A DNA stretch of 64,000 nucleotides, taken from a virus. Its lineage: Duplodnaviria > Caudoviricetes. Position numbers and translations under genes: made by a program. Within the stretch, counting starts at the first letter, position 1, and the number at the start of each line of letters is the position of its first letter. Shown one piece after another: positions 1 through 64,000 of the stretch. The DNA lies in the IMG/VR virus record IMGVR_UViG_3300027914_001343, positions 32,001 through 96,000 of that record; one strand, written 5' to 3'. The notes under the pieces were generated by a model, which saw only the letters and a list, made by a program, of their open reading frames with translations, searched no databases and was not told the origin of the DNA.

Positions 1-33
1 TGGGGAGTTACTTGTTTCTTGGGTTACGGACGC

Positions 34-1458
34 TTAGTCCTTGGAAGCTTCGTATTGCTTGACCGAGAGTTCGACGTAGTCGAGCAGGCACTTGCCAGTG
101 GTCAGAGCGTAGGAGCCGAAAGTAGCGAACGGTTGATCGCAGAACTTGCCGAAGTTCTTGAAGACGGCCTGCAGTTCCTTATGCGTATTGCGCTTGCCTT
201 CGACTTCTGCTTTCTTTTCGTCGTCAGTAGTGTCTACTTGATCGCTGCCTTCACCAGCCTTCTTCTTGGCAGCGTCCGTGTCTTCACTGAACGAAACCTT
301 TTCCATCTTCTCGGCCATCTTGATGACGTCATCCTTCAGCTTGCTCAGCTTGTCAGACGTACCACGGAAGACCTTGATCTTGGTAGCAACTTCTTCAACT
401 TCGTCGCAGATGTTGCCCATGGAAGTCTTGTCAAGCGTATTGAGCTTGAAGTTCGTCAGTTCTTTCTTCTTCGGATCGAAGCTTTCGCGACGGAAGGACC
501 ACTTGGCCAGAGACTTGAAGTCAGTAGTATTTTCTTTTGGCGAAACCAAGACCATTGCTGCGTTACCAGGCATTTCTGCTGACTTTTTCACATCAACAAC
601 GTTGGTGTCGTATTCGCCGAAACCCTCATCCTTGGGATTGTTAACGGCGATGTCGGCGATTTGACCAGCGTAAGCGCCGAGTCTGATACTCCTGGCAGCT
701 TGCTCGGCGTCGCTTTGTTTCTTGTCGATGGCGTAGGCGATAACTTCCTTGATCTTGTCAGGTACGTCAGAAGCAAAAGTAGCGGCCTTATCGTAAATCT
801 TTACTGCGGTTTCCTTCAGGGCAGTAGAACCAGCAGTAATACTGCTGCCATTACCGGTCATCCACAGGGCCTTAGCGATACGTTCGTCTTCGAAGTCCTT
901 TTCCTTGGCCGAACCAGTAAGACCATTCACGCGTTCGCCGAGAGCCTTAGCGCGAGCTTCCAGCTTTTCAGCAGCACCGAAGATCTTCAGGAAGAAATCT
1001 TTCACTTTCTTCCAGCCGTCTTTCAGGGCCTTGATGATGGCATCCCAGATTTCCTTGACCTTAGCCTTAAGACCTTCCAGAGCCACACGAGTAGCTTGTT
1101 GACGCGAACCAGCGCCGCCGAACGATTCCAGCGATGTCTTGCCGCGACCGTGAACCGGATAACCCATGCGGTTCAGCATGTGATCAGTAGCAACCGCCAG
1201 CACAGCCGCACCGTTGCGGTCCAGACCGCCAGTTTGCATTGCCGATTCCAGAGCGAAGATCATGGATTCCATGGCTTCCTTGGTTTCAGCTGCTTCTTCA
1301 GTTTCTGCATCAGCAACTTGCAGTTCCTGTTCGGCCTGTGCCACGTCAGTCAGATCAGTTTCCAGACTGTCGGCGCCAGCGCCAGCTTCAGGTGCGGCAG
1401 CGACAGCATCAACGTCGCTGCTTTCCATGGAGCGAAAAATTCCAATGTGTTTACGCAT
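34..1458 (-). CDS. phiKZ-like internal head (inner body/ejection) protein, gp93/gp95-type paralog family
   Basis: 474 aa. Acidic propeptide with many S/A-x-E prohead-protease sites (SME, SLE, AME, ALE) and the family-typical 'SLESFGG...VALEGLKAKVKEIWDAIIKAL' segment. Strongly biased codon usage. Confidence 0.8.
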   Translation of the reverse strand: MRKHIGIFRSMESSDVDAVAAAPEAGAGADSLETDLTDVAQAEQELQVADAETEEAAETKEAMESMIFALESAMQTGGLDRNGAAVLAVATDHMLNRMGYPVHGRGKTSLESFGGAGSRQQATRVALEGLKAKVKEIWDAIIKALKDGWKKVKDFFLKIFGAAEKLEARAKALGERVNGLTGSAKEKDFEDERIAKALWMTGNGSSITAGSTALKETAVKIYDKAATFASDVPDKIKEVIAYAIDKKQSDAEQAARSIRLGAYAGQIADIAVNNPKDEGFGEYDTNVVDVKKSAEMPGNAAMVLVSPKENTTDFKSLAKWSFRRESFDPKKKELTNFKLNTLDKTSMGNICDEVEEVATKIKVFRGTSDKLSKLKDDVIKMAEKMEKVSFSEDTDAAKKKAGEGSDQVDTTDDEKKAEVEGKRNTHKELQAVFKNFGKFCDQPFATFGSYALTTGKCLLDYVELSVKQYEASKD

Positions 1459-1552
1459 TTCGAAATGCTCCTATTGCAATAGGTGTTTATAAAAAAACAA
1501 AGTACCCGCGCGGTACAGTACATGACTTCGCAGTCACTATAGTATTTACATA

Positions 1553-2158
1553 CTACACGTCACCGAAAAGAATGTGCAGCGTTCCCAGCAGATCTTCAAG
1601 TCCGCCAGGATGGGAAACCCATTGATGAATAACATCAACGAGTTTATTGTTGCGTGGTTCCCGTACATAACCAGGAGTGGTGATACCGAAATAACAAACA
1701 GCCTTCAAAGAAAGCTCTGTTCGGAGTTCACCAGTGTCGTCATGTGTAACCAATGCTTGCCATGTCTGCAAAGGCAGATCACGCTGACCAGTCTGAAGGA
1801 AGTTCAGACAGTCATCGAGGAAGGCAGAATGATTATCACCAAAGTACGGGGTCTTCATTTGCGTACGGAACCAAATATCGAAATAGTCAGTACCGAAAGC
1901 ATTCAGCGCAACGATGAGTACGTTCTTTTTGAATTCGAGCGTATTCGTCTCAGTTGCACCGGAGATGTTCTTCTGATAAAGCTCTTCAACCTGCGGATTA
2001 CCAACAAGTGTCTGGTTGTCAGACGTCTGAAGGATCTTGAAGGTGTTCTGAACGGCTTGGACTTCGGTAGACCCACCGGTCTGGCGGGCCTGAATCCGAT
2101 TGCTAAGCTGAGCACCCAAGAATCCGCGAGGAAACAAGCGGAACTGGAGCTCACGCAT
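1553..2158 (-). CDS. conserved jumbo-phage protein (phiKZ gp91/92 position), probable virion protein
   Basis: Start moved to ATG 2158 (MRELQ), which has a GGAG SD and overlaps the upstream stop. Assignment is by synteny. Confidence 0.6.
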   Translation of the reverse strand: MRELQFRLFPRGFLGAQLSNRIQARQTGGSTEVQAVQNTFKILQTSDNQTLVGNPQVEELYQKNISGATETNTLEFKKNVLIVALNAFGTDYFDIWFRTQMKTPYFGDNHSAFLDDCLNFLQTGQRDLPLQTWQALVTHDDTGELRTELSLKAVCYFGITTPGYVREPRNNKLVDVIHQWVSHPGGLEDLLGTLHILFGDV

Positions 2159-3047
2159 ATTTCTTCTCCATCTCAGCGATGTCAAAGTTCAAGCCATTGA
2201 TACGGTCTTCCAAGTACTTGATTTCCTTTTGGACCTTGGCATCAGGCTTGCCTTCAGAAACACGTTGCAGGTTGAGCTTACGCAGCTGTAGCAGCGTCAG
2301 TTCTTCCTTGGCCGACTTGTAACGCTTTGCCTGCCATTCGGCGACACGCATGCCGATGTGGTAAACCGGGTTCAGCCAAACAGGGATGAAACGCATCGAG
2401 AGCGGATCAACCTTGTTCATGCCAACAGTTTCCGGAAGAGTATCGACGTTGTCAGGAGTAACCACGATATCGGGAATATCACCGAGGTTCTTCTTGATTT
2501 CGTTCGGATGCCCAACCACCACATTAAAGGCAGTACAGAACGTAACGAAATTGCGTTCGATCCATTCCTTCTCAGCCGGCGTCAGGCTGTCTTCAACCTT
2601 GGTGTCAGCTGTGTCGTATTCGGCCAGCTCGTAGATGTAAACGTAGTTCAGCAACTTACGAGCATACTTGGAGACGAAGCTTACACATTCGACAAACTGA
2701 AGGAGTTGTGCCTTCATGTAAGTCATACCGGCACTCGCAACGTTTTCGTTGTAGATGCGTTGGATCATGTCTTCGACGTTTTCAAGGTTTTCCAGAGCAA
2801 CGGGAATACCCTTCTCGATGACAGCAATCATGTTGCCGGAACCGAACTTCACTTGACGGTCGAAGATCTCAGCACGATCAACGATCTGCGGAGACTTGAA
2901 TTTCCACGTCTTCAGTACTTGGAGTCCGTTCACATAAGCCGGATGAGTGATGTCTTTCAGTTCGACACGCGTAACACGAATGTCTTCCATCACGTCATCT
3001 TTTTCGAAGCTCGGAACCAAGGACTTAAGAAAACTTTTGATGTCCAT
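2151..3047 (-). CDS. virion/inner head structural protein (phiKZ gp90-like)
   Basis: 298 aa ORF with AGGA SD. C-terminal coiled coil after 'NPVYHIGMRVAEWQ'. Synteny. Confidence 0.65.
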   Translation of the reverse strand: MDIKSFLKSLVPSFEKDDVMEDIRVTRVELKDITHPAYVNGLQVLKTWKFKSPQIVDRAEIFDRQVKFGSGNMIAVIEKGIPVALENLENVEDMIQRIYNENVASAGMTYMKAQLLQFVECVSFVSKYARKLLNYVYIYELAEYDTADTKVEDSLTPAEKEWIERNFVTFCTAFNVVVGHPNEIKKNLGDIPDIVVTPDNVDTLPETVGMNKVDPLSMRFIPVWLNPVYHIGMRVAEWQAKRYKSAKEELTLLQLRKLNLQRVSEGKPDAKVQKEIKYLEDRINGLNFDIAEMEKKYA

Positions 3048-3062
3048 TTTCTTCTTTCCTTA

Positions 3063-4193
3063 TCAGAGAGTAGGGGCATTACCTAGCTGGTATGCTTTCA
3101 ATATTTCAGACACATTCGGACCAGAACCCTTCGATGCAGTCTTCATATCACGTACGCCGAGTTGCGTAACTTCAGCAATGCCGCGGTGATAGATCGTGAT
3201 ACGTTCCCAGGACTTGTGGATAACCACGGCGATCATCAGACTGGTTTCATCGAAGATGCGTTCACGAGTCTTGAAGTCCTTGAAATGACCATTGATTTTC
3301 AGTTCGAGTTCGGCCAGCGTAGTATCAGACATCACCACCATGTTGGAGGCAGTAGCGACAGACGGATTACCGGACAAGAGAGTCGACAGCTGGTTCTTGC
3401 GCTTGCGGTTGATGATGTTGGTATAAACACCATCCTTATCAGAGATCAGATTCTTGCGATGTGCTTCGATAATATCGTTGCACAGCAGAATGTCTTTGAC
3501 GAAGTGCAAACGGCCTGAACGCCAACCGTGCCAACGTTCTTTCATCGAAGTATCGTCCTTGCCGAACGACAAGATATGAACAAGGTTGGCTGTGGGCATC
3601 GAGCTCGCAATCAACCGAATATTGATCGGGATGCTTGCGGTCTTGTCACCGTCAGTGATTTCCACCGAGAGTGCTTTACCCACGGACAGGTCAGCGAGTT
3701 CTTTCAGTTCGACAGCCGCATTACGGCGCGGATCGCCAGCAACTGCTTCCACACGACCATCGTTGAAGTTTTCGGCATCTTCTGCGTCGCCACCATTGCT
3801 GAACGGATTAGCTTCAAGAGCTGTCTGTCCTTTATAGAAAGGCAGACCGTTCCGGTAACTTTCTTGCGCCATCAACCAGCCGGCTGAGTTAGCTGCGGCT
3901 TCACCAGGATCACGGCTCGGATTGAACTTTTCCAGGTGACGCATAACGTCAATACGTCCAACAGTCGTAGAGACAGCGATGGCTTGCAGGTAATAACCAG
4001 CAAAGATGTTCAGAAGCGATTGCTGAACGTCATGCATGCAATCGAGGAACATGCAATCAGTGTCGATCAGCACAATCGGTTCAACACGCGCTACTTTTGT
4101 GTAATCGATCAGAGAGTCAGACTTGCTAGCGCGCCACAAGTCCGTTACTTTACGTACAACATTCAGTCCAATCGAACCAATATCGGCTGACAT
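3063..4193 (-). CDS. virion/inner head structural protein (phiKZ gp89-like)
   Basis: Start moved to ATG 4193 (MSADIG, AAGGA SD). Internal AQE/ALE processing-type sites. Synteny. Confidence 0.65.
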   Translation of the reverse strand: MSADIGSIGLNVVRKVTDLWRASKSDSLIDYTKVARVEPIVLIDTDCMFLDCMHDVQQSLLNIFAGYYLQAIAVSTTVGRIDVMRHLEKFNPSRDPGEAAANSAGWLMAQESYRNGLPFYKGQTALEANPFSNGGDAEDAENFNDGRVEAVAGDPRRNAAVELKELADLSVGKALSVEITDGDKTASIPINIRLIASSMPTANLVHILSFGKDDTSMKERWHGWRSGRLHFVKDILLCNDIIEAHRKNLISDKDGVYTNIINRKRKNQLSTLLSGNPSVATASNMVVMSDTTLAELELKINGHFKDFKTRERIFDETSLMIAVVIHKSWERITIYHRGIAEVTQLGVRDMKTASKGSGPNVSEILKAYQLGNAPTL

Positions 4194-4223
4194 GATCTGT
4201 TCCTTCTTTAGGGATTTTTTAAA

Positions 4224-5357
4224 ATGGCAAAAAAGACAACTCAATCTGAAGACGCCGTAAATGCACAAGCGCCTAAGGGACGGTCAGTCTCTGATACTAT
4301 CGACACAGTCCAGTCTATTTCTTCTACTGGGGTAATGTCGACAGCTATTGGCGATAGTTTTTACGGTATCAACCACAGACAACAACCGTCCGCTATCCAG
4401 ATTAACAAGGATATGCATGGGTTAACGTTCTTCACCAGACCACGTTTGAATCTTACTTCGGAAAATATTCGAAATGTAAGACAACTCACACCATTGTTAA
4501 CAAATGAAGCAATGAGCATTCAGCGGATTATTCGCTGTACTCTTGATCCACGGCTTGCTAAAATGGCAGCACCGGTCAGCAGTCCGTTTGTTGATCCGCT
4601 TCAGGCGTTTATTCCTATTCTCACTAACCACCTTCTCTCCATGAGTGGTTGGCCGGATTGGGATGCTCCGACATTCACATCGCACGAAGGCCTTATGAAA
4701 GAGGCATATTCGATTGTTGATGGGGAAGTTAGTAATTATTCGACATACGATATTACAGCGAATTTCCGTAATTTGGATGGCGACCCTATTACTACCTTGA
4801 TTGCGACCTGGATTCGTTATATGTCGTCGGTCTATATGGGTGATCTTGTTCCATATCCGGATTCATTAATTAGTAATGAAATTGACTACAACACTCGTAT
4901 CTATCGCGTAGTTCTTGATCCAGCTAAACGCAAGGTTCAGAAGATCGCTTGTTGTGGTGCCTCATTCCCGCTTAACTGCCCTCTTGGTGCTGCTTTCAAC
5001 TTTGAAGCAGACAAACCACTGAACCAATCAAACGATCAGATCTCTATTAGCTTCCGTTGCATGGGTGCTTGTTATAATGACGACATCATCATTGATGAGT
5101 TCAATCGCACTAGCGGGTTGTTCAACGTCGGAATGCAAGAATCGTCATTTAAGAAAGACGCGGCTGGGAATGTAACAAATAAATTCCTTGTCCAGATCAA
5201 GTATGAATGGCTTAATATTTTTAATTCCAGGGGCTATCCTCGAATTGATCCTGATACTTACGAACTTCAATGGTGGGTAACCAAAGAAGACTATCAGCAA
5301 AAAGTAAGTTCTATTCAGTTCCAAGATAGTATTCCAACTGTAAAGAGGATTGGCTAA
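4224..5357 (+). CDS. virion structural protein (phiKZ gp88-like)
   Basis: 377 aa, divergent from gp89-like. 'GLTFFTRPRLNL' motif. Coupled to the next gene (TAAATG). Confidence 0.6.
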   Translation: MAKKTTQSEDAVNAQAPKGRSVSDTIDTVQSISSTGVMSTAIGDSFYGINHRQQPSAIQINKDMHGLTFFTRPRLNLTSENIRNVRQLTPLLTNEAMSIQRIIRCTLDPRLAKMAAPVSSPFVDPLQAFIPILTNHLLSMSGWPDWDAPTFTSHEGLMKEAYSIVDGEVSNYSTYDITANFRNLDGDPITTLIATWIRYMSSVYMGDLVPYPDSLISNEIDYNTRIYRVVLDPAKRKVQKIACCGASFPLNCPLGAAFNFEADKPLNQSNDQISISFRCMGACYNDDIIIDEFNRTSGLFNVGMQESSFKKDAAGNVTNKFLVQIKYEWLNIFNSRGYPRIDPDTYELQWWVTKEDYQQKVSSIQFQDSIPTVKRIG

Positions 5358-8264
5358 ATGGCTACCGAAAACGTAAGTAAGCTTCAGGAAAACATTCTGA
5401 AGTATCCTTATAATCCATCCTTGATTCAACGTAATGTCCATGATCATCTTGATTATGTTCTTAACGGAACGATGGACATTGTTGATCCAATGAATCCTTT
5501 TGTGTTTCTGATGGAAGCTTCCTGCGTCCTTACCGCTACAGCAATGTCGAAGACTGAAAGCGCTACTCGTGCTATGTATGCTAAGTTGGTACAAACAGAA
5601 AATGATTTATACCGTCATATGTCGGATGAAGATTATGTCGACCGGTTTGCTGTACCGTCTAAAGCGACTATTTCGTTGCTGTTCTTTAAGGAAGAAATTA
5701 TTGACAAAATGGTTTACGATTCTGTCAATGCTTATTACAAGATCGTAATTCCACGTAACACGGTTTTCACTGTGTCTGAAACCTCCTTCTCTCTGCAGTA
5801 TCCGATTGAGATTCGCAAACTCTCTCATGGTGGTTTGCAAGTTGTCTATGATGGCACTATTGTCTCGCCATTGAAAACACTTGAAACAAACATCATCGAT
5901 TGGGAAATCCGTGTTAACGCAGCTGGTGAGTGGATCTATTTCCAAATCGAAGTGGACCAATTCGCTGTTCAAACTTACAGCTACCCAGTGACTGCTGGCG
6001 CAAGCTTCAAGAAGTCAGTTGCCATTAGTGACAGTTTTTACTACGCTAGAGCGTACGTTGAAAATAATGATGGTAGCTGGACAGAAATCAAAACAACGCA
6101 TTCTGAGCAGGTTTACGACCCAGCAACGCCTACTTTAGTGCTAAGACTCGCTGACGGTAGTCTGACGGCTACATTGCCGCAGATTTACATCAATACTGGA
6201 CTGGTTAGCACTACTGTTCGTATTGATGTTTACGAAACCAAGGGTGATATTTCTCTTGATCTTGGTGCGTATCCTTCCGAAGCTTTCACTGCAAAATGGC
6301 TGGCGCTGGATACCGATCAAGATGACCCAACGTACTCTGCTCCTCTGAGTTCTATTAAGTACTTGCTGATCTACTCGGACAGCAACACTACTGGTGGTGC
6401 TGCAGCACAAAGTACAGCTGAGATTCGTTCGTCGGTGATTAATAATGCAAATGGCAAGCAAGACATTCCGATCACTCCTGCTCAAATCGAAGGCAAACTC
6501 GCTCGTAGCGGCTATTCGATTATCAAGAATGTCGACAATGTTACCAACCGTGTCTATCTGGCAACCAAGCCAATGCCAGCGCCGTCTAACCAAAAACTCA
6601 TTACTGCTAGTGCAGCCAACATCCATTCTGTCATTACTAGCTTTAAGAGCGCTGTCGCAAACTCAACAGTGATCGACAATGGTGATTCTGTCACGATTAC
6701 TCCGGACACGCTCTTCCAAGTACAGGACGGGTTGGTTGTTATTGCGCCTAATGGTGCCAAGGAAGCTATCATGGCGCTTTCTGTAGAAGAGCGCGCTCTG
6801 AAAGTAACTTCTGGTAACTATCTCTGGACTCCGTTCCATTACGTTCTTGATGCGAGTGGTTCTGAGTTTGATGCTCGTGCTTACTATCTGGATAAACCCA
6901 GCATCGTAAGTAAGAGTTTCGGTGCTACTAATGACACGCTTGGTCTGGAAATCGGTACTGATAGCATCAGTATTGCTAAGGAAGATAAGCGCTTCGTTGT
7001 AACACTGGTAACTAATACCTCTGACGAAGTGAAGGAAATGGGAAATGAAAATTTCCATGTCCAGCTCGCTTATATTCCTGACGGAGAAGTTGACCGCGCA
7101 TATCTGACTGGTAATTACATTGGTAAGACAAGTGCTGGTGAGTGGGTTTATGAATTCTATCTTGATTCTAGTCTTGATGTAAATTCTTCTGACTCTATCG
7201 AACTCACTAGTTTCCAGATGTATAGCCCTATTCAGAAGAACACCCGTTCTCCTTTGGAAAAGCAATTCGATATCTTGTATTCGTATTCTGGGTCTCGACC
7301 AAGCCAGTGGGTGAGTGCAGCTATTGATACGTATCTCGGACGTTTCCAGTTGCCGGCTTTGATTGCTGCAGTTACACACGAAACACTCAAGATTAAGTTT
7401 GGTGATGCTCTTGAGCAACTTTGGGTAAGATCGCGTACGATGGTGGAAACACTTGAATACGAAACTTATCCTGAAGACGTTCTTTCTTTCTGGGAAGAAG
7501 ATGTTTACGAACGTGATGCAAATGGTTCTGCAGTACAGATCGTTGATGGTGCAGTTGTCTTCAAGAAATTGCATTCGAAGGGTGATCCTGTTTTGCTTAA
7601 TGGCGAACAAGTCATTAAGTATAAGAAAGGTACTGTTGTCCGTGATGCGTACGGCAAACCAGTTGTAAAGAACGAGCGTGGATTGCAGCACCAAGTAGAC
7701 ATTCTGTTCCTGGAAGGCCCCTACAGTTTCGCTACAGACACAGTGGCTGTTGGGTACAGGAAAGAAATCATTTCTACGTTGTTGTCATGGATTACTAAGG
7801 ATCTTGAAAGCATCAACAAACGCTTGCTTGAAAGAACCAAAGTTTACTTCTATCCAAAAGCAACAATTGGAAAGGTTGATGTTCTCGTTGGGGACGGAAT
7901 GCCGGCAAGTATCGACGCAGGTCAGGCTTTTGTTGTTGACCTTTATGTGTCTGATTCTGTCTACGCCAATAGCGATCTTCGAAGTGAAATCGAACGTGTT
8001 ACTGTTACTGTGTTGAATGATGAACTCGATACAGACGTTGTAGCTATCAGTAAGCTTAAGAAGAGCTTGCGTGAGTCGTACGGGAATGATGTTCTCGATG
8101 TTGAGTTGAGCGGTATTGACGATGGGAAATACACTATCGCCACTATTCTTGACGATGCTGCTCGACTGAGTATTCGAAAGAAACTGGTAGCACAAACTGA
8201 CGGTAGTCTCACTGTGAAGGAAGACATTACAGTGAACTTCTTCAACCATAGTCTTAAATCTTAA
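5358..8264 (+). CDS. large virion structural protein (phiKZ gp87-like, probable baseplate component)
   Basis: 968 aa, beta-rich. Synteny. Followed by a bidirectional terminator. Confidence 0.6.
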   Translation: MATENVSKLQENILKYPYNPSLIQRNVHDHLDYVLNGTMDIVDPMNPFVFLMEASCVLTATAMSKTESATRAMYAKLVQTENDLYRHMSDEDYVDRFAVPSKATISLLFFKEEIIDKMVYDSVNAYYKIVIPRNTVFTVSETSFSLQYPIEIRKLSHGGLQVVYDGTIVSPLKTLETNIIDWEIRVNAAGEWIYFQIEVDQFAVQTYSYPVTAGASFKKSVAISDSFYYARAYVENNDGSWTEIKTTHSEQVYDPATPTLVLRLADGSLTATLPQIYINTGLVSTTVRIDVYETKGDISLDLGAYPSEAFTAKWLALDTDQDDPTYSAPLSSIKYLLIYSDSNTTGGAAAQSTAEIRSSVINNANGKQDIPITPAQIEGKLARSGYSIIKNVDNVTNRVYLATKPMPAPSNQKLITASAANIHSVITSFKSAVANSTVIDNGDSVTITPDTLFQVQDGLVVIAPNGAKEAIMALSVEERALKVTSGNYLWTPFHYVLDASGSEFDARAYYLDKPSIVSKSFGATNDTLGLEIGTDSISIAKEDKRFVVTLVTNTSDEVKEMGNENFHVQLAYIPDGEVDRAYLTGNYIGKTSAGEWVYEFYLDSSLDVNSSDSIELTSFQMYSPIQKNTRSPLEKQFDILYSYSGSRPSQWVSAAIDTYLGRFQLPALIAAVTHETLKIKFGDALEQLWVRSRTMVETLEYETYPEDVLSFWEEDVYERDANGSAVQIVDGAVVFKKLHSKGDPVLLNGEQVIKYKKGTVVRDAYGKPVVKNERGLQHQVDILFLEGPYSFATDTVAVGYRKEIISTLLSWITKDLESINKRLLERTKVYFYPKATIGKVDVLVGDGMPASIDAGQAFVVDLYVSDSVYANSDLRSEIERVTVTVLNDELDTDVVAISKLKKSLRESYGNDVLDVELSGIDDGKYTIATILDDAARLSIRKKLVAQTDGSLTVKEDITVNFFNHSLKS

Positions 8265-8266
8265 CA

Positions 8267-8300
8267 GCATAAAAGCCAGGCCGAAGCCTGGCTTTTATGC
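8267..8300. terminator. bidirectional hairpin terminator
   Basis: Perfect 15-bp inverted repeat gcataaaagccaggc-cgaa-gcctggcttttatgc between convergent genes. Confidence 0.85.
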
Positions 8301-8307
8301 TTACTAC

Positions 8308-9954
8308 CTATTTGTTTCTATTTTTTAAGTAATCAGCAACATCGAGACTACCTCTGGTCTTGTTGTTTTTCCTTCGTTTAAGCGACTTGACGAGGGTCGT
8401 AGCAACTTCGAACTTTACCTCGTCCAGAGTGCTCAGTTGTTCACCCAGTTCACGGAATAAATGTTCGTTAGCCTTATACGACTTGACCAAGTTTTCTTCT
8501 ACCAACTCAACATTACCGCCGCGCATCATGATCGCCATGATCATGCCGAGAGCTCGTCGCACAGCATTGATGAGCGTGTTCTCAGCGTCACGAATGGCTC
8601 TTGCAAAAATCTCATAGAAACCATTGAGCACAAGGTCAATGTTTTTAACAGCAACCAAGTTCTGACGCATTGCATGGAGGATGCTTTGAATCGCCCTAGC
8701 GACTTCCGGCGTAGTAGCTTCATTGGTCCCATTAACAGATGCTGATGCTGGCGAAGGAAGTGCTGCTTCAAGCTTCTCCATAGCTGTTTCGATGAAACGC
8801 ATCAAATTAGCAGTATCTTGAAGATTGTTGCAGATTTCAAACCAATCATCTCTCGTTTGAAGCGCCAAGAGATTATGGCAAATCGCACCGATCGAATAAT
8901 GGTTTTTTACTTCTGAATCCTGCAACGTTTGTCGCTGGGCATTGAGTTTGCTAAGCGCTTCTTCGAGACTAATTTGAGAGCCATTAAAATCAATCTTGAC
9001 ATCGCTTGTGATCATGCCAAAACGCGCTCTGATCTCTTCCTCGGAACCACCTATCTCTTTCAAAAGCTCCGGAACACCTTCTTTGTTGTTAAGGGCGTCA
9101 TTGTCCAGCTTTCTGTCAGAAGACTTTAAAACTCTGTTGACATTAAGCAAAAGATCATTAGCGGAATCGCTTTTCTCTTTAAGCGTTACGACAACCTTTT
9201 TGACAGACGATGCAAAGGAGGAGACCATCTTCGTGTACGGGCCTGCTTTGAAAACATCATCAAACAAAGCCGGGTTGAAGGCTTCGAAAGTTTCCATCGG
9301 GCTTTGCAGATTGTGTTCTTTGAACCAAGCGAGATCATGCCAATTGATAATGTCATCAATTGACTTGAAAGTAACCATACCTGACTTAGTTTTAAACACG
9401 CAAGGTGTACCAGCCATGAAGTGGTTAACATCAGAGATACCCTTGATTACATCGCCGATATTTTCTTTCTTAATGCGTGCTACTTCGGCGACAGTTTCAA
9501 GAGCCTTATCTGTGGCTTCTACCAAATCCTTAGCTGTCTTACCTCCGCCGCCCCCACCACCAGAATCACCAAAAACCCAACCAATTATTTTAACAATAAT
9601 GGTCATCAAAACAGCAATCCCTGCCGCAATCATTGCGCCAATGCTAAAAGACAGCGCTTCAAGCGATGCTTTGAAACGAGTGGCGGTTGGGCGTTCCGAG
9701 TAATAAGCAAGAGGAACGCCACCTGCAAACTGCGGATCAAGTCGCAAAGCTTCTTCAGCATAAGACTTACACATACCGCCAGCGGCAGCAATTTCTTCAC
9801 CGAGGTTGCGAAGATCTTCCAACCCCATAATGAGACCATCAAGTTGCATAGTCTCAGCGCTGATATCGAGCTGTTCGTTAGCGACTACGGCGAGGTCTTC
9901 ATTTTCCTCGCCGTCTTCACCTTCGTTAGCCCAGTCATTAAGACCGAAGCTCAT
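8308..9954 (-). CDS. processed head/ejection protein with hydrophobic helix and poly-Gly linker
   Basis: 548 aa. Acidic N-terminus and SLE site, then ALSFSIGAMIAAGIAVLMTIIVKIIGWVFG-DSGGGGGGG. Paralogous N-terminus to 15473-17017. Confidence 0.6.
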   Translation of the reverse strand: MSFGLNDWANEGEDGEENEDLAVVANEQLDISAETMQLDGLIMGLEDLRNLGEEIAAAGGMCKSYAEEALRLDPQFAGGVPLAYYSERPTATRFKASLEALSFSIGAMIAAGIAVLMTIIVKIIGWVFGDSGGGGGGGKTAKDLVEATDKALETVAEVARIKKENIGDVIKGISDVNHFMAGTPCVFKTKSGMVTFKSIDDIINWHDLAWFKEHNLQSPMETFEAFNPALFDDVFKAGPYTKMVSSFASSVKKVVVTLKEKSDSANDLLLNVNRVLKSSDRKLDNDALNNKEGVPELLKEIGGSEEEIRARFGMITSDVKIDFNGSQISLEEALSKLNAQRQTLQDSEVKNHYSIGAICHNLLALQTRDDWFEICNNLQDTANLMRFIETAMEKLEAALPSPASASVNGTNEATTPEVARAIQSILHAMRQNLVAVKNIDLVLNGFYEIFARAIRDAENTLINAVRRALGMIMAIMMRGGNVELVEENLVKSYKANEHLFRELGEQLSTLDEVKFEVATTLVKSLKRRKNNKTRGSLDVADYLKNRNK

Positions 9955-9957
9955 GAT

Positions 9958-10395
9958 TTAATCCTTGAGAAGCGACTGGAGAGTCATAGATGCTGCTGCA
10001 ATTGCGGATTTGTGTTCGAACAACATCGCGTAATCAGCTTCACTGATAACGTTGTCGACACCGATCATCGAACAGAAGAAGTCGTATTTACCAGCCAGGA
10101 AACAACCAGCTGGCAGATGGCAAGCATTGTAACGCACATGCCAGATCGAACGAACCAGGCTTTCAGCATACTTGAGGTCGAAAACGATCTTTTCGTTGAT
10201 GTCGGACAATGTATTCATCACACCAGTGAAGTTGGTTTGGACGTAATGAGAAATAGGGCTGTCAACTTTAGCCGACGGAATGCTGAGGCCGTAGGCAACA
10301 GCAGTAGCGACCACAGCAGCAATCACTTTGGGACGAATAACTGCATCCGGAACGAGACCTTCCATTTGCTGTACGAGAGGGAGCATGTTACGCAT
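9958..10395 (-). CDS. conserved hypothetical protein (phiKZ gp85 position)
   Basis: 145 aa with AAGGA SD, within an operon. Confidence 0.6.
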   Translation of the reverse strand: MRNMLPLVQQMEGLVPDAVIRPKVIAAVVATAVAYGLSIPSAKVDSPISHYVQTNFTGVMNTLSDINEKIVFDLKYAESLVRSIWHVRYNACHLPAGCFLAGKYDFFCSMIGVDNVISEADYAMLFEHKSAIAAASMTLQSLLKD

Positions 10396-10407
10396 GTCAA
10401 ATCCTTT

Positions 10408-11709
10408 TTATGCTTGTTTGAGTTGTTCGGCCTTGAGGAAGAGCGTGTTCGACGCTAGGTCTTCAAGTTCCTGTTGAAGTTCTTCTTGCTCCAGCCGCTT
10501 ACGCTGGGAGCGACTGATCCAGCCCCAGAGGACGCTGAAGAGTTGGAGACGATCTTTCACGTCTTCTTCTTGCGCTTCGAGGAGCACAATATCTTCCATG
10601 ATGGATTTCTTTTCTTCTTCCTTCAGCTTCGGTTGCTTCAAGCACTCCATCAGCTGATTCTTGATTCGCTTCAAACGAACGCCTGGGCGATCGTATGTGC
10701 CGTCACCAGGAAGATCGATGAGGATCAACAGCAACCAAGTAAAGATGCCAAGTTTACCGATAGCTGCCAGAATACCAGCAGGGCCAGAAACAGCAACAAA
10801 GACAAGGGAACCAACCAAGATAATGAGCTTGACAGCTTCCATCACGAAATACTCGAAAGTATTACGGAAGGAAATATTGCCGGAGCTACGCATGAGTTTT
10901 TCGAGCGCGATGTGGAGATCACGTCCAGCACCATGACGAACTGCAAACTGATCAGCAAGCTGTTCCCAGTTATTTGCGTCGTAGATATTGGAGCCGATTT
11001 CTGACGTGGCTTCTTTGATCGCAGAGCTAATAACGACAGTGGATACAACCTTCAAGTCGTTGGACTTAGAAAGCTTCGCGACATCGAGATCAGAAAGCTT
11101 CAAGGCCTTCTTGGCTGACATCAGAACCACTTCACGTTCTGCAGGATCGTTGGTCTTTTCCATAGTGCGCGCAATACCGGCGAGCACTTGGTTGGTAGTC
11201 ACGGTGCGGGAGATGAACTCGAAGTATGTGAAGAGATGTCCGATTTCATGCAGCATCATAGCTGCACATTCAGAAGCTGTGTATTTCTGTTCCACGAGCA
11301 TTTCGGTTGGGAAGTACAGTTTGTAACCTACTTCGCCAAAGATACCAGTTACTTTGCTGTTGCGCAAGTTTACGCTACCGCGCACAAGTCCTTCTGCGTT
11401 AGCCACCATACGACGACCATCATCGTTGTTGAGGAAGTTCTTCACAAAGCTACCAACAAGCACGTTGTTCTTGTTGATATCTGGAATAGCGACAGCCGGC
11501 GAATGCTCACCCTCAGTCGGCGTAAACATAATGGTGATGCCGGTATGGGACTTCACACATTTTTCGATAGCGTTGTTGATTTCGCTATCTTCGACGTCTT
11601 TCTTTTTCAGACTTTTGAAGTTCTGAAAATAAATCTGGAGCTCTTTAAAGAGGACGCCATCTTGGAAAGCGATCTCTTCGCGAGCGTAGTTTTTGAATAG
11701 ACCACGCAT
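10408..11709 (-). CDS. virion protein with zincin HExxH motif and TM helices (phiKZ gp84-like)
   Basis: LHEIGH plus downstream EQLADQFA (M48-like third-ligand motif). Two hydrophobic segments. Confidence 0.6.
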   Translation of the reverse strand: MRGLFKNYAREEIAFQDGVLFKELQIYFQNFKSLKKKDVEDSEINNAIEKCVKSHTGITIMFTPTEGEHSPAVAIPDINKNNVLVGSFVKNFLNNDDGRRMVANAEGLVRGSVNLRNSKVTGIFGEVGYKLYFPTEMLVEQKYTASECAAMMLHEIGHLFTYFEFISRTVTTNQVLAGIARTMEKTNDPAEREVVLMSAKKALKLSDLDVAKLSKSNDLKVVSTVVISSAIKEATSEIGSNIYDANNWEQLADQFAVRHGAGRDLHIALEKLMRSSGNISFRNTFEYFVMEAVKLIILVGSLVFVAVSGPAGILAAIGKLGIFTWLLLILIDLPGDGTYDRPGVRLKRIKNQLMECLKQPKLKEEEKKSIMEDIVLLEAQEEDVKDRLQLFSVLWGWISRSQRKRLEQEELQQELEDLASNTLFLKAEQLKQA

Positions 11710-11812
11710 GGCAAAATTCCTATTTCAAGTGCAAAAATAGACATGCCAGAATTTACACACTTGGTGAATTATCTGGCCTATGATTTCATAGGTATTAACG
11801 TCGGAGCAAACA

Positions 11813-13480
11813 ATGTCTCAAAGAAAAGTGATCGGTCACGAATGTCGTTTTTCGGTTTTTTGCGGTAAGCCTGAAGGACAAGACGCAGACCTCCACACTA
11901 TCAAGCTTTTGACTCACTATGACGACGGCACTAAAGAGCCAACTTTCCACACCGTAAGGAATTTTAATCGCCCATTTTGGGTTACAAAGAAAGCTTTTCG
12001 AAACCACAATGACAAAAAAGAATGGGAAATGCTTGACAAAGTAAGTGAGTTTAAATCAACACAATCCAATCTTCCGCGAGCTATTGCTAATGCTCTTGGT
12101 GAATCTTGGAAGACCGGTGACGTTCGACAACTCGCAAAGAGCCCATATCTCTACGGAGCGGACATTCTGTCTACTGCTGTGATTAAGCAAACATATGCGG
12201 ACAAGTACCCCGGTCTCAGCACACCCTACACGATGGCGCCGTTTGATACGGAAACCGACGTCATCATGGGACACGGCCAAGTAATAATGGCTACGATCTC
12301 ATTTAAGGAACGCGTCTTTACAGCTGTCCAGAAATCGTTTGTTGCTGGCTTGTCTGATGTGGAACGTCGCACACACGAACTCCTCATCAAGTATCTCGGT
12401 GAATATGTTGAAAAACGCAAGATCAAATGGGAACTTCGGTTTGTTGAAACTGAAGGTGATGTGATCGTTGACACGTTTAAGAAAGCGCACGAATGGGGTC
12501 CTGATTTCCTTGCTATCTGGAATATGAACTTCGATATTCCAAAAGCTATTGAGGCTCTCGAAAATGCAGGCATCAATCCTGCCGACGTCTTCTCAAACCC
12601 AGCGGTTCCTGAAGCCTATCGTTTCTACAAATACAAGCAAGGCCCGAAGCAGAAGGTAACTGCGTCAGGGAAAGTCACACCCATCAAACCAGCTGACCAA
12701 TGGCACACTCTTTTTGCTCCTGCTGGCTTCTATGTGATTGACTCGATGTGTGTCTATCGCAAACTTCGTGTTGCTAACGGCGAAGAGCCTTCGTACGCTC
12801 TTGATGCTATCTTGAATAAAGAGCTCGGTATTCGGAAACTCAAGTTCAAAGAAGCGGACGGTTACAGTGGCATTGAATGGCACCAATTCATGCAGAAGAA
12901 CTACAAGCTCGAATACATCATCTACAACGTGTTCGACTGTGTTTCTATGGAAGAGCTCGATGAAAAGACGCTGGATCTTTCCATTGCGATGCCAATGCAG
13001 TCTGGTTGTTCTGACTTCAGTAACTTCAAGTCACAGCCAAGAAGAACTGCCGATGCACTCCATTACTTTACTCTTGCAAACGGTAAAGTATTTGGGACTA
13101 CCTGTGATGACATGACTACTGAACTTGACCAGGAGACGCTTGGTCTTGAAGGATGGATTGTTACGCTGCCAGCACATTTGGTTGCAGATAACGGACTTCG
13201 TTGTATTGAAGAAGATCCTAATCTGCGAACCAATATTCGCGCTCACGTAGGGGATTTGGATGTGTCGGCATCTTATCCTAATGGCGAATGCGTATTCAAT
13301 GTCTCGAAAGAGACCACGAAACGTGAACTCTGTAAGGTAGAAGGAGTGTCTGAGTTCACACAACGCATGCAGGGTATCAATCTGTCTGCTGGTCCTTCTA
13401 ATGCAGTTGAGTTCTGCACGACCATGTTCAAACTACCTACCTTTGGGCAGTTGCTCGAGGAGTTTACTGAGAGGCGATAA
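11813..13480 (+). CDS. family-B DNA polymerase, N-terminal half: 3'-5' exonuclease plus motif A (phiKZ gp82-like)
   Basis: ExoI FDTETD, ExoII WNMNFD, ExoIII YNVFD, motif A DLDVSASYP. Confidence 0.85.
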   Translation: MSQRKVIGHECRFSVFCGKPEGQDADLHTIKLLTHYDDGTKEPTFHTVRNFNRPFWVTKKAFRNHNDKKEWEMLDKVSEFKSTQSNLPRAIANALGESWKTGDVRQLAKSPYLYGADILSTAVIKQTYADKYPGLSTPYTMAPFDTETDVIMGHGQVIMATISFKERVFTAVQKSFVAGLSDVERRTHELLIKYLGEYVEKRKIKWELRFVETEGDVIVDTFKKAHEWGPDFLAIWNMNFDIPKAIEALENAGINPADVFSNPAVPEAYRFYKYKQGPKQKVTASGKVTPIKPADQWHTLFAPAGFYVIDSMCVYRKLRVANGEEPSYALDAILNKELGIRKLKFKEADGYSGIEWHQFMQKNYKLEYIIYNVFDCVSMEELDEKTLDLSIAMPMQSGCSDFSNFKSQPRRTADALHYFTLANGKVFGTTCDDMTTELDQETLGLEGWIVTLPAHLVADNGLRCIEEDPNLRTNIRAHVGDLDVSASYPNGECVFNVSKETTKRELCKVEGVSEFTQRMQGINLSAGPSNAVEFCTTMFKLPTFGQLLEEFTERR

Positions 13481-13797
13481 TGCTGGTTCAATATTACAAA
13501 GTGGTTGCTAACATCAGCAAAGCAGCTCCTGGACAGGCTGTAATGATGTCAAACGAAACTGATGAAATTGCTGGTTTTATTGTTGATGTCTTTACTGAAA
13601 GCAGTGAAATCTCTATTTGCCTTTTCAATCCGACTAGGCTTGGTAATTTTGAGCGCACTGTTCTTGCTAAGGAGCTTACCAACAAAGAAGTTTTTGCTTT
13701 ATTGGATAAAAGCAAGGAAGCAAATCCAGCAACTAAGCAGATGTGGGATAGCTGGTTTGGCTTTAACTTCATGCCACCAACTAGTAGTCTTCACTAA
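13480..13797 (+). CDS. hypothetical protein
   Basis: 105 aa, TAATG-coupled to the polymerase gene, GAGG SD. Confidence 0.6.
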   Translation: MLVQYYKVVANISKAAPGQAVMMSNETDEIAGFIVDVFTESSEISICLFNPTRLGNFERTVLAKELTNKEVFALLDKSKEANPATKQMWDSWFGFNFMPPTSSLH

Positions 13798-13801
13798 GCA
13801 G

Positions 13802-13835
13802 CATAATTCGGGAGCCTACGGGCTCCCGAATTATG
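13802..13835. terminator. bidirectional hairpin terminator
   Basis: cataattcgggagcc-tacg-ggctcccgaattatg between convergent genes. Confidence 0.8.
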
Positions 13836-13842
13836 ACGCTAT

Positions 13843-14424
13843 TTACCACTTAGTCCAATTAGGTTCTTTGGGTTGATGGTGTGATTCCAACGCATGGATC
13901 TTCTTGAGGCCTGCTTCAACTCGTTGAGTGATCTTGATCTGTTTCAGGATTTCAATTCGGAAATGATACACAAAAGCCCAATGGCTGCCGAGACCGTCAT
14001 TAATTGCTTTATATGTTTTCTCGATAAGTTCATCGATTGTCCATTTTTCAAACACCATTCCGTCACCTTCCGACGCGTAACGATTGTCTGGTGCAAACTC
14101 TTTTGCTTTTGCAACTACTGCTACTTGTAGTTCTTCTTCGATTCCTATCGAACGCAACCATCCTTGCTCGTCGACGATATAGAGCGTGCTTAGTCCTGAA
14201 GGTGCACACACGCGTGGGTCAGTAATTACCCAGCCAGCTTCTTCTGCTGTTTCTCTTACAGCTGCAGCTAAAACAATTTCATCCTTATCCACACCACCGC
14301 CAGGGAGACAAGGAAGATTGTCCGGTGGTAGTTTTGCAACAAGAATCATGTTGTCTTCGGTCAGAGCAAAAACTTCTACTCTGGTACGACGTTTCTTTCC
14401 GTCTATTAACTCAAAATGTTCCAT
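13843..14424 (-). CDS. Nudix hydrolase
   Basis: Nudix box GGGVDKDEIVLAAAVRETAEEAGW. AAACAAGGGG SD. Confidence 0.9.
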   Translation of the reverse strand: MEHFELIDGKKRRTRVEVFALTEDNMILVAKLPPDNLPCLPGGGVDKDEIVLAAAVRETAEEAGWVITDPRVCAPSGLSTLYIVDEQGWLRSIGIEEELQVAVVAKAKEFAPDNRYASEGDGMVFEKWTIDELIEKTYKAINDGLGSHWAFVYHFRIEILKQIKITQRVEAGLKKIHALESHHQPKEPNWTKW

Positions 14425-14501
14425 GTTTAATTCCCCTTGTTTAACATAAAATGCAAAAAAAAAAGAGGGGTTGTTAAGCCCCTGCTCTCATACCTGCGAC
14501 G

Positions 14502-14807
14502 TTAGTCGTCAGGTTCAGTTGCATTTTCCTGTTCTTCAAGGTTGCGATAGAACTCTTCCATGATGACGTCATTCTCAGTAGCGTCAGGATTCGGAATGAA
14601 TGTTGTATGTACGTAACATTCCTCTTCCTCAACATCTGGATCATCCTCTTCCTCAAAAGGAAGTTCTGATTCCGGCTGATCATTTACGCCATTGTAATCG
14701 GGTACGTTTGGCGCGATATCTTCAGCTACCTCGAGTTCTTCTTGCGGCTGATCTTCAGTATAAGTTTCAACCACTTCACCATTTTCTTCGATAATGCTTT
14801 CTTGCAT
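14502..14807 (-). CDS. very acidic small protein
   Basis: 101 aa, D/E-rich, no Lys and one Arg. AAGGA SD. Confidence 0.65.
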   Translation of the reverse strand: MQESIIEENGEVVETYTEDQPQEELEVAEDIAPNVPDYNGVNDQPESELPFEEEDDPDVEEEECYVHTTFIPNPDATENDVIMEEFYRNLEEQENATEPDD

Positions 14808-14810
14808 GAT

Positions 14811-15344
14811 TCAATCCTTGATAATAAGGTTTAAAGGTGTTTCCGCAGCCGCATCAATTTCCTCCTGTGTGAACAGGGCCCGATAGCTATTGTTTTTGGC
14901 TGCGTTATTAATTACAATCATGTAAAGCTTACCACCCTCACGGGCTTCATTTACCAAAGTTGTGAGCCGCGCGGATGCGGAATTATATTGTTTTGCATTG
15001 TCGATGTATTCGTAATACCAATCGAAGTATTTACAAGCATCGGCAAAAGATTGAATATCTGTGATCTTTTTTCTTGCTTCTTCGGCATTACGCTGGAAGA
15101 GTTCCGTTCTTTCGAGCACGCGACTTGTGATGTAAGGATCTACTGCACGAATCATTGCATCAGTAGCTTCGTGTTGAAAACTACGTAGTGAGGACGGTCC
15201 GCCCTTAATTGCTACCTCAAGCAATTGCTTTTCTTTTCGTGACCGTTTAATAAATTCATAGAAACTGTCAGCAACATACGACCATGTATGCGCGAGGAGG
15301 TCGCTGTAGAAACGGCTCTCATCAAAGTCAATTGTTTTTTTCAT
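14811..15344 (-). CDS. hypothetical protein (early)
   Basis: 177 aa, downstream of an early-type promoter motif. Confidence 0.65.
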   Translation of the reverse strand: MKKTIDFDESRFYSDLLAHTWSYVADSFYEFIKRSRKEKQLLEVAIKGGPSSLRSFQHEATDAMIRAVDPYITSRVLERTELFQRNAEEARKKITDIQSFADACKYFDWYYEYIDNAKQYNSASARLTTLVNEAREGGKLYMIVINNAAKNNSYRALFTQEEIDAAAETPLNLIIKD

Positions 15345-15400
15345 TCTATCACCTTCGGATTAATGATTAAGAAAATAGAGGATTTTTTGACGCCCTCTGT

Positions 15401-15429
15401 ACATTAGTAATAAGTGTTTGAAATATTTT
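15401..15429 (-). promoter_or_regulatory. early (virion-RNAP-type) promoter motif
   Basis: Minus strand AAAATATTTCAAACACTTATTACTAATGT. Resembles the phiKZ early TATATTAC consensus and the copies at 31.2, 36.8 and 44.9 kb. Confidence 0.6.
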
Positions 15430-15436
15430 AGGATGC

Positions 15437-15473
15437 GTCATACAGGCAGGGTTTTTTACCCTGCCTGTATGAC
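15437..15473. terminator. hairpin terminator
   Basis: 16-bp inverted repeat gtcatacaggcagggt / accctgcctgtatgac at the end of 15473-17017. Confidence 0.8.
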
Positions 15474-17017
15474 TAACTTATTGCTTCTTTAACCCAATTA
15501 GAATTGTAAGCTCTGTGAAGTTCTTTCAGCAAAGCTCTAGTTTCTTCCTGTTTTACTTTCAGTTCTTTCTTGTCAGCACTTGATAAACCATCATGCTTTT
15601 CAGATACCTCCAAAGTCCTAAGCATCATCCTGCAGGCAAACTCAAATAAACCCACAGACCTGCCAACTAAACCTATAACCTTAATTGTAAGGTTAGCCAG
15701 TTTTGTTTTTACATGGAAGAACTTAACCCATTCTGCAGAAACTTCACGATAGACCCTAGTGCAGCCAAATCCAGTATCTCTGGTTTCTTCTATACGCTCT
15801 TGGGCTCGATCAAAAACCTTAAGGTTCTGACGCGTTGTATTAAAAATAAAAGTAAATTTATCTAAGTTGCCATTTAAGTCTTTTGTGAATTTGCTATTAT
15901 TATCACTGGCCCATTCATAAAGTCGCTCAGCTGCGTCTTCAAACTTTCTAATATTTGTACTCACGTCATGGAACTTACGCGCTGCCTTTTCCTCTCCTTC
16001 TTTAAAGTCTTCATAGACAGCATGCAATTCATTAAGCATTTTGTTAAATTCTTCAGTACGAGCCAGAGCACTTAATGAATCTGATTTAAGAGGTAAAAGA
16101 TACTTTTCATAACCTTTTGCAAACTGCCTAAGCAAAGCTGCGGCTCCCTCGTTCTCTACTTCGCTTTCAACGGATTCTTTTGTCAGCCTAATGCGATTAC
16201 GAACAAGGTCGAAAGAAATAAAACCTGATTCAGTTGAAATGAAGACTAACTTTCCCTCAGGATCATACGTGTATTCGTTACAAATTATTCCAGGCTCCTT
16301 GATAATTTGCTCGACAGCTGCATGGCCCATAGCAACTAACTGCTCATTAGCTTTATCAAGCGCACGAAAGACATCGTTAATTTTATCTTCTTCTTTCTCC
16401 ACCTCAGGAATTATTTTCATAGTTTTTTCAATAAAAGCCTTACTTACTTTCTGCATGGCTGGCTCGTTGTCAATAAAAACAAACATCCAGTCTTTGAAGT
16501 GGCTTCCATAATCTTTAAGCATTTCTGACTTGATGAAATTTTCGAAATTTTCGACTTCTTTTTTAGTATTATTTATTGTTGTTTCCAGCTCCCGGAATGT
16601 CCTGGTATTTTTCATCATTACTTTAATGGCTTCGGGCGACGATTGCGGCGGAACGCTCGGAGCGCTACTCCCGCCGCCGCCTCCGCCACCGCCGCCCCCA
16701 CCACCAGACCCAATACCGCACCAGTCCAGTATCTTAATGAAGATAGCAATAACTGCAGCTATGCCGGCAGCTATCAAACCAACCACTAAAGTTTTATGCA
16801 TTTCAAGAGCTACTGAAATCTTCTCAGACTTAGTAAGATTTGAATAATGGGCTTCTAGTACCATCCTTGTCCCAATAGCGTTATCTGATTCAAAAGAGAT
16901 GGTTCTATTAACTCCATTTTCTACAATAGCTTTCTGGACATTACAAGAAAATTCAAGTTTTGAAACAATACGCCCAAGGGATTCAATCCCTAATTCGAGT
17001 TCAGTTTCTGTAGACAT
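15473..17017 (-). CDS. processed head/ejection protein paralog (hydrophobic helix plus poly-Gly)
   Basis: 514 aa. VALE site, then LVVGLIAAGIAAVIAIFIKILDWCG-IGSGGGGGGGGGGGGS. AT-rich coding. Confidence 0.55.
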   Translation of the reverse strand: MSTETELELGIESLGRIVSKLEFSCNVQKAIVENGVNRTISFESDNAIGTRMVLEAHYSNLTKSEKISVALEMHKTLVVGLIAAGIAAVIAIFIKILDWCGIGSGGGGGGGGGGGGSSAPSVPPQSSPEAIKVMMKNTRTFRELETTINNTKKEVENFENFIKSEMLKDYGSHFKDWMFVFIDNEPAMQKVSKAFIEKTMKIIPEVEKEEDKINDVFRALDKANEQLVAMGHAAVEQIIKEPGIICNEYTYDPEGKLVFISTESGFISFDLVRNRIRLTKESVESEVENEGAAALLRQFAKGYEKYLLPLKSDSLSALARTEEFNKMLNELHAVYEDFKEGEEKAARKFHDVSTNIRKFEDAAERLYEWASDNNSKFTKDLNGNLDKFTFIFNTTRQNLKVFDRAQERIEETRDTGFGCTRVYREVSAEWVKFFHVKTKLANLTIKVIGLVGRSVGLFEFACRMMLRTLEVSEKHDGLSSADKKELKVKQEETRALLKELHRAYNSNWVKEAIS

Positions 17018-17029
17018 TTTTTTTTTATC

Positions 17030-17683
17030 CTAAATTTTGTTGAACAAACAGTAACGATCCCAAAAGACACGACGCTCTTTATAACCAATAGCATCACCAA
17101 TCTTTTCTGTCTTACGACCCATGTTAACCAGATCACAAGTGCCATCGAAATCACCGGCATCGGCTTTTGCGTTAGCGCCAGCGTCAGCCCAGTAACAAGC
17201 GCTTGCGCGACAACCTGTAAGCGGGTCTTGTAGAAGATCTGGATTACCTTCGAGGTTAACACCAAGTTTCAGTCCAATACGTTTTTGATTATCTTTTCCA
17301 GTAATCTGAATTGGGCCTTGCCCGCGATGCTTCCAACCATCTCCAGTACTGGCACCACCGTTACCCATGCGATCCGCATAAACAACATTGGCAATCAGTT
17401 TTGGATTCCTTGCAATGGATTTAGCTAAACCATTTGGTTTGCCGTCTTTCTCTTTGAAGCGCTTTGGCCAGGTCTTAGCAAGACCTTCTGCACTGTAGTT
17501 GAGATTTTCAACAAGAACGCTCATGCTAGCTGATTCGTGAGCCAGGTTAGCAAGAAACATACCAACTCGGTTCTTGGTATTGATTTCAAATTCATTCATT
17601 GCAGATATCAGTGGTTTCACATACTTTTCAGCACGCTCTTTTGGCATCTGCATTACAAACATCAGTTCTTCTACGGTGATCAT
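17030..17683 (-). CDS. glycoside hydrolase family 19 endolysin
   Basis: FLANLAHES, ENLNYSAEGL, GDGWKHRGQGPIQITGKDN motifs. Start moved to ATG 17683, because a terminator lies in the upstream extension. Confidence 0.9.
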   Translation of the reverse strand: MITVEELMFVMQMPKERAEKYVKPLISAMNEFEINTKNRVGMFLANLAHESASMSVLVENLNYSAEGLAKTWPKRFKEKDGKPNGLAKSIARNPKLIANVVYADRMGNGGASTGDGWKHRGQGPIQITGKDNQKRIGLKLGVNLEGNPDLLQDPLTGCRASACYWADAGANAKADAGDFDGTCDLVNMGRKTEKIGDAIGYKERRVFWDRYCLFNKI

Positions 17684-17727
17684 TTCTTTAGCCTCATTAT
17701 TCTTAAACCATAAAATTACGTCATAGA

Positions 17728-17749
17728 AGCCTGGGGGAAACCCCAGGCT
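17728..17749 (-). terminator. hairpin terminator
   Basis: agcctgggg-gaaa-ccccaggct after 17766-18437. Confidence 0.7.
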
Positions 17750-17765
17750 ATTTCTGACACCGGCG

Positions 17766-18437
17766 TTAACCGATATTGTAGAACGCATGCAGCTTGTTGC
17801 GCCCTTGTTCAGTAACACCGAACTGGAGCGTGGCAACGATGTTGATCTGCTTCAGCGCCAGACCACGGCCTTGCGGATCAGCAGTAGCGATCATCAGATG
17901 CATCAAACGTTGGAAGCCTTGCAGGTCGTCAGGATTCAGCGGCATGTCGGGCACGAAACGGAAAGCGTGACGAATGCCAAAGACACCGTTACGATGTTCG
18001 TGCACGAGTTCCAGAATCTTTTCCCAGACGAGATCGAAATCGTCATCGAGGTTGTTGATGGCGTTTTGCATGGCACGGTACAAGTGTACCTGGTTGAACG
18101 GACCATTGGCTTGCGGCTTACCGGGTTGCATTGCTTCGATGTACGATTTGAAGTCAGCAATGACGCTAGCACCGGCTTTGCTGAGATTGGACATCCAGCC
18201 TTCGGTTTCAGGAACAGCTGGCACAACAGGAGCAGACGCTGCTTCTGCTACCGGAGCTGCTTCTTCGATCTTGTCGGCCGGTGCCGGAGTTTCAGCGGCC
18301 GAGGTTTCTTGTTGAACTTGCTGACCTTCGCCTTCGACTTCACCAGTTACTTGTTCCTGCAGTTCGTCCTGGTTGATTTCGGTTTTCGGCTTCTGGTTAG
18401 CCTGTTGTTGCGCAGCAGCGCGTGTTGCTTTCGACAT
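17766..18437 (-). CDS. conserved jumbo-phage protein with low-complexity N-terminus (phiKZ gp81 position)
   Basis: 223 aa with GAGG SD, an upstream TATG and biased codons. Confidence 0.65.
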   Translation of the reverse strand: MSKATRAAAQQQANQKPKTEINQDELQEQVTGEVEGEGQQVQQETSAAETPAPADKIEEAAPVAEAASAPVVPAVPETEGWMSNLSKAGASVIADFKSYIEAMQPGKPQANGPFNQVHLYRAMQNAINNLDDDFDLVWEKILELVHEHRNGVFGIRHAFRFVPDMPLNPDDLQGFQRLMHLMIATADPQGRGLALKQINIVATLQFGVTEQGRNKLHAFYNIG

Positions 18438-18490
18438 GTTCTTTCTTCCTCTAAGTTAAATAGGAGCTTTGCATACGATAGTAAAGCTAT

Positions 18491-19807
18491 TTAAAAAAAC
18501 TTTTCTCGCCAATTAAGACGCTTGACTTTCAAGTTCTTTGCGTGGGCTGCACTCATGAAGATGTAAAGGAAGGTACTGCCATATGCCGAAATAGCTGATG
18601 CCAAGGCAGTAGGATTGAGTGCCAAGCGTTCGCCAATACAGCAACGACAGTAATCGGTCTTATCAAGCTTACAAAACATTGGGGACCTAATCATTACTTT
18701 CTTACCAACATACTTCTTGAAAGTTTCTTCTGTGAGCTTTTCAGGGCCGCTAGAAGTAACCACGCTAAAACCTACGTACTTGTCTTTCAGTTCTTCTGTG
18801 AGATTGACCACATTGCCGAGCTTAGAGCCACAATCATCAGCAACAACGTTGATGTTGGACGCCACACGAAGTAACCACTTAACCGCTTCACCACCAAGAG
18901 CAGTCTGTGCGCCACGATTAAAAGAACCAGCACGAACAGAGTCCTGCATTTCAGGGAACTTATTAATATCCCATCCTTCGGACAGAGAGTTCTTGATAAG
19001 CGAAACATTTGGTTTGGAATCATCCAGCGGAGCCTCTGCACCATACATCAGGTACAGCTTACGGCGCACTGTGGTTCTGGACTTATCCGCAATCAAGAAG
19101 CCTTCAGAGATATCGCCCTTTAGGTACTCGGCATCATAAGCGATCAGCTTCGCATCAATCTGTGCAATTACTGCAGGATCGCCAAGACGATCCTTATTTT
19201 CTTCAAGGAGTTTCTTCTTGTACTCGGCAATACCTGGCGGAGGAAGAAGACTCTTAGGAGACGCAGCCGGGACACAGATCTGAGTGAAACCAGAAAGGTA
19301 GAACATCGAATCACAGAACTTCAGATATTCATCCACATAGATCGGGCCGCTTTCACGAGGTTTCCCTTCTTCTGGAATATCGGCTAGTCGTCTAGCAATC
19401 TGATCTTCAAGTGCGCCGACTTTAACACGTCCTTCAACGTAATCAATCTTGTCGCCAAGGGCATGAACAAGAACGATATAGTTAAAGAACAAATTACCGT
19501 AGGTGGTGTCGACATCTTTCTTAAGGTTAGGCACTTGACCTGCCTTGAGTTGGATACGGTCCTTAACAGCAAATGGAGGTGAGCCTGCTGGAGCATCCTC
19601 GATCTTTACCAGACTGTCGGCTTCATTAACACGATCAGGATCAACAAAGAAACTACCCATTTGGTTTTGTACAATCCGATATGGGTAAGGATCTGCTTTC
19701 CAGTCTTCAGGTCCTTCAGCAATATTACAGAACGCTGAGAATACCCATGCTCGACGGGTATAGCATTTATTCTGCATTGCCAGTAGGAAAAATTCAGCTC
19801 TTTTCAT
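18491..19807 (-). CDS. virion RNA polymerase beta' subunit fragment (phiKZ gp80-like)
   Basis: Bridge-helix-like GSFNRGAQTALGG, DDCGS, and RSPMFC..DYCRCCIG Zn motif homologous to the middle of RpoC. Confidence 0.85.
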   Translation of the reverse strand: MKRAEFFLLAMQNKCYTRRAWVFSAFCNIAEGPEDWKADPYPYRIVQNQMGSFFVDPDRVNEADSLVKIEDAPAGSPPFAVKDRIQLKAGQVPNLKKDVDTTYGNLFFNYIVLVHALGDKIDYVEGRVKVGALEDQIARRLADIPEEGKPRESGPIYVDEYLKFCDSMFYLSGFTQICVPAASPKSLLPPPGIAEYKKKLLEENKDRLGDPAVIAQIDAKLIAYDAEYLKGDISEGFLIADKSRTTVRRKLYLMYGAEAPLDDSKPNVSLIKNSLSEGWDINKFPEMQDSVRAGSFNRGAQTALGGEAVKWLLRVASNINVVADDCGSKLGNVVNLTEELKDKYVGFSVVTSSGPEKLTEETFKKYVGKKVMIRSPMFCKLDKTDYCRCCIGERLALNPTALASAISAYGSTFLYIFMSAAHAKNLKVKRLNWREKFF

Positions 19808-20663
19808 ACGTAGAGAACCTCACCAAGTATTCAGTAGCAGCCACGTCTACTTTAGTAATAATGGCTGGATCATCAAGCACCTCAACAAAGGTAGACTTAA
19901 CCATCTGGATCGCACGATCAGACTCAGCAGAGATCATGGCTAAAAACACCATGTTCAGGGCAATGGCTTTTACCTTATCTTCACGACCCATGTCGCTAGC
20001 TTCAATAGCGTCGAAGTCTTTCTTAGCTAAGTTCAGGTACACGCCATAAGGCAATCCAACAGGAATACCGCCCTTAATGAAGTTATAGGAAAAAATCTCA
20101 GAAACACCAATGCTTTCGATGAAACGAGATACTTTAGCGGCTCGTTCATTTACCTTGATTTGTTTTTGTGCTTCGTCTTGATCAATCACTTGCACCTCAA
20201 CAGAGATTTCTTTAATCTTCGTAATCAAGGCCCGAGAAACTGTCTCGATGAATTCCATGTAATCTTCCGGCATCTTTCCTGTCATCAATGCAACAATTTC
20301 AGCAAAAGCTTCTTCTGGATTACTAGATGACGCAATGAGGTCGTTGACTTCATCTTTGTTTTCATATTCAGGAATCAAGAGCAGTGCTCTTACGAAATCA
20401 GTCCTGATTGGTGTAGGTGTCTCCTGATCGATTCGGAGACCGTGCTCTGCCAGTACGTTTTCAAGAAGTTCTTGTGTAAGTCCATCGACCATCGCAACAA
20501 CACTGACCGGGTCTTTGTCCCCCGCTACCAAGAGAATTTCTTCGAACTCACGTTCAAAATCTTCGAGACCAATATCATCAAGAGCCTGATGCGCTTCTTC
20601 GATATTGAATAGTGCTTCTGGCGACATAGTGTTGCCAAGGTATTCCTTAAGAATATCAAGCAT
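19794..20663 (-). CDS. conserved hypothetical protein (phiKZ gp79-like)
   Basis: Start moved to ATG 20663 (AGGA SD). Overlaps the vRNAP start. Confidence 0.6.
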   Translation of the reverse strand: MLDILKEYLGNTMSPEALFNIEEAHQALDDIGLEDFEREFEEILLVAGDKDPVSVVAMVDGLTQELLENVLAEHGLRIDQETPTPIRTDFVRALLLIPEYENKDEVNDLIASSSNPEEAFAEIVALMTGKMPEDYMEFIETVSRALITKIKEISVEVQVIDQDEAQKQIKVNERAAKVSRFIESIGVSEIFSYNFIKGGIPVGLPYGVYLNLAKKDFDAIEASDMGREDKVKAIALNMVFLAMISAESDRAIQMVKSTFVEVLDDPAIITKVDVAATEYLVRFSTYEKS

Positions 20664-20790
20664 TATGATCTTCCTGTAAAAAATATGGCGTTTAACCGAT
20701 ATTATGTTAAGAGCCACACATTGTTTTGTCCACTTAGCTGGACGTTCAAATTATTTGCAATCCAGCTACTTTTATTCAAGAGGAAGTACC

Positions 20791-21321
20791 ATGACCAAGA
20801 AATCTTACAACCGTCAAATGCGCGATGAATTGAAAGCGCGCCAGGACGACGCCACGGCAGAACTGGCCAACAATACCAGCTGGGACGAACTCCGCAATAT
20901 TTACGGACAATGTTGCTCGCTCCTGAAAAACGCTGTCGATGCTTCGCAACTGATGAAACGTCAAGATATCTTCGACGCTTGCACACGTCTTGATGAAGCG
21001 CTCGGCCTGATCTCTGCTCTGAAAAACGATCTTCCTGCTATGCTGGAAGAAGCTAACGCTATCTGGGCGATCCACAGTGCCCGTAGCGGCAGGGCTGAAG
21101 TAGAAGACATTCTGCTGACGTTCGAAATCTACGAAAAGTACCAGCTATGGATCGAACGTTACAATGCCATCATTGTACCGACCATGGGGCATCTGTTGGA
21201 AATTACCAACGAAGCTGAAGTCGCGATCATTGCCAAGAATCAAGAAATCACAGCAGCGCCGGTTGAAATTGTCGAAGAACAGGCTGAAGTTGCGGCCGAA
21301 ACCAAGGAAGAAGAAGCATGA
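20791..21321 (+). CDS. conserved hypothetical protein (phiKZ gp78 position)
   Basis: ATG 20791 with GAGGA SD. ATGA overlap with the next gene. Confidence 0.65.
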   Translation: MTKKSYNRQMRDELKARQDDATAELANNTSWDELRNIYGQCCSLLKNAVDASQLMKRQDIFDACTRLDEALGLISALKNDLPAMLEEANAIWAIHSARSGRAEVEDILLTFEIYEKYQLWIERYNAIIVPTMGHLLEITNEAEVAIIAKNQEITAAPVEIVEEQAEVAAETKEEEA

Positions 21322-22766
21322 TCGAACAAGACACCGTACAGATGCCACAGGAGGAAACTCCTGTGGAAGCAGTTGCTGAACCGTCGCAACATATCCGGGA
21401 AGACAACCCCTGCTTTACATTGCCTGGCCCTGACTGGAAATCCATTCAGTACATCCTCCCGATTCCTTCCATGCGCCGGTCGGAAGCAAGCAAGCTCATT
21501 TCCACTATCGAAAACCACCCGAAGTTGCAACACGCTGATGGTTTCGACTGGGCACAAACGTTGTTCGATGGCGCATCCATGGGTCCGATGTACGACCGCT
21601 TCCAGAAAGCTATTGACGACACCTCGCGTTCGTGGCGTCAAAACGTTAACTCCGATGCCGGCAAGCTCGGGCCATCTGCACCACGCCATCAGATTCCTTC
21701 TGGCGAAAAGTTGACTGGGCAAAAAGCCATTCTTCGCATTCGCGAAGTTACCAACAGCGGTGGTCTGGTTCAGATCCCTGCTTGGCATTCTGGTTTCTGG
21801 ATTACTTTCCGTACGCCGTCTGAAGGTACGCTTATTGATCTTGAGCGTGCCATCAATGATGAGAAGATCACTCTCGGCCGCGTTACTGGTGGTGCCATTT
21901 TCTCCAACACCACTGTTTATCTGCTGAAGCATGTTCTGGATTGTGCGCTGGATCACGTTTACACAACGTCGATCGCTGGCGAGCATGATCTGCGTGAACT
22001 CATTTCGATCAATGACATTCCTTCGATCATCTGGGGTTTTGCGTGCAGCATCTACCGTCGTGGTTTCCAATATGCTCGTTCGGTTGTTGTGCCTGGCGAT
22101 GACAACATGGAAACAACCCACATTGTTCGCGAAGTCCTGAATCTGGGCAAGCTGCAATGGGTTGACACTTCGGCGCTGACTGAATGGCAGATCGCTCACA
22201 TGAGTCGTCGTGCTTCGCAGTCGATGAATATCGACAGCATCAAGCGCTACGTCGATGAATTCACTCGCGGCAAGCCACGCAAGATCGATCTGACTGATGA
22301 AGTCTCGATCAGTCTTCATGTTCCGAATGTCATGCAGCATTTGAACTCCGGCAGTAGTTGGGTCGACAGCATTGTACTGATGGTTGACAAGGCATTTGGT
22401 TATGGTCAGGATGATCAGAAACGCAATGAGTTCATTCTCGATCATGCTCGTGCATCCAACATGCGTCAGTATGCACACTGGGTGAAGGAAATCATCATCA
22501 ATGGCGATGAAATCGTTGACGATACTGAAAGTATCGAAATGTCGCTCAATGAACTGTCAAGTATCGACAAGGTTCGCGTTGCGTACTTTGAAGGTATTTC
22601 GAAGTACATTGAAGACACCACGATCTCTACGATTGCTGTTCCTTCGTTGTCGGCAGCGGAAGATAACAAGTTCCCACGGTTCCCGCATCTCTACCCGCTG
22701 GATACCCTGCAAACTTTTTTTACCCTTCTCGCGCAGAAGACCGCCCTGATTCGGAGTCGGGGTTAA
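21318..22766 (+). CDS. phiKZ gp77-like protein, probable tail/baseplate assembly chaperone (G form)
   Basis: 482 aa, ending ...LQTFFTLL over a T7 slippery run. Two '(I)x(F/L)(R/H)xP' elements as in phage tail chaperones (inference). Confidence 0.6.
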   Translation: MIEQDTVQMPQEETPVEAVAEPSQHIREDNPCFTLPGPDWKSIQYILPIPSMRRSEASKLISTIENHPKLQHADGFDWAQTLFDGASMGPMYDRFQKAIDDTSRSWRQNVNSDAGKLGPSAPRHQIPSGEKLTGQKAILRIREVTNSGGLVQIPAWHSGFWITFRTPSEGTLIDLERAINDEKITLGRVTGGAIFSNTTVYLLKHVLDCALDHVYTTSIAGEHDLRELISINDIPSIIWGFACSIYRRGFQYARSVVVPGDDNMETTHIVREVLNLGKLQWVDTSALTEWQIAHMSRRASQSMNIDSIKRYVDEFTRGKPRKIDLTDEVSISLHVPNVMQHLNSGSSWVDSIVLMVDKAFGYGQDDQKRNEFILDHARASNMRQYAHWVKEIIINGDEIVDDTESIEMSLNELSSIDKVRVAYFEGISKYIEDTTISTIAVPSLSAAEDNKFPRFPHLYPLDTLQTFFTLLAQKTALIRSRG

Positions 22767-23176
22767 CGCACGTCAACTGGCCTGAATTTGGGAAAGACTT
22801 GGACTATACTGACTTTCTATTCAAGATGTTTTCTGATGTGAAATTTCAGTTGATCCCTGCTGATGCTCAAATGCTGGCACTTGTTCGTTACGAAACTGAC
22901 TATGGGATCTTTAATCACGATGCTGATAACGATCCCCTTAGTCTTGCTCTGGTCAGGTTTCATTGGTCAGAGGACACAGTTTCGACGTCTCGTCTGCAAA
23001 GCCTGATGCAACGTTTTGCTGATTACGGTGTTGGTAGTAAATTCTGTATTTCTTGGTCTGACTTTCTGAAGATGCCTAGGCATGAATGCGAGCTGATGTT
23101 AGAGATTTCTTCTAAGCGCGCTGCAGAGGCAGAGAAGGCAGCTGAGAACGCACTTAACGCACTTCCTCCTACTTAA
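22721..23176 (+). CDS. ORF probably expressed as the -1 frameshift extension of the gp77-like protein (GT-like form)
   Basis: The frame is open from 22667 to 23176 and has only a weak TTG (22799) or ATG (22827) start. Contains 'SWSDFLKMPRHECELML', a tail-chaperone T-like motif. Confidence 0.55.
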   Translation, partial: YPSRAEDRPDSESGLTHVNWPEFGKDLDYTDFLFKMFSDVKFQLIPADAQMLALVRYETDYGIFNHDADNDPLSLALVRFHWSEDTVSTSRLQSLMQRFADYGVGSKFCISWSDFLKMPRHECELMLEISSKRAAEAEKAAENALNALPPT

Positions 23177-23185
23177 GGACTCTAT

Positions 23186-23653
23186 ATGGGCGAAGTAAAA
23201 CACATAGAGCAGGGCGATATCTTTAAATCAAGTATGCAGACTTTAGTTTGTCCTGTAAACATTGTTGGTACAATGGGTAATGGATTAGCTAAAGCTTTTG
23301 CTATGCAATTTGAGGGTTTGGAGAATGCTTATAAAAAAGCATGTGTAAACAAGGTCTTTGATACTGAGGGCTTTTTTGTATTCCAAACTAAGGATGGCAG
23401 TGGAAAAAAGATTCTTTGTTTTCCTACTAAAAAGCACTGGTCTAAGCCATCTAAACTAGAGTGGATAAGCGCTGGTTTGATGGAAGTATCAATAGGTTAC
23501 CACAAACATGGGATTACAAGTATTGCTTTTCCTGCTATTGGTTGTGGAAAAGGTCAACTCGACTGGAATGATGTTTATCCGCTTATAGTTGAACACCTTT
23601 TGTCTGTTGATTTACAAGTGGAAGTTTATTCGCCTGTTGAAAGATTCTGGTAA
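23186..23653 (+). CDS. macrodomain ADP-ribosyl glycohydrolase, DarG/TARG1-like
   Basis: GDIF..VCPVN.VG.MGNGLA, FPTKKHW, SIAFPAIGCGKGQLDW motifs. Confidence 0.9.
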   Translation: MGEVKHIEQGDIFKSSMQTLVCPVNIVGTMGNGLAKAFAMQFEGLENAYKKACVNKVFDTEGFFVFQTKDGSGKKILCFPTKKHWSKPSKLEWISAGLMEVSIGYHKHGITSIAFPAIGCGKGQLDWNDVYPLIVEHLLSVDLQVEVYSPVERFW

Positions 23654-23670
23654 ACAGCAAAAAAAAAAAA

Positions 23671-23708
23671 ATAAGTCCGGAGCGGGGAAACCCGCTCCGG
23701 CTTATGCC
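23671..23708. terminator. bidirectional hairpin terminator
   Basis: ccggagcggg-gaaa-cccgctccgg with an A-tract on the left and TTATGC on the right. Confidence 0.8.
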
Positions 23709-23833
23709 ATTACTTCTTCTTTCTTTTCTTGATCTCTGTAGCAGCGAGATCAAGAAGGAGCCCACCTAATTTTACTTTTCCAAAAACTAGGTGGAAAGCT
23801 ACTTTGCCGGCGAGCGTAGCTGCCTTACCGGCC

Positions 23834-24043
23834 TTAGATTTCTTGTTCATCTTCTACCTCATTAAAGTCTTCCTCACACTGCTTACATGCTGCGGAAGAC
23901 CGGATATAAAGAATCTCGTCATCACCAACAGCGTCGTAGCTGCAATTGCAGTCTTGCAACGTTTCTTTGAACTCCTCTTCGGAGATTTCTTCTTCCTTGA
24001 GCTTGTAACCGCAACAGCCGCATTCCAAAACAAGTTTATACAT
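23834..24043 (-). CDS. small acidic Cys-rich protein (possible Zn-binding)
   Basis: 69 aa with CGCC, CNC and CKQC. AGGAG SD. Early-like motif upstream (~24117-24140). Confidence 0.55.
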   Translation of the reverse strand: MYKLVLECGCCGYKLKEEEISEEEFKETLQDCNCSYDAVGDDEILYIRSSAACKQCEEDFNEVEDEQEI

Positions 24044-24201
24044 GATTATCTCCTAATCAAATAAGTGTTTTAATGAGACACTTTAACTCAGTTGGAAGCT
24101 AGATTTAGTTTCCTATTCACTTGTAGTATATATAACCAAAACTTTCTAGGACACCGAGTTTAACGAATGCAACTATATGAGACATTTTTAAGGAGACTCT
24201 C

Positions 24202-24531
24202 ATGTTCGAATACAATGCGACAGTAATCAAAGTAGTGGACGGCGACACAGTTGATGTACTTTTGGATCTTGGCTTTGATGTTAAGACACAACAGCGTCTG
24301 CGACTAGCTCGGATTGACGCACCTTCTATCAAAACCACGGAAGGTAAAAACACAAAGGCATTTGTGCAAGCTTTGTTTGATAAGAACCCGAACGTGCTTG
24401 TCAAAACAAAGAAGACAGATAAGTACGGTAGATACTTAGCTGAAGTGGAAACCATCGATGGTAACTTAAGTGACTTATTACTTACAGCTAAGGACGCACA
24501 AACATACGACCCAAATAACAAGCTTGGGTAA
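24202..24531 (+). CDS. SNase (thermonuclease)-like nuclease
   Basis: VVDGDTVDV, RLARIDAP, DKYGRYLA motifs. AAGGAG SD. Confidence 0.9.
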   Translation: MFEYNATVIKVVDGDTVDVLLDLGFDVKTQQRLRLARIDAPSIKTTEGKNTKAFVQALFDKNPNVLVKTKKTDKYGRYLAEVETIDGNLSDLLLTAKDAQTYDPNNKLG

Positions 24532-24537
24532 AAAAAA

Positions 24538-24570
24538 ATAGCCAGGGGTTGTTCTCCCTGGCTTTATGTC
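24538..24570. terminator. bidirectional hairpin terminator
   Basis: agccaggg...ccctggct with an A-tract and TTTATG. Confidence 0.7.
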
Positions 24571-24571
24571 A

Positions 24572-24889
24572 CTAGTGTTCTTTGGGATCACCGAGAATAA
24601 AATCTTCGACTGATTTCACCAAAGGAACCAAACCGGTTTTTAATTCAGACCACTCATTAGCACGTTGATCTTTCATGCCTTGAATTTCTTTTTCCAAGGC
24701 TTTGATCTTACGTTCTTGCGTTTCCACGTAATCCATAACCAACGACAACTGAACAAACGGTGTTTCGTCAGTCATCTCTGGGGACGGTATGCTAGGTCTC
24801 TTGCAATAAACGAAACCACTTGTGTTAGCCCAGACACGGTATCGATAGATCTCTACTGGTAAGAACGGATACTCTTTTGATTCTGACAT
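24572..24889 (-). CDS. hypothetical protein with coiled coil
   Basis: ~105 aa, AAGGAG SD. Confidence 0.55.
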   Translation of the reverse strand: MSESKEYPFLPVEIYRYRVWANTSGFVYCKRPSIPSPEMTDETPFVQLSLVMDYVETQERKIKALEKEIQGMKDQRANEWSELKTGLVPLVKSVEDFILGDPKEH

Positions 24890-24920
24890 CAACACGCTCC
24901 TTCTGATTAATACAGTTTTC

Positions 24921-25304
24921 TTACAAAACGTGCGGGCAATTTGGTGCTACATGACAAACTGTGTTTTCATTTAGCTGCACGATGTGTGTTCTGATAGCTG
25001 GGAAATCAATTGCTACGTTATCGATTTTCGACTTCAAGGCAAATGAGATAAAAGCCAAAACTGCAGATTCTGTTTCACAGACAAGAGTGTCTTCGAGCTC
25101 GTCACTGTTAAAAGGTGTAACAATACAAGGTCCATCAGTATTACGGAAATCTGTATTGTCGACAACAACCAACAACTGATCGGCGCCTACACGAAAACGA
25201 ATTTGTCTTTCAACATAGTCTTCGCCATGTTTCGTTACTTCCTTTGATACAACCTTTGGCTGTAAACCAAAAATTGTAAGCCAATGTAAAAGCTGAGAGG
25301 TCAT
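24921..25304 (-). CDS. hypothetical protein
   Basis: ATG 25304 with AAACAAGGAAA SD. Confidence 0.6.
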   Translation of the reverse strand: MTSQLLHWLTIFGLQPKVVSKEVTKHGEDYVERQIRFRVGADQLLVVVDNTDFRNTDGPCIVTPFNSDELEDTLVCETESAVLAFISFALKSKIDNVAIDFPAIRTHIVQLNENTVCHVAPNCPHVL

Positions 25305-25365
25305 TTGTTTTTTTCCTTGTTTAAAAAAAGTTAACAGCATAAAGGGAGGGCACTTGCCCTCCCGT

Positions 25366-26904
25366 CTATACCTTGATACCCATGTGCTCGATATGGTACT
25401 CGAGCGTTCTGTCTTTCAGCATTTCGCGTTTCTTCTCGTGATATTCCATATGCTTCTTGATATCGACGCATGCAAAATACACGAACTCAGGAACACGCCC
25501 ATCTTTCATTTCACGTAGCCGACCGAGGCCCTGAATATTAGCTTGACTACTCGAAACTGCAGTCGTCATTACTGTAGTCGCTAGGTTTGGAATATCCACA
25601 GCGGTTCCAGCAGATTGCAGAGTACTGACTCTGATATCCGGCTTCATCAGGTTATCGTACGGATCATCCTCAACATATCTCTTCACATCCAACTCACGGT
25701 AACATTCTGCCAAGAAAGCAGTGACCTTTGTGCACATTGCGATTGAAGCGCAGAACACAATAAGCCTATCACCAGGTTGGTAGTTTTTGATGTACGTATT
25801 TTGAATGACATTCTGAATAAGTTTCAGGTACTTTTCCATACACTGTGGCTTACTCATAATGCTACGTTCAAAGGCATGGTGCGAGTAGGTCTTTGACCCA
25901 AAGTCTTGCGTTCTAATCAGATCAGGACGCGAGAGCCCCCACAGCACAGCCCTAGCACGGATATACTTCTTGTAGGTCGGCGCTTTGTATCGCAATCCTA
26001 ATGGGTAAGCAATCTCGTACATTTTACTAATAAACGGATCGTCACTCACCAACGTAGCGGACAATGAAACTGAGTCCTTCACATGGGTATAAAGATCGAT
26101 CTTGAAGTTCAGATGGAAATCCTGGTGTACCTCATCAATCACACGGAACCCTGCTTTCAGATGAGAGAAGAGTTGGTGTGGCAAACAATCGTACCCAAGT
26201 TCTATCGTTCCTTCTTTAAATTCTTCATACAACTTCAGCCAATTCTGCACCGTCTTATTGCTTAGCAGAATCATCTTGGCTTTTAACTTATTAGTAGAAG
26301 CCAGCCTGAGTAACGCCTTTAGCTGGTTTGAGCCCTGAACTACCAGAACGTCATTCTTCTTTAACTTATAAGTCTTCATGAGGTCAATCAGCCATTTCTC
26401 CAAATACATTGGACGAACGATATAAACCGCCATTGCGTTCATATCGGCAGCTGCCTGCATCGTACAGTAACTCTTCCCCTGACCTGTCTGCAGCGATACT
26501 AACTTACTTACAGGACGTTCAGGTTCTTTAATATACTCGATTACAGACGGCTGATGGCTTCGCGGCGCCCAACCATCCTGAATCTTCAGATCAACCGCTT
26601 TAAATACAGGCGGACCAGCATACTCAAGAGTGTACTCGTTTTGTTTGATCATCGATAGTTCAAGATGGGTTTTGAATTCGGGCAGCTGATTGATGTGGAA
26701 TCTGAATACAGTTCTGTCCTTTGTAGCAGCCGCGAAAACTCTGAGGGGAGCTCTAAAGAACCGCCTCCCCTCTCGTTTGATACCCCATAACACCAACTTC
26801 TTTGAAAATTGATCAATGACATGTCTGCCATACAGACCAATCTCAGTGATACAAAAGTGGTGACTATAGACGGTAATCTTAAAACGCTTCTCTTCTGAGG
26901 ACAT
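25366..26904 (-). CDS. superfamily 2 (DExH) helicase (phiKZ gp75-like)
   Basis: LQTGQGKS, IDEVH, SAT and QGLGRLR motifs. Confidence 0.9.
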   Translation of the reverse strand: MSSEEKRFKITVYSHHFCITEIGLYGRHVIDQFSKKLVLWGIKREGRRFFRAPLRVFAAATKDRTVFRFHINQLPEFKTHLELSMIKQNEYTLEYAGPPVFKAVDLKIQDGWAPRSHQPSVIEYIKEPERPVSKLVSLQTGQGKSYCTMQAAADMNAMAVYIVRPMYLEKWLIDLMKTYKLKKNDVLVVQGSNQLKALLRLASTNKLKAKMILLSNKTVQNWLKLYEEFKEGTIELGYDCLPHQLFSHLKAGFRVIDEVHQDFHLNFKIDLYTHVKDSVSLSATLVSDDPFISKMYEIAYPLGLRYKAPTYKKYIRARAVLWGLSRPDLIRTQDFGSKTYSHHAFERSIMSKPQCMEKYLKLIQNVIQNTYIKNYQPGDRLIVFCASIAMCTKVTAFLAECYRELDVKRYVEDDPYDNLMKPDIRVSTLQSAGTAVDIPNLATTVMTTAVSSSQANIQGLGRLREMKDGRVPEFVYFACVDIKKHMEYHEKKREMLKDRTLEYHIEHMGIKV

Positions 26905-26926
26905 TACAGCTCCAAGCGATTTTCTG

Positions 26927-28921
26927 CTAGAGATTACCGTATGCACTTACTTCAGCAGGCATCAGCATCATGTCCATTGGGTGGTCAGGACGATTCGTCA
27001 GAACAAAGCTCTTAGGATTCGTCACGATACTGAAGTGGTCCTCATAGGCCATTGCTGCACTCAAACTACGATGCAGCATGGATTGCTCCATTACGCCAAG
27101 ACCACCAGATGTCCATGGTTTCGGTGTGAAGTAGTTTCCATCTTCGTACGAAACAATCATGGCACCCAACATCACGACCGATACGACAGCCAAGTTTGCA
27201 CTAAGCTTATCGTTGATCAAGTCAAACAGGTCGACCAACATAGCTTCAGGAGACATTGAGTAACGCTCCTTCATTTCCTTAACGCTCGACTCAAGCATCT
27301 TGGCGATCTCGTTAGAGTGGTCAGCCATGTTGAAATGCTTCATCGGTAACGTCAGGAAGTTTTGATCCATGTCGAAACCAGTCATCGTGATGATGTAATT
27401 ACCTTGTGCATCCAGCTCCCAGCCGAATTTCTTGATGTGATTGAGAACAGCATGCGTCAAACTAGCATGACGACGACCGAGCGAGACCGGGAAGAAGTTG
27501 ATTTCTTCAACATCGCCACGTTTTGTGATAATGCCAATTTCTGTCATTTCACTTACGCGACTAATATTGAGTTCGGCAACATGGTCCACTTCGTAAATAT
27601 CAGTCATGTTTGCAGCAGCTGACGCCGGAACGACAAGTTTCACCTGATAGTGTTTCATTGACTCAGACAGCACATAACTCGAGCCGTCGGCAGATACTCT
27701 CATGTAGTTGCGCTGGAGGTCGTCCAGTACAATCCAATCGACTGCAGCAGAACCATCAAGGTGCTTAACAGACAACACCGACTGCGATGATTTCTGCGCC
27801 AATGAAGTACAGCACATTTGACCGAGGTTAGTGTTTGCCGGGATCGACAAAGACAGTTCACCAAAGCAAGTGCTGCATACACCATTCGGATCAGGATGCG
27901 CACAGTGAATAACCGTGCGCAATTTGACTGTTGTCCCAATAAGATGTTTGTCATTTATGGTAATTGCCTTGAGACTACCATCTTCAGTAATGTAATTCAT
28001 ACCGACAAGATGTTGCAAATCACCAGGGAAAACCACCTCATTGTTTTCAACCACTCGTGGCCGGATATGCCAGAGCATGTATTTCGTAGTACCGCAATCG
28101 CAGTGATGAAGGTTCTTCACCACCTGTGACATCAGCTGCAAGCGCCGGGAGAAATATTCAGCTGCTTGCAACGGAGCCTTAGAGAATAACAAGGCCTTAG
28201 TGGCTGACCGAGATTCGATCAACGAATCGTGCAACAACCGAATACCTTCGGCATAGCAACGCAACACCGGGGTTCTGAAAAGATTCGAATCACCATCAGT
28301 AATGAAACCGCGATGCCCGACACACTGAAGTGCTTGGTTATCATTTACCAACTTAGAGCGCAAGGCAAGCGCCAGCGTATTGTTATCAAAATCCTTCCAT
28401 TTCATCAGTGCGTTCTTAATAAACGCATTTGATTCCTCGATAGAGCGGCCGGTCGGTTCAGTCAAGGCACGACGTGCTTTGATCTCAGGATGTCGGAGAA
28501 CATGCGAGAAGTTCTTGATATCGAGAGACTGTACGTGATCTTCAGCACGAAGACTGAGCTGAACATAGATCTCGTTGGTAATCTCGTAGATCCGTCTGCT
28601 CATGTAATCGCGGATAGCGACACCATCCTGATTACCCTGATATGCGTCGTGCGAAGACCACATGCACGCTTCCAACAACCTGAGATGACTTGATGGTCCG
28701 GGACGTTTACCGTCCAGAATAGACCTGATGTGATGCGCCTTCAGCATCGGTGTTTCTGGGAACTCGCGATGGAACGCCCACGCATAACTGGAGTAGATAG
28801 TCTCACGCCAGGTACAATGGATTTCACCATCGTCAAACATCAAGATATGGTCTTCACAAAGAAGTTCCCAGAGCTCGTCAGGTGTAAACTGTAACAAATC
28901 CCGAGCTTTCATCTTAAGCAT
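26927..28921 (-). CDS. non-virion RNA polymerase beta' C-terminal subunit (phiKZ gp74-like)
   Basis: YFSRRLQL bridge helix, DCGT, LRTVIHC..GVCSTCFG Zn site, SQSVLSVKH trigger-loop-like motif. Confidence 0.85.
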   Translation of the reverse strand: MLKMKARDLLQFTPDELWELLCEDHILMFDDGEIHCTWRETIYSSYAWAFHREFPETPMLKAHHIRSILDGKRPGPSSHLRLLEACMWSSHDAYQGNQDGVAIRDYMSRRIYEITNEIYVQLSLRAEDHVQSLDIKNFSHVLRHPEIKARRALTEPTGRSIEESNAFIKNALMKWKDFDNNTLALALRSKLVNDNQALQCVGHRGFITDGDSNLFRTPVLRCYAEGIRLLHDSLIESRSATKALLFSKAPLQAAEYFSRRLQLMSQVVKNLHHCDCGTTKYMLWHIRPRVVENNEVVFPGDLQHLVGMNYITEDGSLKAITINDKHLIGTTVKLRTVIHCAHPDPNGVCSTCFGELSLSIPANTNLGQMCCTSLAQKSSQSVLSVKHLDGSAAVDWIVLDDLQRNYMRVSADGSSYVLSESMKHYQVKLVVPASAAANMTDIYEVDHVAELNISRVSEMTEIGIITKRGDVEEINFFPVSLGRRHASLTHAVLNHIKKFGWELDAQGNYIITMTGFDMDQNFLTLPMKHFNMADHSNEIAKMLESSVKEMKERYSMSPEAMLVDLFDLINDKLSANLAVVSVVMLGAMIVSYEDGNYFTPKPWTSGGLGVMEQSMLHRSLSAAMAYEDHFSIVTNPKSFVLTNRPDHPMDMMLMPAEVSAYGNL

Positions 28922-28969
28922 TGACTTCTCCTTGTTTATATTGCGGCGGTATCATTACCGCCGCACTTG

Positions 28970-31135
28970 TTAAGCCTGTTGACTCTTCCAATCCTTTGGC
29001 TTCTTGATGGGGTGCCCAGGATGGTAGACAAAGCGCCAGCCGCCGCATTCGGCCAGATGCTTGATCAAGAGTAACGGCTTCGAACCGCCAAGCGGATTAC
29101 GGTCCCGAGGAATTACCTTTTCAATGGCAGTGGGTTTCGCCGCATTAAGGATATTTTCCAGAATAGTCTTGTGAGACTCGGGATTGTTATTACGGTCCAT
29201 GATGTCCGCAGTCATTTCAGGACCCACGTAAGAAACGTAGATTCGAATTTCAGCTTCACCAAGTGCACGGATCGCTTGTTGACGCGTAGGTTCGGAATAC
29301 TTATCAGCATTCGTTACCTGTGACAGAACACCAAATGCTTGGAGTTTACCAGACGAAACAGCTGTCCAGTCATCACCAATCTTTTCAAGCAGCATGATGT
29401 ACATAGATCCAATACGTACGTCATCGATGGTTTTGGAAACCTTGCCGCTTGTACCACGATACGTCACGGGTCCGTAAGTGGTCGGATAGTTAGCATCGAG
29501 TTGTTCGACGATGTCCAACATCTCTGGCTCATTATCGGTCGGGAAGTAAATGTAGATTCCGTCATGGATAATTTTGGCCAAATGCTGGGCACGGGGCAGC
29601 GCATACGCGCCTGTGATAAACCAACCATACATTCTCGGACTAACGATCTTATAAAAGCCGAGAAGGTGTTCCCATACTTCGTCAATGAGTTCTGGTCTGG
29701 ATGTTTCAATATCCTTGATGGTTTCGAAAAGATCCTTAACACGCATTGTCGGATCAAGCCCAAGCTTTTCTGTGATTCGCTTGGCACAATCGCGTGCAGT
29801 TGCATTGAAGAACGTTTCGTACATACGACCAATGTTCATACGGCTGATCGTAGAACAACCATCCATAATGAAATCAGCACGGTTACCATCGGCGTCAACA
29901 GGCATGTCCTCCGGCTTAGCGATATGACAAATAACGCCCTTATCGCCGTGACACCCAGTAACCTTGAACCCAATCGTCGGTGTGATCGTGTATTCGACAA
30001 CGAATTCCACGCGCCATTCATCCAACGGAGCTTGACGATAGACTTTGCGGACTTGCTCTTCATTAGTGGTAGGACCGCCAATAACAGAATAAGCTTCAAT
30101 GATCAGTCGATGGAATTCCAAACTGATACGAAGTCCTTTACCTTGCTCACGCCGAAGCCGACGATACTCTTCAATGATGCTCTGATAGAAGTACCGACGA
30201 GCGCGTTCGTACTTCATCGGCTGTCTGTCCATTGAAAGCGGAACAACACCGCCGATAGCTGAGAACGGCACAACCTGTCCATCATGGAAAATCTTGATGT
30301 CAACCACACGACCGCCTGGTCCAGCTACGTAAGTTCCTTTATCGAAAATGTTGTCAATGCGACGAAGGTCATGAATGCTTTGTTCAATGGGTGCTAACCT
30401 GGTATTGTAATCCCGGAGCATCATTAAAAGACCGTCGTCACGCAGTTTCTCACCAATGTCAGGGAAAGGTTTGAAGTTATTCTCGTCACCGTAAAGGTTC
30501 AGTGGAAAACGCTTACTTCCCCATTCAACCACCCGGTGTTCGTAAGTCTTGAATGAGAAGTGCGGAAGAACATCCTCACATACGACAACGCCGTCTTCAG
30601 AAACAGCAGGATGTGACATAAACGCGACATTGCATTCCCGGCCGAATTTATATCCGCCATCCGGCGTAACTGACGGAGAGTTGAGGAAGATTTCGCCTTC
30701 TTCAATTTCCATGCCTGGGCGCAGCTTGCTCATTGCTGGACCTGGAACATATTCGAAACCAAAATACTGGTGCTGGGAACAATAACGCGGAAGGTTGATA
30801 ATGCCTACTTCACGATTATCGAGTCGTTCGAAGAGAACCACGGATTGTGGATTAAACCGGATAGTTTCGGCACCGAGAGTTTCAGGATAGCGCTGAAGCA
30901 CACGAAGAACGCGTCCATTAGCAGGCATCTTGACACTGAAAGTGTACTTGCCATATTCCATTTCCATGCCAGTTTGAATTCTTCGCTCAGTAGAACCAGA
31001 AATCACAAGTGCCTGACCTACATGAGAACCGAACATTTGTTTCCGACTAGCGCTATCTTCGCCGTCAGAAAAGTTCAGACCACTAACGCCGAGCAGCTCC
31101 CGCCGAAGCTGATTTGGTTGAAACTTATGTGGCAT
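28970..31135 (-). CDS. non-virion RNA polymerase beta C-terminal subunit (phiKZ gp71-73-like, uninterrupted)
   Basis: SASRKQM, SEDG, GFKVTGCHGDKGVI, SRMNIG and ALGEAE RpoB motifs. Confidence 0.9.
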   Translation of the reverse strand: MPHKFQPNQLRRELLGVSGLNFSDGEDSASRKQMFGSHVGQALVISGSTERRIQTGMEMEYGKYTFSVKMPANGRVLRVLQRYPETLGAETIRFNPQSVVLFERLDNREVGIINLPRYCSQHQYFGFEYVPGPAMSKLRPGMEIEEGEIFLNSPSVTPDGGYKFGRECNVAFMSHPAVSEDGVVVCEDVLPHFSFKTYEHRVVEWGSKRFPLNLYGDENNFKPFPDIGEKLRDDGLLMMLRDYNTRLAPIEQSIHDLRRIDNIFDKGTYVAGPGGRVVDIKIFHDGQVVPFSAIGGVVPLSMDRQPMKYERARRYFYQSIIEEYRRLRREQGKGLRISLEFHRLIIEAYSVIGGPTTNEEQVRKVYRQAPLDEWRVEFVVEYTITPTIGFKVTGCHGDKGVICHIAKPEDMPVDADGNRADFIMDGCSTISRMNIGRMYETFFNATARDCAKRITEKLGLDPTMRVKDLFETIKDIETSRPELIDEVWEHLLGFYKIVSPRMYGWFITGAYALPRAQHLAKIIHDGIYIYFPTDNEPEMLDIVEQLDANYPTTYGPVTYRGTSGKVSKTIDDVRIGSMYIMLLEKIGDDWTAVSSGKLQAFGVLSQVTNADKYSEPTRQQAIRALGEAEIRIYVSYVGPEMTADIMDRNNNPESHKTILENILNAAKPTAIEKVIPRDRNPLGGSKPLLLIKHLAECGGWRFVYHPGHPIKKPKDWKSQQA

Positions 31136-31142
31136 TGTTTTT

Positions 31143-31208
31143 AAACTCCTTGTTTAAAGTTTATTACTGATACTACACACTTTGATAATATGTGTTTGAA
31201 CTATTTTT
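31143..31208 (-). promoter_or_regulatory. early promoter plus 5' leader shared with the gp68-like gene
   Basis: Minus strand AAAAATAGTTCAAACACATATTATCAAAGT. The 26 nt at 31143-31168 are identical to 36740-36765. Confidence 0.65.
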
Positions 31209-31231
31209 GAGTATTCGAGGGGGAATTAAAA

Positions 31232-31573
31232 ATGGAAATTGATAATTACCAGACCGGACTTTCTAACCTTCGGTACTATACTGATTCTTTTCGGCAGGTA
31301 ATTGAGGATCACTTGGCAGTCATTCTCTATGCTGGTAACACCACGGTGGCTAATGTAGATCCGTCAGAAGCGTACCATTATGAGAATGACTTTTATGGAT
31401 TGCTTTTCCATAAGAACATCCCTAGCCACCTACATTGGGTTGTGCTTCGGATGAATGGATTGCATTGTCCTACTGAGGCTACTCGAGAACTTAAGCAGAT
31501 TTATATTCCTGACCCAGCAGTTATTGAGAGGCTTGATAGCACTAACTCTGCCACGTCGTCTATGTCGCTCTGA
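31232..31573 (+). CDS. conserved small protein, possibly a LysM-like baseplate wedge (T4 gp53/P2 X-like)
   Basis: 'LHWVVLRMNGL..P......IYIPD' pattern. GAGGGG SD. Confidence 0.5.
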   Translation: MEIDNYQTGLSNLRYYTDSFRQVIEDHLAVILYAGNTTVANVDPSEAYHYENDFYGLLFHKNIPSHLHWVVLRMNGLHCPTEATRELKQIYIPDPAVIERLDSTNSATSSMSL

Positions 31574-31622
31574 CGTGTATCATTCAATGGGTAGTTTGTG
31601 TAATTTTTTAGGGGGTTCTATC

Positions 31623-32369
31623 GTGCGACAATTTATGTTTAAAAATCCTGGTCATGTGAAACGCCGAGAGTCGTTGCCGGTCGGACAAGGTCTTTTTGAT
31701 CTTTATGCCAGTAATGGCAAGTTTGTTTTTTTAGCTGGTTCGGAAGCGATTTCTCCAGTGGTTACTTATTCCGGTTCTAGCGTTTTTACCAACAACATTA
31801 GTGGGATTCCGTCCAATTTTTTTGGTAAGGACCCTGACGGCAGGTCCTATCTTGATCTTCCCAGTTCCAGATTTTTACGTATTGATTTACGGTCGCTACC
31901 AATTCCGTCTTATGGGAATGTAAGTATCGTAATTGAGTATGCACCTAAGATTGGTTCTGCCGGTGGTTACTTGATGTTGCACGGTAGCGGAAATCCATCA
32001 AATATTAGTACTAATGGCATTTTACAATTACACTTAACATTTAATGGTGCCCAAACGACTGGTTATATAGGCGATTATGGCAAGGTCAACGCAATAACTG
32101 CTTCGACTACAATTAATCCCGGACAAAGGCATTGTATTACTATGTCCAGAGGGGCCGATAGTTACAGGTATTTTTCTATATCTAAAGACAAGGTTTCTTG
32201 GTCCCGCTTTGGTGGTAGTCCGGTTAGCCCATCTGCTACTATACTATCTAGTGGCGGGTTTCTGTTTATTGGTAGCCTCTCGGCGGGTGCCGCCGGTAAG
32301 CTTTATTCTATCCGGATTTTTGGTGGCGACCTTGGTGGCGACACAACCACATTGAACATGTTTAGGTAA
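31623..32369 (+). CDS. LamG/concanavalin-A-like beta-sandwich protein
   Basis: GTG 31623 after AGGGGG (or ATG 31635). C-terminal 'RHCITMSR...LFIG...GKLYSIRIF..DL' resembles LamG_3. Confidence 0.5.
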   Translation: MRQFMFKNPGHVKRRESLPVGQGLFDLYASNGKFVFLAGSEAISPVVTYSGSSVFTNNISGIPSNFFGKDPDGRSYLDLPSSRFLRIDLRSLPIPSYGNVSIVIEYAPKIGSAGGYLMLHGSGNPSNISTNGILQLHLTFNGAQTTGYIGDYGKVNAITASTTINPGQRHCITMSRGADSYRYFSISKDKVSWSRFGGSPVSPSATILSSGGFLFIGSLSAGAAGKLYSIRIFGGDLGGDTTTLNMFR

Positions 32370-32400
32370 AAAAAAAAACACACATTACTATTAGCCTATT

Positions 32401-32436
32401 CCCAGGGGGAGCCGAGGCTCCCCCTGGGTTTATGCC
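32401..32436. terminator. bidirectional hairpin terminator
   Basis: cccagggggagc-cgag-gctccccctggg followed by TTTATGC. Confidence 0.8.
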
Positions 32437-32439
32437 GTC

Positions 32440-33735
32440 TTACATGTTGTAACCGCCACTACCGCCACCACCGCGACCGAAGTTACCACCACCGCGACCG
32501 AAGTTACCACCACCACCTCCATTACGGATCTGGCGACGTACTTCTGTAGCGGCCATATAGGACTGCGGTTCACGACGACCGAAGTTACGGTTGTCAACTG
32601 GCAGACCACCAAAACTGCGCTCGTTGGCCCAAGCGCGGTTATTGCTCAAACGCTCCCGTATTTCAGGCTGACGAAGGAAGTCACTGTAGTTCTTCCGACC
32701 ATTGGAAGCAACAGTAGCTGCAACAGCACTTGTTGTTTCTGCTGCCTGGGCTGGCGCAGGATCACCAAGCGTGCGAAGCGGCGGAGCGACACGTTCAACT
32801 GCACGGCCGACAGCTGCGTTTTCTTGCACTCGTTGTTCTGCTTCTTCCACCTTCGAACGGCTTGCTTCGTTACCACTCAACATCGGCATGCTGCGCAGCT
32901 CTTTATCGAGCTCGCCGATATTTTCCAGGGTTTCGATCCAATCCATGTTAACTGCATATTCCTTGGTAAAGACACCATTGAACAGAGTAACAAGGTTTGC
33001 CAGCGGGCTGAGCACGTTGGCAAATGTCCAGAGCAGACATTCGGTACGCGGTGCTTTCCGGCTCATGGTCGGATAGGAATAACGATTCTGTTCGCCAATA
33101 CCAGGAATCATGTATTCCATCAGAGACATGATGGCAGTACGATCTTTCACACGAAGCTTAACGCCCCAGATTTCCTTGTCGGATTCTTTGAGTTCTTCAT
33201 ACAACGGGAAGGACACAATACCGACGCAGTCGTAGGTCTTGCCTTCGAGCACACCACCCTTGCGGATAAACATGTCGACGAAGCTCTTCGAGATGCGATT
33301 GGTTGGGGTCTTCTTGATGATGTTCTGCAAAGCCACCACAGTCTTTTCATCAATGTCCTTCACCACAGTCAAGAATTCAGACTGTGATGGATTCAGCTGG
33401 CTATGCTGAGCCGGAGAAGAACCAATAACCAGAAGCTCTTGCAGGATGTCTGCGAACAAGATGTTCAGATGCGAGGTCACACACAGACGGAAACGAGCAA
33501 GTACTTCCGATTCACCACCAACCAAAGATTCCTTGAGCGGATGGAAAGCCACACGCTGAGACCAGTCAGCAATACGCAATTGGTTCTCGTACGGCAAAAC
33601 CACGCGCTTGCTTTTGATCGTAAGCGGAATTTTCTCATCACCAGTGTCGATATCCAGACACTTGTCTTCGGTGATGCTTACTCCGGCAGCTTTCAGAACT
33701 GCTTCGTAAAAACTCAAAACATCCATAATTGCCAT
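32440..33735 (-). CDS. phiKZ gp70-like nucleus-cluster protein with RGG/FG-rich C-terminal tail
   Basis: 431 aa, directly downstream of the PicA-like gene. Tail GGNFGRGGGNFGRGGGG. Confidence 0.65.
   Translation of the reverse strand: MAIMDVLSFYEAVLKAAGVSITEDKCLDIDTGDEKIPLTIKSKRVVLPYENQLRIADWSQRVAFHPLKESLVGGESEVLARFRLCVTSHLNILFADILQELLVIGSSPAQHSQLNPSQSEFLTVVKDIDEKTVVALQNIIKKTPTNRISKSFVDMFIRKGGVLEGKTYDCVGIVSFPLYEELKESDKEIWGVKLRVKDRTAIMSLMEYMIPGIGEQNRYSYPTMSRKAPRTECLLWTFANVLSPLANLVTLFNGVFTKEYAVNMDWIETLENIGELDKELRSMPMLSGNEASRSKVEEAEQRVQENAAVGRAVERVAPPLRTLGDPAPAQAAETTSAVAATVASNGRKNYSDFLRQPEIRERLSNNRAWANERSFGGLPVDNRNFGRREPQSYMAATEVRRQIRNGGGGGNFGRGGGNFGRGGGGSGGYNM
32465..32514. repeat. 21-bp tandem repeat (2 copies plus a partial) encoding NFGRGGG
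   Basis: ccaccaccgcgaccgaagtta at 32465-32485 and 32486-32506. Confidence 0.9.
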
Positions 33736-33750
33736 TGTTTAAATCCTTGT

Positions 33751-35184
33751 TTAGAATTGATACTTCAATTCACCAGTTTCAGCGAACTGAGAGTTCGTGG
33801 TAAGAAGTTCATCAATAACGGCACCAAAAGAATCCGCCAGCTGCAGCGACAGGGAATCGTGTTCAGTAATAACCGGAGCGAACAACGCATCGCAAAACGT
33901 TGGCAACACGTAAGGCACTTGTTCGCTTCCTTCAATAGAAACCATGATTCTGGTATCGCCAAGCACATCAACAGACAAAGTCACAAAGTAATCAACTTCG
34001 TCGTTGTAGAACAAGTCACGCAAAACTTCCGTAGCAAAACGAATACGGAAAGTCTCAAGGTTCTCGGTCATGTCAATGTTACTGAAGGATTTGAAATCAC
34101 CAAGACGAACCTGACTCATACCCGTGCTATTGAGATTGGAAGCATCGAAATTCAGCTTTGTAATCCCAACATCCATCATGATTGCAGCCGCTGTCTGCGC
34201 CAGCACAGTTGCTACTTGAGTGTGGCGATCAGCAACGTGCCAGTACTCAGTAGTCCCGCTTTCATGGAAATTACTTGCGGCCCGTGTTGCGCCGCTCATA
34301 ATACCTGAGCTATAAACACCTGGGCTCATCGCGTGCGGATCAAGCTGGAGCAGCTCATGGATAGTAAAGTAATTCGTCGGAGTCGGGTCACCCCGCAAGT
34401 TCATCAAAGCAGACATGAACGGATCTTGGCTGACGAGAGGATCTCGCATCATTTTCCTGGCTTCGGAAAGAACGTCATTACGCCCTTGGCCAAAATCTTG
34501 GGTAGCTTGAGCGGAACGATAACCTTCAAACACTTGCGCAGCATAACCACTAGCCACACTGTTTTGACGGCGGGACTTCATCGGAGTATTCCGAATAACG
34601 TTCCGCATATCCAACATACCGCCAGGAAGTTCGCCGAGTTCTTGTCGCGTCATCACGCTGTAAATATCTTGCGGTCGAATAGCGAACTCATTGGAACCGG
34701 AATTGATGCCACTCCAGTTGTTGTTAGCCAGGACATGGCTGTTGTCTCGCACAGTCAAATAACGCTGGCGACCAAGCGGAGTTTCGGCAATAGTCTCACG
34801 CGACTGGATGGTGGAGTTGATGTAAAATTCCATCCGTGGGTCGAGTGTACCATTCATGCTGACGCCGAAGTGATCACTATAACCAAGGATCGTCTGAACA
34901 CGCGTGCTGAAATCAGAGACATCCTGAAGCTCGAGCATGAAGCGCAAACGACGTTCGCCCCAACCGCCGATGATACCGATTTCAGATTCCGGTTGTGCAC
35001 TCGGGCAAACAAGGCGATTAGCAACTCCAGCCAATGTATTGGCAGTAATCTGACCAGTACGATCAATAACTTCTGCCAGCGCATTCATCCCGTCATGATC
35101 GAGAATCGATTGGTAGGGGCGACGATACTGCTTGTTATACGTGCCAGTTTCGATCACGACGAATTTAGTTACGCGAATTGTCAT
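33751..35184 (-). CDS. picA: phage-nucleus protein import factor PicA/Imp1 (phiKZ gp69-like)
   Basis: Lies between the gp68-like and gp70-like genes. N-terminal 'ETGTYNKQYRRPY' and 'GWGERRLRFML'. ATG 35184 with GGAGG SD. Confidence 0.7.
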   Translation of the reverse strand: MTIRVTKFVVIETGTYNKQYRRPYQSILDHDGMNALAEVIDRTGQITANTLAGVANRLVCPSAQPESEIGIIGGWGERRLRFMLELQDVSDFSTRVQTILGYSDHFGVSMNGTLDPRMEFYINSTIQSRETIAETPLGRQRYLTVRDNSHVLANNNWSGINSGSNEFAIRPQDIYSVMTRQELGELPGGMLDMRNVIRNTPMKSRRQNSVASGYAAQVFEGYRSAQATQDFGQGRNDVLSEARKMMRDPLVSQDPFMSALMNLRGDPTPTNYFTIHELLQLDPHAMSPGVYSSGIMSGATRAASNFHESGTTEYWHVADRHTQVATVLAQTAAAIMMDVGITKLNFDASNLNSTGMSQVRLGDFKSFSNIDMTENLETFRIRFATEVLRDLFYNDEVDYFVTLSVDVLGDTRIMVSIEGSEQVPYVLPTFCDALFAPVITEHDSLSLQLADSFGAVIDELLTTNSQFAETGELKYQF

Positions 35185-36736
35185 TGCTATATTTCCTCCG
35201 TTCTGCAATTTCAATTACCAGCTCAGCCAGCTTGATTTTAATGTCCTGCGGTACAGCAAAACGCATGCTCTGGACACCTGCTTCATTGGGATTCACTTCA
35301 TTAATCCACGCACGAGGAAGTGTAAGACGCCAGTCATGATGACTCACCAGCGTCTCCATTTCTTCGATAGCTTGCACAGCGTGGTTCTTTTGTTTAAGCC
35401 TTTCGGCCTTTCTTGACTTCCGAATGAATGGATAAAGAAGATCGAGCTTCTCTACCATTTCACGAGGAATTCGTGCGCGTGTTTCCACACCAAACATTGC
35501 TAGCTCTTCACTGCTTTGTATTGTTTTAGCGGTTGCCACAGCAGCTAGTTCGGGGAAACCCCAATGCCACAGAACAGCCTGCGTAATACCAAGCATAGTC
35601 AAGACACAGCTCTTGCTGATGTAGTAGATGCCGCGCGGCGGAATTACATCTGCGGTAACCCACTGTGCAAGCGTTAGCTGAACATCCTGAATTTCTTCAG
35701 TAGCTAGAGCTTGAACAGATGCAAGGCTTTCACGAACCAAGCTTTCAGGAATGTCAGGCGCAATCCGCTTTGCGGCTTCCATACTGTAGTTCTTGACGTA
35801 GTGTTCGATTACCGAGATATCACCTTCCGGGATTTCTTGGCGGGCTTTATAACCTTCCAACTTCGAAAGATTGTTTTCACCCTCGCCACCATCCGGAACA
35901 ATCTTGGGACTCACTGTCCCCATGAATTGCCCGTCGGTTCCTTTGATTTTCTGGACTACGTACCGGTACGCCGATGTAACCAAATGAGGTTCGTTCGGAT
36001 TACCACTTACGTCACCTGGGCCAATACGTCGAACAATCACCAGCGCCAGCACCCATGTAGGATAGTTCTCGGAAGAAATCCCACCGAGGATAGCGGACGT
36101 GTTGGCTTTCTCGCGCCCAAGAAGGCCCTCGATATAAATACGAAGACGCTCGAGTGGCTGACTGTAATCGCCTGTTTGGAAACCTTCGTAAAGATTTGTC
36201 TGAACAAGCAGTTGGAAAGCGTAATATTCTTTCCAGACCGTACCTGTTTCTCGATGGGTCTGCGCGATAAACTCACCCCAGACTGGGAGTACCGGACGCA
36301 GCAAAACAGCCAGTGTCACCAGACGTCGATAATCTTCTCGCACGTAAGTACGATCGCGTGTCCCTACCAAAACTTCTTCTGAGCTAAACTCATTAATGAA
36401 ACCTTCCGGAATAAGAACATTGCAACGCAAGAAGACATGATCGAAGACATCTTCGAAAGGATGCAGTTCATAAAGCCGCTTGAGGATTGGCCTGATAGTC
36501 TGCATGAGCACAACTTGATCAGATACTGCGCTTTCAAACACTTCCTTGATTTCGCAATAGATGTCAAAAATTTCTTTCTGTTTTGTTTCGGGGAGACTGG
36601 CCCAAAAGCTATTGATCTCATTAAACATGTTTGCCTCGGCGGTTCTTGCTTTTTCGAGGAAACGCATGGACCAGGTAATTTCAGCTTTCCCGTGCCGAAC
36701 TACACAAGTACCACTATCCTTGTTTTCTAAGAGCAT
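35165..36736 (-). CDS. non-virion RNAP promoter-specificity (sigma-like) subunit (phiKZ gp68-like)
   Basis: 523 aa, synteny, and a leader and early promoter shared with the nvRNAP beta gene. Confidence 0.7.
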   Translation of the reverse strand: MLLENKDSGTCVVRHGKAEITWSMRFLEKARTAEANMFNEINSFWASLPETKQKEIFDIYCEIKEVFESAVSDQVVLMQTIRPILKRLYELHPFEDVFDHVFLRCNVLIPEGFINEFSSEEVLVGTRDRTYVREDYRRLVTLAVLLRPVLPVWGEFIAQTHRETGTVWKEYYAFQLLVQTNLYEGFQTGDYSQPLERLRIYIEGLLGREKANTSAILGGISSENYPTWVLALVIVRRIGPGDVSGNPNEPHLVTSAYRYVVQKIKGTDGQFMGTVSPKIVPDGGEGENNLSKLEGYKARQEIPEGDISVIEHYVKNYSMEAAKRIAPDIPESLVRESLASVQALATEEIQDVQLTLAQWVTADVIPPRGIYYISKSCVLTMLGITQAVLWHWGFPELAAVATAKTIQSSEELAMFGVETRARIPREMVEKLDLLYPFIRKSRKAERLKQKNHAVQAIEEMETLVSHHDWRLTLPRAWINEVNPNEAGVQSMRFAVPQDIKIKLAELVIEIAERRKYSNDNSRN

Positions 36737-36739
36737 GCA

Positions 36740-36801
36740 AAACTCCTTGTTTAAAGTTTATTACTACTACTAGACACATTTGTAATATGTAACTATTTTT
36801 A
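36740..36801 (-). promoter_or_regulatory. early promoter plus shared 5' leader
   Basis: Minus strand AAAAATAGTTACATATTACAAATGT. Leader identical to 31143-31168. Confidence 0.65.
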
Positions 36802-36822
36802 TCTTGAATAGCTTAGGGCAAA

Positions 36823-36853
36823 AAGTCTAGGGTACAAGGAAGTACCCTAGACT
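36823..36853 (-). terminator. hairpin terminator after the chmC-like gene
   Basis: agtctagggtac-aaggaa-gtaccctagact with a short U-tract on the minus strand. Confidence 0.75.
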
Positions 36854-36866
36854 AGTTAGTTAGAAA

Positions 36867-37601
36867 TTAATACGGAAGATCCTCTTCAAAATTGTCAAAG
36901 CCGCCGCCAGCAGGTTTGGTGGATTCACCGCCGCGATTACCGCCGCCCTGATAACCACCGCCGCGGTTGCCACCATTACCACCGCCATTGCGGTTGTTGA
37001 ATTCGCGCGGTTCCGGTTCCTTGTATTCAGTAATCAGCAGATGCGGAATCATTGCCTGAATGAGCTTCACCCAAGCGCGAGCGAACATGACAGATACTTC
37101 GCCTTCAGACAACTGTTCGCCAGTGCCGTGATAGAAGACATGGAATTCGTCGGTTCCGAAACAGAACTTGATTGCGGTGCGCTTGTACTTGGTGACAGTA
37201 ATCCAGACACGACCCTTCGCGTCTTTGCCGACCAGGATTTCGGTATCGTTGACGAGACCTTCCGGCTTACCACCGCCCGGCTTGAAGTTCGGACGCTTGT
37301 TTTCGATCTTGAATTTGATTTCCGGCTTTTCTTCTGTCGGACGGAACGCACACGCCTGCTCGATCATGTTGGTAATGGCAATGGCCACACTCGCGTTGAT
37401 GCGGGCACTGATAGCACCCTGGTCGCGTTCAGCTTCAATGCCGTTGTAGACAACAATGCGCGGGTTGTTGTCGTAGATATTGATCATCAGAGAGGCATTC
37501 TTGCCTTCGCTGTTCTTGGTGTAGAGCTTGAGCTTCTGATCGTCCAGAGCATTTTTCTTGCGTTGCGGACGATTGCTGTTATTACCATTAAAGCCAGCCA
37601 T
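36867..37601 (-). CDS. chmC: nucleus-associated RNA-binding protein ChmC-like (phiKZ gp67 position)
   Basis: Immediately upstream of the gp68-like gene. Beta-rich core, N/G/RGG-rich disordered tail ending FDNFEEDLPY, highly biased codons. Confidence 0.6.
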   Translation of the reverse strand: MAGFNGNNSNRPQRKKNALDDQKLKLYTKNSEGKNASLMINIYDNNPRIVVYNGIEAERDQGAISARINASVAIAITNMIEQACAFRPTEEKPEIKFKIENKRPNFKPGGGKPEGLVNDTEILVGKDAKGRVWITVTKYKRTAIKFCFGTDEFHVFYHGTGEQLSEGEVSVMFARAWVKLIQAMIPHLLITEYKEPEPREFNNRNGGGNGGNRGGGYQGGGNRGGESTKPAGGGFDNFEEDLPY

Positions 37602-37652
37602 GATTAATTTCCTCGTGAAGTCGTACAACAAATGTACGGGATGTGTAAAAAT

Positions 37653-38504
37653 TTAAACCAGGATCTCTTTAAGAATATCTCTGGCGTAAGGGTTCTTTAT
37701 CTGCTCGATCGAGAAGACAATTTTGTCGCGAGTAGTGACTGGCGTCCACCTGTATTTGGTGGCGACGTCTATCAAGTCTTTTCTCAACTTAATATCCATC
37801 GGTCTGAAAGTCTCAGAGTCACCAAAAACCTGTAAAAAATCTTCTCTGAATGGAATCATTGAAAGTTCTTTACCGCCAGTGTACTTCGTGTACCATTGGG
37901 CGTATTTCTTTACTGCACCCGTATGGGATTCAAGCAATACCAAATCTTCAAACTCACGGCGCGAACACAGATCAAACGCGTAATGCGTGAGAATCATTGC
38001 TTTCATGTTCTTGTCGCTGTTTTCAAGTTTAAGCCTGAAAAACTTCAATTCGTAAGGTGCGCGTTCTTTGTCGTACCACTTTTGAATAAAACCGATCGTC
38101 TGAGTCTGAATAGCCGTGTATTCTTTTTGCTTAGGTGTGTTATCCATCCTAGGCACTGCTTTACGATACCTTACTTCAAGACTAGCGTAATCGCTTACGT
38201 AAAACACTACCTTGGTAAGACTTCCGCTATGCTCCTTAACAATAGCGGCAATCTGGTCCATCTCCTCGAGGATTGCTTTCGCTAATTCCTCAGCCACCAC
38301 ACTGCCTTGGTCATCCTTAGACAATGACCCCATCATGTTTCTAAACAGAGTCCTGACATTCACCCAGAACAACCGGATTTGTTTAATGGGTATTTCTTTG
38401 TGTTGTACTTCAGGATGAATACCTGTAGCAGATTCCAATGCCAAACTTGTTGCGACCGAGAGAGGGTACTGACCCATCTCTCGTTCATTGAGTGCATTGA
38501 ACAT
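37653..38504 (-). CDS. conserved protein (phiKZ gp66-like), possibly a divergent 5'-3' nuclease fold
   Basis: 283 aa, coupled to SbcD. 'FWVNVRTLFRN' motif. The fold assignment is inference. Confidence 0.5.
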   Translation of the reverse strand: MFNALNEREMGQYPLSVATSLALESATGIHPEVQHKEIPIKQIRLFWVNVRTLFRNMMGSLSKDDQGSVVAEELAKAILEEMDQIAAIVKEHSGSLTKVVFYVSDYASLEVRYRKAVPRMDNTPKQKEYTAIQTQTIGFIQKWYDKERAPYELKFFRLKLENSDKNMKAMILTHYAFDLCSRREFEDLVLLESHTGAVKKYAQWYTKYTGGKELSMIPFREDFLQVFGDSETFRPMDIKLRKDLIDVATKYRWTPVTTRDKIVFSIEQIKNPYARDILKEILV

Positions 38505-39637
38505 TATTTCACCTCATCGAGAATTCTAGTAGCTCCCTCCAGAATCTCTTGAGAAGAGCCGTTATTCAACAACCTATCCATTAACAACTGCACGATGTTG
38601 TCTTTGGTGATGGTAATAGGGACAAACACGGCTTCTGTGATTGCTTCTGATTCTTCCTCCTGAACACTAAGGTCTCGAGCGATCTTCGACCAGTTATAAA
38701 GCGGGAACTTTCTGATAAGAATTTCCATGCTGTTCAGGATAGGATTAGTTGTCTCTGCCTCAATTCTGACATGACTTCCGTCCTCAAGACCAGAAACAAT
38801 CATTTCTACTTTGTTCAAGGTATCTTCGAGACTAAGACCAAGGCAACACACCGTAATGAATTTCATAGCCCTCTTGTTTTCGACAAACTTAATATCGTGT
38901 TCGCCGTTCTCGTGCGCCGTCACACGAACATGACCTTTAGCTTCTTCTTCATTGTGAGCTAAGCGATCGAATGAACCACATGGAAGAATACGTTTATAAA
39001 ACCTTGATGTGTGTACGTGTCCAATGAAGATCAGACCAGACACTAAGTCCAGATAAGCTTCTGAATCGTGCTTCTGGGCTTTTACGTGTTCCGGCAATTG
39101 GAAATCAAATTGTCCATGCATTAATGCATAGTCAACACGGTCAATACCTTTAGCGCGAAAGAGCTCTCTTATTTGGGAAAGGGTCTTCTCTGTCGTCGTT
39201 TCCCACTCATCGGGTACATAGAGGACTCGGATACCGAGTTCCTCTATGTACTCGACGCTTAGGTCTCTTACGTACTTTATATTGGCCCCAATTTGAGCTA
39301 ATTCGTTGATTGTAAGAAACACCTGAGGTTGATCCCAGTCATGACTAGGAGTACCCTTAAGTATTCTAACAATGATATTGTGTTTCTTACAAAGGCGCAG
39401 GAAATTAGACACCCACAAAAAGATATCAGTTTCATCTGTGCCTGTGAACGCCAAAAGGTCATCGAAGAAATCTCCGACAATCCAAATAGCGTCCAATGAA
39501 GCAGTTTCAGCGTTATCAGGAAATTCTCTACTGAGATTTTCAAGGATACGCCATGTAGGATTCTTAGGGTGGCCCAAATGGACATCACCCACAGAAGCCA
39601 TTTTCAATTTAGAGCGGGTCGTAAATGAGCTCATCAC
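38504..39637 (-). CDS. SbcD/Mre11-like metallophosphoesterase nuclease (phiKZ gp65-like)
   Basis: GDVHLG, GDFFD, GTPSHD, MHG, GHVH and GSFDR motifs. Confidence 0.9.
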   Translation of the reverse strand: MMSSFTTRSKLKMASVGDVHLGHPKNPTWRILENLSREFPDNAETASLDAIWIVGDFFDDLLAFTGTDETDIFLWVSNFLRLCKKHNIIVRILKGTPSHDWDQPQVFLTINELAQIGANIKYVRDLSVEYIEELGIRVLYVPDEWETTTEKTLSQIRELFRAKGIDRVDYALMHGQFDFQLPEHVKAQKHDSEAYLDLVSGLIFIGHVHTSRFYKRILPCGSFDRLAHNEEEAKGHVRVTAHENGEHDIKFVENKRAMKFITVCCLGLSLEDTLNKVEMIVSGLEDGSHVRIEAETTNPILNSMEILIRKFPLYNWSKIARDLSVQEEESEAITEAVFVPITITKDNIVQLLMDRLLNNGSSQEILEGATRILDEVK

Positions 39638-40169
39638 CAGGTCCTTGTTCGGATTTCTGGATTACTTTATCGGTAGGGGTTTTTTGGTCGAGAAAACCTT
39701 CTTTACCGTACCGTACCAAGATTGCGTTCCAACGTTCTGATGTGTCGGTCGATTTAGCACCGGCATTTTCCATCAGCATCGAACGCTCATTTAATTGGCC
39801 TACCAGATAATTTTGTCCTGCGATAGGACTCATCCTAGTATATTGCTCAGCAGTCTGCACAATATGGGAAATTGGAAGACCGTTTTCACCTGCGACATTG
39901 ACGGCATTACGATCCAAGAATCCAGGGACTGTGAAAATAACATTCCCTTTTTCATCTACAACGTCCACTTCGCGGTTCCAGCCACGCGCAAAGCCGATCC
40001 AAGTATCCATTGTCGCTTTATACTGAGACACCTCGCCCACAAACAACGGCAGGAAGACATTTACAAAAACTACTTCAGGTAGTCGAGGACGGTCGCTCTC
40101 GCTAATGTCATTCAGGAGTGCAGCAATCTCAGTGATCTCGCCACCAAAACTAGGGACAAACTCTTCCAT
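39609..40169 (-). CDS. conserved hypothetical protein
   Basis: 186 aa, AAGGA SD. Confidence 0.65.
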   Translation of the reverse strand: MEEFVPSFGGEITEIAALLNDISESDRPRLPEVVFVNVFLPLFVGEVSQYKATMDTWIGFARGWNREVDVVDEKGNVIFTVPGFLDRNAVNVAGENGLPISHIVQTAEQYTRMSPIAGQNYLVGQLNERSMLMENAGAKSTDTSERWNAILVRYGKEGFLDQKTPTDKVIQKSEQGPGDELIYDPL

Positions 40170-40182
40170 TGTTTTCTTCCTT

Positions 40183-40617
40183 TTAATAAGTGCCGTCGTT
40201 GTTTGCAGCTACTACCCTAGCAAACCGACCATTCATTTCTCGTAAGATTTGACCAACAGAATAATCTTTTCCTGCATCCGTAACCTGGATGTGAATCCGT
40301 AGCTCCATTCTGTTAGAACCGAACTCAACTTCATTAGTAGTCACAGTAACGCGGCTACTATCAAAATATCTGTTGAAGTATCCAGTAAGACTTTCACTAG
40401 CTTTACTGGCTAACTTACCCATGTCGTGACCTGCCTCAGCTATGATAGCCTGCATACTTGTTACTGTGCCGGCAAAGATGTAGCTTTGGCGTGGATCAGT
40501 CTCAAAAAAATAAGCCATCAGGAAGTCGACTTTCTCAGCAGTTCCCTTAACCCAACCATTTGTGGTTAGAGTAGGAACCACTTTAATTGCATCGTCATTA
40601 GGCATGCTGTTCACCAT
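40183..40617 (-). CDS. conserved protein, possibly gp25/GpW-like baseplate wedge fold
   Basis: 144 aa. Helix-'L..YFNRYF'-strand-strand pattern (inference). Confidence 0.5.
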   Translation of the reverse strand: MVNSMPNDDAIKVVPTLTTNGWVKGTAEKVDFLMAYFFETDPRQSYIFAGTVTSMQAIIAEAGHDMGKLASKASESLTGYFNRYFDSSRVTVTTNEVEFGSNRMELRIHIQVTDAGKDYSVGQILREMNGRFARVVAANNDGTY

Positions 40618-40688
40618 ACATATCAGTTATACACAGCATTAAGGGCAAAAAAAAAAAAGAGGACCGGTTTCCCGGCCCCCTCTTTGCC

Positions 40689-41321
40689 TTACAGCTGATT
40701 GCCGAACTCGGAACCAGGATCTTCCCCGCCGTGTGCGACAAACGCTCTAAGGTTTCTCCAACTTGTTTGAATATCAACCTGCTCACTCAGTTCGAGTTCA
40801 CGATCGCCTTCAATCAGTTCTTCAAAGTATTCAGTAACGAAGTATTGTTCTTCTTCCTCACCTTCTACCTTTTCTGGAACAAACAGCCCATTCATAGCGC
40901 GACGATAATCGTAATGGTCTTCACCAATGCGACCAGGATGTCTGTCAATGTAAGTACGACTGAATCCTTCGCAACGCTGCTGATGATAGAGTTTCCGATA
41001 ATCTGGTTCCGCCATCAACCATCGCTGCATCTCGAGACCGGCTGTCTGAAAGTCACTGATCGAAGTAAGTTCTCGAATATCATCAGCTTTGAAGAGACTA
41101 CCAACATTCCGAAGGATGGCTCTTGCTTTCCGGAATGATTCTCCGCTACTGAAGAATTCAAAAACACGTTCGGTCTCTTGGGAGAACCGTCTTCCTACGT
41201 CAGTCAACAACCCTGTAACGTGGTTAAACTGATTCTCCATATACCGCATGGTATTCGGATGAACTGATTGTGCTCCGTACAACAATGCATCAAAACCATC
41301 ATTGTCAAGTTCAGCAATCAT
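40689..41321 (-). CDS. conserved nucleus-cluster protein (phiKZ gp59 position)
   Basis: 210 aa with AAACAAGGAG SD, downstream of nvRNAP beta'-N. Confidence 0.6.
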   Translation of the reverse strand: MIAELDNDGFDALLYGAQSVHPNTMRYMENQFNHVTGLLTDVGRRFSQETERVFEFFSSGESFRKARAILRNVGSLFKADDIRELTSISDFQTAGLEMQRWLMAEPDYRKLYHQQRCEGFSRTYIDRHPGRIGEDHYDYRRAMNGLFVPEKVEGEEEEQYFVTEYFEELIEGDRELELSEQVDIQTSWRNLRAFVAHGGEDPGSEFGNQL

Positions 41322-41345
41322 CTTTGCTCCTTGTTTAATGCCTTG

Positions 41346-42839
41346 TTAATAAGTCGGGACCAATTCTCGCAATCTTGCTGCCTTGCGCGGATCGTAATCA
41401 TTAGGCGAAGAACTAGTTAGCCAATGAGCGATTGTTTGCGCTACCGGTTTTGGGATAGCAAGGTTATTGGTCACCTCTCGCGGTTTATCAAGCCCAAAAA
41501 CAGACTTGTGTGGTGCGAGAGCCTCGAGAGCTTCCGCAGTAAAGCTATCGAGACTTAACGTGAAGTTGATTTGGTCGCCATCAAAGTCAGCGTTCATCCC
41601 TTTTACTGTAATAATGCTAATTGACACAGTCGGGATTTCAGTAGCTGGCTTTACCTTCGTAATGAAGACAGCCTGAGCTGAAGCACGCTCAAGCGATGGA
41701 TTACGCTGCATCACAGCAGGAATCCCAATTCCTGGTGCTTCTGCAATCAACTCCTTGAACAACTCATCCAAAATAGGATGGTACTGCTGGGAATTAAACT
41801 TCAGGAAACCAATCGCTTCATTCGGCGTAAAGCCGCGACTGATAAGCTTGTTGATCAAATGAATCCGCAAAACACTCACCCCGATACCCCAGGGGATGTG
41901 GATCTCGCGGTAAAAGTGGTCATCCGTGAGAGAGGAAATCACGGCTCGGAAACTGAAATGCGCCCGAGAACCAAACACATGCTTTCGGAAAACACCTGGC
42001 TTCTTAGCGAAAGTTGTCTTGTAGATACCTTCGTAGAATTCAGCCAGCTGCATGACAGCACGAACTACGCGATTTTGTTTCGTGTGCAAACTTACAGGAG
42101 TGTCACCTGTGTCGATACCCACTAACATCCGGATACCATCAACAGCGCCTGCGATGATTGGGTCTGCGTAAGGACCCATGTTACTTTCCTCGAGAATCAG
42201 CAGTGCTTTATTAGGCACTGGGAGATATGACGAGAAAACTGCATTGCGTTGTGTGCGCAGAAGTGTACTAAGATCTTCTTCTACACCAAACGGGCAGTCT
42301 TTGTTACGCAAGGCACGGATGTTAAACAGAATATCCATTACCTCATCGAAGTTTTCCACAAAACTGTTATACGAGCGCCGGATACCGGCTTCACGCATTT
42401 TCGCTTCAAGTTCAGGCAGGAAAGGCGCAGGTTTCACTGGAGCTTTGTAACTGGTGTCACACATCCAGCGCACTGTTTCAAAACCAGAGCGCGTGAAACG
42501 TTGCTTCAACATCAGCCATACGTGTGGATTCATGAGTTTTTCAACTCCTTCAGGAGCTCTCAACCAAACGAGAGGTTCCAGATCCTTTTCGAGTTTTGGC
42601 TCGACAGGTCTTCCACATTCAGGACAAATAATGCCTTCCTTGTGTTTACCTTTGGTGACTCCACAATAGCACGAGGGCATATTGTTCAAAACGTCACCAC
42701 TGAACGACGAATAAATCAAGTCATTCAACATGCGCTTTTGTTCATCAGTGATTTCGACGTAATCATTTACGATTACCGGTTCTATCGTCTTCTGATGGAA
42801 CGTATCGTCATAACTGATCAGCTCTTGGTAAATACCCAT
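41346..42839 (-). CDS. non-virion RNA polymerase beta' N-terminal (catalytic) subunit (phiKZ gp55-56.1-like, uninterrupted)
   Basis: Catalytic NADFDGD, RNPSL, KPGVFRKHVFGSR and an N-terminal CxC..CxxC Zn finger. Confidence 0.92.
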   Translation of the reverse strand: MGIYQELISYDDTFHQKTIEPVIVNDYVEITDEQKRMLNDLIYSSFSGDVLNNMPSCYCGVTKGKHKEGIICPECGRPVEPKLEKDLEPLVWLRAPEGVEKLMNPHVWLMLKQRFTRSGFETVRWMCDTSYKAPVKPAPFLPELEAKMREAGIRRSYNSFVENFDEVMDILFNIRALRNKDCPFGVEEDLSTLLRTQRNAVFSSYLPVPNKALLILEESNMGPYADPIIAGAVDGIRMLVGIDTGDTPVSLHTKQNRVVRAVMQLAEFYEGIYKTTFAKKPGVFRKHVFGSRAHFSFRAVISSLTDDHFYREIHIPWGIGVSVLRIHLINKLISRGFTPNEAIGFLKFNSQQYHPILDELFKELIAEAPGIGIPAVMQRNPSLERASAQAVFITKVKPATEIPTVSISIITVKGMNADFDGDQINFTLSLDSFTAEALEALAPHKSVFGLDKPREVTNNLAIPKPVAQTIAHWLTSSSPNDYDPRKAARLRELVPTY

Positions 42840-42865
42840 TTGCTTTCCTCCGCCAGTTTTAAGGG

Positions 42866-42898
42866 AAAAAAAGAAAGGGGACCGAAGCCCCCTTTCTC
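42866..42898 (-). terminator. intrinsic terminator after chmA
   Basis: agaaagggg/cccctttct stem with a U-tract on the minus strand. Confidence 0.75.
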
Positions 42899-42928
42899 TT
42901 ACTGCTTAGCCGTTAGGCAAGCCCCTTA

Positions 42929-44851
42929 TCAGCGGCTGTAGTGACGGCCGTTGTAAACACCGAAGGTACGGGAAGCACCACCGCGACCGAAGTTGTTGCT
43001 GAAGACGCCGGACGGAGTCGAGCTCATCATCATGTTGCGGGCGAAGCTGCTGGTGGAACGCTGAGTGCCTTGGATGTCGCCGAAGTTCTGGACCAGAGGA
43101 GCATGGAACTTCGAAGCCGCGAACGCCTGAGCGATTGCACCCATCTGCACCGGGTTGAAGGTAATGCGACGCTGCCAGCCTTCGAAGACGGCGGACGGGC
43201 ACAGATGCTGGATGATCTGGCGACGACGGCTCAGGTGCACCTTCACGTCGTTCGTTTCGTTCACCATGGTTTCGCTGAATTCAGCGATGGTTTCCGGATT
43301 GCGATCGCCGGTCAGGTTCGCTACCGCGAGGTAGTCGAAGTGCGCCAGAGACTTCTTGGTGCCGTCACTGAAATGGCCCTTGTAGATACGGGCGGTTTCC
43401 AGTGCAATTGGCTGGGTCGGGTCGTAGAACTTGCTGAAGTTGCCACCGGTCAGTGCATCCATGGAAGCCACGAAGTATTCGACGGCGTCCGGACGGTTTT
43501 GAGCCAGCGGGATCAGCAGACCGGACATCCAGGATTGCGGACCAACTTCATCCACATCGGCCTGGATAACCAGACCCGGATGCATGAAGGCCGAAACCAG
43601 GTTCACCAGTTCGTTCGGCTGCACGTTCAGAGCAGAACCCCAACCATTCGGGTTCTTTTCCAGGTTGGCTTCGTAACCGATGCCGCCGATGTCATGCATG
43701 TCGGAACCATTCATGCTGCGCGGCAGGAACGCACGCACCCAGTTGTTGTTGTCGGACAGGACGTTCACGCTGGCCAGGGCCAGGAGATAGGCATTGAACG
43801 AAGCAGCATCTTCGGTATCCAGCCGGGTAATCACGAAGGACGGCAGGTACAGTTGGGTCGGGATCTGGGTATTCGGCGCTTGCAGCTGGTACGGATTGGA
43901 CGGTTCTGCAGCCGGGCTCCAGATCAGATCCATGTAACCGTACAGTGCAGTGATGCGCTTCATGCGATCAGCGGCGATACCGGTAGTGTTCTGGTTCTTC
44001 GGACGAGCGTAGAGCTCAACACAAACATCACCACGAACAGCAGAGCCGACTTCATCGAAGACATCGTCATTGCCGAAGGTGATGCGTGTGGACAGCGTGG
44101 CATCTTCCTTGGCATCCAGGATGCAAACATCCGGCTCACCGGCGACCTGCGAAATGGCGACGTGAATGGAAGCCAGGGCATTGGCGGCGGTAGAACGAGT
44201 GAGGTCGTCATCGGCGAAGTTGTAGTCGGCCGGGATCACGCAAGCATCGCAATCCAGGAAACCGGCGTTCTGGAAGTTCGCCATGAAGGTTTCGAAGATC
44301 ACTTCACGCATTGCGTCGTCGTAGGCATCGGACGCGAACTGCGGGATTTCAACTTGCTGACCATTGATGGTCTCGACCTTGGCAGCAAAGGCTTGGGTGG
44401 AGCCAGCCAGCAGCAGGGTGTGGACGCCGACGCCCAGTTCCGGTTCTTGTACACGGAAAGCAGCAACCATAACAGCCGAGATTGCGATGCGGCTGTTATT
44501 GTTCATGTCGATCGGGATCAGGCGAATTTCGTAATCCGGGGAAGCAGACTCGTACTGCTTCTTCAGGGCAGCCATCATCTTGACGACGGCTTCGCCAGAG
44601 GTGTTGCGGGACAGCGGAGCAGTGGTGGAACGGCAGCCGCTGATGAAGGAATGCTGGTGACGTTGTTGCATTTTAACTTCCTTGTTTTTGGGTTGTTGTT
44701 TGGTTTGGGAAACAGCTTCTTGTGCGGCTGCCGTACTTGCGGCACGCACACGGTTTTTCTGACTGGCTGCAAGCTTGGAGGCTACACCAGCATTCGCCAT
44801 TGCCGAAGCCATAGCGGTTTGTTCTTTTCCATCTTTACTGTGATCAATCAT
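42929..44851 (-). CDS. chmA: chimallin, major phage nuclear shell protein (phiKZ gp54-like)
   Basis: 640 aa, immediately upstream of nvRNAP beta'-N. Early promoter, extreme codon bias, 'GYMDLIW', 'DIGGIGYE' and 'FDYLAV' segments. Confidence 0.8.
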   Translation of the reverse strand: MIDHSKDGKEQTAMASAMANAGVASKLAASQKNRVRAASTAAAQEAVSQTKQQPKNKEVKMQQRHQHSFISGCRSTTAPLSRNTSGEAVVKMMAALKKQYESASPDYEIRLIPIDMNNNSRIAISAVMVAAFRVQEPELGVGVHTLLLAGSTQAFAAKVETINGQQVEIPQFASDAYDDAMREVIFETFMANFQNAGFLDCDACVIPADYNFADDDLTRSTAANALASIHVAISQVAGEPDVCILDAKEDATLSTRITFGNDDVFDEVGSAVRGDVCVELYARPKNQNTTGIAADRMKRITALYGYMDLIWSPAAEPSNPYQLQAPNTQIPTQLYLPSFVITRLDTEDAASFNAYLLALASVNVLSDNNNWVRAFLPRSMNGSDMHDIGGIGYEANLEKNPNGWGSALNVQPNELVNLVSAFMHPGLVIQADVDEVGPQSWMSGLLIPLAQNRPDAVEYFVASMDALTGGNFSKFYDPTQPIALETARIYKGHFSDGTKKSLAHFDYLAVANLTGDRNPETIAEFSETMVNETNDVKVHLSRRRQIIQHLCPSAVFEGWQRRITFNPVQMGAIAQAFAASKFHAPLVQNFGDIQGTQRSTSSFARNMMMSSTPSGVFSNNFGRGGASRTFGVYNGRHYSR

Positions 44852-44919
44852 TTTGCTTTTTTTTCCCTTGTTTATACACTACGTAGTGTACAGTTAAACG
44901 AAACACGATTCCCTGTACA

Positions 44920-44948
44920 CCATTGTGATATAGGTCTAAAAATATTTG
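44920..44948 (-). promoter_or_regulatory. early promoter of chmA
   Basis: Minus strand AAATATTTTTAGACCTATATCACAATGG, a variant of the motif at 15.4, 31.2 and 36.8 kb. Confidence 0.55.
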
Positions 44949-45120
44949 GAATCTGTGACTAGACATTATACCCCCTGCACTTACACAGGGCTACCGTGTA
45001 AGCACGAAAGTAACCAATGGCTATTCTCTATAGGATAAGGTACTATCCAGTAAAAAAATATTGGGTACTAGAGTCGGACCTAATTTTATAGTCAAACATT
45101 CAACAAGTTCGGGTGCGAGC

Positions 45121-46227
45121 ATGCTAAATTTATTTAACCTCTATCCGGATCTTAACGTTCCTATGCTGTACCCACAGAACTGGAATACTGTCAGACCGCA
45201 GTTGCGCCAGAACCTTGGGACGTTAATTCGATTCTACCGGAAAAATCCAATGGCTGTTAAGAGCGACCACTTTTTAGTTCGGTTGCTCCAGTCCATTACA
45301 GTTCCAAAATCACAACCTACAACTAGGTATTATGAGAACGTTAGTGCTATCTCACTTAATCTGTCAATGGCGTTAAAATTAACTTCTTCTATTTATCCAG
45401 GTCATGTTTTTAAAGGTGTGTTTTATGGGACAGGCACAACAGAAATTCTGATTGCTCATGACGAAAGTTTTGATCCAGTGGAAGCAGATAAGAACTGGAA
45501 GAACCTTTGTCCTGTGCGTGTATTACGGCATCCTCGTTCTGATCTAGGACTGAACCTTCCTGATGGTCATGCTACTGGTTCTGAAACTGGTTTGGCGGTT
45601 ATAGCTATCAATATTACGATGCTTGCAATTCAGTACAGAGGTTTTCGTAATGAAGAAACAAAGATAGCTGAAGTTACACACGAAAACCAGCGTTCAATAA
45701 TGCAGTTTATCCACATGTACGTTTTGCCGAACATGGTCCTTAGTCAAACCGATGTCGCACTTATCAATAGAGTGCTTCGACATGTCGAAGGCGCACCGCT
45801 CGGTGAAAGCTATAAAGGTCATTCTTTCTTTCTTTCTGATTATACCAAAAAGACTGACGATGTGATCGAAGTGGTTATTGAAAACCTGCGTAAGACTAAA
45901 AGAACCTTTACTGGTATTCTTAGGAATATTCCTGTTATCACTAAAGACACAGCTGAAACAGTGATGAATATTCCAGACATGGCACCTACTAAACAAGTGG
46001 TATGGGCTTTAGCTACAGCGGTACTACCGGAAATCAAGCTAATGCTTTTGCTCTCGGAAGAAAATGCCAAGAACAGGAACCAGCAAGAAATCAACAAGAT
46101 TCTTCGCGCTATTTTGAAGTATGAAAACAACAACTTCTTTGAGTCAGTTTTACCTAGGGATACACTTTACGAAGTTAGTAAAGAGATCCAGGAAATTGTT
46201 GGTATCATCGAGCATGCGGAACGCTAG
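45121..46227 (+). CDS. conserved jumbo-phage protein (phiKZ gp52-like)
   Basis: ATG 45121. Lies between chmA and the DNA polymerase, as in phiKZ. Confidence 0.6.
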   Translation: MLNLFNLYPDLNVPMLYPQNWNTVRPQLRQNLGTLIRFYRKNPMAVKSDHFLVRLLQSITVPKSQPTTRYYENVSAISLNLSMALKLTSSIYPGHVFKGVFYGTGTTEILIAHDESFDPVEADKNWKNLCPVRVLRHPRSDLGLNLPDGHATGSETGLAVIAINITMLAIQYRGFRNEETKIAEVTHENQRSIMQFIHMYVLPNMVLSQTDVALINRVLRHVEGAPLGESYKGHSFFLSDYTKKTDDVIEVVIENLRKTKRTFTGILRNIPVITKDTAETVMNIPDMAPTKQVVWALATAVLPEIKLMLLLSEENAKNRNQQEINKILRAILKYENNNFFESVLPRDTLYEVSKEIQEIVGIIEHAER

Positions 46228-46229
46228 GA

Positions 46230-46264
46230 CATATTGGCCAGGCTTTCGCCTGGCCTTTATGCTG
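46230..46264. terminator. bidirectional hairpin terminator (repeat family)
   Basis: catattggccaggc-tttc-gcctggcctttatgctg, nearly identical to 54910-54944. Confidence 0.8.
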
Positions 46265-48418
46265 TTAATACTGGTCAGACACCAACCGCGTCAGTTTATC
46301 GTTGGAACAATAATACCCGAGTGTTTCAAGGATCAGATAGAAAACAGAGCAGGTATCAGCCACAATCTTTCTAACGTTCATAGCTGACAATACTTCTGTT
46401 GGAATACCATTTTGCAAAATAGCTTGCTCAGGTAATTGCAAGAGCCCAATGTATTTCTTGTTGTACTTTTGCATCCACGCAGCCATACGGTTAGCCAGAT
46501 CTCGATCCTCCAAACTATCCAGCCAGGTTTTGGTCTTGCTCGGCGTATCAAGATCGGTGGCGAACTTCAGACACATATACGGCGGTTCTTGAATACTACC
46601 GTACTTAGGAGAGAACACATCTTCCCACATCGAGTAGAAAATGTAATTTGACTCCATAGGTCCCTTAGTGTAAGAAGCTGCTTGTTTAATCTGGCCCTTA
46701 CGGAAATACTCAGAACCTCCATTACGGATATCAGAATACACACTACGTTCGATATCGGCAACACGAGTGAGCATTGCTTTCAGACTGATCTTCTTACCAG
46801 CAATAACGTCGTTCATGATATCGGTCATCATTGTGGTTGCTTGTTCCATGATTCGGACAGGTGCATTAGAAGACTTCAGGTGAACGCCCTTGATCTCCTT
46901 TTTGTACTTGTCAAACAAATTACCTTCTTGGCAACCGATCAACGCAAAATAATGTTTAGCTACCTGCGTAGGAACGAAGACGTCAAACTTGAATTCGTTC
47001 TTCATGGCTATCTGATGGATACGTGCGTTCTCGATACCAAAGTTGGCTGACATTCGTGCCAACAAATGGATAATAGACTGAGCCGATAACCAAATCATTG
47101 CAGCTGCTACTGAATTAGCTTCTTGGTCAAACTTGATGCTACCACAATACCACTCCACCCAGTCTTGCACAGTAAAGATAGTAGAGTCAGTGTCTGACGT
47201 AAGCGCAGCGTGGCGGATGCTTTCAGGAAAGTAGGCAACCGAAGCAGGCATGTTATCAGTAACCCAGAACGCTTTGATAAGCAATCCAAATTCTTTAACA
47301 GTATCTGCAATACCCAGAGCAGTGAGAGCTACGTTGGCACGAGCTTCATCCGTTGCGTTCTTACCGTCGTCAGCCATACCAGGAATAACGTATAAACGTT
47401 TACCTTTCATATCTGGCGAACATATCTGCACAGCAAGATGTACATTATCTTCCGGCTGGGCTTTTAGGACTGCTACGGCATTCTCAATCTCACCTGTCTT
47501 ATAGGAAGAGATACCCTTGATGAATTTACCGACAAGTTCTGGATTGAGCTGCTTCAGGTGGTACAGATCGCCCACATATACAAAAGCTGCGCGCTGGATT
47601 GGTGTCAGGCGTTCTACCAGCTTTTTGATCCGCATCATGCGGTCACGGCTGCGCCAATATTTCTTCGTAGAGAACTTGATGCATTCCATCACTTCGTCCA
47701 CTACAGGGTATTTAATCCCATAGACGTCGATAGCTTGTTGGATCATCTCGTAATCAACATTGTTAATAATAGAAACGATGTTGTACTCAACGATGTCAGG
47801 AGACCAGTAATGTCTATTCCCGCTAAGGAACTTTTCATTATTGGCGTTACCGTAACCGGATGTTGACCGGCAATTGGATGTTAACGTACTGTGCGCAGTT
47901 CGGTTGTACAGCGGCGTTGATGGGGAGACGTGCGCACCAGAGATTGCGTTATTGCCAAGCTTTCTGTTGTTCTGTTCATTCTTCTTAATCGAATACAGAA
48001 CAACATCTTTTGCCATCTCAGCAGCAAACATTGCCTTCTTAGCTACGCCCCGCGCCTTCACGTTACCATCGATGTAGTTTACGAGAAGAGATTGAATTTT
48101 GTGTGGCGGAATGTACGTAGTCAAAGTAGGTGCTATGAGCTCCTGATTTTCCAAAGCATCTTGCAGGTATTGACCTAGCGTTCCTTCTTTCTTCACGCGG
48201 TCACCATTGTCTTCCCGTTCCAAGTAAATAATCCTCGGGTCTCTGAAGGGAAAACGACCGTCCTTTGAGATTGCATGTTCTACAAAAGCTCTGCATTCTT
48301 CAATAGGCTTATTTGTCATTGCGCTCAAATAAGTAGCAGCATCTCTCTTGTAAAACTCAAAGATCCTAAGATCCCGGCGGTATTCGTTCTTTTCGAGTAC
48401 GAATGGGTTTGCTTCCAT
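46265..48418 (-). CDS. family-B DNA polymerase, C-terminal catalytic half (phiKZ gp50-like)
   Basis: Motif B KLGNNAISG, motif C SDTDST, KHYFA and EIKGVHL. Start moved to ATG 48418 (GGAGG SD). Confidence 0.88.
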   Translation of the reverse strand: MEANPFVLEKNEYRRDLRIFEFYKRDAATYLSAMTNKPIEECRAFVEHAISKDGRFPFRDPRIIYLEREDNGDRVKKEGTLGQYLQDALENQELIAPTLTTYIPPHKIQSLLVNYIDGNVKARGVAKKAMFAAEMAKDVVLYSIKKNEQNNRKLGNNAISGAHVSPSTPLYNRTAHSTLTSNCRSTSGYGNANNEKFLSGNRHYWSPDIVEYNIVSIINNVDYEMIQQAIDVYGIKYPVVDEVMECIKFSTKKYWRSRDRMMRIKKLVERLTPIQRAAFVYVGDLYHLKQLNPELVGKFIKGISSYKTGEIENAVAVLKAQPEDNVHLAVQICSPDMKGKRLYVIPGMADDGKNATDEARANVALTALGIADTVKEFGLLIKAFWVTDNMPASVAYFPESIRHAALTSDTDSTIFTVQDWVEWYCGSIKFDQEANSVAAAMIWLSAQSIIHLLARMSANFGIENARIHQIAMKNEFKFDVFVPTQVAKHYFALIGCQEGNLFDKYKKEIKGVHLKSSNAPVRIMEQATTMMTDIMNDVIAGKKISLKAMLTRVADIERSVYSDIRNGGSEYFRKGQIKQAASYTKGPMESNYIFYSMWEDVFSPKYGSIQEPPYMCLKFATDLDTPSKTKTWLDSLEDRDLANRMAAWMQKYNKKYIGLLQLPEQAILQNGIPTEVLSAMNVRKIVADTCSVFYLILETLGYYCSNDKLTRLVSDQY

Positions 48419-48481
48419 TAAGAACCTCCGTTTGTCTAATGGCAAAAGATAACTGAGGCCAATAAAAAAAAAAAGCGGCAT

Positions 48482-48519
48482 AAAAAAGAAAAAGGTCGAG
48501 GGGATGGCAGTCCCCTCGA
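48482..48519 (-). terminator. intrinsic terminator
   Basis: 9-bp tcgagggga/tcccctcga stem followed by a long U-tract on the minus strand. Confidence 0.85.
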
Positions 48520-48821
48520 AATAACTCACAAATAGAGCAGAGCAAAAAGTTTCCAATAAGAAAACAACCATGAGGGACCATCAATAAATTCAGTAGAGAC
48601 AGCGGCTGATTCACCCAGGCCGAGCTTCATGGCGGGGTGCGGGAATCAGCCAGCTCAAGGCGAATGCGGTATTGGGAAAACAAGGAAACCCAATTTAGCA
48701 CAAATCGAATGAACCAGCCGCGTCAACCAGGCAACGTCCGCTCAAAGGAGGAAAGCGGAAAGTTAGAGTAGCTGCCAGAGCCAAGCTGCGTACTCATTGC
48801 AAAGATCCTGGTGTTCTCTGC
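48482..48821 (-). ncRNA. putative ~340-nt structured non-coding RNA with anti-Shine-Dalgarno loops
   Basis: Starts at the G of a TATG late-type motif. 5' GCAGAG pairs with 3' CUCUGC. Several stems, and it ends in its own intrinsic terminator (48482-48519). No credible ORF. Confidence 0.55.
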
Positions 48822-48851
48822 ATATTATTAGTAACAACACAATAAAAAAAA

Positions 48852-49250
48852 TTATTTTAACGCTATTGTGTAATCGTTGTACCCACCAACAGCGCAGAAA
48901 TTCTTGAAGCGCTGGATATCATCAGCAACTGCATTTTTGACAACAAGAGTCAGAGTTTGGGCACCCAGCTGGACGATCGTTTCTGTCTTGATCCATGGCA
49001 GTCCGATGATACGTGTGTTGCCGTTTTGGAAGCGCACTTTTACATAGTCGTAACTATAAGGATCATCTTCTACTGTGTCTTTCGACAAGTAAGTATAGAC
49101 TTGAGCATGGCGAGCCACAATATCGATTTGTTCTGCTGCTGCTTCGGGGTCCAAAATAGAGACCACGGTGACACCAGCAAATTCATCCCCGATAATTGCA
49201 GTAGGGTAGATGCTAAAGTTGTATGTCTTCCGTAATTCGAGTGTGCTCAT
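48852..49250 (-). CDS. conserved small beta-rich protein (phiKZ gp49 position)
   Basis: ATG 49250 with GAGG SD. Confidence 0.6.
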   Translation of the reverse strand: MSTLELRKTYNFSIYPTAIIGDEFAGVTVVSILDPEAAAEQIDIVARHAQVYTYLSKDTVEDDPYSYDYVKVRFQNGNTRIIGLPWIKTETIVQLGAQTLTLVVKNAVADDIQRFKNFCAVGGYNDYTIALK

Positions 49251-49257
49251 CTTAACC

Positions 49258-49635
49258 TCAAAATGGTAAAAGCAAAATATCATTCCCATGCATTTTTGAG
49301 TACGTGTATGGCATTACCAACTCTTGCTCATCATCATAAACAAAAATATCCAGGCGTTCAATTTCGCAAAAAATAAACATGCCAAAAGACTGTACTAGGT
49401 CCCTGACACGCGGTAGCGTGTCAGGTGTTGGCCTAGTTTTCATACGATGCAGTTCTGGCAGGGTTTTGACATAACAACTAAATGCGGCTGGGTCTGCTGT
49501 AATGCCTGTAAAAATCTGCATTATAATTTCTTCAGCATCACTCTCTTCAATTCCAGCTAACTCTTTCAAACTATTCTTTAAGAAACTTACTCTGGCTGAT
49601 GTGTCTAACAAAATACATGGTTTCATGGTAGCCAC
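49258..49635 (-). CDS. hypothetical protein
   Basis: ~122-125 aa in a tightly packed operon. Confidence 0.55.
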   Translation of the reverse strand: MATMKPCILLDTSARVSFLKNSLKELAGIEESDAEEIIMQIFTGITADPAAFSCYVKTLPELHRMKTRPTPDTLPRVRDLVQSFGMFIFCEIERLDIFVYDDEQELVMPYTYSKMHGNDILLLPF

Positions 49636-50027
49636 TCCAGTTTATCTTCCCTCAGGACGAGTATGTCAGACTGACTGGCGTGGTACTCAAACTTAACCAT
49701 GCCTGCTTTACCGGCGTCCTTATAAAACCCAAGTGCGTCGAATTGTCTAGACAGTTCAAAACCTAGACTGAGCGTGACGTCGAATACCTTTTCAGATTCC
49801 TCAGCTGTTAAGGTATTAATTCCGAACAATCCATCACCATAAGCCATCTCATCGCAGACGTCGACCAAATAGTCCTTCCTGGATTCTTCATCACACAGCC
49901 TAAGCGGTTCAATTAAAGAATCCAGTGCGGCATCTACGTCAAGGGAAGGAAAGGAAACATTGTTAGCCAGATCTCGTAAATTCTGAATGAGGTCTGGCGC
50001 GTCCATTACAATGTACTTGGGCGACAT
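49623..50027 (-). CDS. hypothetical protein
   Basis: 134 aa, AAGGA SD. Confidence 0.6.
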   Translation of the reverse strand: MSPKYIVMDAPDLIQNLRDLANNVSFPSLDVDAALDSLIEPLRLCDEESRKDYLVDVCDEMAYGDGLFGINTLTAEESEKVFDVTLSLGFELSRQFDALGFYKDAGKAGMVKFEYHASQSDILVLREDKLEWLP

Positions 50028-50452
50028 CGAATGTTCCTTTTCCTAATTTCACAATCAACTGCCACATCGTCACCAATCCAAAAAACTTCTTTGTTGGTTG
50101 CAGTCGGATTATTGCCTTGAAACAGTTCATCCAGCATTGCATGTATCTGACGTTCAATGGACTCAATCATGAATTCCAAACGCCCTACGTTGTTGAGGTA
50201 TTCTTCAACAGTAATGTCGCACCCATCAACGGCGTTCTCGTAGAGTCTTAAAACGTAGTCACTTGCTGCTGAACGACTTACTACTTTACCTCTTGGCTCA
50301 AGGATACTTTGGACATGTCCATAAGTCGGGTCTACGTAACTAAGGACGCATTCACGAACTATATCGCGTACATCTCCTTCCAGAAATGATACATCATCTT
50401 TAATAGGCGAAATCTCTTTCACCATCTCAGCAGTAGGAATTAAAAGCAGCAT
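50006..50452 (-). CDS. hypothetical protein
   Basis: 148 aa, GAGGA SD. Confidence 0.6.
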   Translation of the reverse strand: MLLLIPTAEMVKEISPIKDDVSFLEGDVRDIVRECVLSYVDPTYGHVQSILEPRGKVVSRSAASDYVLRLYENAVDGCDITVEEYLNNVGRLEFMIESIERQIHAMLDELFQGNNPTATNKEVFWIGDDVAVDCEIRKRNIRCRPSTL

Positions 50453-50461
50453 CCTGGTTCC

Positions 50462-50848
50462 TCAGTACTTTACGGCCGTCAGTACAATGTCGTTATTGGG
50501 ACCACAGACATCAGCTTCGAGGCTGTCGTTATTACCAAACTCAGTAGCTGGTAACATACTCCCAATTTCAGATGCCAATGCATTGTAAGTTTTGATAGCC
50601 AACAATGAGGCGCTTTCTGCACTGAAACCTTTCCTTAGCAGATAATTCTCAGGACCTTCTTTGTTATCGTCACGCAGAACTTCATTAAGCACGATTCTAA
50701 CAAATTCGACTGGGTCGATAGGGCAATAATCCTCAGAGTTTTCCTGGAGCTTCAGGAAAGGATGGTCTGACATTAATAACCGTCTGGCTTCCTGTGCAAC
50801 GAAATTAACAACCTCGTCACACGGAAGCAAGGCTTGTTTTATGCTCAT
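50462..50848 (-). CDS. hypothetical protein
   Basis: 128 aa, ATGA-coupled. Confidence 0.6.
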   Translation of the reverse strand: MSIKQALLPCDEVVNFVAQEARRLLMSDHPFLKLQENSEDYCPIDPVEFVRIVLNEVLRDDNKEGPENYLLRKGFSAESASLLAIKTYNALASEIGSMLPATEFGNNDSLEADVCGPNNDIVLTAVKY

Positions 50849-51741
50849 TGGCGACCCCTTTCGAGTTTGTAATATTCGTTCATGAGTTCTTCAGATGTCA
50901 TCCGCTGAAGTTCAAACCACTGCCAGTCAGTTTCCTTGGCTAATAGCGCGATGGTTTCGCTGTAAGTGAGTTTGTGTACTTGATTGGTCTGGTCGACTGG
51001 ATTATTCGGTGTAACTACAAATGTAACGACGGGACGTCTAACGGAGCTTTCTGTCCCGTCGTACATTTTGATATTACAATCAAAAGCATCCTCGTTGGTT
51101 TTATTAACACCAGACATCTTCAATGACTTCCTGAAATCACGACCGTGTTTGTTTTCCCAATCATGAATGCGGAAATCAATACCCTTTTCGATCTCAATAT
51201 CTGTTCCACGCTGCCGGACAAAATGCATGATCCAGCGATCCTTCCCAAGGAAGTTATGCGTTTCTTCAATAATGCCAACCACGGCATTATGAATGATATC
51301 GAGCCCATCGGCTGTGAGCTTGTGTGTCTTAGGCATGTTAGCTTCAATTACGTCCAGCGTGTCTGCCGTTGTGTTACTGAAGTTTCCATGCTGTAGTACG
51401 ATGTTTTCAATTACATCGAAACAGATACCCATCCCAAACACAGGCAATGATGGTTGCGTGCTAGCACGGTACCTGAGCTTTTCATTGATGATCTTCTGTG
51501 TCCGTACAACCAAGATATCGCCTTTAATTCTGGTTGTGTCAGAACCTGGTTGCCATGTAAACTTTACTTGTTTTTTCCCTGTTGTAAAAATCAATACATC
51601 GCCAGGGATAATACTAGGCTCTTCATCTCCTGGAAAATATACACCTTCAGAATACAGTGGCACTCCAGCCTCTGCAAGAACATTCTCGATACGTGCCGCA
51701 ATTTCATGGCAGTCGATCAAAGTACGCTTAGTGACTCGCAT
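50845..51741 (-). CDS. conserved hypothetical protein
   Basis: 298 aa, GAGG SD. Confidence 0.6.
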   Translation of the reverse strand: MRVTKRTLIDCHEIAARIENVLAEAGVPLYSEGVYFPGDEEPSIIPGDVLIFTTGKKQVKFTWQPGSDTTRIKGDILVVRTQKIINEKLRYRASTQPSLPVFGMGICFDVIENIVLQHGNFSNTTADTLDVIEANMPKTHKLTADGLDIIHNAVVGIIEETHNFLGKDRWIMHFVRQRGTDIEIEKGIDFRIHDWENKHGRDFRKSLKMSGVNKTNEDAFDCNIKMYDGTESSVRRPVVTFVVTPNNPVDQTNQVHKLTYSETIALLAKETDWQWFELQRMTSEELMNEYYKLERGRQ

Positions 51742-51744
51742 TGT

Positions 51745-52089
51745 TTACCTCTTATACCAGATGTACAAGCAATCAGTGTTTAACGCCAAAGTAATATTGA
51801 TGTTATTATACAACTTTGGCACTTTTACATATTCAGCAACAAGGCTAGTAAGCGGTAGTCTATTTGCCACGTAAGCTCTTGCTGTTGAACGTGTGCTTCC
51901 TTTGTAATGGCCATTTACTGCGAGAAGATAAATGCGCTCTATCTCTTCAGCGATGATCCATTCAATACAATCCTTGATGGTTACTCTAGGATCAATGAAA
52001 CCCAATCCTGCTCTATGGATTATCGGTGTCATTAACGCAACTATCTCAGAAACATCCTGAATTATCAGAGCGTCGTTACCGTTAAGCAT
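51745..52089 (-). CDS. hypothetical protein
   Basis: ATG 52089 with AGGAGG SD. Confidence 0.6.
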   Translation of the reverse strand: MLNGNDALIIQDVSEIVALMTPIIHRAGLGFIDPRVTIKDCIEWIIAEEIERIYLLAVNGHYKGSTRSTARAYVANRLPLTSLVAEYVKVPKLYNNINITLALNTDCLYIWYKR

Positions 52090-52136
52090 AACCTTCCTCC
52101 TCCTACAGGATATGCCAAGTATGTAATTAATAACGA

Positions 52137-52171
52137 GCATAAGAGCCAGCCCGAAGGCTGGCCTCTTATAC
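52137..52171. terminator. hairpin terminator
   Basis: ataagagccagcc-cgaa-ggctggc(c)tcttat. UUCG loop on the minus strand followed by TTATGC. Confidence 0.8.
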
Positions 52172-52174
52172 TTT

Positions 52175-52445
52175 TGGTACACCCTCTATTTGGGAAATGG
52201 TCGGGTTCCTAGATCCATTTCGACTGGGGTCGGTCATTTGCAACTTTCACTATGTTGACATTCCGCTTTTAGCGACTCGGCCTCAAGTACTTGAGTTGTT
52301 TCTTTCCCCGTCCCTATCCGGTGGATGGGACTTTCTGCTTGTCGCGTTGTAATGCACCCCTGTAGTTAAACAGTTCGGCCAACGCCCGGTTGTGCGCGGC
52401 GTGACTTACCTAACTTGGCTTACAGGCACCTGATACCTGTGCTTT
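52175..52445 (-). ncRNA. putative structured RNA in the phuZ 3' region
   Basis: GC-rich, ORF-free ~270 nt with at least 9 nested stems between the phuZ stop and a terminator. Confidence 0.45.
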
Positions 52446-52473
52446 CATTAGTATTGATCACTATCTCATTGTG

Positions 52474-53502
52474 TTAAAGAACGAAACCCATGTCATTCGT
52501 AGAGTCATCCTTATTGAGGATACCGCCACGTTTCATACGAGCATTTTCACGTTCCTTGATATCAGCCAGGAATGCATTCAAACTCCTGGCCTGGTCTTGC
52601 AACATACCATAGGTGGTAATGAAGTGCAGAGGAGCTGCCTTAACGACTTCCTTGCTGATTTCATCCGGCAGGAGGCCGAGGCACTGGTACTCGAGAACGT
52701 TGGTGATGCCTTTGACGGCTTCACAACCTTCGCTGGTGCCCAGAGTGATGGCGCTGACTGCTTCGCCAAAGCTTTCACTGTAGCTGTCGTCTTTTTCCAG
52801 CATGACCAAACCAGCCAGGCAAGCTTCGTACGACGTAGTCTTGGTGAAGTTCAGCCAGTTCTGCAGGTCCTTGCTGTCGAGCTTCTGGTTTTGGCCAGAG
52901 AACAACATCGCCAGGCCAGTCACGACATCTTCGATCATTTGGTCGGCGGCCGGTTGCGGCAGCTTGTCGGACATTTGCAGATAGAACAGGATCACCGGCT
53001 TGTTGGTCTTGTCAACCAGACCTTCGTAGGTCTTCAGCGTGTTGAGGGTGTTTTCAGCAAACAGGCGATTGGTAATGGAACCAACAGCGATTGCGATAAC
53101 CGGCTCATCACGGAGCAGAAGTTCACGGGCCAGGATCGGAGCGATAACAGAGCCAGAGCCGCCGGAGGCCGAGCTGATCACGATGTTCAGGTTACCAGGC
53201 TTGAAACGTTGCAGGATCGCCTTATCGGCAGCGGCGATGTCAGTAAAGACGTCACGACGGATCTTGCCGGCGCCTTCTTTTTCATCGCCAGTGTTGATGT
53301 CCTTGATCTGGTAGAAACGATCTTCCGGGATCACCTTGCGGTTACTGTCAGAGGTGTCGACAAAGCAAACATCGATGCCTGCAAAGCCTGGATTGACAGT
53401 ATTGCGGTATTTGTCGAGACGAGCACCGATGCTTGTACCAGCGCCCCCGCAGGCGTAGATACGAACAACGTTTTCGGATGTCCCATTGTTGCTTTCAATC
53501 AT
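52474..53502 (-). CDS. phuZ: phage tubulin PhuZ
   Basis: YACGGAGTSIG, DTSDSN, GAGK.R, tubulin signature SASGGSGS, T7-loop LDSKD, acidic C-terminal tail ending MGFVL. Confidence 0.92.
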   Translation of the reverse strand: MIESNNGTSENVVRIYACGGAGTSIGARLDKYRNTVNPGFAGIDVCFVDTSDSNRKVIPEDRFYQIKDINTGDEKEGAGKIRRDVFTDIAAADKAILQRFKPGNLNIVISSASGGSGSVIAPILARELLLRDEPVIAIAVGSITNRLFAENTLNTLKTYEGLVDKTNKPVILFYLQMSDKLPQPAADQMIEDVVTGLAMLFSGQNQKLDSKDLQNWLNFTKTTSYEACLAGLVMLEKDDSYSESFGEAVSAITLGTSEGCEAVKGITNVLEYQCLGLLPDEISKEVVKAAPLHFITTYGMLQDQARSLNAFLADIKERENARMKRGGILNKDDSTNDMGFVL

Positions 53503-53585
53503 TTTGCTTTTCCTTGTTTATGTTGGTGTTGAAAAGATACTCACACACAAGATCTACAGTGCTGAGTAAAATTTAACCGTTTGTT

Positions 53586-53966
53586 TTACAGCTTGTTTAA
53601 CCACGTTGGTGTTTTACCAAAGATATTCGTTGGTGCTGATTTCTTTTTAGGAATTTCCCCTCTACCATACAGAAGAAAGTTTCTATGTATGGAAATAAAC
53701 CTAAGGGGTGTTTCATAGTCCAACATAGCTGGAACTAGGAAAGGGTGACGCTCACGAATATAAGTTTCAGCATAATGCAAAATCTCATCTCGTGTCAGAT
53801 TTAACTTCTTCTTTTGGTTTCCTTGTACAATGATTTCTTGTGCATTAAACCCAGCCAAAAGACTAAGCATGACAAGAAATTCTTTTTCAAAAGACTTACT
53901 AAAGATTGCTCTTAATGTAGACCTCGTTGTTAAGCAATCAGCAGGACTTGGGCAACTTTCAAACAT
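53586..53966 (-). CDS. hypothetical protein
   Basis: 126 aa, AAGGAG SD. Confidence 0.6.
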   Translation of the reverse strand: MFESCPSPADCLTTRSTLRAIFSKSFEKEFLVMLSLLAGFNAQEIIVQGNQKKKLNLTRDEILHYAETYIRERHPFLVPAMLDYETPLRFISIHRNFLLYGRGEIPKKKSAPTNIFGKTPTWLNKL

Positions 53967-54098
53967 TTTTTTCTCCTTTAGAAGGATAGAAACTTTTTAA
54001 TCTATAAGTTTACTCCTAACAATAAAAAAATTACTCAGATAAACTCAAGAAGATGATATGTGACTGAATGTTTTTTGACTATCTCTTAGGAGGTCTTT

Positions 54099-54902
54099 AT
54101 GGGACCGATCGATCGAGCCATAACTGAACTCCGTTTCAGGATTCCACCAAGAGTACTTGATGCGGTGTTTGTTCGGAAACAAGTAAGGTGGCGTGCTGTT
54201 CCGCAAAGTTTTGAGCAATCTGTGCTCGAAGCTGTCGTACGTCCGCGCGTTCTTGTTGATTGCAATCTTGTAGGTGGTACGCATGCGACTATTTCTTTGG
54301 AAGGTCTTGCGTGTGACACAATTGACATAGGTACTTATGTGTATCGTATCCCTAAGGATCGTACACAAGGGCGTTCTATTATCAGTGTCCTCAACCTCAG
54401 CTTTGCTTCACCAATGAACCCACTTGCGTACGGTGGCGTGCAATACGGTAATATTTCTACGGCGCTTACAGCTGGTCAGGCAGTTATGGATGTTCATGCT
54501 GCTGCGCCATATACCTCTACGGCACGTTGTAATCTTATTGGTGAAAACGTTGTTTTGATTCGTGATGCTGCTCAACCAACTGCACTTTCTTGCTTGCGTG
54601 TTATTCTCGGAAATGATGAGAATCTCTCGCACATCAAGATGCGCTCCTACCGGCATTTCAGTAAGCTTGTAGAACTCGCTGTGAAGTCTTATATCTACAA
54701 CGAGTACATACTTGAAATGGATATGGCAGAATTGGTTGGCGGTCAGGCGCTTGGGCGATTCAAAGAAGTAATTGATGGTTATGCTGATTCGGAAGAACTC
54801 TATCAAGAGTACATCAATACCACTTGGACTAAAGTGGCGTTCATGAATGATGATGAGTCATACGGTCGTTTCATCAACACAATCATTGGTGGTTATCGTT
54901 AA
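54099..54902 (+). CDS. conserved jumbo-phage virion protein (possible neck/head-completion)
   Basis: 267 aa with AGGAGG SD and an upstream AAATTAC...TATG. The function is inference. Confidence 0.55.
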   Translation: MGPIDRAITELRFRIPPRVLDAVFVRKQVRWRAVPQSFEQSVLEAVVRPRVLVDCNLVGGTHATISLEGLACDTIDIGTYVYRIPKDRTQGRSIISVLNLSFASPMNPLAYGGVQYGNISTALTAGQAVMDVHAAAPYTSTARCNLIGENVVLIRDAAQPTALSCLRVILGNDENLSHIKMRSYRHFSKLVELAVKSYIYNEYILEMDMAELVGGQALGRFKEVIDGYADSEELYQEYINTTWTKVAFMNDDESYGRFINTIIGGYR

Positions 54903-54909
54903 ACCGCGT

Positions 54910-54944
54910 CATATTGGCCAGGCTTGTGCCTGGCCTTTATGCTG
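54910..54944. terminator. bidirectional hairpin terminator (repeat family)
   Basis: catattggccaggc-ttgt-gcctggcctttatgctg. Confidence 0.8.
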
Positions 54945-54945
54945 C

Positions 54946-55518
54946 TTAGCGTTTTCTTTCTGGCGGAAACTTAACAGCCAGTCGCATCGCACAATTCGCG
55001 TCTACGCATTTGAAACAGAAAACAACGCCATCCTTAGTAGAATCATAACTGACTGCGAATGGTTTTGTATTATAGTCAAGCGAAGACACAAACTTAATTA
55101 ATTCGTTGACTACCAGCTCGAAGGGTAGTTCACCACCTTCGATTCTGTTAAAGAAAGATTCGTTATAAGCCTTTACTTTAAGCGCATCGAGACGCTTAAT
55201 GAGGTCAGTGTAAGTAATGACATTCGACAAGATGATGCTATCACTAATCTGAGCATCAACCACTGCTTCTCTTCCGAATGACAAACCGTATTGTTCAACG
55301 ATGTCACGACGGCTGCCGTGTATCGTATCGCCATCTACGCAGATGTTTAAGCTAGTATTAAGCGCATGAATTGCTTTTATCATGTCTCGCAACCTCTTAA
55401 CCATCTCGAGTGCCCTAAAGTTCCTATATTGATCAACCGTCTCAATTAAGAGCTGTAACTTACCGGAAGTAAGCTCGGTATCCCTGAAAAATAAACTCAT
55501 TAAAAACTTCTGCTTCAT
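54946..55518 (-). CDS. conserved hypothetical protein
   Basis: ~190 aa. Start codon uncertain. Confidence 0.55.
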   Translation of the reverse strand: MKQKFLMSLFFRDTELTSGKLQLLIETVDQYRNFRALEMVKRLRDMIKAIHALNTSLNICVDGDTIHGSRRDIVEQYGLSFGREAVVDAQISDSIILSNVITYTDLIKRLDALKVKAYNESFFNRIEGGELPFELVVNELIKFVSSLDYNTKPFAVSYDSTKDGVVFCFKCVDANCAMRLAVKFPPERKR

Positions 55519-55564
55519 TTGGAAAGTCCGTTGTATGGTTGTTTGTGTTCTGAATACAGACAAT

Positions 55565-55985
55565 CACAACAAAGACATAAAAAAGAAAATTTTCTAAAAA
55601 ATAAAAAAATATTTTTATATCAGTGTTATGATTAAGGAGTATTTTCCTAGTATCTATTAAAGGGGGCCCCCTCCGGGCCCCCTCCCTAGATAGAGTTCTA
55701 GGTTCAGTTCGTCACGCCCCCGCGTTCCTCACAGGTTTTAGTTGCATACGATAAGTATGCTAGTAAAAAAATATTTTTGAAGTAATGTTTTAGAACGAAC
55801 TATGGGGCCTTTACGGGCCCCTTATAGTGAGAAGAGTGTATAAAACCTATAAAGTAAGGGAATAATAGAGGCAGGCTTTTACGGCCTGCCAATAATCTAC
55901 TTTATGTAAGAAAAAAATAAAAGAGAAAATATTCCATAGTTTAACGGGACCGGTCGGCGCAGCTGCCGGGCTGATACTATGAGAC
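55565..55985. other. long AT-rich intergenic region with GC hairpins (candidate origin or structured element)
   Basis: A-tracts at both ends. Hairpins at 55661-55683, 55804-55821 and 55870-55890. Confidence 0.4.
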
Positions 55986-56010
55986 TTTGAATAACCGCAA
56001 GGAGATCAAC

Positions 56011-56505
56011 ATGCGTAGACTGTTAAGCCGATCCCTCGAGGATCGCAGTGAAGGCGGTAGTAGCCGTGTTGCTATCGATGACAAGACAGTGGTGCTGAAA
56101 GGCCCGTTGTCCGACGCTTACACAAAAGCACTAGACATTGCTTTTGCTAAGAATGAAGAAGGTGTAGCAACTGAGAACTTTGATCAACAAGAAGCCGCTC
56201 AAGAACTGGCAAAAGTAATCTACGCTACTGCCAATGATGCCGACGCCACCAATGAGATCACAGTGTTTGCATCTGATACAGAAACACTGTCTCCAGATGA
56301 CGTTGTTGATATCACAATGGACCTTGTCAACGCTGATAAGACTGATGTTGCTAGCGACTACGTTATTATTATTGATGACGTAATTGAAACAGGTGCTTCT
56401 GGCGCAACTGGTTCTGTTGGGACCAATGTGGAAAGCAGAAATGTTGCAGCAGTTGAAGCTTTGGCAAGTAAGTTTAATGCCAAATTTATCCGTCGTTCCA
56501 AGTAA
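56011..56505 (+). CDS. acidic protein with S/A-x-E sites, probable processed head protein
   Basis: ATG 56011 with AAGGAG SD. SLE, ATE and AVE sites. Confidence 0.55.
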   Translation: MRRLLSRSLEDRSEGGSSRVAIDDKTVVLKGPLSDAYTKALDIAFAKNEEGVATENFDQQEAAQELAKVIYATANDADATNEITVFASDTETLSPDDVVDITMDLVNADKTDVASDYVIIIDDVIETGASGATGSVGTNVESRNVAAVEALASKFNAKFIRRSK

Positions 56506-56579
56506 ACATTTTGGCTAGGTAAAGTCCTAGCCATTATGCCGCCACATTTTGTGTATAAATACAGTTAGAGGATCTAGCG

Positions 56580-57815
56580 ATGGGTAAGTCCATTAAAGGG
56601 GTCTTTGAGTCCGAATGTTCAGATTTCGTCGCTGATGCTTCGTTCGCAAAGAGGCTTCGGCTTTACGTTGTAGGTTTTACTAATAAGAACCAAGACCATA
56701 TTGCGTTCTTCGGAGGTAACCTGCTTGGCGTACAGGTAGTGAGGTTTACTGATCACGATCGTGATACATTCTTTAACGAGATTGTAGAGGTAGATGACGG
56801 TCCTCTTGAGGATCGCCTACTCGACCTTCCGACCGTGAATGAGAACTTCAGCGTTTCTAGCGACACCATGAACCTTACGTGTGCGTGGTTGCTGAACAAA
56901 ATTTACGAAAGCAAGGTTCTTACTAAAGAGGCACAACACCAAGCAATGATTGATATTGCCTTGGTCTTGCAATTCAAGTTTTTGACAAGCCGTCTGTATC
57001 GACACTTCAGATACCCAGCAGAAAAAAGTGTGGCTGAAGCCACCTATGCTGAGCTGTCCAATAAGTACGATATCAAACGTTACGGTAACTGGCTGGCGCT
57101 GTTTATTGCCAGAGCCGAAGCACTTATTTCGTCGGACAGTATCCACTATCGCGCTATCACGAAAATGGATGATGATGGAGACGTTATTTACTTGTTGAAC
57201 GATACTCAAGGTCGTATCCGAGACATGTTGAAAAACATTTACGATGTTTTCCTGCGCGTCCATCATCAAGGAAGCAGGATTGTTTCAGAAGCAGCCGTTA
57301 TTGACCATGATGGCGAACAAATTCTGAAAGACAAGACTCGTAGCCTTCCTCAGTACGAACGTTACATCAACAGTATCGTAACGGATAAGAATTCTTTTAT
57401 CCGCGAAGAATTGACAAAGATTATTGAGAAATTAGTACATACACTGCCGCCTCGGCTGTTCAGACATTCGTTGGAATGGATGTCCGATAACTATCGGCAA
57501 CGCGGCGCAACAGAAGTAGAAGAAGTGCTTGGTGCGACTCTCGTACATGCGTTTGAGTATTTTTCTGACAACCGCACGTTCGTTAAGAACACCAAAAACC
57601 TTCCAGAACTTCTTGGGAGACTCAAGGGAGTCTACATGAGTTCTCGTTCAACAGATCCATCGTTGCTTGAACTTCGTGAAAAAGTAGAGAAGATTGTGAA
57701 AACAGCAACAGGAAACAAAAACCCTAGCACAATTGCGGCAGTTAGAACAGGCGTGCTGTTGTATGTGGTTTTGCGTTCCATCACCATGCATCATTACGCT
57801 TCTATTGCCGCTTAA
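56580..57815 (+). CDS. conserved Chimalliviridae protein
   Basis: 411 aa with GAGGA SD. 'FFGGNLLGV' motif. Confidence 0.65.
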   Translation: MGKSIKGVFESECSDFVADASFAKRLRLYVVGFTNKNQDHIAFFGGNLLGVQVVRFTDHDRDTFFNEIVEVDDGPLEDRLLDLPTVNENFSVSSDTMNLTCAWLLNKIYESKVLTKEAQHQAMIDIALVLQFKFLTSRLYRHFRYPAEKSVAEATYAELSNKYDIKRYGNWLALFIARAEALISSDSIHYRAITKMDDDGDVIYLLNDTQGRIRDMLKNIYDVFLRVHHQGSRIVSEAAVIDHDGEQILKDKTRSLPQYERYINSIVTDKNSFIREELTKIIEKLVHTLPPRLFRHSLEWMSDNYRQRGATEVEEVLGATLVHAFEYFSDNRTFVKNTKNLPELLGRLKGVYMSSRSTDPSLLELREKVEKIVKTATGNKNPSTIAAVRTGVLLYVVLRSITMHHYASIAA

Positions 57816-57832
57816 CAAAGTGGTTAATAAAA

Positions 57833-58228
57833 ATGCTTGGACTTTTAAAACGATTTCTATCGTTTGGGTATTCTCGTTTAGAAAACTTGAAGGGTAAAAG
57901 GGTTTTCGAAAAGCAACACAGTCTGAGTGTTAGTAATAGCGTCAAAGTGATTTCGGTAGACGAAACGAGTGTCACAATCTTTGTCACTAGGACGGATTGG
58001 TTTTATCGGTACTCGTTGTGGTTACTACCTAAGAAAAAATTCTCAACGTTTAAGGTCTCTTCGTTTGCAAGTCACAACGCAAGCCAAAGACTTATTGATG
58101 TGTGTGAATTGGAAATCACTATCCCTGCACTTCTACCATGGTTTTTTAGTGATGAAATGCAGGCAGACGCTGTTGTGATGGCGTACGTAGACGTGTTGTT
58201 TGAGCGAATGAAGAAAGCCGGTCTTTAA
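57833..58228 (+). CDS. hypothetical protein
   Basis: 131 aa, ending at a terminator. Confidence 0.55.
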   Translation: MLGLLKRFLSFGYSRLENLKGKRVFEKQHSLSVSNSVKVISVDETSVTIFVTRTDWFYRYSLWLLPKKKFSTFKVSSFASHNASQRLIDVCELEITIPALLPWFFSDEMQADAVVMAYVDVLFERMKKAGL

Positions 58229-58234
58229 TAGGCA

Positions 58235-58269
58235 GCATATCGGCCAGGCGAAAGCCTGGCCTTTATGCC
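58235..58269. terminator. bidirectional hairpin terminator (repeat family)
   Basis: gcatatcggccaggc-gaaa-gcctggcctttatgc. Confidence 0.8.
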
Positions 58270-60504
58270 TTACCCGTACGTACGACGATCACTAAAGAGA
58301 CCTTCACTAAACGAAATACGTTCCACTGCATGTCTAGGCGCAGTAAGACTTACTTCGTTATTCCCCCACTGGCGCTCGTAAGCGTCGTAGTTTCTACCAC
58401 GACCACGACGTGCCTCAGATGCTTTTCTAATAAGCTCATCGACACTGAACATTTCTCCATCCTCAAGAATAATTTTCCTTTCAAGAGAACGAAGCTCGTG
58501 TTCAATTCGAGCACAGAGGAAAGTATCACGTTCGCCAATCAGTTCCTTCTGAAGATCTTCAATACGTTCACGAAGATATTTCTGCTCAGCAGCTATTTCA
58601 AGTTCTTCGTAACTAAGTTCCTTTTGTGTTCGAATAGCTGAACCAATTTTGGTAATATCAATACCATAGAAGGACAGATTCTTACCTTGAGTAAGGAACC
58701 AATGTGTAAGCAACCAAGCGATCACCATATCGTCGTGTTCACCAACCTCATGGTCAATACGACCGTTTCTGATAACAAGGCCAAGGATCTGATCTACAAG
58801 TGTCTTATCCTTTACCTTAGTACCAGCACGTTTCATAGCTGCCATCAAAACGCTCGAATACAATTCGCCGCGACTGTAACTACCAGAACCAGATGTAGCA
58901 AAACCAAAAGTCTTCTTGTAACGAACGTAGATGTCTGTAGGACGACGATTCATCGGTTGCTTGATTTCACGATAACGTTCCGGGAATTCATCGTATTCAT
59001 TCACAACGCGATTGAACAGACGCTTGAACGGATCAATCCCGTAGCTAGGAAGCATGAGCAAGAGATAGTCAAGCAACATACCACCAGTAGAACGACGTTC
59101 AATAATGCCAGTTACGTTTTCGAAACGAACAAGTAACGAGCAGACCCATTTAGCGAGCACGATAAGGTTAGTTTCGTTATACGTACCAGCGCCAATAGTT
59201 TCTAGTGTCTCGACATCAGTAATCAGAAGCGAGATATCGTCACCGCCAGACGCTTCACTAGTATCCATTGTCATCAAGTATTTACCATTAGCCATCCGTT
59301 CTTCAACTTCATCTTCCGGAATATACCAGCGAATAACGTAACCATCAGGTTTGCTGAACTCATTAAAGAGAATACTCTCTACACTCGCCGCAACCATGTC
59401 AGCCATATGTGCAGGAAACGGACTCTTCTCAGTACCGGATGTCCAAATGTTGAAATAATCTCGGTTAGCGTCCTCACCAGTCTGGAGAGATTCTTCAAGT
59501 TTACGAGCAAGCCATTCGTCAGTCTTACCTAGTTGACGATGGTTAAACGTACCGTTAATCATCAGCTTCTTGGCACGAGATGCACCACGAACACGCTTAG
59601 CGAGCTCTTCAGCATTCTTGGAATCAAGAAACGCCTCATCCCAAACAGCAGCATCAGAAACAAGTCCATAAACGAACTTGCCGTCCTTGTCGTCCTTCTT
59701 ACCAGCGGTAGTAGTAAGGATAACACCATACGGGGATTTGTTCTTAATAGCTGCTTCAATAGCAGCACCAGTAGCCGCCAAAGCAGCAGGAAGAGCAATA
59801 GCGATATTTGGCTGGAATGGTGCTTCGTCAATATGCATGATTGGACTAGTCAGACCGCGACCAAGCAGCAGAGCACGCTTCGGGGACATTTGCGGTACGT
59901 GAGTCTTGTACGTGTTCTTGAACGTGTTGACGGTAATTTCTTCACCGTTATTCGCATCATCATGTCGCCTAAACTGCAAATAGAACGGAAGTTCTTCAGC
60001 GATGTCTTTAAGACGCTGGATGTTGGCACGCCGAAGCGTATCGTCCTTAGTCAAAAGGTTGATTTGTGTGGACTGACAGAGAACATTCATCAGCAACCGC
60101 ATCAACACGTCAGTACTGAAAGACTTACCAGTCTGACGAGGTTGAATCAGAATAAAGAAAATGTGATTAAAGAAAGACCAGTACAGTGCGATGTTGGCAC
60201 GATTAGCCTCCATCATTACTGGGTCAGTACCAGCAAGTGCCGGCGCTCTAGCAATCTCTCGGAAGAAATACCAGGGGTTGATTTTGCACTCAACAGAGAT
60301 GGCAGTGATTTGTTCTTCAGTGAGGTCCGGATCGTAAGGATCTACGCCTTGGAGAGACGGGTTAATAAGCGCCAAAAGAAATGCGTGGTTTTTGATACCC
60401 ATTGACTTGTAAACAGCAGCTAAGCGAACAAAGCTTTTGTTTTTAGTATTGATATCGATTATTGCGGACGGGTATTTTGCCCAATCCTCTTCGAATAAGA
60501 TCAT
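58270..60504 (-). CDS. terL: terminase large subunit (phiKZ gp25-like)
   Basis: Walker A PRQTGKS, Walker B MHIDE, TTT coupling motif, RNase H-like MDTSE..DD and HDDMV. Start moved to ATG 60504 (GGAGG SD). Confidence 0.92.
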   Translation of the reverse strand: MILFEEDWAKYPSAIIDINTKNKSFVRLAAVYKSMGIKNHAFLLALINPSLQGVDPYDPDLTEEQITAISVECKINPWYFFREIARAPALAGTDPVMMEANRANIALYWSFFNHIFFILIQPRQTGKSFSTDVLMRLLMNVLCQSTQINLLTKDDTLRRANIQRLKDIAEELPFYLQFRRHDDANNGEEITVNTFKNTYKTHVPQMSPKRALLLGRGLTSPIMHIDEAPFQPNIAIALPAALAATGAAIEAAIKNKSPYGVILTTTAGKKDDKDGKFVYGLVSDAAVWDEAFLDSKNAEELAKRVRGASRAKKLMINGTFNHRQLGKTDEWLARKLEESLQTGEDANRDYFNIWTSGTEKSPFPAHMADMVAASVESILFNEFSKPDGYVIRWYIPEDEVEERMANGKYLMTMDTSEASGGDDISLLITDVETLETIGAGTYNETNLIVLAKWVCSLLVRFENVTGIIERRSTGGMLLDYLLLMLPSYGIDPFKRLFNRVVNEYDEFPERYREIKQPMNRRPTDIYVRYKKTFGFATSGSGSYSRGELYSSVLMAAMKRAGTKVKDKTLVDQILGLVIRNGRIDHEVGEHDDMVIAWLLTHWFLTQGKNLSFYGIDITKIGSAIRTQKELSYEELEIAAEQKYLRERIEDLQKELIGERDTFLCARIEHELRSLERKIILEDGEMFSVDELIRKASEARRGRGRNYDAYERQWGNNEVSLTAPRHAVERISFSEGLFSDRRTYG

Positions 60505-60564
60505 AAGTGCCTCCAATGACCGAAATAAAAATATATAGTCATAGAGTGTATGTTTTTTACAACA

Positions 60565-60596
60565 GCATAGTGGCTGGGTTTTACCCCAGCCACTAG
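60565..60596 (-). terminator. hairpin terminator
   Basis: tagtggctggg/cccagccacta followed by TATGC on the minus strand. Confidence 0.7.
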
Positions 60597-60601
60597 TAGG
60601 A

Positions 60602-62299
60602 TTACAACGGCGGCATTTCGAGAGCCTCCCAAACATTCATACCCGCCACAGAAAGAATCAAATCTGTTTCGGTAGTACGTTTGAAGAACTTAATGAAAAC
60701 AGAATCGGTATTAGCCAATGCCACGTTTTCGATGGTCAGATCTTGATTCCACTGACTGATGTGGAACTCAAATTCGTTACTGCCAATGATAATAGAAAAC
60801 ATGTTTGGAACAGGTGCTTCTGTTTCATAGTCAGTATCGAAGAGTGGTTTAGTGCGATACATCACTTTGTCAAGCCATGCCTCAAACACAGTCTCATTTT
60901 GACTGATATTGAGATACTTGAGGTTAGCATTAACGAAAGTCATTAATGCAAATGTATCGCGTCCGTATTGCGGGTTCTGATTACTTTCGAAGCCAACACC
61001 CCAATTACTACCTGACTGATCGTCAGCTGGACGAAGCAACATGATTTCCAGCGTTTGCGTATGAACGTACTTCTTGTAAATACCGTTCACGTCATTCAGA
61101 TCAATAGACACAGACACCTTTTGGTTTGCGCCGTAATTGATAGGATTGAAAGCCGCCGTATTTTCATTGAACTTGACATACGGAGTAGCACGATAGAAAA
61201 CATTACGATCGAGATTAAGCAGGAACCATTCCAGACGATAACCATTCACGGCGTCGATCCAGACCGGATACCCAAAGAGCTTGACACTGTAAGCGCCATC
61301 TGCTTTCTGTGTAATTGCTTGATACGACTTAGTGATGAACTTCTCGTTGGTGACGGTAGCACCATAGACGATTTCATTATCAGCCAAGTTGTACTTGAGA
61401 ACAAGCGGCGTCTTCTGACCGACGATAGTGGAAACATAGTTGTCGAGACCAAAGATCTGGAACTTGCTGCCGTCTACCGGATACCGTTTCTTGGTGCCAT
61501 CGCTATAATGTACAACGCCATACAGACTGAACGATGATTTCGGAACGTTGATCGGGTACTGAATGAGTTGCTGGTTCGATTCAGACAGGAAAGGTGTTTC
61601 GAGTGTGATGTCCTTGATGTACTTCTCGCTTGCGTCAGCAGCGCGAATAAAGGACGTTTCCTTCACAATCACCTGTGTGATGCTTACAGGTGCGCCAGTG
61701 TCAGAATAGAAGATAACTTCCAACACTTCGCCATCGACCAAATCCTGCGCGGTATTACAAACCTTGACAACCTTCACCAGATCGGCTTCATCAGCAGAAA
61801 CTTTTTCCAATGGCACGTTCTGACCAATGAGAACACCATTGGAATCATAGAACGCGCTTACAACAGTCCCAGTGCCGGCGATCGTGCTTTCGCGGAAGAT
61901 CTTGGCAAACGAACAGAGATTACCAGAAACAGTCAGGCGAGCATCGATAGCGAGTGTATTCGGGATAACACTCTTATCGACATAGGCGCGGAAAGTAGTT
62001 GCTGGGGTTGCTGTAGCTGGACCAATAAGGCGGTCGTACTTCGACAACGTATCTGTTTTCACAGCACCAGTAATTTCTTCGAGTACAGGAATCAAAGTGG
62101 TGATGTCAATCGAAGTAACCTTGAACCACTGTTGCGTGTCAGTATCGACCACGTAATCGCGCACCTTAGGCACGTACTTACCACTACCAATTCCGCCGAG
62201 AAAGATCTCGAACATGGCCCAAATGTGCCATACCCCATCGGGTTCATAGTTGGGGACGATACCGTCGGTCCCCGCTACCAAAGACAGAGTGTCAGCCAT
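60602..62299 (-). CDS. virion structural protein (phiKZ gp26-like)
   Basis: 565 aa, beta-rich, adjacent to terL. GGAGG SD. Confidence 0.7.
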   Translation of the reverse strand: MADTLSLVAGTDGIVPNYEPDGVWHIWAMFEIFLGGIGSGKYVPKVRDYVVDTDTQQWFKVTSIDITTLIPVLEEITGAVKTDTLSKYDRLIGPATATPATTFRAYVDKSVIPNTLAIDARLTVSGNLCSFAKIFRESTIAGTGTVVSAFYDSNGVLIGQNVPLEKVSADEADLVKVVKVCNTAQDLVDGEVLEVIFYSDTGAPVSITQVIVKETSFIRAADASEKYIKDITLETPFLSESNQQLIQYPINVPKSSFSLYGVVHYSDGTKKRYPVDGSKFQIFGLDNYVSTIVGQKTPLVLKYNLADNEIVYGATVTNEKFITKSYQAITQKADGAYSVKLFGYPVWIDAVNGYRLEWFLLNLDRNVFYRATPYVKFNENTAAFNPINYGANQKVSVSIDLNDVNGIYKKYVHTQTLEIMLLRPADDQSGSNWGVGFESNQNPQYGRDTFALMTFVNANLKYLNISQNETVFEAWLDKVMYRTKPLFDTDYETEAPVPNMFSIIIGSNEFEFHISQWNQDLTIENVALANTDSVFIKFFKRTTETDLILSVAGMNVWEALEMPPL

Positions 62300-62302
62300 T
62301 GG

Positions 62303-64000
62303 TTAATCCTCCAAGCCATAGTTTTTAATACGCAGATACATGGACGTATCAACCTTTCCCTTCATGTAGTAATCCACTACTCGCAGAATAAACTTCATGT
62401 GGTAAATGTCCAGCTCTACAACAGTAAAGAGATTGTGTGGGTGTACCACTACGTACCGATCGTCAATTTGGTTAGCTTCTTGAGTAGGATCAAACTCAAG
62501 CAACCATTCGTAACTAGCACACAACTCAGCAACAAGTGAGTCGTTATAGTGTTGCAACAAACGATTGTCAGACAAGTAACCGTTATTCAGGTCACTAATG
62601 ATCTTATTCAAGAATGGGCTATAAACCTTGTAACGATCAGTGATGGTAAAGTTCTCAGGCTTCGCCGGGATATCTGAATACATCGTCATGTAGTCAGAAA
62701 CAGCAGCATCAATTACCTTAGCCTTATCGCGCAGCACAAACGTATCAGTAACACCAAATTCCTTAGTAGGAATGATAACGTCACGAATGCAGTAAGGCGC
62801 GCCATTAGCAGCATCAATCTGGACGCCGGTGTCTGTTTCTGCGAACTTCAGAGCATCGCGCGTTTTGATAGCGCCATCAACGACAATACGAATGACGCGG
62901 TCGTCACGAATGTCGAAGCGATCATTATTAGACAACAGACCAAATTGAATAAACCCTACTTCTTCTGGCACCTCGTGCTTAAGGTCAGAATCACAAAGAC
63001 CAGAAACGCGAACCACTACAGCCTGTGCTTTAGTAGATGGGTTATTGAGATATTCCTTATTGAAGATGACCACTTTAGGGAAATCAATTTTGTAATCGAT
63101 ACCTTCAATGATCGGGCGACCCTCGAGGAACAAATCAATGTGGCGACCAGGAATTTGCATAAGCTGAGAATGGACGTTTTCATCACGATAAACATCATGC
63201 GCCAGCGTGAATGTCAAAACACCGTCATTAGCCATCAAGCTGAGTTTATAAGAGAGCACATTATAATCAGAACGAACCAACGTAGCTTTCTTAGTGAAGT
63301 CAACAGCCCACTTAACGGTATTATCATCAATCAAATACATCCCGCCGTGTTCAGTCACGTCTTCCCATTCGTTTGTTGGTAAACCATCAACAATGTCACA
63401 CACATAGAAACGATAATTCCTTTTCGGATCGATCGTTTGATCCTGGACACTGTAGTTTTCATCAAAACTGGTAGACGAAACACCAGGGATGATTTCAACA
63501 TAAGCAGCACCAATATTCCTACATGCGTAAATACTACTCTCGATGTGGTTGTACCAACCAAGAAGTTTCCCAGCCGAATCATACTCGTAACCGGTAGAAT
63601 TCTTCCAAAGTCCATATGGGACATCAACGATTTTCTGACCAGAGCTGAGATAAACTTTACACGGTCCGTCACCAAGTACCTTAGCCATGGCGTTGTAACC
63701 AAGAGCGCTTTCAACTAACGCAGGCGTAATTACACGCGCGTCACTGCGCACAACTTCCGCATAAGCAGATGATTCCAACACATTTGCGCGCCACACTTCG
63801 TTGGTAGAATTAACACCAACCATAGCGTTGAGACGTTTCGCGTACGGAAGTTTCATCAATTCAGCAATACGGTTGTTCTCGTAAACCAACGTTTGTGAAC
63901 GACCGCCTTTACGAACAAAGACTTTGAGTTTAAGAAGATCAGCTTCTGGCCAAGCGTTAGCTACTGTGAGAGCATCGATATACGAGATACCGATGGAATA
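62303..64000 (-). CDS. virion structural protein (phiKZ gp27-like), 5' end outside the window
   Basis: The frame stays open to the window edge. Synteny with gp26 and terL. Confidence 0.7.
   Translation of the reverse strand, partial: YSIGISYIDALTVANAWPEADLLKLKVFVRKGGRSQTLVYENNRIAELMKLPYAKRLNAMVGVNSTNEVWRANVLESSAYAEVVRSDARVITPALVESALGYNAMAKVLGDGPCKVYLSSGQKIVDVPYGLWKNSTGYEYDSAGKLLGWYNHIESSIYACRNIGAAYVEIIPGVSSTSFDENYSVQDQTIDPKRNYRFYVCDIVDGLPTNEWEDVTEHGGMYLIDDNTVKWAVDFTKKATLVRSDYNVLSYKLSLMANDGVLTFTLAHDVYRDENVHSQLMQIPGRHIDLFLEGRPIIEGIDYKIDFPKVVIFNKEYLNNPSTKAQAVVVRVSGLCDSDLKHEVPEEVGFIQFGLLSNNDRFDIRDDRVIRIVVDGAIKTRDALKFAETDTGVQIDAANGAPYCIRDVIIPTKEFGVTDTFVLRDKAKVIDAAVSDYMTMYSDIPAKPENFTITDRYKVYSPFLNKIISDLNNGYLSDNRLLQHYNDSLVAELCASYEWLLEFDPTQEANQIDDRYVVVHPHNLFTVVELDIYHMKFILRVVDYYMKGKVDTSMYLRIKNYGLED

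Follow-up and report, generated by a model that had tools for sequence, protein, structure and literature searches.

A probable programmed −1 ribosomal frameshift in the phiKZ gp77/cg18 core-gene family of nucleus-forming phages

The phiKZ gp77/cg18-family core gene of nucleus-forming phages probably contains a programmed −1 ribosomal frameshift near its 3′ end. The gene, here ORF A, was analyzed in a 64,000-nt stretch of viral DNA (positions 32,001 to 96,000 of IMGVR_UViG_3300027914_001343; Caudoviricetes), hereafter the window. Two products, A (482 aa) and a C-terminally extended form, A-B (619 aa), are very likely made, because the signal is kept in 86 relatives and no in-frame fusion occurs among 150 listed representatives. 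It was confirmed that the observed arrangement lies far beyond chance. The aligned loci showed the signal, the open frame, and, throughout the phage family, purifying selection acting on both frames. We further infer a slip by the ribosome, not by the RNA polymerase, and a need for the two products in a fixed ratio. Literature searches turned up no relevant report of frameshifting in phiKZ gp77, Chimalliviridae, jumbo phages, or SPN3US ("gp77" in other papers follows the numbering of other phages, not phiKZ). They agree that the signal in this family was previously undescribed, as an earlier reading of the window (the sequence-only reading) had supposed for Chimalliviridae.

ORF A (21318–22766, plus strand) belongs to the phiKZ gp77/cg18 core-gene family of Chimalliviridae. 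It matched PHROG 4585 with an E-value of 5e-99, and tblastn found homologs in 209 phage records, including phiKZ PHIKZ077, PhiPA3 074, and 201phi2-1 gp136. The family, which comprises phiKZ gp77, PhiPA3 gp074, and Goslar gp081, was mapped to core gene cg18 via the supplement of PMC10299810. The ATG of ORF A overlaps the stop codon of a gp78-like gene (ATGA), and the order of gp79-like, gp78-like, and gp77-like genes matches the records of phiKZ, PhiPA3, and 201phi2-1. Besides the adjoining gp79-like and gp78-like genes, the neighbors are a virion-RNAP beta gene (18491–19807), a macro-domain gene (23186–23653), a helicase gene (25366–26946), and an nvRNAP beta gene (26927–28921). With megablast, the locus had no near relative among phage records.

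Near its end, ORF A carries a candidate slip site, the X XXY YYZ heptamer T TTT TTT (22715–22721, plus strand), which is in phase with the reading frame and encodes Phe467–Phe468. The zero-frame codons are ACT at 22713, TTT at 22716, TTT at 22719, and ACC at 22722, in line with the heptamer reported by the sequence-only reading. Our recheck also agreed with that reading that the −1 frame is stop-free from 22667 to 23176 and continuous with a TTG-initiated ORF (22799–23176). From the slip site, the −1 frame runs for 151 codons plus a stop (22721–23176, plus strand). Joining residues 1–468 of A to these 151 residues gives a predicted product of 619 aa (468 + 151 = 619), so that the fusion previously proposed, ...LQTFF-YPSRAEDRPDSESGLTHVNWPEFGKDLDYTDF..., about 619 aa against 482 aa, was correct on recomputation. 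The predicted junction peptide for the window is FPHLYPLDTLQTFFYPSR. Between 22721 and 22766 (plus strand) the two frames overlap; the zero frame reads T-L-L-A-Q-K and on to the stop, and the −1 frame reads Y-P-S-R-A-E-D-R-P and onward. The extension matched PHROG 12109 (E-value 2e-30), and its predicted model is helical (pLDDT 84).

The signal was compared over 86 distinct related loci, drawn from all the major phiKZ-like clades, with identities to A of 24–45%. The clades were phiKZ, PhiPA3, 201phi2-1, Goslar, PCH45, SPN3US-like, Agricanvirus, Wellingtonvirus, and Eowyn, together with Vibrio pVa-21, Ralstonia, Burkholderia, and Xanthomonas phages, Bacillus phage AgentSmith, and 68 IMG/VR contigs. 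As these loci are phylogenetically related, the counts that follow are not independent trials. A run of five to eight T was found at the same Phe codons in 86/86 loci, with a length of seven in 52 loci, eight in 14, six in 13, and five in seven. The RTH11 record has seven T where its sister LucasX has eight, a difference that breaks both conserved frames. In every one of the 86 loci the downstream ORF lies in the −1 frame, which is open back to the T-run despite varying spacer lengths. Past the run, 150–192 codons are open in the −1 frame, against 10–37 in the zero frame and 1–86 in the +1 frame, and the −1 frame product could be aligned across 40 loci. The homolog comparison that the sequence-only reading had proposed thus came out in its favor, the homologs retaining TTTTTTT or TTTTTTC at the Phe-Phe codons as well as an open −1 frame.

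Codon usage at the site is strongly biased. Of the 154 Phe codons at the site, 140 are TTT (91%), compared with a background of 34% elsewhere in A genes and of 19% in the GC-rich subset (GC content of at least 0.55). At position +1 past the run, Thr is encoded by ACC in 41 of 49 loci (84%, against a background of 36%), and at position +3 Leu is encoded by CTC in 56 of 64 loci (88%, against 16%). The codon for Leu at +2 is free. Selection on the −1 frame residues Y-P-x-R would be expected to leave just this combination of fixed ACC and CTC with a free Leu at +2.

The position of start codons also points to entry into the −1 frame from upstream. A linker motif, HVNWPEFG in the window (22769–22792, plus strand; family form HVxxxxFG), lies just 3′ of the A stop codon and 5′ of the TTG at 22799–22801 (plus strand), the first possible start for a stand-alone ORF B. 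In the alignment, conservation of the Phe in the FG pair is at least 90%. In 51 of the 57 motif-bearing loci, the window included, the −1 frame has no ATG, GTG, or TTG from the slip site to this motif, and in 76 of 83 loci the open −1 frame 5′ of the T-run is without a start codon. Past the slip, a start codon first appears at a median of codon 35 across the loci and at codon 86 in phiKZ, where half of the B domain lies upstream of it. The TTG at 22799 is thus probably not the main entry into the B frame. On the question of own starts, also raised by the sequence-only reading, in most homologs no start codon precedes the point where the conserved downstream domain begins.

The short form appears to be real as well, since the zero-frame tail past the run is conserved. 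In the window this tail, TLLAQKTALIRSRG, fits the family consensus TLLxQKxxxIxxR, and Q473 and R481 of A are nearly invariant. No in-frame A-B fusion was found; 120/120 near-length homologs and 150/150 listed representatives end at the C-terminus of A. The sole long homolog (P0022, 735 aa) was considered as a natural A-B fusion and rejected, as it has an N-terminal extension only.

The RNA downstream of the slip site is unremarkable in its folding. The sequence-only reading had pointed to two hairpins, and both are present as sequence: CTTCT-CGCGC-AGAAG (22725–22739, plus strand), 3 nt past the T-run, and a second stem, CCCTGAT/GTCGGGG, at about 22744–22762. Their assignment as stimulators did not gain support, the minimum free energy of the 89-nt segment 22722–22810 being not unusual relative to shuffled sequences (z = 0.18). 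Over 70 loci, no shared strong downstream structure was found (mean z −0.43). Stems of 4–6 bp recur 3′ of the run across loci in differing registers, because of the Leu-Leu...Gln-Lys codons, and inspection of the sequence 5′ of the slip site revealed no Shine–Dalgarno (SD)-like element. As neither a conserved strong downstream structure nor an upstream SD-like stimulator was found, the efficiency of frameshifting may be low.

In the mechanism that we propose, most ribosomes would read ACT TTT TTT ACC through and terminate 14 codons on, producing the 482-aa A. A fraction would slip back by one base on the U-run, either with two tRNA-Phe moving together on U UUU UUU or with the P-site tRNA-Phe alone on U UUY. 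The heptamer is canonical where seven or eight T are in phase. About 10 loci have G instead of T before TTT TTT, and seven have five T only; both are non-canonical tandem-slip heptamers, and the G TTT TTT and T TTT A variants still permit P-site re-pairing. Slipped ribosomes would continue in the −1 frame through YPSRAEDRP...HVNWPEFG into a helical domain of 100 residues and produce the 619-aa A-B, in which the last 14 residues of the terminal helix of A would be swapped for a flexible linker and domain B. A complex prediction for A(20–468) with B scored 0.37, compared with 0.00 for the best control, and the runs shared at least 23% of contacts with a partner pLDDT of at least 50. Of 80 solved complexes, 58 passed the mark used in these predictions, as did two of 110 mismatched pairs; passes at a score of 0.60 or less came from only seven of the solved complexes and from both passing mismatches, so that such a pass is more often wrong than right unless the pairing was likely beforehand. 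The prediction lends weak support to recoding.

The same A-B protein would arise by transcriptional slippage, in which stuttering of an RNA polymerase, whether of the phage or of the host, on the template A-run would put one extra U into some of the mRNAs. As the protein would be identical, all of the comparative results fit this explanation equally well, and it draws further on the homopolymer of seven or eight T in 66/86 loci and on the finding of no RNA stimulator typical of ribosomal frameshifting in the window or over the 70 loci. In the other 20 of the 86 loci, however, the run has five or six T, which is short for stutter; known cases of bacterial polymerase stutter involve runs of about nine or more. 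In addition, a zero-frame TTY codon preceded by T is kept in every locus, even in those with five T. This phase, though partly forced by the conserved Phe, is needless for stutter and fits tRNA re-pairing better. We regard transcriptional slippage as unlikely, and a programmed ribosomal frameshift as the probable source of A-B.

Two explanations without recoding were also weighed. A and B could be two ordinary genes, with B starting near the A stop codon (TTG 22799) or by termination–reinitiation and with the T-run a by-product of Phe-Phe. All genome records examined annotate two separate CDSs and none marks a frameshift, B stands as its own families in PHROGs, and in a few loci (RP12 and 201phi2-1) a start codon overlaps the A stop, so that B could also be made alone there. 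This arrangement nevertheless leaves HVxxxxFG ahead of the first possible start, together with half of the B domain in phiKZ. It also has to contend with the invariable −1 relation, with no stop between the run and B across variable spacers, with the excess of TTT at the site codons, and with synonymous sites in the overlap that track the −1 frame. It is, in our judgment, very unlikely. A homopolymer error in sequencing or assembly would make the true gene a single 619-aa ORF (with eight T), or the window copy a pseudogene. Such runs are error-prone, and RTH11 and LucasX differ in exactly this way, but 86 independent records and contigs, produced in many laboratories and on many platforms, share the split layout, the zero-frame tail past the run is conserved as protein, and 0/150 listed cluster representatives carry an in-frame fusion. 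We consider such an error highly improbable.

The proposed A/A-B frameshift resembles known systems only in part. In T7 gene 10 (10A/10B), which encodes the major capsid protein, a −1 slip occurs at a U-rich Phe-codon site near the 3′ end and adds an extension of about 50 residues that does not form a separate fold. Both systems would have a minor C-terminally extended isoform beside a major short form, with no elaborate pseudoknot needed, whereas the A/B extension is a conserved domain of 150–190 residues and the gene is a non-capsid core gene. In E. coli dnaX (tau/gamma), an SD-like element upstream and a hairpin downstream drive the −1 shift, which truncates the protein. A/B shares with dnaX the tandem-slip heptamer and would likewise make two proteins from a single gene at a set ratio; unlike dnaX, its shift would extend the protein, and neither an SD-like element nor a strong conserved downstream structure was found.

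The sequence-only reading had taken A and B to be a tail chaperone pair of the lambda G/GT type. Its recoding part passed the comparison with homologs; the chaperone identity found no support in size, synteny, or family searches. In lambda, the G/GT genes are flanked by those for the tube and the tape measure, and G has about 140 aa; chaperones of the gpG type usually have 100–150 aa. A, by comparison, has 482 aa and a large alpha/beta fold. The synteny is not shared, as the A locus lies among virion-RNAP beta, nvRNAP beta, helicase, and macro-domain genes, with no tube or tape-measure neighbor. Searches of Pfam at E-values up to 0.1 found no family for A or B, tail-chaperone and T-domain families included, and sequence-profile searches of the PDB with A and B gave chance-level matches only. 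Foldseek and VIA-align searches of the PDB yielded no convincing match (best Z 5.7 for A, in helical segments, and 4.8 for B); no chaperone was among the fold matches listed for A and B, and absence from these lists does not exclude a family. The frameshift of tail assembly chaperones is reportedly conserved in long-tailed phages. A/B and G/GT are alike in having short and long forms with a common N-terminal part, a −1 slip late in the first ORF, and an arrangement conserved across very divergent phages without in-frame fusions, but they differ in synteny, size, and sequence. A −1 slip giving a C-terminally extended form is a shared logic, not evidence of homology.

In a looser version of the chaperone claim, A may have a role in tail assembly, and baseplate-hub assembly appears to be the best lead for its cellular role because the A model resembles T4 gp26/gp51. 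In a Foldseek search of BFVD, the A model matched, after its own family, at least 15 models of the gp26/gp51 type (baseplate hub subunit or hub assembly), with E-values of 1e-4 to 6e-2 and target-normalized TM scores of 0.42–0.54, the models being predicted on both sides. A also matched, at a TM score of 0.49 and again between predicted models, an ESM Atlas cluster with PF12322, the gp26/gp51 family, in 14% of its members; no solved structure matched A in the fold searches. PF12322 was also the most recurrent sub-threshold Pfam match among relatives of A, in 2/32 and 2/35 relatives with E-values of 0.002 and 0.035, below the 24.5-bit cut-off. No scanned family member reached the Pfam cut-off, the A of the window had no PF12322 match, and a search of the window's own 149-kb record gave none, though its controls were equally silent, which makes that search uninformative. 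In hhalign comparisons, A1 showed no significant alignment to single T4 gp26 or gp51 or to a gp51/gp26 alignment, and A4 aligned with the latter in a CPxC stretch of 13 columns only. Most clades have in common a CPxC knuckle and a KLLxxD...QIxH segment; the window protein is without Cys motifs. The homolog in AgentSmith is annotated as a "baseplate hub assembly protein."

The likeness to gp26/gp51 thus lies in the predicted fold of A, the sub-threshold PF12322 matches, and the CPxC of most clades, whereas A has double the length. Two nested products, 26 and 26′, likewise come from T4 gene 26, but the second arises by internal initiation, not by a frameshift as proposed for A-B. A further difference is that the Churi homolog of phiKZ gp077 is listed as an early-expressed protein (PMC11849849), a point that also weighs against the chaperone identity. 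More tentatively, and with considerable doubt, A/A-B could be a family-wide ratio-setting device for an essential step in tail (baseplate hub) assembly, in which an expanded factor of the gp26/gp51 type would recruit a second partner through domain B, an independently arisen functional analogue of G/GT missed by every annotation.

The phiKZ-like nucleus-forming phages are intensively studied and used in phage therapy, and one of their ~70 core genes is apparently mis-annotated in every genome record examined. The true coding unit would comprise a short and a long protein, and the downstream "hypothetical protein" would be mostly the tail of the long form; phiKZ PHIKZ076.4, an 80-aa remnant, is a case in point. 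This would affect how knock-outs, Tn-seq essentiality calls, proteomics databases, and structure predictions are read at the locus. The proposed frameshift would add one to the recoding events conserved across a whole viral family. The function of cg18 may now be approached by mutating the slip site or forcing the fusion, and the resemblance to T4 gp26/gp51 supplies a concrete hypothesis about that function.

The gp77-like ORF A (P0001; 21318-22766, + strand, 482 aa) ends close to a run of T. Its zero-frame codons there are ACT (22713), TTT (22716), TTT (22719), and ACC (22722), which puts the heptamer T TTT TTT (22715-22721) in X XXY YYZ phase. No stop interrupts the -1 frame from 22667 to 23176, and this is the frame of the following ORF, B, which has a TTG start (22799-23176). 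The predicted slip product consists of residues 1-468 of A plus 151 further residues (619 aa), with the junction ...LQTFF-YPSRAEDRP.... The sequence-only reading had proposed this heptamer, the open frame, and a fusion of about this length with exactly this junction, all of which we confirmed.

Gene order in the window, which comes from a 149-kb IMG/VR fragment with an estimated completeness of 56%, follows that of phiKZ: virion-RNAP beta (18491-19807, - strand), a gp79-like gene (19794-20717, -), a gp78-like gene (20704-21321, +), A and B, a macro-domain gene directly 3' of B (23186-23653), a helicase (25366-26946, -), and nvRNAP beta (26927-28921, -). The start of A overlaps the gp78-like TGA as ATGA (21315-21321), which suggests translational coupling of the two genes. 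The macro-domain protein matches PF01661 (E 2e-13), lies after B as in Goslar (gp083), and may bind or remove ADP-ribose.

We then compared 19 annotated, named phages and 68 IMG/VR loci obtained by an A-profile search, which gave 86 distinct loci (24-45% identity to A) after removal of duplicates. The Phe-Phe motif entered only one of the two search patterns, as degenerate TTY TTY, so TTT was not favoured. The downstream ORF was in the -1 frame in 86/86 loci, with 150-192 open codons after the site, compared with 10-37 in the zero frame and 1-86 in the +1 frame. A T-run was present at the same Phe codons in all 86, with a length of 7 (52 loci), 8 (14), 6 (13), or 5 (7). The apparent exceptions, namely L031 (GTT TTT TCC), L034 and L038 (GTT TTT AYC), L062 and L064 (CTT TTT ATT), L066 (CTT TTT TTC), FLC9 and PhiPA3 (G TTT TTT), and Noxifer (G TTT TTC), all keep a zero-frame TTY codon after T. 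Phe codons at the site were TTT in 140 of 154 cases, against 418 TTT and 815 TTC elsewhere in A genes (34% TTT; 19% in the 44 loci with a GC content of at least 0.55). The proposed recoding was thus supported by the retention of both run and open frame throughout the sample.

In Xanthomonas phage RTH11 (OQ790161.1, L005 2825-2831), the run is T7, whereas its sister phage LucasX has T8, so that the conserved A tail and B are both out of the zero frame in RTH11; its annotated 627-aa ORF continues in a non-conserved frame. This T7 probably reflects either miscalling of the homopolymer or true variation in the length of the slip run.

Directly 3' of the run, zero-frame synonymous positions were fixed exactly opposite conserved -1 frame residues. 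The Thr at +1 was ACC in 41/49 loci (background 36%), its third base beginning a -1 frame Pro codon, and the Leu at +3 was CTC in 56/64 (background 16%), its third base beginning an Arg codon. The +2 Leu codon, opposite a variable residue, was free. The -1 frame product could be aligned over 40 diverse loci, with YPxR, HVxxxxFG (directly 3' of the A stop), YExxxGIxxH, PLxLV, ED, ER, FLxLP, and a long terminal helix. The zero-frame tail TLLxQKxxxIxxR was also conserved in the family, indicating that the short form is a genuine protein product. We looked for an in-frame A-B fusion in 120 homologs of similar length and in the 150 cluster representatives listed out of 1670 and found none; the match extended to the protein's own C-terminus in all of these. 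P0022, a metagenomic A homolog of 735 aa, was rejected as such a fusion because its ~260 additional residues are N-terminal; these may stem from the gp78-like gene upstream, fused to A, or be some other added domain.

Between the run and HVxxxxFG, no -1 frame ATG, GTG, or TTG was present in 51 of the 57 motif-bearing loci, including the window, and the open -1 frame 5' of the run had no start codon in 76/83 loci. The first -1 frame start after the run fell at a median of codon 35; in phiKZ it is codon 86, the first ATG of that frame. The re-annotated PHIKZ076.4 (80 aa; NC_004629.1, L004 2982-3224) begins at this ATG and thus takes in no more than the C-terminal half of the conserved B domain. 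Combined, the comparative results exclude chance and sequencing error, and likewise simple independent translation of B, as the main explanation; they show that a slip-prone run and both reading frames are selected for. Transcriptional slippage, in which one extra U in the mRNA would yield an identical protein, is less likely as the main mechanism, since the run is just 5-6 T in 20 loci. For ribosomal slippage, a tandem slip on the canonical heptamer would be available in most loci, and re-pairing of the P-site tRNA-Phe from UUY to UUU would be possible in all.

Neither a conserved strong RNA structure 3' of the run (mean z -0.43, 70 loci) nor an SD-like element upstream of it was found, and slip efficiency may therefore be modest. 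The two hairpins named in the sequence-only reading are present as sequence, but the 89 nt after the run in the window fold no better than shuffles (z = 0.18). Small stems of 4-6 bp recur 3 nt past the run (e.g. CUGC-UCGU-GCAG; CUUCU-CGCGC-AGAAG in the window) in registers that differ between loci, and are a consequence of the Leu-Leu...Gln-Lys codons.

The same reading had inferred that A and B form a tail chaperone pair of the lambda G/GT type. This is not supported by size, by synteny, or by family matches, and only the short-plus-long logic is in common. A was modelled as a large alpha/beta protein (pLDDT 85.5, pTM 0.87), with the slip site inside its final helix (463-481). The long form would therefore lack the last 14 residues of this helix and have in their place a linker modelled at low confidence, which bears HVxxxxFG, plus a helical domain (pLDDT 84 for the B model). 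Solved structures gave no convincing match for either model. Among predicted viral structures, A matched its own family and then at least 15 models labelled as baseplate hub subunits or as hub assembly proteins, of the T4 gp26/gp51 type (E 1e-4 to 6e-2, target-normalised TM 0.42-0.54). An ESM Atlas cluster also matched A (TM 0.49), with PF12322 in 14% of its members. Support from sequence was weak: PF12322 was the most recurrent sub-threshold Pfam match (2/32 relatives at E 0.002, 2/35 at E 0.035). T4 gp26 (E 9e-64) and gp51 (E 4e-52) both match it over their full length (NC_000866.4, L088 3803-5229) and are thus paralogues; a nested second product, 26', is annotated for gene 26. Similarity between the A and T4 hub-assembly families in hhalign was confined to a CPxC knuckle and a KLLxxD...QIxH stretch. 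We regard distant kinship with gp26/gp51 as a lead with roughly even odds, and a tail-related role of A through this likeness as possible. However, Churi gp256, the phiKZ gp077 equivalent, is listed among the early-expressed proteins (PMC11849849), and the 201phi2-1 record carries a virion mass-spectrometry flag on gp138 and none on gp136, both of which argue against a late morphogenetic role. Support from complex prediction for the pairing of A(20-468) and B was weak (score 0.37 vs 0.00 for the best control; at least 23% of contacts in common between runs, partner pLDDT at least 50). The mark used was reached by 58/80 solved complexes and 2/110 mismatched pairs, and scores of 0.60 or less at this mark comprised only 7 of those 80 complexes and both passing mismatches.

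The PHROG families are 4585 for A (E 5e-99) and 12109 for B (E 2e-30), both without assigned function, and a Pfam search returned no family for either. With tblastn, A matched 209 phage records, all phiKZ-like jumbo phages, including PHIKZ077 of phiKZ, 074 of PhiPA3, and gp136 of 201phi2-1; the hosts were Pseudomonas, Erwinia, Salmonella, Serratia, Ralstonia, Vibrio, Klebsiella, Burkholderia, Escherichia, and Xanthomonas, together with Bacillus (phage AgentSmith). The closest relatives of the window's A were only ~45% identical to it. Most clades carry a mid-protein CxxxxxxC pair and a CPxC knuckle ~35 residues N-terminal of the Phe-Phe site, likely a zinc site, and all four Cys are lost in P0001 and its nearest relatives. 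The gene corresponds to core gene cg18 (Goslar gp081, phiKZ gp077, RAY gp267), listed as 'hypothetical protein' (Prichard et al., PMC10299810, supplement). None of the annotated records examined joins the two ORFs, and literature searches found no description of the A/B frameshift, as the sequence-only reading had supposed. The mechanism itself belongs to a known class; this instance of it, in a core gene conserved throughout a family of giant phages, appears to be undescribed in the searchable literature.

Follow-up and report, generated by a model that had tools for sequence, protein, structure and literature searches.

A possible tether to the chimallin shell in the disordered tail of a gp70-like protein of a nucleus-forming jumbo phage

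In this study, a window of 64,000 nucleotides from the genome of a nucleus-forming jumbo phage (virus record of 149 kb) was analyzed with respect to its gp70-like gene (positions 32440-33735, minus strand). The most likely reading of the results, which we put forward tentatively, is that the disordered tail of the encoded protein is a tether to the chimallin (ChmA) shell: ChmA would be bound through conserved motifs of the tail, whose variable, sticky end would loosely track the ChmA tail. The motif NFGRGG, repeated at the end of the gp70-like tail and present also near the C-terminus of ChmA, looks like a recent, lineage-specific, slippage-expanded spelling and not like a conserved docking motif.

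Organization and relatives of the gp70-like protein

The gp70-like protein consists of 431 amino acids and matches phrog_3520 (E=1.6e-68). Judging by homology, it is a new member of the family that includes PhiKZ gp70, PhiPA3 gp64 and Goslar gp173. A tblastn search with the protein retrieved 199 chimallivirus records, with alignments spanning residues 1 to approximately 320 only; the matches include PhiPA3 (064, E=3e-26), PhiKZ (070, E=6e-21) and Goslar 173. The identity amounts to 24–28% with the proteins of these model phages and to 41% with that of the nearest isolate, Burkholderia phage FLC9. A profile search with the family gave 1933 matches at E≤1e-3. In IMG/VR, no related locus was found with the single protein as the query, and 9 loci were found with an alignment as the query.

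The gene is located directly downstream of a gene for a PicA/Imp1 homologue (33751-35214, minus strand; phrog_3141, E=5.2e-86; BLASTP E=1e-48 to PhiKZ gp69), inside the chmA-to-nvRNAP block, with chmA placed approximately 9 kb upstream. The first-pass annotation, which had described a gp70-like protein encoded beside PicA, was confirmed on both counts. The same block contains a homologue of ChmC/Imp6 (36867-37631, minus strand; BLASTP E=2e-17 to PhiPA3 gp61). Among the relatives of the gp70-like protein, PhiPA3 gp64 localises to the nuclear shell, is a ChmA/RecA proximity-labelling interactor and is present in ChmB pull-downs (PMC10643120). PhiKZ gp70 is given as a nuclear, not a shell-bound, protein and was not recovered together with Imp1 (bioRxiv 10.1101/2024.03.27.586873), and Goslar gp173 was employed as a known nuclear-localised carrier (PMC13648698).

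The AF2 model of the gp70-like protein (with 137 homologues) comprises a confident N-domain of approximately 300 residues (residues 1-300, positions 32836-33735, minus strand; pLDDT >90 over residues 1-290), followed by a disordered tail of approximately 130 residues. Searches with the fold of the N-domain gave nothing at E≤1e-3 with Foldseek against the PDB, and no credible match with VIA (best Z of only 5.7) or in the ESM Atlas. The only conserved island of the otherwise disordered tail is formed by residues 345-381 (32593-32703, minus strand), which, on the grounds of conservation and complex prediction (see below), constitute the predicted ChmA-docking segment. This island carries two family-wide short motifs, G346..D352-F353..P357 and R367-A-W369, in which G346, D352-F353, P357 and W369 are the conserved positions. 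Across 137 sequences, conservation reaches at least 90% at G346 and P357, and both motifs are recognizable by eye in the tails of PhiKZ, PhiPA3, Goslar and RTH11.

The translation further contains SFGG (residues 374-377) and NFGRREP (residues 384-390) at positions 32566-32616 (minus strand), and a Gly-rich tail end (residues 405-431, positions 32443-32523, minus strand; pLDDT <50), in which NFGRGGG occurs twice (residues 411-424) and which terminates with GGYNM. The doubled motif is encoded by a 21-bp tandem repeat (32465-32514), for which TRF reports 2.4 copies with 100% matches. In total, four FG are found within approximately 60 residues of the tail, with Arg and Glu in the spacers. An RGG box consists of two or more RGG that are 0–4 residues apart, and the RGG-GNFG-RGG at residues 414-423 has this spacing (RGG-x4-RGG).

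Several observations concern the surroundings of the gene. A G+C-rich hairpin, read from the sequence at 32401-32428 between the convergent genes, follows immediately after the gp70-like stop codon and was not called by a simple terminator scan. In a wastewater strain variant its left arm is altered and, within the 30 letters available, so are the matching right-arm bases; the comparison suggests that the stem has been kept through compensatory change. In relatives, gp70 is followed by a small conserved gene on the opposite strand, which here occupies positions 31232-31570 (43% identity to FLC9 gp371, E=2e-35). Between this small gene and the gp70-like gene there is an extra ORF (part of 31455-32369, plus strand), with no Pfam or PHROG match, that is missing at this position in FLC9, PhiKZ and PhiPA3. 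In every ChmC homologue examined (positions 36867-37010 of the window and related loci), a Gly/Asn-rich linker is followed by an acidic tip of the form D/E-D/E-hydrophobic-P-aromatic, resembling the C-terminal tip of bacterial SSB. The ChmC tip has been published as an S/D/E-rich cluster, in a paper whose main text has 0 occurrences of 'SSB' (PMC11077065). Sequences nearly identical to window positions 32300-33800 (mostly 95–99%, four runs) were found in wastewater metagenomes of several studies (2022–2025), and therefore this phage or close strains are widespread in sewage. The wastewater contigs break at the 21-bp repeat, and none spans 32488-32518.

NFGRGG and the tails of the two proteins

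The chmA gene (42929-44851, minus strand) encodes a chimallin of 640 amino acids, which matches Pfam PF25677 (E=3.5e-35) and PDB entries 7sqt, 7sqq and 8fne (E=1e-20 to 5e-24). A homologue search with whole ChmA gave no matches, probably owing to low-complexity words, and the core alone gave 13. When aligned to the PhiPA3 PhuN tail, the C-terminal extension (residues 589-640, positions 42932-43087, minus strand; pLDDT <50 in the monomer model) is composed of a CTS1-like segment, a Gly/aromatic linker and a CTS2-like end. The C-terminus reads NNFGRGGASRTFGVYNGRHYSR, with NFGRGG (residues 620-625) placed 15 residues before the end. The published segments are CTS1 (590-611), linker (612-621) and CTS2 (622-631) (Laughlin et al. 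2022, PMC9365700). In the alignment with the PhiPA3 shell protein, NFGRGG falls into the flexible CTS1-CTS2 linker, which was unresolved by cryo-EM (PMC9365700), and the final 11 residues match CTS2. Self-assembly in vitro is disrupted when the C-terminal segments of ChmA are deleted, and the tails attach to neighbours in trans (PMC9365700; PMC9938867); the C-terminal domain of ChmA receives CTS1 (PMC9365700). The supplementary tables of the latter paper list no residue-level CTS contacts.

The first-pass annotation had reported that NFGRGG is repeated in the gp70-like tail and shared with the ChmA tail, that the repeat is a 21-bp tandem unit and that a 19-nt string occurs three times. All of this holds, as verified by translation, TRF and exact string matching (32466-32484, 32487-32505 and 42976-42994, the third copy encoding NFGRGG of ChmA on the minus strand). 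Shuffles lead to an expectation of 0 such matches. This random-DNA expectation overstates the surprise. Composition and codon bias account for most of the identity; the fair null is a pair of tails that are both rich in Gly, Arg, Phe and Asn and encoded with strong codon bias. The observed local alignment score of the window pair was matched by 5.6% of composition-preserving shuffles (p=0.056). Given the shared peptide, the probability of identical codons is approximately 0.007 with genome-average usage and approximately 0.03–0.06 with the usage of the two genes. The identity of the letters thus mostly reflects the shared composition and strong codon bias of both genes, and gene conversion, considered as an origin of the 19-nt identity, was rejected as not needed at the latter probability.

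The exact motif turned out to be absent from related phages, an outcome that the first-pass annotation had named as a refutation of its proposal: FGRGG is present in 1 of 159 representatives of the gp70-like family and in 1 of 21 ChmA tails of the window's clade. RGG is likewise not conserved among homologues, occurring within the last 40 residues of 11 of the 159 representatives. An hhalign comparison of the ChmA C-extension with the gp70-like tail gave a Prob of 0.2% and E=0.38, equal to the reversed controls. A by-eye likeness of the tail motif to ChmA CTS1 (D-hydrophobic..R spacing), and to NTS in some phages, was dropped as it had no statistical support. A motif scan of the 149-kb record found two or more RGG/FG-G motifs only in ChmA, the gp70-like protein and ChmC, and, besides ChmC homologues, no credible similarly low-complexity C-termini were detected among 568 background ORFs of the record and 16 related loci. 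The ending R[ILMFWYV]$ was observed in 13 of 46 gp70-like proteins and 3 of 29 ChmA proteins, compared with 13 of the 568 background ORFs. Both the gp70-like protein and ChmA have G-x-Y-N near their ends.

Co-variation of the two tails, which had been proposed as a check of their relationship, is suggested within the window's clade, and the family-wide signal proved non-specific. For the latter, gp70-like and ChmA proteins of 29 phages were paired. Tail composition was correlated between cognate pairs (z=4.8), but the composition of the gp70 tail was just as closely correlated with that of the ChmA core (z=4.4) and of the ChmA N-tail (z=5.0). A few lineages rich in Arg, Asp and Tyr drove the signal, through their Arg (r=0.91) and Asp (r=0.80) contents. 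As the core and the N-tail correlate as well, the signal is not C-tail-specific, and family-wide co-variation of composition was rejected as specific evidence. It is best described as a lineage-wide flavour of disordered shell-protein segments, not as evidence for C-tail mimicry. Order-level similarity over shuffles, summed across the 29 pairs, was weak (z=1.9).

Within the window's clade, local alignment scores of own and swapped pairs from 8 phages were compared by exact permutation. The gp70 tail and the ChmA C-tail scored higher in own than in swapped pairs (exact p=0.017, a value obtained with 8 related phages that fails strict multiple-test correction). The controls were non-significant (ChmA N-tail, 0.18; CTS1 region, 0.64; core pieces, 0.19–0.96). 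In FLC9, the tails match each other differently, with W/F-GGGA and GGGW in both proteins (shuffle p=0.012).

The flavour of the tails was also inspected in RsoM3USA, FBKp24, SPLA10, Moabite and PCH45. In these five phages the gp70-like tail is of the Arg/Asp/Tyr mixed-charge type and the ChmA C-tail is Arg-rich (Arg/Asp/Tyr in RsoM3USA only); three of them (RsoM3USA, SPLA10 and PCH45) have a ChmA N-tail with abundant Arg and Glu/Asp. On these compositions, several disordered shell-protein segments share a lineage-specific flavour. The ChmC tail is still Gly/Asn-rich in all five.

Predicted docking on ChmA and competing explanations

One ESMFold2 complex prediction was performed with ChmA residues 70-588 (own tails removed) and the gp70-like tail (residues 345-431), alongside 3 controls. 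The complex scored 0.70 (median of 0.49, 0.80 and 0.70), compared with 0.01 for the best of the 3 controls. Among solved complexes, 58 of 80 attain this mark, as do 2 of 110 mismatched pairs; both rates are approximate, since own alignments were used. The runs share at least 10% of contacts, and the pLDDT of the partner is at least 45, its fold being uncertain. The confident interface joins tail residues 345-381 with ChmA residues 329-333, 368-376, 389-398, 406-425 and 516. All predicted ChmA contacts are situated inside the acetyltransferase-like C-terminal domain, including the region of the invariant G389; ChmA residues 329-425 (43577-43867, minus strand), with D387-I-G389..G392..E-A-N, represent the predicted docking surface. 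The stretch at window positions 43667-43693 (ChmA residues 387-395, D-I-G-x-x-G-x-E-A-N; G389 invariant in both alignments) is the most conserved of ChmA, and in the model it forms the centre of this surface.

As far as a model can show, the prediction favours a gp70-like tail that binds the ChmA core in trans. Its score may in part reflect resemblance to structures already solved, in which ChmA cores carry trans-bound tail segments (7SQR and others). Modelling of the ChmA core with the NFGRGG peptide had been suggested by the first-pass annotation; for the tail modelled here, the confident interface is at residues 345-381, not at NFGRGG. The repeats lie outside this interface, which is no proof against a contact. 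The broader proposal, that the tail contacts the ChmA lattice, is in line with both the complex prediction and the within-clade pairing; NFGRGG as the contacting element is disfavoured by its uniqueness to this phage, by its linker position in ChmA and by the hhalign result.

In the tether reading, the G..DF...P and R-x-W motifs would bind ChmA at its acetyltransferase-like C-terminal domain, beside the most conserved stretch of ChmA, as the model predicts. The remaining Gly/aromatic/Arg end would be a flexible, fast-evolving sticky segment, drifting together with the flexible C-terminal linker and end of ChmA, possibly via weak tail-tail or tail-groove contacts. In this phage the sticky end would have turned into NFGRGG and been doubled through slippage of the 21-bp unit.

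The resemblance of the tails admits other explanations. It may be a coincidence, which we regard as rather unlikely: independent Gly/Arg/aromatic tails in highly expressed genes would share a hexamer, and the gp70 end, functionally unrelated to the ChmA tail, would serve as a spacer or as a generic patch of RGG type that binds nucleic acid. The shuffle and codon probabilities of the window pair (p=0.056 and approximately 0.03–0.06) are compatible with this, as are the restriction of NFGRGG to this phage in both protein families, the origin of the repeat by simple slippage, the lack of C-tail specificity in the family-wide co-variation and, from the general definition of RGG boxes, the RGG-x4-RGG spacing. 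It is at odds with the pair-specific similarity within the clade, where the controls were negative, with the confinement of such motifs to three shell-associated proteins of the 149-kb record, and with the FLC9 pair, which is again matched in a different spelling. The pairings within the clade (p=0.017) and in FLC9 (p=0.012) also speak for another reading, in which the NFGRGG repeats would mimic the ChmA tail, dock in the grooves for neighbour tails and insert gp70 into the lattice or open it near PicA. Such mimicry would agree with the identical hexapeptide in both tails, the G-x-Y-N near both ends and the need for the trans-binding ChmA C-terminal segments in self-assembly in vitro (PMC9365700; PMC9938867). 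We nevertheless consider it distinctly improbable: just one of the 159 gp70-like representatives, and one of the 21 ChmA tails from the clade, has FGRGG, the ChmA copy lies in the CTS1-CTS2 linker, with low pLDDT and not visible by cryo-EM, hhalign finds no tail-tail similarity, the window pair reaches only p=0.056 over shuffles, and the confident predicted interface excludes the repeats (contact being still possible).

Little credence is also given to the notion that the gp70-like tail is a cohesive low-complexity domain which, together with the ChmA and ChmC tails (and RNA), makes a condensate or nucleoporin-like selective layer at import/export sites. A nucleoporin-like FG/RGG tail had been raised at first pass. 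Across the family, the tails contain few charged residues and abundant P, Q, G, A, N and M, with [FWY]G enriched twofold (1.88 per 100 aa vs 0.92 in shuffles) and present within the last 40 residues of 121 of 159 representatives. Moreover, the disordered tail of ChmC drives RNA condensates in vitro (PMC11077065), the ChmA N-tail, ChmA C-tail and gp70 tail have a common lineage-specific flavour, and the gene adjoins PicA. Against this notion, several lineages have Arg/Asp/Tyr mixed-charge or Met/Gln-rich tails of no FG character. In the window protein itself there are only four FG in approximately 60 residues, with Arg/Glu spacers, few family representatives carry RGG (11 of 159), the shell has no known pore structure and PhiKZ gp70 was not co-purified with Imp1. 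In the searched literature, no paper with both 'phage nucleus' and 'FG-nu' was found. The lineage flavours (Met/Gln for the PhiKZ-like phages, aromatic-Gly/Arg for the present one, Arg/Asp/Tyr for the SPN3US-like group and for some Ralstonia phages) leave room for one further idea, the least probable of those weighed here. Within a chimallivirus lineage, both tails of ChmA (N and C) and that of the gp70-like protein might have a single flavour because these segments interact. The gp70-like protein, held on ChmA by its conserved motifs next to PicA, would then use its ChmA-like sticky end to bridge ChmA tails or compete with them, and so loosen the lattice locally or form a cohesive gate functionally analogous to FG-nucleoporins.

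The context of these findings is the passage of proteins and mRNA across the chimallin shell. The tether, if true, would account for how the gp64/gp70 family gets to the shell, and it would mean that proteins other than ChmA can insert themselves in the lattice via tail-like segments. The motif pair, being present also in PhiKZ, PhiPA3 and Goslar, provides a testable handle on a conserved family without an assigned role. The identity of NFGRGG is a minor, lineage-specific detail.

Comparison with known systems

The closest known counterparts are the phrog_3520 proteins PhiPA3 gp64, PhiKZ gp70, Goslar gp173 and 201phi2-1 gp126, which resemble the window protein in N-domain homology, in the position of the gene directly after PicA/Imp1 in the conserved ChmA-to-nvRNAP block, and in a disordered tail in which both short motifs recur. 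Members of this family are shell-associated (PhiPA3) or nuclear (PhiKZ, Goslar). They differ in the tail end, which is Gly/Arg/Phe with NFGRGG twice in the window protein, Met/Gln/Pro/Gly in PhiKZ-like phages and Arg/Asp/Tyr in SPN3US-like phages.

The cohesive domains of FG-nucleoporins and the RGG boxes of the hnRNP A1 type have in common with this tail end the aromatic-Gly and Arg-Gly-Gly stickers, the disordered Gly-rich context and the boundary of a nucleus-like compartment; in contrast to them, the window segment has only approximately 27 residues, and FG/RGG is not conserved in the family. ChmC (PhiPA3 gp61, PhiKZ gp67/Imp6) is, like the gp70-like protein, shell-associated, encoded in the same gene block and equipped with a Gly-rich disordered tail, which in this phage also contains RGG. 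Unlike the gp70-like protein, whose tail flavour varies by lineage, ChmC has a Whirly RNA-binding fold and a lineage-constant Asn/Gly-rich tail with an acidic tip.

Finally, the tail may be set beside CTS1/CTS2 of ChmA (Laughlin et al. 2022; Nieweglowska et al. 2023). The gp70-like tail differs from these segments in that it has no profile-level similarity to them, and the NFGRGG that it shares with ChmA lies in the linker missing from the cryo-EM structure. The two are alike in their Gly/aromatic make-up, in the frequent Arg + hydrophobic C-terminus and, if the complex model is right about the gp70-like tail, in being flexible extensions that attach to a ChmA core in trans.

Follow-up and report, generated by a model that had tools for sequence, protein, structure and literature searches.

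The window, that is, the whole stretch of 64,000 nucleotides analysed here, belongs to a chimallin- and PhuZ-encoding, nucleus-forming jumbo phage. On its minus strand, on which all the features described below lie, the SH3DP gene (48852..49289; Pfam PF20287, E = 2e-30) is the upstream neighbour and the gene of a family-B DNA polymerase (46265..48415; phrog_2927, E = 1e-256) the downstream neighbour of a 435-nt gap, which separates the ORF at 48852-49289 from the start of the polymerase gene at 48415. The polymerase is 59% identical to that of phage FLC9 and 52% to that of RP12. The SH3DP gene precedes the polymerase gene in most of 80 related loci, and the order SH3DP gene, gap of 400–900 nt, polymerase gene is found in 50 of these 80 IMG/VR loci. 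The gap holds a predicted non-coding transcript of approximately 340 nt (48482..48821), which extends from the G of a TATG motif to the end of a terminator U-run, both ends being placed by motif. As read from its sequence, 48482-48821 is an ORF-poor unit that runs from a predicted promoter to a terminator. An earlier note on this DNA had described the stretch as GC-rich and ORF-free; the first property holds (0.55 GC versus approximately 0.44 in the flanks), but a single minus-strand ORF of 34 aa lies wholly inside it.

The putative start site is the G at 48821 of the TATG motif (48821..48824), and relatives repeat TATG(C/T)AG-like 5' boundaries. In phiKZ, TATG is the late consensus of the nvRNAP, with transcription beginning at the G (PMC4666361). 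Some 20–30 nt before the start there is a T-run with TTATTG (TTTTTTTTATTG; 48840..48851), a presumed promoter element that resembles the phiKZ middle motif AAanTTACc, located at about -24 (PMC4666361), and that is found before the polymerase gene as well as a few further units. Late expression, as proposed earlier, is not established: the start does carry TATG, but it also carries this middle-motif-like element. The second copy of this element (48460..48473), placed before the polymerase gene, suggests that the latter has its own promoter of that type. The intrinsic terminator (48483..48519) consists of a 9-bp GC-rich hairpin (48496-48519) followed by a U-run, and immediately 3' of it lies a TATGCCG motif (48476..48482) that recurs after hairpins throughout the genome and in relatives.

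The minus strand of the region is predicted to fold with -112 kcal/mol (z = -3.8), a value that none of 100 shuffled sequences equals. The core of the fold is a long closing helix, of 12 bp in this phage, formed by the 5' arm GCGGCUGGUUCA (48710..48721) and the 3' arm UGAAUCAGCCGC (48602..48613); it is 100% paired in all seven sequences compared, with compensatory changes in 6 of 15 pairs. Three hairpins complete the structure. Hairpin 1 (48737..48759) carries the loop UUCCUCCUUUG (48743-48753), which contains CCUCC and whose inner 9 nt are unpaired with P of approximately 1.0; in relatives, the stem of the equivalent hairpin differs (GCGG/CCGC, CAG/CUG) and the CCUCCUC loop is retained. The loop of hairpin 2 (48671..48694) is UUUCCUUGUUUU (48677-48688), unpaired with P = 0.99 and the exact complement of the signature AAACAAGGA found in ribosome-binding sites (RBSs). 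In hairpin 3 (48619..48661), the loop UGAUUCCCGCACCCC (48634-48648) contains a UCCGCA-like motif common to the FLC9 group (CUCCGCAA, UUCCGCAC). Two further pairings, a 9-bp stem GGCUGAUUC/GAAUCAGCC and a 5'/3' closing helix (48816-48821 with 48537-48542), had been singled out from the single sequence. Both can be formed, the closing helix being part of the minimum free energy fold, but they are kept only as unconserved alternatives: the 9-bp stem, in which GGCUGAUUC at 48643-48651 takes up the 3' arm of the 12-bp helix (48721-48710/48613-48602), has no equivalent seen in FLC9, and it is the 12-bp helix that homology and covariation support, and no conserved counterpart of the closing helix was seen in relatives. 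Simple antisense action does not account for the elaborate scaffold, which is conserved, or for the third conserved loop (UCCGCA).

With blastn and nhmmer, the region matched nothing in the phage collection or the related loci, or else FLC9 alone and marginally, so that homology was reached by way of synteny and a covariance model. This model (R1), built from six FLC9-like elements of Burkholderia phages, matches the central domain (48593..48733; 18.3 bits) as its sole match in 646 kb (E = 6.9e-4; E = 1.2e-4 in 112 kb), over the full length of the model (positions 1-198). When the present sequence is aligned with the R1 elements, 97.2% of the cells pair and both sides have changed in a compensatory manner in 18 of 49 pairs, which is reached by none of 500 shuffles; slid alignments, used as controls, give at most 0.14 against the 0.397 observed. 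Covariation is also found in independent subgroups (26/96 and 22/80 pairs). With the FLC9 group the candidate RNA further shares its position between the SH3DP and polymerase genes, on the same strand, and the presence of hairpin loops with CCUCC and UCCUUG. Fold, model match and covariation together bear out the view of a discrete, conserved and structured non-coding unit on the minus strand, and the compensatory changes in relatives are those that the earlier note had proposed to look for.

Beyond this group, 30 of 39 non-redundant gaps contain hairpins in which UCCUU or CCUCC loops are borne by unrelated stems, compared with 19.8 ± 2.9 in shuffled sequences and 20 on the antisense strand; among these sequences the loops are retained while the stems change. 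Run with filters off on L017, L018, L021, L026, L030, L036 and others, R1 found terminator-like hairpins only, and the homology of such distant members, which cannot be aligned to R1, would rest on synteny and the order of elements. The 3' half was misplaced in MAFFT alignments with FLC9, RP12 and FLC1-1B, and likewise in those with the FLC9 group, and these were left unused. The members of the family comprise elements of the cultured Burkholderia phage FLC9 and Ralstonia phages RP12, RP31 and FLC1-1B, and of dozens of metagenomic genomes, with predicted lengths of 340–470 nt. Rfam 15 gave no match at gathering thresholds in the whole 64-kb window, and at E <= 10 on 48300-49000 it gave only snR79 and CrcZ, both at chance level and outside the structured core, the CrcZ match being a poly-A artefact; ARAGORN found no tRNA or tmRNA gene in the window. 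A group I intron was considered and rejected: no Rfam model of that class matches even at E <= 10, the upstream ORF, which ends in TAA, is an SH3DP gene in its own right, and the N-terminus of the polymerase aligns from its own ATG. In the literature searched, no paper was found on this RNA or on any anti-RBS RNA of a jumbo phage, nor was a transcriptome of this phage or of FLC9, RP12 or FLC1-1B.

The most informative property of the RNA is the relation of its loops to the start sites of the phage. De novo, two 8-mers stand out as the most enriched at -22..-3 of 153 ORFs: AAACAAGG, with 11 occurrences where 0.12 are expected, and AACAAGGA, with 10. Both are exact complements of loop 2, UUUCCUUGUUUU. 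A perfect 8-nt complement of this loop is present at -25..-1 in 12 genes, whereas permuted loops give 1.1 (a count of 12 is attained by 5 of 2000; p of approximately 0.003 in the permutation tests), and 18 genes pair with it at dG <= -10 kcal/mol, versus 2.3 for permuted loops (1/500 as good) and none in mid-gene controls. Complementarity of the loops to the RBS signature thus exceeds chance by far. Loop 1 is marginal by the same measure (approximately 57 of 2000 permuted loops are as good), and its CCUCC is a generic anti-Shine-Dalgarno sequence. Unpaired C/U-rich loops, as predicted here, and complementarity to the RBSs of several mRNAs beyond chance are features shared with the sRNAs that target Shine-Dalgarno sites (RNAIII/RsaE type).

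An extended signature, (U)AAACAAGGA(G/A), precedes approximately 15–24 genes, and its full form is restricted to some 10–15% of genes; the automatic gene calls behind such figures are crude and, for example, give an antisense ORF in place of phuZ. The carriers include PhuZ, chimallin, two RNA polymerase beta-like subunits and conserved proteins of unknown function. The predicted target in front of phuZ (phrog_4733, tubulin PhuZ) is AAACAAGGAAA at 53509..53519, an 11-nt complement of loop 2; the same sequence precedes a 127-aa ORF ending at 25304 (25312..25322), the RBS of chimallin (chmA; phrog_4795, nuclear shell protein) is AAACAAGGG (44865..44873), and an internal chmA start is preceded by AAAACAAGGAA, also a complement of loop 2. 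These four matches, all named in the earlier note, were verified. With a loop of 12 nt, a full set of 11–12 pairs is impossible without distortion. The 10-nt match that had been reported between loop 1 and an RNA polymerase gene does exist, as GGAGGAAAGC directly before an ATG (42842..42851; complementary to loop 1 plus the edge of its stem), but it is a single case and loop 1 is marginal overall. PHROG annotation of the plus-strand genes, in which a late or structural bias among signature-free genes was sought, returned mostly unknown functions.

Loop and RBS also change together from one phage to another. Counting each motif followed by N4-11-ATG on the gene strand of whole genomes, ACAAGGA prevails where the loop reads CCUUGU: FLC9 has 53 copies against 3 of TAAAGGA, G006 has 36 against 10, and G001 has 37 against 0 of AGAAGGA. 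In G002, with the loop CCUUCU, the relation is 3 ACAAGGA to 17 AGAAGGA, and in RP12 and FLC1-1B, both with CCUUUA, it is 9 and 7 ACAAGGA to 18 and 15 TAAAGGA, respectively; reversed-pattern controls give 0–5 counts. When own and other loops are assigned to genomes with a GGA core required, the observed value is reached by 2 of 7391 derangements at K = 9. This core-restricted test replaced a matrix of whole-RNA complementarity without the core, since the latter was swamped by pairing between T-runs and A-rich leaders. In the sequences compared, loop and RBS flank therefore co-vary, in about three loop types and, as the phages are related, through few independent events. This co-variation is new relative to the earlier note and is stronger support than a single sequence could give; because loop and RBS signature change together, the RNA most likely controls the translation of the genes that carry the signature.

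Taken together, these observations favour, with a probability of about one half, a conserved, structured, trans-acting RNA of approximately 340 nt that would pair with the RBSs of the phage itself, most likely repressing translation across a regulon. The covarying scaffold, formed by the long closing helix and the three hairpins, would display single-stranded pyrimidine loops, of which loop 2 (UUUCCUUGUUUU) would pair over 9–11 nt with the extended signature. Such a duplex is longer than that between a Shine-Dalgarno sequence and 16S rRNA, which makes occlusion of the 30S binding site its most likely outcome; regulon-wide repression of translation would follow, possibly with subsequent mRNA decay. 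From the sequences we infer that the region is transcribed and at what time, that the loops pair in vivo and which sign the effect has; repression is adopted by analogy, and activation, stabilisation or sorting of mRNAs would be equally compatible with pairing. Early genes as targets and silencing as the effect, both proposed in the earlier note, would likewise go no further than inference.

The sign of the effect is where the closest rival departs from repression. The same pairing could have a positive or logistic role, in which mRNAs are marked, protected, unfolded, escorted (for example, out of the phage nucleus) or recruited to ribosomes. The signature stands on essential and presumably highly expressed genes (chimallin, PhuZ, RNA polymerase subunits) and is kept by dozens of genes per genome, which is easily explained if pairing is beneficial, and the large conserved scaffold with its third conserved loop suggests a partner protein or particle. 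This reading is nonetheless fairly unlikely, given that most genes lack the signature and that, to our knowledge, nearly all regulatory RNAs paired with a Shine-Dalgarno site block initiation. An unlikely but more specific version holds that the RNA is not a repressor but the reader of a phage-specific mRNA address: its loops would recognise ACAA-, AGAA- or UAAA-GGA, its scaffold would dock on a phage or ribosomal partner, and mRNAs with the signature would thereby gain selective export from the nucleus or preference in ribosome loading. If true, the RNA would serve as a surrogate anti-Shine-Dalgarno acting in trans and evolving together with the start sites of the phage. Alternatively, the loops might not pair with mRNA at all and would act as a mimic of the 16S 3' tail or as a pyrimidine-rich site for a protein (S1 or a phage RNA-binding protein), making the RNA a decoy or part of an RNP. 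The complexity of the scaffold and the poor target specificity of loop 1 agree with this, as does the CCUCCUU of loop 1 and of loop 2 in FLC9-type RNAs, which we take to match the 16S tail core exactly. The loops, however, follow those RBS positions that are not part of the 16S-complementary core (ACAA, AGAA or UAAA). Moreover, FLC9 and RP12 differ in loop and RBS flank, while their hosts, Burkholderia and Ralstonia, belong to one family and should have similar 16S tails, all of which renders the idea improbable.

Other readings dispense with a regulon. The RNA could be the cis-acting leader of the polymerase mRNA, starting at 48821 and controlled by read-through of the terminator or by sequestration of the RBS by the anti-Shine-Dalgarno loops, with the short RNA as a by-product comparable to the phiKZ ncRNA candidates that derive from 5'UTRs. 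Its position immediately upstream of the polymerase gene is conserved, ACAAGGAG is found in the polymerase RBSs of FLC9-type phages and L021, and premature-termination products are common in phiKZ (PMC10914365). We regard this as doubtful in view of the second promoter-like element between terminator and polymerase gene, here and in relatives, the poor match of the loops to the polymerase RBS of the present phage (ACAAACGGAGG), the additional gene that separates RNA and polymerase gene in RP12, FLC1-1B and L027, and the regulon-wide enrichment and co-variation, superfluous for a cis element. It is very unlikely that the region acts as DNA (a replication origin or a protein-binding region by the polymerase gene) or is a decaying remnant: it adjoins replication genes, and the numbering of several phage records begins near it, but it is GC-rich rather than AT-rich, is framed by a predicted promoter and terminator, and preserves RNA-type helices through compensatory changes that include strand-specific G-U pairs, and the co-variation of loop and RBS has no explanation at the DNA level. 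The earlier note had also entertained expression of the plus strand, whose ACAAGGA and AGGAGGA loops would sponge CsrA/RsmA, and ACAAGGA in a hairpin loop does fit the CsrA SELEX consensus. Yet the plus strand folds worse (z = -2.1 vs -3.8), no promoter or terminator was seen on it, many conserved G-U pairs become A-C mismatches, the 2–3 GGA loops in 340 nt contrast with the many of CsrB, RsmY and RsmZ, and no such Rfam family matched. As promoter, terminator, flanking genes and G-U pairs all favour the minus strand, this alternative is rejected as extremely improbable.

In nucleus-forming jumbo phages, transcription is kept apart from translation, and little is known of the means by which these phages time and sort the translation of their mRNAs. 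If confirmed, the candidate RNA would be a phage RNA, of a family that is widespread yet absent from Rfam, that governs a whole regulon of the core genes of the phage itself (shell, spindle and RNA polymerases) through their start sites. The joint change of loop and RBS flank over tens of genes is rare computational support for a mechanism, and the natural compensatory variants UUG/ACAA, UUC/AGAA and UUA/UAAA make the hypothesis directly testable in cultured phage–host pairs.

Several known systems share part of these properties. In phiKZ and 201phi2-1, also members of the Chimalliviridae, ncRNA candidates derived from 5'UTRs and intergenic regions are likewise promoter-to-terminator units upstream of a gene (PMC10914365, PMC11512511, PMC8244752); the accessible parts of these papers describe neither this locus nor an anti-RBS role. 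The gp49-gp50 gap of phiKZ, with the same synteny, has a short promoter, a hairpin and a CU-rich tail, but it is only approximately 75 nt long and is likened by position, and the conserved sRNA005 of 201phi2-1 lies upstream of a tail gene, unlike the candidate RNA. The c4 antisense RNA of phages P1 and P7 is similar in that loops of a phage RNA occlude the RBS of a phage mRNA in trans; it measures some 77 nt and targets one operon only, icd-ant, from which it is itself processed, whereas the candidate RNA has 340–470 nt, its own predicted promoter and matches to many genes. The translational repressor RegA of phage T4 and its endoribonuclease RegB, which cuts GGAG in early mRNAs, offer a functional analogy only: they are phage-encoded devices directed at the RBSs of an entire class of mRNAs of the phage itself, but they are proteins, and the candidate RNA would act by base pairing. 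A parallel in design is found in the Staphylococcus aureus RNAIII (RF00503) and the RsaE/RoxS-type sRNAs, which also direct C/U-rich unpaired loops at the Shine-Dalgarno regions of several mRNAs, RNAIII being, in addition, a large multi-hairpin regulatory RNA of comparable build. The candidate RNA has no sequence or model similarity to them, is phage-encoded and directed at that phage's own genes, and its seed reaches into a phage-specific RBS flank with which it co-varies, over tens of predicted target genes.

The window forms part of a 149-kb IMG/VR contig (completeness estimate, 56%), which encodes chimallin, PhuZ and split RNA polymerase subunits and is therefore assigned to a nucleus-forming, phiKZ-like jumbo phage. 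Its closest cultured relative is Burkholderia phage FLC9 (DNA polymerase identity of 59%), followed by the Ralstonia phages RP12, RP31 and FLC1-1B (51-52%). The predicted RNA (ncRNA; 48482-48821, minus strand) is located within a 435-nt minus-strand gap, with the SH3DP gene upstream (48852-49289, minus; Pfam PF20287, "SH3 fold domain associated with phage DNA polymerases") and the family-B DNA polymerase gene downstream (46265-48415, minus), and thus its gene sits inside the conserved SH3DP-polymerase pair. A second DNA-polymerase-like gene (11813-13480, plus; phrog_3011, E = 2e-212) lies on the other strand, well away from the family-B gene.

All the features described in the earlier note are present in the window sequence. 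The 5' boundary of the ncRNA carries TATG (48824-48821, minus), its GC content exceeds that of the flanks, the sole ORF wholly within it on the minus strand has 34 amino acids, and its terminator is a GC-rich hairpin of 9 bp followed by a U-run. The minus strand folds at -112 kcal/mol (z = -3.8), against a z of only -2.1 for the opposite strand, and searches with Rfam and ARAGORN gave no match. Two hairpins bear the loops UUCCUCCUUUG and UUUCCUUGUUUU (loop 1, 48743-48753; loop 2, 48677-48688), both predicted to be single-stranded (P 0.99-1.0). The 5' arm of the long helix has an internal copy (GGCUGAUUC, 48643-48651), which is an alternative partner for the 3' arm (48604-48612); this pairing would use up the loop of a third hairpin (48619-48661) and could act as a structural switch, and no equivalent was seen in FLC9.

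That the ncRNA is a conserved structured RNA is supported by covariation in two subgroups and by a covariance-model match. FLC9 has a gap of 536 nt at the corresponding place, with similar blocks: a CCUCC-loop hairpin, a UUCCUUGUUU-loop hairpin, the long-helix arms, and a terminator followed by TTATGCCG. Among 80 related loci obtained by a polymerase-profile search of IMG/VR, 50 have an SH3DP-to-polymerase spacing of 400-900 nt. In the RNAalifold consensus of six FLC9-like elements, 26 of 96 pairs hold through two-sided changes, as do 22 of 80 in a second, unrelated subgroup (L030, L044, L045, L046), where the order of elements is the same (5' hairpin, CU-loop hairpin, long-range helix) and two hairpins, one with a UCCUU loop and one with a C-rich loop, lie within the long-range helix. 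The model of the central domain of the FLC9-like elements (R1) gave a single significant match in 646 kb (window plus loci); it covers the whole length of the model and lies on the minus strand at 48593-48733 (18.3 bits, E = 6.9e-4). When the window is included in a model-guided alignment of seven sequences, 97.2% of cells are paired, all seven form the 15-bp closing helix, and compensatory changes occur in 18 of 49 pairs, a value reached by none of 500 shuffles; sliding the partners by 1-3 columns abolishes the signal. R1 is a narrow model with which distant members were not alignable, and their homology rests on synteny and element order. Across non-redundant gaps, the stems that bear pyrimidine loops are unrelated in sequence and UCCUU or CCUCC is kept in the loops: 30 of 39 gaps contain one or more such hairpins (stem of at least 5 bp), compared with 19.8 +/- 2.9 in dinucleotide shuffles (maximum 26) and 20 on the antisense strand.

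The loops also match the ribosome-binding signature of the phage. A k-mer count upstream of 153 ORFs of the contig (positions -22 to -3), which made no assumption about the loops, found as the most enriched 8-mers AAACAAGG (11 genes against 0.12 expected), AACAAGGA (10) and TAAACAAG (8), which are the exact complement of loop 2. By direct scan, ACAAGG(A/G) stands at Shine-Dalgarno spacing before 24 ORFs, among them those of PhuZ, chimallin, two RNAP beta-like subunits and three conserved unknown families. The complementarity claimed for both loops was compared with composition-preserving permutations, and it proved exceptional for loop 2 (perfect 8-mer complements in 12 genes against 1.1, 5/2000 permutations reaching 12; 18 genes against 2.3 at dG <= -10 kcal/mol, 1/500; mid-gene controls, 0) and only marginal for loop 1 (about 57/2000, p ~0.03). 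The signature precedes only genes on the strand of the ncRNA (15/112 minus against 0/41 plus, p = 0.012, with a crude, automatic gene set).

The main new result is that loop and signature co-vary across phages. In eight phages, the match between RNA and gene start regions is better within a phage than between phages (own-versus-other assignment, K = 9; 2/7391 derangements reach the observed value). Whole-genome counts of motif-N4-11-ATG, for which the reversed pattern gave 0-5 throughout, follow the loop type reciprocally on the gene strand. With a CCUUGU loop, ACAAGGA and TAAAGGA number 53 and 3 in FLC9 and 36 and 10 in the relative G006, while a third such genome, G001, has 37 ACAAGGA and no AGAAGGA; G002 (CCUUCU loop) has 3 ACAAGGA and 17 AGAAGGA; RP12 and FLC1-1B (CCUUUA loop) have 9 and 7 ACAAGGA and 18 and 15 TAAAGGA, and many RP12 sites are UAAAGGAAAG, which complements the RP12 loop exactly. 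The strand bias of ACAAGGA is extreme (53:2 in FLC9, 36:1 in G006, 37:5 in G001).

As regards expression, phiKZ late promoters recognized by the non-virion RNA polymerase start at the G of TATG (PMC4666361), and TATG(C/T)AG-like 5' boundaries also occur in relatives. A T-run/TTATTG element approximately 20-30 nt upstream of the ncRNA start is similar to the middle-promoter motif of phiKZ, AAanTTACc, whose centre is near -24 (PMC4666361). Further copies of this element stand ahead of the polymerase gene, 3' of the terminator, and at a few other units; the ncRNA promoter looks, by its sequence, like that of the adjoining gene. Of the late expression formerly suggested, the TATG boundary stands; the label "late" is not warranted, given the middle-type element shared with the polymerase gene. 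After the terminator lies TATGCCG (48476-48482, minus), a motif found 3' of hairpins genome-wide, both here and in related phages. At the same place, and throughout the contig and five relatives (G001-G005), TTTATGCCG trails terminator-type hairpins; G002 has 40 copies, and the reversed control 3. Where a terminator is bidirectional, the hairpin is flanked by the motif and its inverse, and the motif probably belongs to the terminator signature of the clade.

The data directly support a conserved fold of RNA type, loops predicted to be accessible, regulon-wide complementarity and co-variation. The start sites with which the ncRNA would pair in trans belong to 15-24 genes in the contig, and FLC9-type genomes have 36-53 candidate sites; since the loop-RBS duplex (9-11 bp) is longer than the Shine-Dalgarno duplex (about 6 bp), it would block 30S binding, and the outcome would be a class-wide translational shut-off. 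That the ncRNA is a regulator that pairs with ribosome-binding sites is given a probability of roughly 0.65; for its repressive version the chances are about even, and a positive or sorting role is possible.

It is also possible that the loops mimic the 16S tail or bind a protein. The letters that vary (ACAA, AGAA, UAAA) lie 5' of the GGA core, presumably outside the stretch bound by the CCUCC core of 16S rRNA, and the hosts of FLC9 and RP12 belong to one family; for these two reasons, mimicry of the host tail accounts for the pattern less readily than direct loop-mRNA pairing does. A cis-acting leader of the polymerase gene is another possible reading. The plus-strand CsrA/RsmA sponge, offered earlier as an alternative, is rejected: numerous conserved G-U pairs, together with the promoter-like elements and the orientation of the terminator, assign the RNA to the minus, gene strand, and the plus-strand fold has a z of -2.1.

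Other candidate elements were noted. A second promoter-to-hairpin unit (55655-55775, minus), within a 492-nt non-coding block (55519-56010), has the promoter layout of the ncRNA (TTTTTTTACTAG, 11 nt, TATG), is approximately 90 nt long and G-rich (GGGAGGGGG), terminates in a GGGGGCC/GGCCCCC hairpin, and is a candidate small RNA. The non-coding stretch downstream of phuZ (52168-52450, minus) matches in position an ncRNA candidate mentioned for phiKZ (PMC10914365), which lies in the 5'UTR of gp40, directly following the PhuZ gene gp39. The syntenic gp49-gp50 gap of phiKZ (L103:12378-12578, phiKZ 40377-40577) has only 201 nt, with a short middle-promoter-like TTTTTACTT element, a GGGUACCC hairpin and a CU-rich tail, AUUCUUUCCUUUUCUUUUUU (fold z = -5.3), and may be a minimal counterpart of the ncRNA.

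Among the papers searched, none describes the ncRNA. In 201phi2-1 and phiKZ, the reported conserved sRNA sits ahead of a tail gene. The proposed class-wide shut-off is comparable in logic to T4 RegA/RegB, and the ncRNA in architecture to RNAIII of S. aureus.
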